Shown piece after piece: positions 1 to 28,790 of a stretch of DNA of 28,790 nt. The stretch lies in the NCBI RefSeq assembly GCF_006345805.1, contig NW_021833477.1:1-28790 (forward strand). Direction: 5' to 3'. A model generated the notes under the pieces. That model was given only the letters and a program-made list of their open reading frames with translations. It made no database searches and was not told where the DNA came from. Position numbers and translations under genes: made by a program. The number at the start of each line of letters is the position of its first letter. Position 1 is the first letter of the stretch. This DNA is from Octopus sinensis. Its lineage: Eukaryota.

Positions 1-198
1 TTTGTTCAGAGACAAATCTTTCTTGTCGACGTCCAACTAGGGGTCCTATCCCACAGGTCTTCATCGACGGGCACGTCTTCAGTGGGCTCAAGAACGGCAG
101 AACTGGCAATATCAACAGTGGATGACTAGTCTTCTCTGACGAAAGTCGATATAGCATTTCTGTGGCAGATGGCAGAGCTAAGGTTTGGAGAAGAAGAG
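1..198 (+). mobile_element. Tc1/mariner transposase relic (frameshifted, cut by window edge)
   Basis: Reading across two frameshifts gives LSCRRPTRGPI..HRRARLQWAQERQNWQYQQWMT.VFSDESRYSISVADGRAKVWRRR. This matches the Tc1-family pattern HxxxRLxWA...W..VxFSDESRF...DGR..VWRR, which contains the first Asp of DD34E. Confidence 0.8.
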
Positions 199-199
199 A

Positions 200-480
200 C
201 AACAAAATATCCAGATAGACGATACAAGGAAAACAAGGACGGATCATTCGGAGTTTTCTATCCTCTGTCGAGTTCCAGATTATCTTTGCAATTTCGGCTG
301 GTTATACTCGAGATTGCTCCAATCTGGCCAGCCCCAAGGAAAAACTAAGCTTAGAGCATTAGATTCCTTGGAAGAAAGCAGCGAATGTATACAAAAACAA
401 GGACGGAAAAAAACAGAGAAATGTTATACAAATAGAATTAACAGGACATATCAACAGGTGTCTTTCGACTAAGGACGAAT
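200..480 (+). repeat. Interspersed repeat, unclassified; second copy in opposite orientation at ~2790-2990
   Basis: AATTTCGGCTGGTTATACTCGAGATTGCTCCAATCTGGCCAGCCCCAAGGAAAAACTAAGC...TGGAAGAA aligns by eye with the reverse complement of 2790-2900 (AATTTCGGCTGATTAATCTTGAGATTACTAGATCACGGCCAGCCCTCCAAGAAAAACTAAGC). Confidence 0.75.
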
Positions 481-589
481 TAAATTAAGCTGGTGTGTGT
501 GTGGTGTGGAAGGAAAGCCTTACAGCAGGGACGTTTATTGATTCGTTTTGCAAAAGCCCGTTGTATATATATATATATATATAATTAAA

Positions 590-844
590 ATCACAATAAG
601 GGTGAAAAAAATTGAATATTAATTAATAACATCAGTTTAAAACACCAAGTGGCCTAGCGTATAAAGGCTGTGATGCAGTAAAAATTATTAATACAAGTAA
701 TAAGAGAGAGACCACATGTGGTCACTCTAACGCTAGAAATAGATCCGCAAAGGGAATCCACCACTAAAGAATTGTTCTCAAGCATTAATTCAACACGCCA
801 AGAATGTAAGCGGGCAGGACAAATGAAAAATAACGAAAAAATGG
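590..844 (-). mobile_element. Diverged copy of the hammerhead-bearing element at 11.3-11.75 kb (3' portion only)
   Basis: The reverse complement shares ordered blocks with 11490-11750: TTTTCATyTGTCyTGCCCGC, GAGAACA(A)TTCTTT, GATCTAyTTCTAGC, TGACCACAT(A)GTGGT, yGCTAGGC, TTTTAAAyTGATrTT, AATTAATATT. Both copies end at a (TA)n tract. Confidence 0.7.
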
Positions 845-943
845 ATTAATGCTTGAGAACAATTCTTTAGTGGTGAATTCCCTTTGCGGATCTATTTCTA
901 GCGTTAGAGTAACCACATGTGGTCCCTCTCTTATTACTTGTAT
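691..943. repeat. 99-bp near-perfect inverted repeat (arms 691-789 and 845-943, 55-nt spacer)
   Basis: Direct comparison of arm 1 with the reverse complement of arm 2 gives 96/99 identity. The three differences are all transitions. Confidence 0.95.
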
Positions 944-989
944 ATATATATATATTATATATATAATATATATCTATATATATATATAC

Positions 990-1095
990 ACGACGGGCTT
1001 CTTTCAATTTCTGCTTGCCATATCCACTCACAAAGCTTTGGTCAGCCCGAGGCTATAAATGGAAAATACTTGCCGAAGGTAATACGCAAATGGGT
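990..1095 (-). mobile_element. Degenerate 5' half of the OK-like tRNA-derived SINE
   Basis: ACGACGGGCTTCTTTCA..TCCACTCACAAAGCTTTGGTC..CCCGAGGCTATA is the reverse complement of the family seen intact at 6286-6698. Confidence 0.75.
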
Positions 1096-1343
1096 CTTTG
1101 CATGTACAATTCCTAATATTAATTATAATAGGAGTGTTTGAACAACGAAATGCTTATAAGGGTCCACCCGAATGAAATGGGAATCAAACGGGTTCGCACT
1201 TATGTTCGAGGCTCCCCTCTCGTTGTGACGCGGTTTGGTGTCGTCTGCTAGCAATGTGGTGGGAGGGAGAGGGAAGCGGTAGAGCGCTGTGGCGGTGGTG
1301 TTGGTGGTAGTGATTAGTGGTAAGCTGCTGTCACTGACCTTGG

Positions 1344-1344
<1 letters not shown>

Positions 1345-1391
<47 letters not shown>

Positions 1392-1590
1392 GCATCATTC
1401 CTTCACGGTCTCTCTTTCGCGTTGCTCTTCTCTTTCACTCATTCCCTGTCACTTTCTCTCCCTCTTACTCTCCTTCTCTCCCTCTCTCTTTAATCCCTTT
1501 CTCTTGTCTCCTCCCACCATCACTCTCTTTCCCACTTTTCCTTTCTCTCCTCCTCCCCCTTTCTGTTCCTCCCCCTCTCCCCCCCCTCTC
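1345..1590. repeat. (CT)n / polypyrimidine tract
   Basis: Almost exclusively C and T on the + strand. Confidence 0.95.
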
Positions 1591-1695
1591 TTAATACTTC
1601 GACAACCTTGAAACAATTTTCTCCAGATGTCGTTTGTCAATGAAAGACGACAACAAAGGCAGCGGTTTGTAAACTTTGACCTCCTTCGGTGGACA
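1591..1695. repeat. Conserved core of a composite repeat; second copy at 6012-6132
   Basis: TTAATACTyCGACArCCTTGAAACAATTTTCTC..ATGTCGTTTGTCAATGAAAG...GTTTGTAAACTTTGACCTC..GGTGGACA occurs at both loci, each time directly after a CT tract. Confidence 0.85.
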
Positions 1696-1865
1696 TTATA
1701 GGACAGAGACAGGGGAAAGGCGGGGTGAGGGAGGAGGCTTGCTATTAGTAGCGGTGATGATGATGGGGGGGGGTTGAGGGTCGAATAGCCGGTAGTGGTG
1801 GGGAGTTGGCGTTTGTATAGCTGTTGGTGATGGTGATGGTGATGATTTTAGGACTGTTGATGGTA

Positions 1866-1983
1866 GCGGCTGTGTGGTAAGAGGGTTGCTTCCCAACCAC
1901 ATGGTTCCGGGTTCAGTCCCACTGTAGGGCAAGTGTCTTCCGCTATTGCTTCGGGTTGACCAAGACCTTGTGAATGGAAACTG

Positions 1984-1985
<2 letters not shown>
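1866..1985 (+). mobile_element. OK-like SINE, 5' half with internal deletions
   Basis: GGCTGTGTGGTAAG...CAACCACATGGTTCCGGGTTCAGTCCCACTG..GGGCAAGTGTCTT. Confidence 0.85.
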
Positions 1986-2039
<54 letters not shown>

Positions 2040-2110
2040 TGTGTATAACATATGTGTGTATGTTTGTGTGTATGTTTATGTGTGTGTATATATATGTGTG
2101 TGTATATATA

Positions 2111-2207
2111 GTGGCTGTGTGATAAAGTCTTCTGCTTTAGCCCCGAGCCAATCAAAACCTTGTGAGTGGATTTGGTAGACGGAAACTGAAAGAAGCCCGT
2201 CGTATAT
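2111..2207 (+). mobile_element. OK-like SINE, internally deleted 5' half
   Basis: GTGGCTGTGTG joined to AGTCTTCTG...CCTTGTGAGTGGATTTGGTAGACGGAAACTGAAAGAAGCCCGTCGTATAT. Confidence 0.85.
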
Positions 2208-2273
2208 TTAGTCACCATGATAGATCGTTAGCTACTACACACATTTTTTTCTCTCCTTGTTTTTTCTGTGTCC

Positions 2274-2309
2274 CTTTCTGTAGAAGAGCGTAGGCTCGAA
2301 ACGTAAAAG
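2274..2309 (+). ncRNA. Degenerate minimal type I hammerhead-like motif inside a probable Penelope-like repeat (~2213-2400)
   Basis: CTTT-CTGTAGA-A-GAGC(GTAG)GCTC-GAA-ACGT-A-AAAG. Stem I is 4 bp, stem II is 4 bp with a tetraloop, stem III is the palindrome ACGT and the cleavage triplet is GUA. The core deviates (A6 to U, plus an extra A after A9). Confidence 0.45.
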
Positions 2310-2714
2310 ACTTTTTCCATTCCTGAGCGTTATACTAATACATCTGTTTGTTTTGTACACCACCAGTCTTCGTCTTTTGTTTTTCTCGTAAACTCTCCCT
2401 ATATATATAAGGTTAGCTGAGTTAGAAGTTAAAATAACCGTCTAAGAGATAGAAGGATGCATTACACTACCGGTATATTGCCTATGTTTAACCATAGGCA
2501 TACATGTGCAAACATATTATGCTCATAAATTATAGGTAAAAACAACGATAAACATGAGTTTATCTAGAATCAAAATTTAAAGAAAACAGCAAATGGAGAA
2601 TTACTGATTAACAACAATTGACTTACATCAATTATTATTTATTAATTCAATGCAAATAGATTGCACCCCATCTAACAGCTGTTTCCGCTTCCAGTGTTAT
2701 ATGGTATTGCCATA

Positions 2715-2753
<39 letters not shown>

Positions 2754-3001
2754 TGTGTGTGTATATCTATGTCCTGGTGTTCGTATGCATTCGATCCTTC
2801 TTCCAGGAAATCTACGCTTCCAGCTTAGTTTTTCTTGGAGGGCTGGCCGTGATCTAGTAATCTCAAGATTAATCAGCCGAAATTACTACGATGATCCGGT
2901 TCTTGACTGAAGACTGAGGGGTTCGAATGTCCTGTCCATGTTTATTGTATCGTCTTCTATGAGTTATACGTTCTTGTCCATGTTGTATTTTTCTACATAC
3001 C

Positions 3002-3036
<35 letters not shown>

Positions 3037-3269
3037 TTTTTCTTTTTTTTTTTTCCCCGTCTGTCTTGATAGACAATGGGTTGCGCCAAGGGTGGGGCCT
3101 ACTTTGATGATGTGCAGCGTCTGCTGTGACTGAACAGTCCAATTCTAGAGTGACAGTCCTTGGTACAGTTGCTGCACACGAACATCGATGGGTACGTGTG
3201 GGGTGTTGCTGCATATATATAGTGTGTGTGTGTGTGTACATGTATTTATATCTGTGTGTGTTTGATATT

Positions 3270-3490
3270 GTATGTCTGTCTGTGACCCACCTATCTCCGC
3301 TTGACAACCGGTGTTGGTGTGTTTACGTTTCCGTAAATTAGCGGTATATCAAGAGAGACCGATAGAATAAATACCAAGCTTAAAAAATGAAAAGCAAAAC
3401 TAAACAAGAAAAAAAGAAAAAAATTCTAAAAAATATACAAGGCGTTGCCCCAGCATGGCCACAGTCTAATGACTGAAACTAGTAAAAGAA
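3270..3490 (+). mobile_element. OK-like SINE, 3' half (diverged)
   Basis: CGCTTGACAACCGGTGTTGGTGTGTTTACGT...GAGACCGATAGAATAA...CCAGCATGGCCACAGTCTAATGACTGAAAC. Confidence 0.85.
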
Positions 3491-3559
3491 AATCTAGCGA
3501 CGCTAATGAGTAGTGCATAAGTAGTGGCCACAGCGGCGGAGGCGGCACGGGCAGTAGAG

Positions 3560-4624
3560 GCGTCGGTGGTGGTGGTGGTAGTGGTGTGAGGTAGCGTATT
3601 GTCCAGGTGCTACTGATAGTGGCGTTGGTGCTGGTGATGGTAGCATTGTTGTTGTTGTTGTTGATTTTGCTGGCGCAGGTGGCGGCGGTGGTGGTGGTGA
3701 TGATAGTGTGTGTGTGTGTGTGTGTGGGATGGCTAGTGATGGTGGTGGTAGTGAGTGTTATAGTTGTTGATAGTGGCGGCGGTGGTGATGGTGGTGGTGC
3801 TACTGATTCTGGTGGGGTGTGGTAATAATTTTGAGGATGAAGGTGGTGGTAATAGAAATAGTTTTAGGGGTAGTTGTATTTGTGGTGGTGGCAGTGTTGT
3901 TGTTAGTAGTAGTTGTGGTGGTGGTGGTGAAAGTAGTAGTAGTGGTGATAGTGCTGATAGTGGTGGTAGCAGTAGTAGTAGTAATAGTAGTAGCAGCAGC
4001 AGGGGTGAGAGTGGTGAAAGTAGTAGTAGCAGAATTAGTAGTAGTAGTATTAGTGATGGTGGTGGTGATAGCAGTAGTAGTAGTAATAGCGGTGTGGGGT
4101 AGTAGTAGCAGCAGCAGCAGCAGCAGCAGGGGTTGAGGTGGTTGGTATGATGGGCTGATGGTGGTCACGTGTGCTGAAGGCGACTATGTTAAAGTGTAGT
4201 GGTCACGTGTGATTTTGTGGTGACGGACAGCAGTTGTGAGCTATGATGTGACAAGCATATAATCAGGCAGTCCGACCATGACCATCCCATTAGATCATGT
4301 GACTACAATATCCATTGGATATTGTTCTTTTGAAAACGAGTTGGGGAGATTTGGTCACTGTTTCAAGTTCAGATCATGTGACAAGATCGAGACAACCACG
4401 TGGGTTTATGTAGTGGTAGTAGTGTCGGTGGTGGTGGTTGTAGTGATTGTGGTTTTGGTGGTGGTGCTGCTGCTTCTGATGATGGTGGTGGTGCTGATAG
4501 TGGTGAAAGTAGTAGTAGTAGTAGTGGTGGTGAAAGTAGTAGTAGTAGTAGTGGTGGTGGTGAAAGTAGTAGTAGTAGTGGTGGTGGTGAAAGTAGTAGT
4601 AGTAGTAGTGGTGGTGGTGGTGAA

Positions 4625-4657
<33 letters not shown>

Positions 4658-4870
4658 GAAAGTAGTAGTAGTAGTAGTAGTGGTGGTGGTGAAAGTAGTA
4701 GTAGTAGTAGTAGTGGTGGTGGTGAAGTAGTAGTAGTAGTAGTGGTGGTGGTGAAAGTAGTAGTAGTAGTGGTGGTGGTGAAAGTAGTAGTAGTAGTGGT
4801 GGTGGTGAAAGTAGTAGTAGTTGTTGTAGCGATGATGGTTGTTGTGGCGTTGGTGTTGGTTGTAGTGGTA
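3560..4870. repeat. (GTG/GTA/GCA)n trinucleotide field with a higher-order unit (GGT)n-GAAA-(GTA)n at ~4495-4820, interrupted by ~240 bp of unique sequence at 4160-4400
   Basis: Visible directly in the sequence. It accounts for the poly-V/poly-T/poly-S ORFs in the track. Confidence 0.95.
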
Positions 4871-4879
4871 GTCATTCAT

Positions 4880-5205
4880 GGTGAAAGCACGTGGCTTAGT
4901 GGTTAGGGTATTAAGCTCACGAACGTAAGGTCCTAAGGTCAATTCCCAGCGATGCCTTCTGTCCTTGAGCAAGACACTTTATTTCACGTAGATCCAGTCC
5001 CTTCAGCTGGCAAAAATGATTTGTACCAGTAATTCAAAGGGGCCAACCTCGTCACACTCTGTGTCGAGCTGAATCTCCCTGAGAACTACATTAGGGGTAC
5101 ACGTGTCTGTGGAGTACTCAGCCAGTTGCACGTTAATTTCACAAGTAGGATTTTTCCATTCAACGGATCAACTGGAACCCTCGTCGTCGCAACCGACGGA
5201 AAACC
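4880..5205 (+). mobile_element. tRNA-derived SINE, separate family
   Basis: tRNA-like head (GTGGCTTAGTGGTTAGGG A-box, degenerate GGTCAATTCCC B-box) followed by GTCCTTGAGCAAGACACTTTAT, a typical post-tRNA SINE segment. Ends CCCTCGTCGTCGCAACCGACGG. Confidence 0.7.
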
Positions 5206-5280
5206 AGACTATGAGTGATAGTGGTGGGGGGTGGCGTAGTGTGGTAGTAGTTACAGGTATGGTACTATAACGCAGTCCTT

Positions 5281-6011
5281 GTTCTCCCCCTCTTTCCATA
5301 TCTTTCTCTCCCTCTTACTCTTGCTCTCTCTCTCCATCTCTCTCTCTTTCCTTATCTTTCCTTCCCTCTTACTCTTGCTCTCTCCCCCTCTCTCCTTCTC
5401 TCTCTCTCTTTCTCTCTAGCTCTCCTCCATCTCCCTTCCCGTTCTCTCCTTCTACCCCTCTTTCCCTCTCCCTCTTGTCATCATCTCTCTCTCCCATCCT
5501 CTTGCTCCCGCTCTCTTTCTCTCCCCCTCCTTCCAACCTACACCTCCCCCAGTCTCCCTCTTCCTTCTCTCTTTCTACCGCTCTCTCACCGTTTCTTTCT
5601 CTATCTTCTCCTTCCCCCTCCGACCCTCCGACGCTTTCTTTCTCTCTCTTCCACCCCGTCTCTCTTCCTCCTCTCTCTCTCTCCCCTCTCTCTCTCCCCC
5701 CTCTCTCTCCCCTCTCTCTTTCACTCCCTTCCCCCTCTCTCTCTTTCACTCCCTTCCCCCTTCTCTCTCTTTCACTCCCTCCCTCTCTCTCCCACCGACT
5801 ATCTCTTCCACCCCACTCTCTCGTCCTCCTCTCTCTCTTCCCCTCTCTCTTTCACTCCTTCCCCCTATCTTCATCCGACTCTATCATCCACTCTAGTCTC
5901 TCTTCCTCCTCTGTCTTCCCCCTCTTTCTTCCCCCTCTTTCTCTCTCTTCCTCCTCTCTCTCTTCCCCGTCTCTCTCTCTTTCACCCTTCCCCCTCCCTT
6001 CCCCCTTCTCT
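5281..6011. repeat. ~730-bp polypyrimidine/polypurine tract
   Basis: Overwhelmingly C/T on the + strand, with recurring CTCTCTCTTTCACTCC sub-units. Confidence 0.95.
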
Positions 6012-6185
6012 TTAATACTCCGACAGCCTTGAAACAATTTTCTCGCCATGTCGTTTGTCAATGAAAGGCGGTAAAACAAAACACCAACAGCCGGAGCAAA
6101 GGTTTGTAAACTTTGACCTCGTTTGGTGGACACTAACTAGACACTACGAGGGTGGGGATCGGGCCGTGGTGGTGTCGCTATAGAG

Positions 6186-6813
6186 CAGTGCTTTCCAAAC
6201 TTTTTGTTGGAGCGGAACCCCAAGGAAACATTCCACTGGCTCGAGGAATCCCTGTGCAATCATTTAATTGTCTTATGCACACATAGGCGCAGGAGTGGCT
6301 GTGTGGTAAGTAGCTTGCTAACCAACCACATGGTTCCGGGTTCATTCCCACTGCGTGGCATCTTGGACAAGTGTCTTCTGCTATAGCCCCGGGCCGACCA
6401 ATGCCTTGTGAGTGGATTTGGTAGACGGAAACTGAAAGAAGCCTGTCGTATATATGTGTATATGTGTGTGTGTGTGTTTGTGCGTCTGTGTTTGTCCCCC
6501 TAGCATTGCTTGACAACCGATGCTGGTGTGTTTACGTCCCCGTCACTTAGCTGTTCGGCAAAAAGAGACCGATAGAATAAGTACTGGGCTTACAACGAAT
6601 AAGTCCCGGGGTCGATTTGCTCGACTAAAGGCGGTGCTCCAGCATGGCCGCAGTATAATGACTGAAACAAGTAAAAAGAGTAAAAGAGTAAAAAGAGTAT
6701 ATCTGCACAGGAGAATGAAAAATTACTGCCAATTTTAGCAGTTTTGTAACGGAACCCCTGGACTGTACTGGCAGAACCCTAAGGTTCCGCGGAACCCTGA
6801 TTGAAAACCACTG
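6186..6813. mobile_element. Non-autonomous hAT (Charlie-like) DNA transposon/MITE with a nested SINE
   Basis: TIRs CAGTGCTTTCCAAAC and the reverse complement CAGTGGTTTTCAATC (12/15 match). Flanking 8-bp TSD CTATAGAG (6178-6185) / CTGTAGAG (6814-6821), 7/8 identical. Confidence 0.85.
6286..6698 (+). mobile_element. Full-length OK-like tRNA-derived SINE (inserted into the hAT MITE)
   Basis: GGCGCAGGAGTGGCTGTGTGGTAAG head, GGTTCATTCCC B-box, internal (TA)(TG) tract and (GTAAAAGA)n-type tail. At least 12 related copies or fragments occur in the window. Confidence 0.92.
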
Positions 6814-6963
6814 CTGTAGAGAGTAATGATGTTATTCTAGTTTTGGTGATGGTTGCGCTGGAGCTGATGAGATGTGGAACTTGTGGGGTTGGTAGTCTTC
6901 GAGTTTTTAACTCCAAGAAGGTGCAGATTCGTTTCCGAAGATGTACCTGGCATAAACATACAT

Positions 6964-7125
6964 GGGAGGGTGTGTGTGGTAAGTAGCTTGCTTATCAACC
7001 ACATGGTTCCGGGTTCAGTCCCACTGCGTGGCACTTTGGGCAATTGTCTTCTACTATAGCCTCGGGCCGACCAAAGCCTTGTGAGTGGATTTGGTAGACG
7101 GAAACTGAAAGAAGCCCATCATATA
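6964..7125 (+). mobile_element. OK-like SINE, 5' half
   Basis: Matches 6290-6450. Confidence 0.9.
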
Positions 7126-7139
7126 TATATATATAAATA

Positions 7140-7514
7140 GGCATAGGAGTGGCTGTGTGGTAAGTAGCTTGCTTATCAACCACATGGTTCCGGGTTCAGT
7201 CCCACTGCATGGCATCTTGGGCAAGTGTCTTCTGCTATAGCCCCGGGCCGACTAAAGCCTTGTCAGTGGATTTGGAAGACAGAAACTGAAAGAAGTCTGT
7301 CGTATATATATATATATATGTGTTTGTGTTTGTCCCCCAATATCGCTTGACAACCGATGTTGGTGTGTTTATATTCCTGTAACTTAGCGGTTCGGCAAAG
7401 AGACTGGTAGACTAAGTACTAGGCTTACAAAGAATAAGTTCTGAGGTCGATTTCTTCGTCTAAACGCGGTACTCCAGCAGGGCCGCTGTCAAATATCTAA
7501 AACAAGTAAAAGAA
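7140..7514 (+). mobile_element. Full-length OK-like SINE
   Basis: Matches 6286-6698 end to end. Confidence 0.92.
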
Positions 7515-7547
7515 TCAATATATATACATACATATATATATATATAT

Positions 7548-7706
7548 ACGTTCTGAGTTCAAATTCCGCCGTGGTCGACTTCACCTTTCGTCGATAAATT
7601 AAGTACCATTTGAGTACTGGAGTTGATGTGATCGACTGTCTCCCTCCTCCAAATTTCTAGCCTTGTGCCTATGGTAGAAAGGATTATCATTATTATTATT
7701 ATTATT
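7548..7706 (+). mobile_element. 3' part of another SINE family (GTCGATAAATTAAGTACCA core) with an (ATT)n tail
   Basis: GAGTTCAAATTCCGCC..GGTCGACT...GTCGATAAATTAAGTACCA..GATGTGATCGACT. The same family is present in reverse at 14712-14929. Confidence 0.75.
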
Positions 7707-8173
7707 TTATGTTTGACTTTTGCTTTATATTTGTACAAGTTGGCTCCAAGTCTCACCCAGAGACCTCAAGAGACAACAGGTTGAAGTTCATGTTGTTGTT
7801 ATGCCTAGTGTGCCATATATTTGGGTTTTTTGTTGGTGTTGTACTAGTGAATGTCTAAAAAAACATCCGAAAATTATGTTTGTTTTAAACCTTGAGATTA
7901 CATAGAAAGTATTTTGCGTATGATATGAGCAGTTCCCATGAGCACTATCTTTTGAATTTCTGCCATTTTGGGGTTTCCTGGTATCTGAGTTAGGTAGCAA
8001 TCACCCCCTTTCGCGATCATTCCCAGGGCATCTCTGACAACAGGTATTGTTTTAGTCTTTAGGTTCCACATTTTGCTGATTTCTATTTCAAGATCTTTAT
8101 ATTTGCTCAGTTTTTGGTAGGTCTTGACAGATACGTTTATATCGATTGGGACAGTCATATCAATAAGGAGGCA
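7707..8173 (-). mobile_element. 5'-truncated R4/Dong-clade non-LTR retrotransposon (restriction-like endonuclease C-terminus plus 3' UTR)
   Basis: CLLIDMTVPIDINVSVKTYQKLSKYKDLEIEISKMWNLKTKTIPVV.DALG...IQKIVLMGTAHIIRKILSM* (8173-7898) fits the R4/Dong/Rex6 RLE signature LID..P.D.N...K...K..KY.DL..EI...W. Flanked on both sides by (TAA)n. Confidence 0.85.
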
Positions 8174-8296
8174 TTATTATTATTATTATTATTATTATTA
8201 TGACGTACTTGCGCGTACTAATGCACATACATTTGATGATGATAATAATAATAATAATAATAATAATAGTAGTAATAATAATTATTACTATTATTA

Positions 8297-8669
8297 TTTT
8301 ACTTGTTTCAATCATTTGATTGCGGGCATGCTGGAGCACCGCCTTTAGTCGAACAAATCGACCCGAGGACGTATTTTTTGTAGGCCTAGCACTTGTTCTG
8401 TCAGTCTCATTTGTCGAACCGCTAAGTTACAGGTACGTAAGCACACCAACATCAGTTGTCAAGCGATGGTGGGGGTATAAACACAGACGAACAAATATAT
8501 ATACATATATACGACAGGCTTCTTTCAGTTTCCGTCTGCCAAATCCACCCACAGGGCTTTGATTTGCCCGAGTCTCTAGCAGAATGCACTTGCCCAAGGT
8601 GCCACGCAGTGGGACTGAACCCGGAACCATGTGGTTGGAGAGCAAGCTTCTTATCACACAGCCACGCCT
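8297..8669 (-). mobile_element. Full-length OK-like SINE (reverse)
   Basis: Reverse complement of the 6286-6698 family. Confidence 0.9.
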
Positions 8670-8901
8670 ATATTCTATATATAATTAGAAGAAAGAAAGC
8701 GATTAAAAACTCCCAGGCTGACATCAAGAAAGCGCTTAGTTTGAAAGGAATTTGGTAAACACTACCCAACGATCAGTCACCAATAAATGCAAGCAGAAAA
8801 CACGTCCAAGGTAATTCCTTATCAATCATAACTAGATTCAAATAACGTTCCGAAGAATTTCGAGATATTCAGAGATATTCAGACAACGAAGAATACGGAT
8901 A

Positions 8902-9056
8902 GGCGCAGGCGTGGCAAGTAGCTTGCTTACCAACCACATGCTTCCGGGTTCAGTCCCACTGCGTGGCGGCTTGGTCAAGTGTCTTCTACTATAGCCTCGG
9001 GCCAACCAAAGCCTTGTGTGTGGATCTGGTAGACGGAAACTGAAAGAAGCCCGTCG

Positions 9057-9058
<2 letters not shown>
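8902..9058 (+). mobile_element. OK-like SINE, 5' half
   Basis: GGCGCAGGCGTGGC..AAGTAGCTTGCTTACCAACCACATG...GAAAGAAGCCCGTCGTATA. Confidence 0.9.
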
Positions 9059-9084
<26 letters not shown>

Positions 9085-9087
<3 letters not shown>

Positions 9088-9240
9088 TTTATAGTTGATT
9101 TTTAACTAATTTTGAAATATCAGGAGTTTTCTCCCCTACTTGTTTTGACCAGAGTTAGTCATTTATAGTTGATTTTTTAACTGATTTTGAAGTATCAGGG
9201 GTTTTCTCCCCTACCTGTTTTGACCAGAGTTAGTCATTTA
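9085..9240. repeat. Tandem duplication of a 74/75-bp unit
   Basis: TCATTTATAGTTGATTTTT...TTTTGACCAGAGTTAG at 9085-9158 and 9159-9233, plus the start of a third copy. Confidence 0.95.
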
Positions 9241-9651
9241 GCTAATGAACGTTCTCCTCATTAAGCTAGGCTGTAATTAAGATAAATTAAATTTTCTTGG
9301 CTTACTACGTCCATTATGCTAGCGAAGTCTTCGCCTTTTTGTATTATAGTATGTCGTTAATTGTATCTTTGGTCAGCTGGCTGATAGCCAAGCAGGCCAG
9401 CAAGTCAGCGAGACAGACAGACAGACAGGTTGATAGTAGGACGAGGCTTGACCTTCACGAGACATAATGAAGTCCAGTGTTGGTGGTGTTGTTGTTGGTG
9501 TTGGTGGTGGTGGTGGTTTTAGTCGTGTTGGTGTTGATGGTTAAATATCACCGACATTAATTGTAGTTCTGACACACACTAGTTTTAACTATTACACTTA
9601 CCTGCACCTCCCACCTACCTGTTCATACACCCCGACTCGTCAACCACACAA

Positions 9652-9693
<42 letters not shown>

Positions 9694-9738
9694 CTATCTA
9701 TCTATATATAATATATATAATATATATATATATATATA

Positions 9739-9890
9739 GGCGCAGGAGTGTGCTGTGTGGTAAGTAGCTTGCTTACCAACCACACAGTTCTGGGTTCAGT
9801 CCACTGCGTGGCACCTTGGGCAAGTGTCTTCTGCTATAGCCTCGGGCCGACCAAAGCCTTGTGAGTGGATTTGGTAGACGGAAACTGAAA
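9739..9890 (+). mobile_element. OK-like SINE, 5' half
   Basis: Matches 6286-6440. Confidence 0.9.
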
Positions 9891-9915
9891 TATATATATA
9901 TATATGTGTGTGTGT

Positions 9916-10217
9916 GTGGAGGCGCAATGGCCCAGTGGTTAGGGTAGCAGACTCGCGGTCGTAGGATCGCGGTTTCGATTCCCAGACCGGGCGTTGTGAG
10001 TGTTTATTGAGCAAAAACACCTAAAGCTCCAAGTGGCTCCTGCAGGAGTGGTGGCGATCCCTGCTGTACTCTTTCGCCACAGGTTTCTCTCACTCTTTCT
10101 TCTGTTGGCCTGCTCGCTTAGCCAGCGGGGTGGCTTCATTCGAAGGCTAAAACAATGCGAAACACATTGTGACCAACAATGTGTAGCAACATCTGATAGC
10201 CTGGTCGGTCACGTGAT
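9916..10217 (+). mobile_element. tRNA-derived SINE of the OR-like group, tail type 1 (ends GGTCACGTGAT)
   Basis: GGAGGCGCAATGGCCCAGTGGTTAGGG...GGTTTCGATTCCC tRNA-like head. A homologous reverse copy lies at 25181-25476. Confidence 0.88.
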
Positions 10218-10664
10218 ATATATATATATATATGTATGTATACACACCAACACGTCTTTATACAACGACACACGAATACCGTGACACACTAATATATCTA
10301 AACAAAATACTTACGCCCTAATATATGAGATGCGTTCCAGAAGTTTTCGGACTGCCACACGATAGACATTTATTAATTCCTAAGAAGTACAAAGCAATAA
10401 TCTCTCTTAAAGTGGCATCCTCTGGATTAGAGCATCGCGCTCACAATCACGAGATTGTGAGTTCGGTTCCTGTATGATTGTGAGTTCGGTTCCTGTATGA
10501 TGTGTTGGCATGGAGAGAATATGCATAGGTGATTGCAGGTCTTTTATAAACAACCTTACCCAGACTTGTGCCTCGGAGGGGAATATTCTATGATCATTCA
10601 TACCCAAGGAGAGGTCTTTACCATATATATATATATATATATATAGCTCTACTATAGCTTTGAA

Positions 10665-10907
10665 CCAACCAAAGCCTTGTGATTGGATTTGATAGACGGA
10701 AACTGAAAGAAGCCCATTGTATATATGTATATATATATATATGTATGTGTGGTGGTGTGTTTACGCCCCCGTAACTTAGCGGTTTGGCAAAAGAGACCAA
10801 TAGAATAAGTACTAGGCTTACAAAGAACAAGTCCTGCGGTCGATGTGCTCGACTAAAGGCAGTGCTCCAGCATGGCCACAGTCAAATGACTGAAACAAGT
10901 AAAAGAG
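10665..10907 (+). mobile_element. OK-like SINE, central and 3' part
   Basis: CCAAAGCCTTGTG...GGAAACTGAAAGAAGCCC...GGTGTGTTTACG...CAGCATGGCCACAGTCAAATGACTGAAACAAGTAAAAGAG. Confidence 0.9.
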
Positions 10908-10947
<40 letters not shown>

Positions 10948-10958
10948 ATATATATATA

Positions 10959-11260
10959 GTGGAGGCACATGGCCTAGTGGTTAGAGCAGCGGACTCGCGG
11001 TCGAGGGATCGTGGGTTCAAATCTCAGACCGGGCGATGTGTGTGTTTATGAGCGGAACACCTAAGCTCTACACGGCTCTGGCAGAAGGTAATGGTGAACT
11101 TCTGCTGACTCTTTCGCCACAACTTTCTCTCACTCTTTCATCTTGCATCTTGCAGCTCACCTGCGACGGACCGACGTCCTGTCCAGGTGGGGAACCTATA
11201 CACCAAGGAAACCGGCAAACCGGCCCTTATGAGCCAGATGTGGTTCGAGAAGGAACAAAC
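10959..11260 (+). mobile_element. tRNA-derived SINE of the OR-like group, tail type 2
   Basis: Head and body are homologous to 9916-10110 up to CTCTTTCGCCACA..TTTCTCTCACTCTTT. The 3' third is unrelated (GTCCTGTCCAGGTGGGGAACC...GAGAAGGAAC). Confidence 0.85.
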
Positions 11261-11390
11261 ATATATATATATAAATTTTAGCGCGCCAGAACTAAGACAT
11301 TTGAAATTAACCCCAATGTAATCGGTGAAGCTAAGCACGTGTCTGTTTTTATACGGAATACTGATGGTTAGTTTTACAAATTGCATTACC

Positions 11391-11487
11391 TGTGGAACGA
11401 TCACACTGACGAGACTACGGGCAATTGGATTACATAAGTGATTCATTCGTTAATAGGCGAAACCGCCGGTCTGTGAGTAATTCTGTG
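11391..11487 (+). ncRNA. Type I hammerhead ribozyme (intact catalytic core) within a ~470-bp Penelope-like/retrozyme-like element (~11280-11750)
   Basis: Stem I TCACA(11401-05)/TGTGA(11472-76); core CTGACGA(11406-12); stem II GACTA(11413-17)/TAGGC(11454-58) with one A.G mismatch; GAAA(11459-62); stem III ACCG-C-CGGT(11462-70); GUC cleavage triplet ending at C11471. Confidence 0.8.
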
Positions 11488-11746
11488 TTTTTATATAATT
11501 TTCATCTGTCTTGCCCGCATATTGTCCTGGTGTCCGCTGAATTTTCCTCTAGAGAACATTCTTTTCTTTGTAGTTTGATCGTAGGTGATCTACTTCTAGC
11601 ATACGGCTGACCACATAGTGGTTTTTGCTCTTTAAATATACACATGTATTAAAATTTTCTCTGATTTTTCAGATTTTTGTATGCTAGGCTACTGGTTTTA
11701 AATTGATATTGACTAAATTAATATTAAATTTATCTCCTTCATTATT

Positions 11747-11798
<52 letters not shown>

Positions 11799-11802
<4 letters not shown>

Positions 11803-12166
11803 TTATATATGCGGAGAAAATCCCTGGAGAAGGACATCATGCTCGGAATGGTCAGTGGCAAGAGAGGAAGAGGCCGACCAATGGAGAAGTTCTTAAGCAG
11901 ATCAGGCCGAAAATGTCGCTAGAAGCTAGGATCACCAAGCATAGATTGGCATATTTTGGTCATATTATGCGGAGAAAATCCCTGGAGGACATCATACTCG
12001 GAATGGTCAGTGGCAAGAGAGGAAGAGGCCGACTAAGAACCCGCTGGCTTGACACCATCAAGAGTGATACCGGAATGGACATAGCCAATCTGAAAGAAGC
12101 GGCCCAGGATAGAACTGACTGGAGGACACTGATCCAACGAGTGACCGAGAGTCGACTTCGACTGAG

Positions 12167-12209
<43 letters not shown>

Positions 12210-12583
12210 GGAATGGTCAGTGGCAAGAGAGGAAGAGGCCGACCAAGAACCCGCTGGCTTGACACCATCAAGAGTGATACCGGAATGGACATGGCCAGTC
12301 TGAAAGAAGCGGCCCAAGATAGAACTGACTGGAGGACACTGATCCAACGAGTGACCGAGAGTCGACTTCGACTGAGCGGATATATACATATGTATACGGA
12401 ATGGTCAATGGCAAGAGAGGAAGAGGCCGACCAAGAACCCACTGGCTTGACACCATCAGGAGTGATACCGGAATGGACATGGCCAGTCTGAAAGAAGCGG
12501 CCCAGGATAGAACTGACTGGAGGACGCTGATCCAACGAGTGACCGAGAGTCGACTTCGACTGAGCGGATAGAGAGAGAGAGAG
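11799..12583 (+). mobile_element. RTE-clade (BovB-like) LINE 3' end as one partial plus three tandem copies separated by (TA)n
   Basis: TNGEVLKQIRPKMSLEARITKHRLAYFGHIMRRKSLEDIILGMVSGKRGRGRLRTRWLDTIKSDTGMDIANLKEAAQDRTDWRTLIQRVTESRLRLSG matches the RTE/BovB ORF C-terminus pattern (YFGH.MRR..SLEK...LG...G.R.RGR...RWLD). Copies at 11799-11880, 11881-12170, 12208-12380 and 12396-12571. Only the last has the TAG stop and a (GA)n tail. Confidence 0.92.
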
Positions 12584-13083
12584 CATGTTCGCTGCTAGCT
12601 TTTTTATTTTTTCATGAAAGGCTGAAGTTCTCGTATCGTATCTTTTTCTCTTGGTTTATGGATATCAAAAGCTCTGTCTCGTCTGCTTTTAGGACAGTAA
12701 TTTAGAAGTATGCATATTCTATGTCCTGATTTGACGAATTCTTCTTAAATTATTGTAATATTAATAATGTAAGTAAAGTTAATTGTTAACATACTTTTAG
12801 TTCCATAAAGGTATTTTTAATACCGTTATTTGTATTGCAAAACTTTAAATTTTTTTTTAATGTCAGATCGATTTTTCGTATATTATTCCACTTTAAATAT
12901 TTTGTATTCCACCCGAGTCGTTAATGATCAAGATTATATTCATTCTTTTTATCGTTGTTATTCCTCTTAGTTTTATTATTGTCATTTTCCTTGCCTAGTC
13001 GTGAATTTCTCTGGCTTATTTGTAAATGTTTCGTAATATTTGAACATTTTGTAGACATTTTAATGTAATTTATACTTTAAACC

Positions 13084-13855
13084 AAGAGTTCTCAATCATT
13101 TCTTTTACCTATGGACCCCTTTGATTACTATCTTAATCTGGTGGACCCCAATAGCCATTCGAAGTTTTAAAATTAGTTCTATAGAAACTTCTTTCAAAAT
13201 CCCTATTTTGGTTTTCACAACCCTTTCGTTACCAATCCGGCTGAAACCACCTCTGGCTCTGTAGTACAAATGCCTTGTTTTAAAATCTTCCACCAAACCT
13301 TAGTCACAATTTATGTTCCTAACACTAGCTTAATGATAACTAAGTTATTTTACTAAATTCTTTATGTTTAAAATTAATTGAAAGAAACACAGAGCATCTC
13401 AACAGAAATAGGGTAACAAAAGGGTGTAGGTGGAACAATGTAAAATGTTAGAGAAAGAAACCCATCTGTTTCTTGCAATACATAACCAATACATACATCT
13501 AAAGCAGGGGTTCCCAAACATCTTTTTTTACTTGTGGGCCCCTTTGATTACTCTTTCATTCTAGTCGACCTATATAGCCATTCAATATTTAAAAACTAGT
13601 TTTATAGAAACTTCTTTCAAAATTCCTATTTTGTTTCTCACCCATTAACTTGTGTAGGTTGAACTATGGAAAATGTTAGAGAAAGAAACCCAGCTGTTTC
13701 TTGCAATACAGACCAATACATACATCTAAAGTGAAATTTTGTCAGGAGACCTTCAAACACAATTGTAGATCGCCTATGTACTATTTCGTTGTGTAAATCC
13801 CCTAAAATCTTATATGGACCCTCTGTGCCATATGGACCCTGGTTGAGAACCCCTG
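13084..13855. mobile_element. Two adjacent copies of a hAT-type MITE (truncated, interrupted copy 13084-13504; complete copy 13505-13855)
   Basis: The complete copy has ends CAGGGGTTCCCAAAC...GTTGAGAACCCCTG. Internal blocks (CCCCTTTGATTACT, ATAGAAACTTCTTTCAAAAT, AAAATGTTAGAGAAAGAAACCCA, ACATACATCTAAAG) occur in both copies. The 8-bp flanks ATCTAAAG/CTTTAAAT are not identical. Confidence 0.75.
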
Positions 13856-13894
13856 CTTTAAATCCTAATTTTCAAAAATGCGTAGCAAGTGAAC

Positions 13895-14357
13895 AACCAT
13901 GTTGTCCAAAATACATCAACAGATGCGTGGTCTCAAGCATTTGTCTTATGAAGAAAGGCTGAAGACGCTCGACCTTTATTCTCTAGAAAAACGACGACGC
14001 CGTGGTGATCTCATTCTTGCTCACATCATAAACGGAAAGTGTAACCTCTCGAAAGAGCTGTTCTTCACTCCTGCTCCAGAGCGTCGGCTGCGGGGTCATT
14101 CCGAAAAGCTCTATCTGCGACGATTTCATCTCAATCGAAGGAGAGGGGCTTTCTCCGTCCGGGTTGCGGATCCGTGGAATAAGCTGCCGGACGAGATAGT
14201 GAAGATGCTGACGACCGCTCGGTTCAAAGTCTCTCTTGACCAGAAATGGCCTGAACTCTTTGTATGACCACCCACCCTGTACATAACTCCATGTCTCCCT
14301 ACATGGCCTTGCTTTTTGCTTTTTGAGCCAAAAAATTAACTTAACTTAACTTAACTT
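13895..14357 (+). mobile_element. 5'-truncated CR1-clade LINE (ORF2 C-terminus, 3' UTR, (CTTAA)n tail)
   Basis: GLKHLSYEERLKTLDLYSLEKRRRRGDLI...RLRGHSEKL...RRGAFSVRVADPWNKLPDEIV...FKVSLD matches the CR1 signature YEERL..L.L.SLE.RR.RGDLI...RGH..KL...FS.RV...WN.LP. Stop at 14267; tail TTAACTTAACTTAACTTAACTT. Confidence 0.93.
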
Positions 14358-14711
14358 GTTACTCGTTGATTGTCTCTTTTACAAATCCTATGATCTCAAG
14401 GTGCTTCGGATCTTGCAATATACATCCGTATCTAGCAGACGTGATCTAGGATTATTGAGCTAAAGAGGCCCTCGCTTAAGCGCTTAATCAGCAACCTTTA
14501 TGTCACTCTCCTTACTCCTGTAATATGCAAACATTTCGTTCTCCACCGCCACTCTTGAAGCAGTCCTCCACTAACCTTTTTTGTATCACCTCCAGTCTCT
14601 TTTCCCGGGGCGTAGTTAACTCCAATAGTATTAGCTACCTTGTCCTGGAAGCCAACGGGGTTTCAACAGTTCGAACATAAGATATATTACATTTAAGGGA
14701 AGATGTATGTC

Positions 14712-14929
14712 TTTACTACCCACAAGGGGCTAAACACAGAGGGGACAAGCAAAGACAGACAAAGGGATTGAGTCGATTACATCGACCCCAGTGCGTAGCT
14801 GGTACTTAATTTATCGACCCCGAAAGGATGAAAGGCAGAGTCGACCTCGGCTGAATTTGAACTCGGAACAGACGAAATACGGCTACGCATTTCGCCCGGC
14901 GTGCTAACGTTTCTGCCAGCTCGCCGCCT
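14712..14929 (-). mobile_element. SINE of the 7548-7706 family, with its 5' end
   Basis: The reverse complement reads AGGCGGCGAGCTGGCAGAAACGTTAGCACG...GAGTTCAAATTCAGCC..GGTCGACT..CCTTTCATCCTTTCGGGGTCGATAAATTAAGTACCAG. Confidence 0.85.
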
Positions 14930-15175
14930 CCGAAAAGCTCTATCTGCGACGATTCCATCTCAATCGAAGGAGAGGGGCTTTCTCCGTCCGGGTTGCGGAT
15001 CCGTGGAATAAGCTGCCGGACAAGATAGTGAAGATGCCGACGACCTTTCGGTTCAAAGTCTCTCTTGACCAGAAATGGCCTGAACTCTTTACATGAACAC
15101 CCTCCCTGTACATAACTCCATGTCCCCCTACATGGCCTTGCTTTTTGCTTTTTGAGCCAAAAAATTAACTTAACT
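14930..15175 (+). mobile_element. Second, shorter 5'-truncated copy of the same CR1 LINE
   Basis: Closely similar to 14101-14345, including the 3' UTR and TTAACTTAACT tail. Confidence 0.93.
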
Positions 15176-15312
15176 ATGTACAATATACACATTACAAGTT
15201 CACTCTTCTGTTTGAAATTTCCTTATTACGGATAATGTCATACCAGGAGTCACATTTCAACAGACTGCATTCGTCTCAGTGGAGTTTTTCAATTAATATA
15301 TTTTCTCTTTTT

Positions 15313-15699
15313 TTTTACTTGTTTCAGTCAATTTGACTGCGGCCATGCTGGAGCACCGCCTTTAGTCGAGCAACTCGAACCCCGGGACTTATTCTTTTGT
15401 AAGCCCAGTACTTATTCTATCGGTCTCTTTTGCCGAAACGCTAAGTAACGGAGACGTAAACACACCAGCATCGGTTGTCAAGTGATGTTGGGGGAACAAA
15501 CACAGACACACAAACATACATATATATACATATATACGACGGGCATCTTTCAGTTTCCGCCTACCAAATCCACTCACAAGGCATTGGTCGGCCCGGGGCT
15601 ATAGTAGAAGACACTTGCCCAAGGTGCCACGCAGTGGGACGGAACCCAGAACCATGTGGTTGGTTAGCAAGCTACTTACCACACAGCCACTCCTGCGCC
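15313..15699 (-). mobile_element. Full-length OK-like SINE (reverse)
   Basis: Reverse complement of the 6286-6698 family, including the GGCGCAGGAGTGGCTGTGTGG head. Confidence 0.92.
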
Positions 15700-16042
15700 T
15701 ACTCTTTGAATTTTGTATATAAACTTATTCGTGACCCTGAATTTTTTTTTTTTTAACAGTATATTTCTATGGATTCCCCGTTTTCAGCAACGAACGAAGA
15801 CTTATGATTCTTGCCGCCAAAACAGCCTTTTGTTTCTTTATTTCCAAGTTAAGAATACGGCGACAACGGGTTCTGAAAAATAAAATCACGTACAAAATGT
15901 CTATCTTTTTACAATTCCACCCCACCACCTACCTCCTTCTCAGTCATCCGAATGCCTGGGCAGTTTTAAAACTCGTTCGTTTTCTTTAAATATATATATA
16001 TATATATATATTGCGCAGAAGTGGAGGCGCAATGGCCCAGTA

Positions 16043-17817
16043 GTCTCCGCTCGTCCTCGCAAGCCTATGTATAATAAGCGCAACGGTTTAACAATAATAT
16101 GCGTCTCCGCTCATTCTCGCAAGCCTATGTATAATAGCGCAATGGTTTAGCAATAATATGCGTCTTCGCTCGTACTCGCAAGCCTATGTATAATAAGCGC
16201 AACGGTTTAACAATAATATGCGTCTCCGCTCATACTCGCAAGCCTATGTATAATAGCGCAATGGTTTAACAATAATATGCGTCTCCGCTCATACTCGCGA
16301 GCATATGTATAATAGCGCGATGGTTTAACAATAATATGCGTCTCCGCTCATACTCGCGAGCATATGTAGAATAGCGCAATGGTTTAACAATAATATGCGT
16401 CTCCGCTCATACTCGCGAGCATATGCAGAATAGCGCAACGGTTTAGCAATAATATGCGTCTCCGCTCATACTCGCGAGCATACGTAGAATAGCGCAACGG
16501 TTTAGCAATAATATGCGTCTCTGCTCATACTCGCGAGCATATATGTATAATAGCGCAATGGTTTAGCAATAATATGCGTCTCCGCTCATACTCGCGAGCA
16601 TATATGTATAATAGCGCAATGGTTTAGCAATAATATGCGTCTCTGCTCATACTCGCGAGCACATGTATAATAGCGCAATGGTTTAGCAATAATATGCGTC
16701 TCTGCTCATACTCGCGAGCATATATGTATAATAGCGCAATGGTTTAGCAATAATATGCGTCTCTGCTCATACTCGCGAGCACATGTATAATAGCGCAATG
16801 GTTTAGCAATAATATGCGTCTCCGCTCATACTCGCGAGCATACGTAGAATAGCGCAACGGTTTAGCAATAATATGCGTCTCTGCTCATACTCGCGAGCAT
16901 ATGTAGAATAGCGCAACGGTTTAGCAATAATATGCGTCTCTGCTCATACTCGCGAGCATATGTATAATAGCGCGATGGTTTAACAATAATATGCGTCTCT
17001 GCTCATACTCGCGAGCATATGTAGAATAGCGCAATGGTTTAACAATAATATGCGTCTCTGCTCATACTCGCGAGCATATGTAGAATAGCGCAATGGTTTA
17101 GCAATAATATGCGTCTCTGCTCATACTCGCGAGCATATGTAGAATAGCGCAACGGTTTAGAAATAATATGCGTCTCCGCTCATACTCGCGAGCATATGTA
17201 GAATAGCGCAATGGTTTAACAATAATATGCGTCTCCGCTCATACTCGCAAGAATATGTAGAATAGCGCAACGGTTTAGCAATAATATGCGTCTTCGCTCA
17301 TACTCGCGAGCACATGTCTAATAAGCGCAATGGTTGAACAATAATATGCGTCTCCGCTCATACTCACGAGCATATGTAGAATAGCGCAACGGTTTAGCAA
17401 TAATATGCGTCTCCGCTCATACTCGCGAGCATATGTATAATAGGCGCGATGGTTTAGCAATAATATGCGTCTCCGCTCATACTCGCAAGCATATGTATAA
17501 TAGGCGCAATGGTTTAGCAATAATATGCGTCTCGGCTCATACTCGCAAGCATATGTAGAATAGCGCAATGGTTTAGCAATAATATGCGTCTTCGCTCATA
17601 CTCGCGAGCACATGTCTAATAAGCGCAATGGTTGAACAATAATATGCGTCTCCGCTCATACTCACGAGCATATGTATAATAGCGCAATGGTTTAGCAATA
17701 ATATGCGTCTCCGCTCATACTCGCAAGCCTATGTATAATAGCGCAATGGTTTAGCAATAATATGCGTCTCTGCTCATACTCGCGAGCATATGTAGAATAA
17801 GCGCAATGGTTTAACAA
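16043..17817. repeat. Minisatellite, ~59-bp unit, about 30 copies
   Basis: Consensus AATATGCGTCTCCGCTCATACTCGCGAGCATATGTAGAATAGCGCAATGGTTTAGCAAT (59 nt); 1775 bp / 59 is about 30 units. Confidence 0.97.
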
Positions 17818-18100
17818 ACTAATTTATGATAAACATTAAAAAGAAAACAAATACATTGTAAAACATAAATGAAGAAATGAAGACAGGTTTTATATGTATA
17901 ATAAATATATTTTAATTCATATGGCTTGATAATAAATATAGATGGTGACAATAAAAGGAGTACTACTAGTAACAAGAATAAGTAAAATAATAATTAAAAA
18001 AATAATAATAATGTAGTTAATCAATAACAATTGCTATTTAGTAGTGATGGAACTAATTTTTGTTGAAATACTAATAAGAACAAAAAACTATAAATGATCC

Positions 18101-18693
18101 ATATATATATATATAGATATATATATATAATATATATATATACATATATATACATAAATACATATATATACATATATATATATAATAAAAATACATATAT
18201 TATATATATATAAAATACATATATATTATATATATAAATACATATATATATATATATTAAATACATATATATATATATATTAAATACATATATATATATT
18301 ATATAAATACATATATATATATATAATATAAATACATATATATAATAATATATATATAAATAATATATATATATATATAAATACATATATATAATATATA
18401 TATATATATATATAATAACATATATATTATATAAATACATATATATATATATATATATATAAATACATATATATATATATATAAATACATATATATATAT
18501 ATATATAAATACATATATATATATATATATATATAAATACATATATATATATATATATATATAAATACATATATATAATATATATATAAAATACATATAT
18601 ATATCTATATATATATTATATATATATATATCTATATATATATATATAATAAATACATATATATCTATATATATAATATATATATATATATAT

Positions 18694-18726
<33 letters not shown>

Positions 18727-18971
18727 TATATAATACATATATATATATATATATATAATACATATATATATATATATATTAAATACATATATATTATATA
18801 TATATAATATATATATATACATATATAAATACATATTATATATATATACATATATAATACATATATATATATATACATATATAATACTATATATATATAT
18901 ATTATAAATACATATATATATAATATATATATATATACACACATATATACATATATAATACATATATAAAT

Positions 18972-19015
<44 letters not shown>

Positions 19016-19058
19016 TACATATTTACACACATATATATACATATATATACACACACAC
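18101..19058. repeat. ~950-bp (TA)n-based array with a recurring AAATAC(AT)n sub-unit
   Basis: Nearly pure A/T. AAATACATATAT recurs with variable TA lengths. Confidence 0.95.
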
Positions 19059-19899
19059 GAAAGTGTTATAAACGTATAGACAATATTAAAAAAAAAATAA
19101 AGATACAAGTAATTCATGTGGGGTTTTTTTTCAGTTTAAGTTACCCTATCTTTTTTTTTTTAAAAAAAGGATTAATTAGATTAAAATTAAATTATCGAAA
19201 CGATGCTTTATAACTTTTTTTTTTGTTTTTTTTGTGTCCAAGTCGTTTCGGTGTTGTGTATACATGAATGTCTTTCTGTGGTGTGTGGTGTGTTTAATGT
19301 AATATTAATGTTTAACCTGTGTAGGTTGTGTACAAATTTAAAAGTCTAACTTCCTAAATTTTAGTTTAAATTTTTAATTAGTAAATTACTACGGCTATTT
19401 TTTGACGTGATTATGTCTTTTTTATATATATATATATATTTCAGAAAACATTACTGATATTAAAATAAATCAGTAATGATCGCAATAATAATAATGTATT
19501 AATTAATAATGATAGTTTTTTTTATTTGTCACGAGTGCTGAGACATTTACAAGGCGAAGTGACTAAAAAATTAATAATAATAATAATAATAACTAATAAT
19601 TTTTAAAATTAATGATTTTTAAACTTAAGTAAAAGAAAAAAAATAAAGCTTACAGTTTTTGGTGGGAGTCGGACAATGAATAAGTCAAACTATCGATGAC
19701 TATTTTCTAAGTGGTATTATTATATTTTATCGACCCCAGGGAAATTAAGATAATAAATGGCTAAGTTGACTTTGGCAGGAATTGGAACTTGGAGCATAGA
19801 GTGAAGCATCCAAATACAATACAACTGCAGGCATTTTCCGCCCGTTGCTCACGCATGTCAACCATACAATTGCCCTTTAACTAACTAAATTAAGAATGA

Positions 19900-20084
19900 T
19901 TTCAAATTGTGACACGACGCCGGGAATTTCGTCGGAGGAGGTAAGACAATAACATCGACCAATAGTGCTCGACCGGTACTTTATTTATCGACCTCGCCGG
20001 AATTTTAAGTCAGAACCTTAAAGCCGGTTGAGATACCACTTAAGCGTTTTCTCCGGCGTTCTAACGATTCTGCCAGCTTGCCTT

Positions 20085-20085
<1 letters not shown>
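19900..20085 (-). mobile_element. Diverged SINE of the 14712-14929 family (another remnant at ~19717-19860)
   Basis: ACATCGACC..GGTACTTTATTTATCGAC...CGGCGTTCTAACGATTCTGCCAGCT parallels 14780-14925. Confidence 0.7.
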
Positions 20086-20115
<30 letters not shown>

Positions 20116-20764
20116 TAATAAAATGAAGACAAAACAGAGTGAGAGACATGTGTACATATATATTTATATACATTCACGTACATTCATATTATTATTATAT
20201 ACAACTACATACATACTTATATATACATACATACTTTCTTTTGCGAGGAGAAGGTTGAGTTTGAACAGGGAAGAGGGTAAGAATCACAACCTTATTCCTG
20301 TCCCCTAAATTTTAAAGGATGATTTGTATATGAATGGTTTAAAAAATGCAACTTGTGTGTTCTTATATACAATTTTTTGTTGTTAGTGTGGTGGGTGCCT
20401 TGTAGTTTATTCTTTTGGTTTGAAAAAATGACAAAAAATGGGTTTAAAAAATTAAAAATAAATTAACATAAATTAATAGCTTTTAAAATGTTTTTTTTTA
20501 CAAATAAAAAATATATATGTATAAAAAAATTCCAATTTGAAATAAATTATGAAGATTTTTTAAAAAATAAATTATAATTTTTAAATTAAAAAAAATGATA
20601 TACGAATGAATGAGGAGCGAAAAAGGAAGGAAATAATTTTCTTCGCTCTAGTTTAAGTTTTGCTTTTTAGCCACGCTTAATTAAAAATTGAATCTTTTTA
20701 ATTATATCTGATTCAATCAGCAATAGATGTATTCTATAATATATATATATATAATATTATATAT

Positions 20765-20810
<46 letters not shown>

Positions 20811-21229
20811 ATATAGTGTGTACGTGTGTGTATTACGTGTGATTTTATATTATTAATATACATAGTAAGCATAAACACTAAACTTTCGAAACAAGGAAGT
20901 AACCTTACAAAAAAAAAAAAAATTTTTTTTTTGAAGGTAAAAATGTGAAAAGTTTTTTCGTTTGTATTGGACTTTTTTGTTAGTCGCTTTTTTTTTCTTT
21001 TTGTTCTCGGTTTATGCTTTTTTTTCCTTCTTTCCATCTCGATAGACAGACAACGAACGACAATCCGTGATTAATTAATAACTGCGTTAATCAATTTACC
21101 AACGAAATACTTTTAAGACCGTTTTCAAGATTTATGGTTACAGTTCAAAAACGACTACACACAAATTTTCTTTTCACATTTCGCTTCTTACCTCCATAAT
21201 TTAGGTGTTGGAAATATGTACTGTAGCAC

Positions 21230-21262
<33 letters not shown>

Positions 21263-21265
<3 letters not shown>

Positions 21266-21579
21266 AATTATGGATCTACGACGACATAGCAAGTCTCCTT
21301 ATATATATATATACATATATAAATTATTGATTCTACGACGACATAGCAAGTCTCCTTTATATATATATATATATATATAATATATATATATATTATATAC
21401 ATATATATAAATATGGATTCTACGACGACATAGCAAGTCTCCTTTATATATACATATATATATAATATATATATATACAATATATAAATTATGGATTCTA
21501 CGACGACATAGCAAGTCTCCTTTATATATATATATAACATATATAAATTATGGATTCTACGACGACAAGCAAGTCTCCT

Positions 21580-21613
<34 letters not shown>

Positions 21614-21769
21614 TAAATTATGGATTCTACGACGACATAGCAAGTCTCCTTTATATATAATATATATATACATATATAAATTATGGATTCTACGACGACA
21701 TAGCAAGTCTCCTTTATATATATAAATACATATATAAATTATGGATTCTACGACGACATAGCAAGTCTC

Positions 21770-21811
<42 letters not shown>

Positions 21812-21918
21812 GTATATAAATTATGGATTCTACGACGACATAGCAAGTCTCCTTTATATATATATATATATGCACATATATAAATTATGGATTCTACGAC
21901 GACATAGCAAGTCTCCTT
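21263..21918. repeat. Array of 10 copies of a ~39-bp core separated by variable (TA)-rich spacers
   Basis: Core ATAAATTATGGATTCTACGACGACATAGCAAGTCTCCTT at ~21263, 21319, 21407, 21484, 21543, 21613, 21676, 21734, 21816 and 21880. The last copy runs into unique sequence. Confidence 0.97.
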
Positions 21919-22312
21919 TCTTTGCGTTCAGAAGCTTTAGTTATTTAACCGTTCTTGTGATTTTCTTGAACTAGAGCGAGAGAGAGAGAGAGAGAGAGGA
22001 ATGGTGAGGAAAAAATAAGGAAAGAGAGGACGAATGAATTAGGAGACTGGACATTGATATTATCGCTAATTCATTTAATTATCATTTTATCACTCACGAA
22101 AATTATTCTTGAATTCTCTACAATTTTTTCTGTCTTTAAGTATAATTAATTCCATTACGAAAAAAAAAAGAAAGGACACAAAAAATGTTTTTCATTTGAA
22201 TATTATTATTATTACAAAATATTTTTCAAATTTTATTGTCTTAAATAAATATAAGGAATAAATTAATAAATAGATAAATACATACTACGTATGTGTATAT
22301 ATATATATATAT

Positions 22313-22350
<38 letters not shown>

Positions 22351-22704
22351 CTGGGAGTAAAAATGGCGAATGTACTCCACTAAAATGATACAAAAAAATT
22401 TTTTTTCAATCAGAGAAAAAGGCGTCGAATTGAAGACGTAGTTGATGATAGTAATACAGTCGACACAATAGATGCGAGATAGATGTAGATGTGAAATAGG
22501 GATAGGGTTAGATAGCTAGAGACTGACAACGAAGTGTTTCTTTAGTTTTTGTTTTTTTTTTAATTCCAGCATCAGATAATAGGTTCACAACTCCTGATGC
22601 TCCATTCCTGTAAATTACACACAATTTAAAAACTCTATAAATACACCCCGCCCCCAAACCAACTTGAAACTCAGCCGTGATAATTCAAATTACTACTGCA
22701 TGTG

Positions 22705-22738
<34 letters not shown>

Positions 22739-23346
22739 TATATTATATATTATACATACATGCAAGAGAGACATTGTGCTGTCTGTCTGAGTGTATATTA
22801 AATATAATGCGGTTCTTAAAAGCTCCGCACAAACAAAAGCTGGCCGAGCCCCCCCCCCCAATTTTTTTTTAAATAGAAAAAAAAATATTCGCTAAAAAAG
22901 TTTAACAAATATTAAAAGAAAATCTATATAAAAAATAAATAAAATGGCTGCTGAATGAATCAAAAATAACTGGTGGAAAACAGACAGACAAGAGAAGGAT
23001 GGGGTGGAGTTATTGGCGGATGAAAACAAAAAAAAAATTTAATAATGGAAATTATCGTATATATATATAAATAGTGGGATGAATGTAAAGATTTTGAGGA
23101 GATATGAAGTTTTCGGGACCCTTCAGCACACACACACACACATAAATATAATGTATAATATATAGATATATATATATGTAAATACGCTCCCACAAATACA
23201 AAGCGTCTATATTTTAGGACGGTACTAATAGCTTTCCTTAAAAGTAGTGTGGGTTAGCATTTCACCCACACAAGTAAAAATCATACTGGTCTCATACGAT
23301 AATAATAATAATAATAATCGATTTCCTTTCAAAGGGTTCGGTTCCC

Positions 23347-23410
<64 letters not shown>

Positions 23411-24588
23411 TACACACATCTATAGTTAATCTGTGTATGAATTAAATATGATTTTCAAAATCCCTGTAGGATTTGAAAATAGTAAATAATAATAATAATA
23501 ATATAATTATAATAATAGTAATTTATCACATAAAAATAGATATGTAATTATAATTTACTTGTAGATATCAAATTATTATATATTATCGTTTGATTTTGAT
23601 ATAAATATAACTATCGTTTTTGTCTCCCGATGAACTCGTCATGTGAAGAATTGAAACTCTGTCACAGATTTCCCCCCTCTTTATAGACATTCGAGTCTTC
23701 AAAATAAAAATAAATAATTAAAATAAAATAGTATAGAAAATTAGCCGTCTGGCTCATTTCTGTAAAAAATGTTATTTAATAAATATGGTATATGCGCTTG
23801 TAAAATTAATTATTTCTTTTTAAAAAATGTATAGAAATTAAATAGTGTAAAAATTAAGAACCTTTTGTTAAGATTACGTTTAAATAAATATAGGGACATA
23901 GCTGTTTAGATTTGCCATTTTATATGGGGAGATATATTGGATGGATAAATGGCGAGCGGATGGATGCACCAATCAGAGTATGAAAAAAAAATACAGCTAT
24001 GTGGAAGGGTGTATGTTATGTTTGTGTGTGTGTATACACACGTGCATCTAACGATAATGACCAGAGAAATGAATGGATGGATGGATTAACGTGGATTAAC
24101 GAACAGAGTAGATATATATATATATAGGTTGTCAGTCGGGATAGCTAGATAAAGATAAGAGAGGGCGATATAGATAAATAGAAACGGATGGTAGATAGAA
24201 AGATCGATAGAAAGCATCGATATGCAAGACTGATTGCATGATAAAAAATAATGGATGGATCAAAATGTCTTCAATTTTCCTTTTTCTCTTCACAAAAAAA
24301 AAAAGTTTCCCCTCTATTCCTCCTTCCCCGCCCCATCTTCGATCACCTATCAAATTGTATCAAGTTCAATTCTTTTATCCTTTTCTTTCCTTCCTCTCTC
24401 TCTCTCTCTCTTTCTCTCAAAGTTTTTGTTTCTCATCGTCTTTATTTTCCTTTATTATTTCCTCTCATTGTTTTTTTTTTTGATTTAGTATTTTTTTTTT
24501 GTCTTGTGTATGTGTGTTTTTTTTTTTTAATTTGGGGGTGGTTTTGTTTGTTTTCTGGTTCCTGCAATTTTTTTTTTTTTTTTTTTGG

Positions 24589-24876
24589 TTAGTGCATAGT
24601 AATCTCTTGGTAATTTTCGCGACATCGGAACTGGATATCTATGTCTTTGACTGGTGGAAGGATTTCGTGTCCATGGTAGCTGATATCAAGTTCGGCCGTC
24701 TGTCCATTACAAATGTACATTTCAAATTTGTTTATTTGGCTTACGAGGTACCACTTGGCTTGGAGAATTGCGTAACGCTTGCCAGGGCAGAGTGTGCCAA
24801 AGGTCATAATTGGATTCTTCAGCTGTTTACCATTCTTGTAGAACTTCTGATCGACAAAGCGGTCATATTTGTAATC
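24589..24876 (-). CDS. CYP7/CYP8-clan cytochrome P450, coding exon 4 (heme-binding Cys, stop)
   Basis: Acceptor TTTTTCCAG|GAT at 24876. DYKYDRF (PERF region), MTFGTLCPGKRYA (heme Cys), GHEILPP (compare CYP7A1 GLGILPP). TAA at 24591-24589; 288 nt. Confidence 0.95.
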   Translation of the reverse strand, partial: DYKYDRFVDQKFYKNGKQLKNPIMTFGTLCPGKRYAILQAKWYLVSQINKFEMYICNGQTAELDISYHGHEILPPVKDIDIQFRCRENYQEITMH

Positions 24877-25180
24877 CTGGAAAAAACAATGAAAGAAAAA
24901 AATTAATAAAACAGATATACACATACATGTACAAAATATATACTTTCATATATAATTCAATTCTCATTAGCAAAACCGCGATCGCTACTGCACGAGAAAT
25001 ATACTACTAATATATTTGTCTCCGTTTTTAACAATGTACGTCCACAAGAGAGATCAACTCGAGAAGAACAGAGTTTTGTCAATCTGTATTTACTTTAAGT
25101 ATGATACTTTAAGTATGATACACGGCAAAAGGTCCTTAAGAGAAAAAAGTCCCAGGGTTTCTATCTTTATTTTTAGATAT

Positions 25181-25476
25181 CACGTGATCACGTGACCGAC
25201 CAGTCCATCAGATGTAGTTACACATCGCTGGTCACAATGCGTTCGCATTGTTTTAGCCTTCGAATGACGCCACCCCGCTGGCTAAGCGAGCAGGCCAACA
25301 GAAGAAAGAGTGGTGAAAGAGTACAGCAGGGATCGCCACCACCCCCTGCTGGAGACTCGTGAAGCTTTTAGGTGTTTTCTCTCAATAAACACTCACAACG
25401 CCCTGTCTGGGAATCAAAACCGCGATCCTACGACCGCGAGTCCGCTGCCCTAACCACTGGGCCATTGCGCCACCAC
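25181..25476 (-). mobile_element. OR-like SINE (tail type 1) in P450 intron 3 with a 12-bp TSD
   Basis: Reverse complement of the 9916-10217 family. ATTTTTAGATAT is duplicated at 25169-25180 and 25477-25488. Confidence 0.92.
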
Positions 25477-25559
25477 ATTTTTAGATATACTAGGGAAGAT
25501 CTGTCTAACTAAGTCCTTGAAGGAGGTGTAAAAGATAAAAGAAAATATTGAAAACATAC

Positions 25560-25738
25560 CATAGGATCTTCAAAGATTTCAGGGTCTTTATGAATGGCTG
25601 GTGGATAAACAGCGACTCTGTCACCTTTTCGGACAAGAAACGTTTGACCGTTGTTCATTTTGAAATTGCAGTCCTCGTTGACGTAACGTACCATGAAAAC
25701 TCCACTGCACAATCGTAAGGTCTCGCTGTTGATGCTGT
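25560..25738 (-). CDS. CYP7/CYP8-clan cytochrome P450, coding exon 3
   Basis: Acceptor TTACAG|AC (phase 1), donor ATG|GTATG (phase 0), 179 nt. DSINSETLRLCSG (ExxR), RKGDRVAVYPPAIHKDPEIFEDP (compare CYP7A1 RKDDIIALYPQLMHLDPEIYPDP). Confidence 0.95.
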
Positions 25739-25838
25739 CTGTAAGGGAAAGAGACAAAAGAAAATTATCAATATGAGTTTAGGGTTGGCATTCGAACGAA
25801 ATAAGAGACTTGTTACGTTCGAAACAAAAGATAATTAC

Positions 25839-25959
25839 TAACTTAATCACACCGGTGCGAAACATTAGGCGGATTGTTCACAAACACACACACATGCCTA
25901 ACTTAATCACACCAGTGCGAAACATTAGGCGGATTGTTCACAAACATACATACACATGC
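25839..25959. repeat. 60-bp tandem duplication in P450 intron 2
   Basis: TAACTTAATCACACCrGTGCGAAACATTAGGCGGATTGTTCACAAACA.ACA.ACATGC starts at 25839 and 25899. Confidence 0.95.
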
Positions 25960-26004
25960 GTACCTACGAGAAAATGCGCAGCAGAAATAAAATCATATTC
26001 GGAC

Positions 26005-26310
26005 GCTTTGTAGCTACGTGATTTCAGGTTCAATCCCGTTGCCTCGCACCTGGGTAAAAGTGTCTACTATATTGCCTTGAGGCTGACGATCAGTGCCTTG
26101 CGAGTGAAATTGGTAGACAGAAACTATGAAGAAGCCCATCGTGCATGTTTGTTCATGTTCTTGTTAACCTCGCTGTTCGGCAAAACGTGACCGATAAAAT
26201 AAGGTACAAGAAACACGCAACTGGGGTCGATTTGTCCGACCAACCCATTCAAGGCGGTGGGTGTCCTCAGCATGGCCGCAAGTCCAGTGAAGGGATCAAA
26301 TAAAATACAA
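26005..26310 (+). mobile_element. Old, diverged OK-related SINE in P450 intron 2
   Basis: GGTTCAATCCC B-box, TGGTAGACAGAAACT..GAAGCCCATCGT, CTGTTCGGCAAAA..GACCGATAAAATAAG, GGGGTCGATTTG, CAGCATGGCCGCA. Confidence 0.75.
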
Positions 26311-26409
26311 GACACGTGGCAACCCAGACTGTTCGGAAGACTTGGAAAGCACTAAAAACATACACACAAGAATTTACCCACAATGCACCGTAAATTCAAA
26401 AGTACTTAC

Positions 26410-27428
26410 CGAGAACTGGCATTTCTTCGATTTCTTTAATGCTGAAGACAACAGGCCCAGTTTCGTCACTAGCACGTGACTCCATTTTTTTGCGAATCAT
26501 ACCGGAAACTTCGTTTTTAAGTGCATCGTAAGCTTCTCTGTGGCTTAGCAGGAAATACATATTCCAGAAAGACAGACGAAATGTGTTGTAGTTGACGTGT
26601 AAATAGACCAAGTTGTGACCCATAATATCTTGTTCTGATTGGCCATGAGCAAGCATAAATTCAGTAGAGTAGCGTATATAGTCGGATAAATCTTCACGGG
26701 CGAGAATTTTCTTGGAAGACGGTTGTTTGCAGAGAACGGTGAGGGCTTCGATGGCTTTTGGAAATAGTTTGATGGGCAAGCCAAGCCAGAGGTAGTTGAA
26801 ATAACGGTGGAATACATCGAAACAATGATAGACGGTTTGCGGTTCAAAAACCTGATCGTCACTGCGACCGAAAATCGTGTAAAACATGGCTGCGAAATTC
26901 GTTTTGGAAACGAACTTTCTGAGTCCGTCAGTTTCCTGACAGTGGCTCTTGGCATCGTTGTTGTTGTTGTTGTTGTTGACAAGAGCATTGCTTTTGTCAG
27001 TGTTGTTGTTGCTATCTTCATCATTCTTAATGCAGCCGTTGTTCTTGTTGTTGTTACCCTGCGAGACTTTGTTAAAGGCCTCGTCTAAATGGACCGCATA
27101 CCGTCGCATTTCTGTGACCAAGTGAGAACCCCGGACGCGTTTTCCAGCCTCCTTGATCATTTTACGGGCATTGACAAGGACGAAACTGAAGACGTTCATG
27201 TTAACCTGCTTCTGGATCGGGTCGAAATCGAAACACTTTTCACGGCTCATAGCCTCCACGCTGTGCGGGTCGGCGATGATCGTCAACCGCTGATGAAAGA
27301 ATCGGATAGTGAAAATGTCGCCATGGTTCTTTTGGCTATCGTGTAAGAATTTAATGGCATCGTTCTTGAACTGCTCACCGTTTCCCCATATCATGTGACC
27401 GGGGACAATTGGGGGTTCACCCTTCCGC
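26410..27428 (-). CDS. CYP7/CYP8-clan cytochrome P450, coding exon 2
   Basis: Acceptor TTCCTCCAG|G (phase 2), donor CTCG|GTAAGT (phase 1), 1019 nt open. RKGEPPIVPGHMIWGNG..F (proline hinge), HGDIFTI, TIFGR, LWLGLPIKLF, NTFRLSFW and EMPVL all parallel CYP7A1. Confidence 0.95.
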
Positions 27429-28195
27429 CTGGAGGAAAAAAAAAATTAATAGAATAATTAAGAAATTAAGAAACGAGATCATTACAAAAATAAAATAGGA
27501 AAGTAAATTATTGTAGCAAGAAGTAGTACTCAATACATGTGAATTAGTCTTATTTTGTATTCGAATCCTTATGAAGTTAATATATCGGTGCGTGTGTATG
27601 TGTGTGTGTGCACACTTTGATTATTTTCGAGTACAGCGATTCTCAAACGCGTTTGTTGGAAGTCGATATGTACAGGGCGTGGATATGGAAATTGTATGAC
27701 AAAGGAACTGGAGTTACGTAAACACTTTTAAACTTCGCATACTGGTAGAATGTGTTTATAAAACATCTTTTTCTCTTGGCTTTACTGAGAAAATTCTATA
27801 GTCTGTAAGATATTTGTCGTTTATTTTCTTCAATTTCTGCAATTTCAACCAATCAATGACGTCCATTGAGGTGAAAAAACATTCTGTGCCTTATGAATAT
27901 GTCCCTCGTTTAAGAAACAGATTGGGTTTATTTACATTTCTGAAGAAAAAAAGACACCCTTCCCCCCCTAACTAACCCCAAAACAGATTGAAATGCAATA
28001 GATCGATACTAGGGTCATAATTATGGGTGACAATTTCACATGACACCGCTAGAAAAAACTGCCGTTCAAACCGAAAAGATCCCCGTGCGTTTCTTGTACG
28101 ATCATATACTACACACACATGTAATATATATATTCAATTAAATTAATGAAAGAGCGATTGATTAATTGAAAGTGTTTGATTAATTAGTAACTTAC

Positions 28196-28269
28196 CTTCT
28201 TCTGTAACAAAAGCGTTTGTAGTAGGCCATAGATAAGATAACAACGAGGGCCAACAGGTAGATAAACAT
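28196..28269 (-). CDS. CYP7/CYP8-clan cytochrome P450, coding exon 1 (ER membrane anchor)
   Basis: ATG at 28269-28267. MFIYLLALVVILSMAYYKRFCYRR is a hydrophobic anchor followed by basic stop-transfer residues. Donor AG|GTAAG at 28195 (phase 2) joins exon 2 in frame. Total CDS 74+1019+179+288=1560 nt = 519 aa plus stop. Confidence 0.88.
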
Positions 28270-28344
28270 CTTGAGAGTTTTTTTCTTAAATGACGATCTC
28301 CAAGTGACAAACCGACTTCAGAGCGCACAGAAGGATTCGTGCGA

Positions 28345-28390
28345 GTGAAATCTGTAAAGAAATAAAAACGAACGGTCATTTATAAAATTG
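28345..28390 (-). promoter_or_regulatory. Either a TATA-type core promoter or the 3' splice site of an upstream 5'-UTR intron of the P450
   Basis: The minus strand reads TTTTATAAATGACC...TTTTTATTTCTTTACAG|ATTTCAC. TATAAAT at 28384-28378 and a polypyrimidine-CAG ending at 28352 are both present and cannot be told apart from sequence. Confidence 0.35.
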
Positions 28391-28790
28391 ACATTGGATG
28401 GATTAGTCAATTAAATTGATCAATAAAATTCATTGTTTATTGGACAAATTCACAAATAATGTTTGGCGCGTGAAATATTTAATAGATTTACATTTGTTTA
28501 ATTACTTTGCCCACTCCTTCGGTATTAGTATATGACGTAACAGTCACGAGTGAGAGTGCCCTTGTGGTGTTTGGCAGTTTTTAGTTCATCACACACACAC
28601 GTTTAATACACAAATATATAATGTACATGTTTGTGTGTGTATGTGGGTATTTTAAACGCGCGCGTGTGTGTGTGTGTATGTATGTATTTGTGTGTTTCTG
28701 TGTGTATGTGGGTATTTTAAACGCGCGTGTGTGTGTGGTTGTATGGTAGGAGGGTCAACAGAAGTAGTAGGAGTAGGCGATATCATACAC

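What the first reader, a model, noticed from the sequence alone, without database searches (positions are those of the whole stretch)
24589..28269. CYP7-clan P450 with deletions in both catalytic signature regions
Seen: the heme loop is MTFGTLCPG (F to C spans 5 residues) instead of FxxGxxxCxG (8 residues; human CYP7A1 PFGSGATICPG, from memory), a 3-residue deletion. The I-helix reads LVYLHVNYNTFRLSFW against CYP7A1 LVVLWASQANTIPATFW, one residue shorter, with no AGxxT-type groove and His in place of Trp. The ORF, ExxR motif, axial Cys and splice sites are all intact, so it does not look like a pseudogene. Established: changes in the Cys pocket and I-helix mark non-monooxygenase P450s such as CYP8A1 (prostacyclin synthase), CYP5A1 and CYP74. 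Inference: this may be an invertebrate subfamily with altered chemistry (endoperoxide or hydroperoxide isomerase, or unusual sterol oxidation) rather than a cholesterol 7-alpha-hydroxylase.
Basis: partly seen in the sequence, partly recalled or inferred. Interest (0 to 1): 0.7.

Follow-up and report, generated by a model that had tools for sequence, protein, structure and literature searches.

The report
Octopus CYP3067 P450, short heme loop
This is an intact octopus gene for an enzyme of the cytochrome P450 family CYP3067; its odd heme-binding loop and active-site helix are real, are shared by all its relatives in molluscs, worms and allied phyla, and were already noted in 2014, but what the enzyme does is still untested.

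Summary
A clean 4-exon gene on the minus strand (24589-28269) encodes a 519-aa P450. It is identical to the RefSeq model 'prostacyclin synthase-like isoform X1' of Octopus sinensis.

- **Cys loop:** the stretch before the heme cysteine is 3 residues shorter than in CYP7A1, CYP8B1 and CYP8A1 in all five alignments.
- **I-helix:** it is 1 residue shorter in three of four alignments, and it keeps its Asn-Thr pair.
- **Not decay or error:** 54 full-length homologues from molluscs, annelids, nemerteans, a brachiopod, a bryozoan and a flatworm all have FG[STAV][LIA]C with no indel. LHVNYNTFR is the most conserved run in the family. Short-loop proteins form one clade (support 100).
- **Already named:** the Capitella orthologue is CYP3067A1 (clan 7). 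Dejong and Wilson 2014 printed the same two gaps and called them peculiar. The octopus protein is 51.5% identical to it.
- **New here:** the Trp-Asp-Arg 'low ceiling' network of CYP7/CYP8 enzymes is replaced at all three positions, by His, His and Tyr.

The retained Asn-Thr pair, which prostacyclin synthase has lost, argues against prostacyclin-synthase-like chemistry. The likeliest function is a reductase-dependent lipid or sterol monooxygenase that is not a CYP7A1 equivalent, but this is untested. It is an ordinary member of a known, uncharacterised family.

The parts
28196..28269 (-). Exon 1: ATG and the N-terminal membrane anchor (aa 1-21 at 28207-28269), ending in phase 2
   Evidence: GT donor, ORF. 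(helix 2-21). (100% match to P0001).
26410..27428 (-). Exon 2 (aa 25-365): most of the P450 domain, including the F-helix and the I-helix
   Evidence: 332-aa ORF, AG acceptor and GT donor..
26948..27043 (-). Asn-rich low-complexity insert (aa 154-185), found only in octopods and predicted to be disordered
   Evidence: pLDDT below 50 for 154-185. (absent in P0003 and P0004, expanded in Argonauta P0002). Coordinates.
26807..26809 (-). Codon of His232 in the F-helix (FHRYFNYLWLGLP). It occupies the position of the Asp in the clan's Trp-Asp-Arg network.
   Evidence: alignment. (H in 54 of 54). (D in 65 of 72 relatives, H in 21 of 24 family rows)..
26576..26617 (-). I-helix signature HNLVYLHVNYNTFR (aa 296-309). 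It holds the invariant His302 (26597-26599) and the retained Asn306-Thr307 (26582-26587). The clan's ceiling Trp is absent.
   Evidence: LHVNYNTFR is the longest run that is at least 90% conserved..
25560..25738 (-). Exon 3 (aa 366-424): K-helix with ExxR (ETLR, 25713-25724) and the beta-sheet region
24589..24876 (-). Exon 4 (aa 425-519 plus the TAA stop): meander, Cys loop, L-helix and C-terminal sheet
24856..24870 (-). Meander motif KYDRF (aa 427-431), the clan-7 form of PERF
   Evidence: (FKYDR is listed for CYP3067A1).
24781..24801 (-). Shortened Cys-ligand loop FGTLCPG (aa 450-456), with the axial Cys454 at 24787-24789
   Evidence: 3-residue gap; the length is invariant in the family.
24652..24678 (-). 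YHGHEILPP (aa 491-499). Tyr491 sits where the clan has the network Arg. GHEILPP is the second most conserved run in the family.
   Evidence: R in 65 of 72 relatives against Y in 16 of 24; G in 68 of 72 against E495 in 23 of 24.

Best explanation
The gene is the Octopus sinensis member of the P450 family CYP3067 (clan 7). This is an old family, conserved across molluscs, annelids and allied phyla (Spiralia), and its function has never been characterised.

Shown here:
- The gene is intact and under purifying selection. It encodes an N-terminally anchored protein with a confident CYP7-like fold, the Cys ligand, ExxR and the meander.
- Its 3-residue-shorter Cys loop and its remodelled I-helix are features of the whole family and arose once. 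They are not damage.

Inferred:
- It is a working heme-thiolate enzyme. It most likely still uses O2 and NADPH-P450 reductase as a monooxygenase, because it keeps the Asn-Thr pair of CYP7A1, CYP7B1 and CYP8B1 and a microsomal anchor.
- It probably acts on a sterol-like or other lipid substrate held differently from cholesterol in CYP7A1. The Trp-Asp-Arg network that sets the low ceiling over the heme in CYP7/CYP8 enzymes is replaced by His302, His232 and Tyr491.

My confidence differs by part:
- Family membership and a functional gene: about 0.9.
- A monooxygenase that is not CYP7A1-equivalent: about 0.5.
For: Gene model and identity.

P450 fold and clan: Pfam 7e-29. PDB by sequence gives CYP7A1 2e-52, CYP8B1 8e-43 and CYP8A1 1e-38. 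AlphaFold2 gives mean pLDDT 90.9 and pTM 0.89. Foldseek puts CYP7A1 first, with a TM-score of 0.86 normalised to the target.

Conservation: 54 homologues show no indel in the loop, and HNLV[YF]LHVNYNTFR is nearly invariant.

Single origin: among representatives of 1.84 billion proteins, the short loop occurs only in the top-scoring group. That group is one clade with SH-aLRT 100.

Family name: P0030 has exactly the motif positions printed for CYP3067A1. The octopus protein is 51.5% identical to it.

Selection: Argonauta has the same four exons and phases. dN is 0.083 and the proportion of synonymous differences is 0.84, which is saturated.

Asn-Thr pair: kept in 51 of 54 members. It is lost in prostacyclin synthase.

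Network swap.

Expression: the 2014 paper reports EST support for the Capitella gene.
Against: - No biochemical data exist for any member. CYP3067 appears in only one paper of the library.
- The Cys loop is the least confident part of the core model. The 10-residue block 451-460 has pLDDT 83, and no coordinates were available to inspect its geometry.
- An invariant His near the distal face together with an altered proximal loop is also what one might expect of an enzyme that acts on peroxides.
- Sterol as the substrate is argued only from clan membership.
- Placement of the I-helix gap depends on the alignment method.
Confidence: 0.55

Rival explanations
1. It is a heme-thiolate enzyme that is not a monooxygenase. 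The shortened proximal loop and the invariant distal His302 would adapt the family to rearrange or cleave lipid peroxides or endoperoxides, or to use peroxide as the oxidant. It would need no O2 or reductase, by analogy with CYP8A1, CYP5A1 and CYP74.
For: - Both signature regions differ from every other clan-7 relative, and the differences have been fixed since the family began.
- An invariant His replaces the ceiling Trp that lies about 8 A above the iron in CYP8B1.
- RefSeq names the protein prostacyclin synthase-like.
- From established knowledge: CYP74 enzymes have an altered Cys loop and need no reductase.
Against: - Asn306-Thr307 is retained, as in the monooxygenases CYP7A1, CYP7B1 and CYP8B1. 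Prostacyclin synthase has N-M-G in human and N-A-G in frog.
- The CYP74 change is an insertion, not a deletion (from memory).
- Prostacyclin synthase has a loop of canonical length, WGxGxxxC[LV]G.
- The RefSeq name is an automatic best-hit label. CYP7A1 scores higher.
Confidence: 0.2
2. It is the functional equivalent of vertebrate CYP7A1 or CYP7B1, a sterol or oxysterol 7-alpha-hydroxylase, as many database names for its relatives imply. The motif changes would be neutral for chemistry and substrate.
For: - CYP7A1 is the best solved relative by sequence and by fold.
- Many orthologues are labelled CYP7A1-like.
- The N-T pair is kept.
- From memory, not checked here: bile-acid-type intermediates were reported in octopus optic glands (Wang et al. 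2022, Current Biology).
Against: - Identity is only 26-33%.
- The tree does not place the family inside the chordate CYP7/CYP8 clade.
- The Trp is absent, although a W283F change in CYP7A1 abolishes the spectral response to cholesterol and W281F in CYP8B1 cuts kcat six-fold. Its Asp and Arg partners are replaced as well.
Confidence: 0.12
3. It is a non-catalytic or regulatory heme protein, a P450 fold kept for binding or sensing rather than turnover.
For: - Both catalytic signatures are unusual.
- Dejong and Wilson questioned whether CYP3067A1 is fully functional.
Against: The strongest conservation lies exactly on the distal I-helix face, the Cys ligand, ExxR and the substrate-recognition stretch SGVFM. 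That is the pattern expected of an active enzyme.
Confidence: 0.08
4. It is a decaying copy, or the result of a sequencing or annotation error.
For: The gene lies alone on a repeat-rich 28.8-kb record, and its motifs are atypical.
Against: - The ORF is intact and the splice sites are canonical.
- Argonauta has the same exon structure and low dN.
- The same motifs occur in 54 homologues from six phyla and in independent assemblies and transcript contigs.
Confidence: 0.02

Closest known systems
CYP3067A1 of Capitella teleta (Dejong and Wilson 2014, PMC4229089)
   Same: - The sequences are 51.5% identical.
- The short loop is the same, AFGS...LCPG against TFGT...LCPG.
- The I-helix core is the same, HVNYNTFR, and the meander is the same, FKYDR.
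- Both fall in the single short-loop clade.
   Different: - It comes from a different phylum.
- Identity is below 55%, so under the nomenclature rule it would be a different subfamily.
- The octopus protein carries an Asn-rich insert (aa 154-185).
- Neither protein has a known function.
CYP7A1, cholesterol 7-alpha-hydroxylase (PDB 3SN5, 3DAX, 3V8D)
   Same: - It is the best solved match by sequence (2e-52) and by fold (target-normalised TM-score 0.86).
- Both have an ER anchor, the N-T pair in the I-helix, the FYxNG hairpin, the xYDRF meander and a CPG after the Cys.
   Different: - Identity is 26-33%.
- The Cys loop here is 3 residues shorter.
- The ceiling Trp283 is absent and its Asp and Arg partners are replaced by His and Tyr.
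- The segment before FYKNG is 4-6 residues shorter.
CYP8B1, sterol 12-alpha-hydroxylase (PDB 7LYX)
   Same: It is in the same clan, has the same fold, and keeps the Asn-Thr pair.
   Different: CYP8B1 has the W281-D210-R479 network and a loop of canonical length.
CYP8A1, prostacyclin synthase (PDB 2IAG, 3B6H). This is the RefSeq label of the octopus protein.
   Same: It is in the same clan and has the same fold (target-normalised TM-score about 0.85).
   Different: - Prostacyclin synthase has a canonical-length loop, WGxGxxxC[LV]G.
- It keeps the ceiling Trp.
- It has lost the I-helix Thr.
- Identity is 23-28%.
CYP74 allene oxide synthase and hydroperoxide lyase (PDB 3DAM, 2RCH)
   Same: It is a P450 with a Cys loop of non-canonical length. 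It gives weak sequence hits (4.6e-10 and 1.7e-4).
   Different: From memory, the CYP74 loop carries an insertion rather than a deletion, and CYP74 lacks the I-helix Thr. It belongs to a different clan.

Membership tests
Cytochrome P450 superfamily | Match to Pfam PF00067 above the curated cut-off | tested here: met
   101.3 bits against a cut-off of 22.8, E=7.4e-29.
Cytochrome P450 superfamily | Axial Cys in a CxG context at the start of the L-helix, the K-helix ExxR, and the meander | tested here: met
   C454-P-G is followed by helix 457-474. ETLR lies at 370-373 and KYDRF at 427-431. C454, E370 and R373 are invariant in 54 sequences.
Cytochrome P450 superfamily | Canonical spacing FxxGxxxCxG, with 8 residues from F to C | tested here: not met
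   The sequence is FGTLCPG, 5 residues from F to C. All alignments give a 3-residue gap.
P450 clan 7 (CYP7, CYP8, CYP39 and allies) | Closest relatives by sequence and by fold are clan-7 enzymes | tested here: met
   CYP7A1, CYP8B1 and CYP8A1 lead both the PDB sequence search and the Foldseek list. CYP51 and CYP3A follow far behind. The 2014 paper places CYP3067A1 with the CYP7s.
P450 clan 7 (CYP7, CYP8, CYP39 and allies) | I-helix Trp 'low ceiling' with its Asp and Arg partners | tested here: not met
   Trp is present in 68 of 72 relatives and 0 of 24 family rows. Asp becomes His232 and Arg becomes Tyr491.
CYP7 family (CYP7A1, CYP7B1) | At least 40% identity under the nomenclature rule (established convention) | tested here: not met
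   Identity is 33% to fish CYP7A1 P0142 and 32% to CYP7B1 P0135, and 26% to human CYP7A1 by Foldseek.
CYP7 family (CYP7A1, CYP7B1) | Sterol 7-alpha-hydroxylase activity | not testable with these tools
   This needs the recombinant enzyme with reductase and sterol substrates.
CYP8A1 (prostacyclin synthase) | At least 40% identity, a WGxGxxxC[LV]G loop, and an I-helix without Thr (N-M/A-G) | tested here: not met
   Identity is 28% to frog prostacyclin synthase P0180 and 23-24% to human. The loop here is FGTLCPG and N-T is retained.
CYP3067 family | At least 40% identity to the type member CYP3067A1 | tested here: met
   Identity to P0030 is 51.5% over 487 aligned positions. P0030 has the motif positions printed for CYP3067A1: 286, 344, 400 and 424.
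CYP3067 family | Short heme loop (FGS...LCPG) and a gapped I-helix ending in NT | tested here: met
CYP3067 family | Falls inside the clade that contains CYP3067A1 | tested here: met
   The 24 short-loop rows, including P0001 and P0030, form one clade with SH-aLRT 100 on a stem of 0.72. This comes from a quick IQ-TREE search with a midpoint root.
CYP74 (allene oxide synthase type) | Insertion in the Cys loop and loss of the I-helix Thr (from memory) | tested here: not met
   The loop is shorter, not longer, and the Thr is kept.

The most novel reading that the evidence does not exclude
CYP3067 enzymes would be a Spiralia-wide class of heme-thiolate catalysts whose chemistry is set by two linked inventions. 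One is a Cys-ligand loop three residues shorter than in any characterised P450, which would change the thiolate environment and reductase docking. The other is a His-His-Tyr cluster in place of the Trp-Asp-Arg ceiling, which would put an acid-base His over the iron. Such an enzyme could work on lipid hydroperoxides or endoperoxides, or as a peroxygenase, without NADPH-P450 reductase. It would then make a signalling lipid or sterol that is not yet known in molluscs and annelids.
Probability: 0.15. Interest if true: 0.7.

Novelty: new member of a known kind. Interest (0 to 1): 0.35.

Why it matters
This family is one of the few animal P450 families with a Cys-ligand loop of non-canonical length. 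The feature has been held fixed across six phyla, so it is functional rather than accidental.

- **For P450 enzymology:** it is a natural experiment on how much the proximal loop and the I-helix can change while a heme-thiolate enzyme survives.
- **For mollusc and annelid biology:** clan 7 makes bile acids, oxysterols and prostacyclin in vertebrates. This is the obvious candidate for sterol or lipid-mediator metabolism in animals whose steroid and oxysterol pathways are poorly defined.
- **For annotation:** the database labels 'prostacyclin synthase-like' and 'CYP7A1-like' are not justified by the sequence.

The octopus gene adds nothing beyond being one more orthologue.

Tried and rejected
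**Pseudogene or assembly error.** Rejected.

**An ungapped reading of the loop.** This would align P-I-M-T-F-G-T-L-C with P-F-G-S-G-A-T-I-C and move the 3-residue loss upstream of the Pro.
- It cannot be excluded without a structure.
- It is disfavoured because all five alignments anchor on FG.
- Six members still read PFG or PYG directly before the two residues that precede the Cys. They include the nemertean, leech, bryozoan and flatworm sequences.

**Model geometry.** The AlphaFold2 model gave no coordinates to the scripts. Loop geometry and His302-to-iron distances could not be measured.

**dN/dS against Argonauta.** Synonymous sites are saturated (0.84), so only dN and a qualitative ratio far below 1 can be stated.

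**Relationship to the chordate families.** The tree does not resolve how CYP3067 relates to chordate CYP7/CYP8. The grouping with two Ciona P450s has support 0.

**Literature searches that gave nothing on function:**
- molluscan CYP7A1 and oxysterols;
- octopus and prostacyclin synthase;
- CYP7A1-like in bivalves;
- octopus optic-gland steroids, where only CYP27-type enzymes are mentioned;
- a 2025 review of molluscan endocrinology, which never mentions CYP7.

**Other negative results.** ARAGORN and Rfam found nothing in the window. Pfam found nothing convincing in three ORFs tested outside the gene, two of which look retroelement-like.


Full report
**What is there.**
The region 24589-28269 holds one gene on the minus strand. 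Its four exons are 28269-28196, 27428-26410, 25738-25560 and 24876-24589. All have GT..AG borders and join into a 1560-nt ORF of 519 aa. The product is identical over its full length to the RefSeq model 'prostacyclin synthase-like isoform X1 [Octopus sinensis]'. The only contig on record for that protein is 28,790 bases long, so the window is that whole record. Pfam calls the protein a P450 (E=7e-29).

Its closest solved relatives by sequence are CYP7A1 (2e-52), CYP8B1 (8e-43) and prostacyclin synthase CYP8A1 (1e-38). An AlphaFold2 model built on 54 homologues is confident, with mean pLDDT 90.9 and pTM 0.89. Only the Asn-rich stretch 154-185 falls below 50, and the block holding the Cys loop scores 83. 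Foldseek gives the same three enzymes first, with target-normalised TM-scores of 0.83-0.86, well ahead of CYP51 and CYP3A.

**The observation.**
The heme-ligand region reads NPIMTFGTLCPGKRYA. Five alignments were made:
- HMMER against each of the three solved relatives;
- MAFFT L-INS-i on 96 sequences;
- a profile-profile comparison of the family against chordate CYP7/CYP8.

All five put a 3-residue gap between FG and TLCPG. Wherever the gap is placed, the Cys lies 14 residues after the Gly of the conserved FYKNG hairpin, against 17 in CYP7A1.

For the I-helix, three alignments give a 1-residue gap: HMMER against CYP8B1, MAFFT and hhalign. HMMER against CYP7A1 gives none.

- The lack of AGxxT is common to the whole clan, which reads W-A-S-Q-A-N-T.
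- The Asn-Thr pair at the catalytic position is kept here as N306-T307.

ExxR, the axial Cys and the splice sites are intact as stated.

**Is it decay, error, or a family trait?**
The word-indexed search returned 268 relatives at E up to 1e-10. I aligned 54 full-length ones from molluscs, annelids, nemerteans, a brachiopod, a bryozoan and a flatworm.
- Not one has an indel in the loop. F450 is present in 53 of 54, and G451 and C454 in 54 of 54.
- LHVNYNTFR (301-309) is the longest run of positions at least 90% conserved in the whole protein. GHEILPP (493-499) is second.

An exhaustive HMMER search of 1.84 billion cluster representatives found the short loop only in the top-scoring group. Every other full-length relative in which a loop could be read has the 10-residue [FWY]GxGxxxC-x-G. 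On a maximum-likelihood tree of 96 proteins, the short-loop rows form one clade with SH-aLRT 100 on a long stem, so loop length changes once.

The Argonauta hians orthologue has the same four exons and phases. dN is 0.083 outside the low-complexity insert, while synonymous sites are saturated.

**It already has a name.**
Dejong and Wilson (2014, PMC4229089) annotated the P450 complement of the annelid Capitella teleta. The nomenclature committee named one clan-7 gene CYP3067A1.
- Their tables print its motifs as '....NT', 'AFGS...LCPG', 'ESFR' and 'FKYDR'.
[quoted passage not shown] - My hit P0030, from Capitella, has those motifs at exactly the printed residue numbers.
- The octopus protein is 51.5% identical to it.

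By the usual convention (at least 40% for a family, at least 55% for a subfamily; established knowledge), this is a CYP3067 of another subfamily. CYP3067 occurs in no other paper of the library. I found no functional work on it.

**What this analysis adds.**
The CYP8B1 structure paper (PMC9463588) describes an I-helix Trp that lies over the iron as a 'low ceiling'.
- The residue is W281 in CYP8B1 and W283 in CYP7A1. It is also present in CYP8A1, CYP7B1 and CYP39A1.
- It is tied to an F-helix acidic residue and a surface Arg.
- W283F in CYP7A1 abolishes the spectral response to cholesterol, and W281F in CYP8B1 cuts kcat six-fold.

In the 96-sequence alignment (A1 counts):

| Position | Long-loop relatives | CYP3067 clade (24 rows) |
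|---|---|---|
| Ceiling Trp | 68 of 72 | 0 of 24 |
| Asp, here His232 | Asp in 65 of 72 | His in 21 of 24 (54 of 54 in A1) |
| Arg, here Tyr491 | Arg in 65 of 72 | Tyr in 16 of 24 |
| Nearby Gly, here Glu495 | Gly in 68 of 72 | Glu in 23 of 24 |
| Asn306 | 71 of 72 | 24 of 24 |
| Thr307 | 63 of 72 | 19 of 24 (51 of 54 in A1) |

The family therefore changed the proximal loop and the whole distal ceiling network together. It kept the Asn-Thr pair.

**How it most likely works.**
Shown: an anchored clan-7 P450 fold with the Cys ligand, ExxR and the meander, under strong constraint that is centred on the distal I-helix face.

Inferred: it binds heme through Cys454 and is catalytically active. The Asn-Thr pair is what the O2-activating members CYP7A1, CYP7B1 and CYP8B1 have. 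Prostacyclin synthase, which needs neither O2 nor reductase, has lost the Thr: it reads N-M-G in human and N-A-G in frog. I therefore favour a reductase-dependent monooxygenase.

Because the sterol-positioning Trp network is gone, I do not expect it to copy CYP7A1. A sterol, oxysterol or other lipid held in a taller or differently shaped pocket is the best guess.

The effect of the shorter loop on thiolate hydrogen-bonding, redox potential or reductase docking is unknown. The tools gave no coordinates to examine it.

**Rivals.**
- *Peroxide or endoperoxide isomerase, or peroxygenase.* This remains possible (about 0.2). An invariant His over the heme and an altered proximal loop would suit it. 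Retention of the Thr and the lack of any likeness to the prostacyclin synthase or CYP74 signatures weigh against it.
- *A true CYP7A1 equivalent.* About 0.12. It is weakened by 26-33% identity and the lost Trp network.
- *A non-catalytic heme protein.* About 0.08. It fits poorly with conservation that is focused on catalytic elements.
- *Decay or error.* Excluded for practical purposes.

**Verdict.**
The suggestion of isomerase chemistry is not supported by the one residue pair that distinguishes prostacyclin synthase from its monooxygenase cousins. The double gap was published twelve years ago for the annelid orthologue. The octopus gene is an ordinary member of the named but uncharacterised family CYP3067. 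The family remains a reasonable target for enzymology, which is why the score is not lower.

Noticed in passing
window 26948-27043 (aa 154-185): An Asn-rich low-complexity insert, encoded by AAC/AAT-type repeats, sits inside the P450 domain. It is predicted to be disordered (pLDDT below 50). It is absent from the two other cephalopod-like homologues P0003 and P0004 and is about 100 residues long in Argonauta hians.
   Followed up: partly
window 16043-17817: A 59-bp minisatellite with about 30 copies at 93% identity.
   Followed up: no
window 18101-19049: About 950 bp of (AT)n, which explains the 6% GC value in the composition profile. Further AT-rich 58-129-bp satellite arrays lie at 21244-21919.
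   Followed up: no
window 11998-12570 and 13899-14267: A tandemly duplicated 188-210-bp unit lies inside an ORF that reads GRGRPRTRWLDTIKSDTGM...DRTDWRTLI. A separate 122-aa ORF lies at 13899-14267. From memory, both look like C-terminal remnants of non-LTR retrotransposon ORF2. Pfam found no significant family.
   Followed up: partly
window 25405-25475 (intron 3, minus strand), 6973-7316 and about 26000-26100: tRNA-like and SINE-like sequences (GGTGGCGCAATGG...GGTTTTGATTCCCAG, and GGTTC.GTCCC...GGGCAAGTGTCTTCTACTATAGCC types). ARAGORN and Rfam called nothing. They are probably cephalopod SINE copies.
   Followed up: partly
window 25838-25954 (intron 2): A 60-bp unit present as two tandem copies at 94-95% identity.
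   Followed up: no
window 3764-5981: Long (AGT)n with a 27-mer period, and CT-rich arrays with extreme GC skew. These produce the long spurious ORFs in all frames.
   Followed up: no
P0122 (Owenia fusiformis, 923 aa): This annelid protein model scores 1e-100 against the query but has a canonical-length loop (YGGGSSMCPG) in its C-terminal half. It may be a fused gene model or the nearest long-loop relative, and it is worth including in a rooted clan-7 tree.
   Followed up: no
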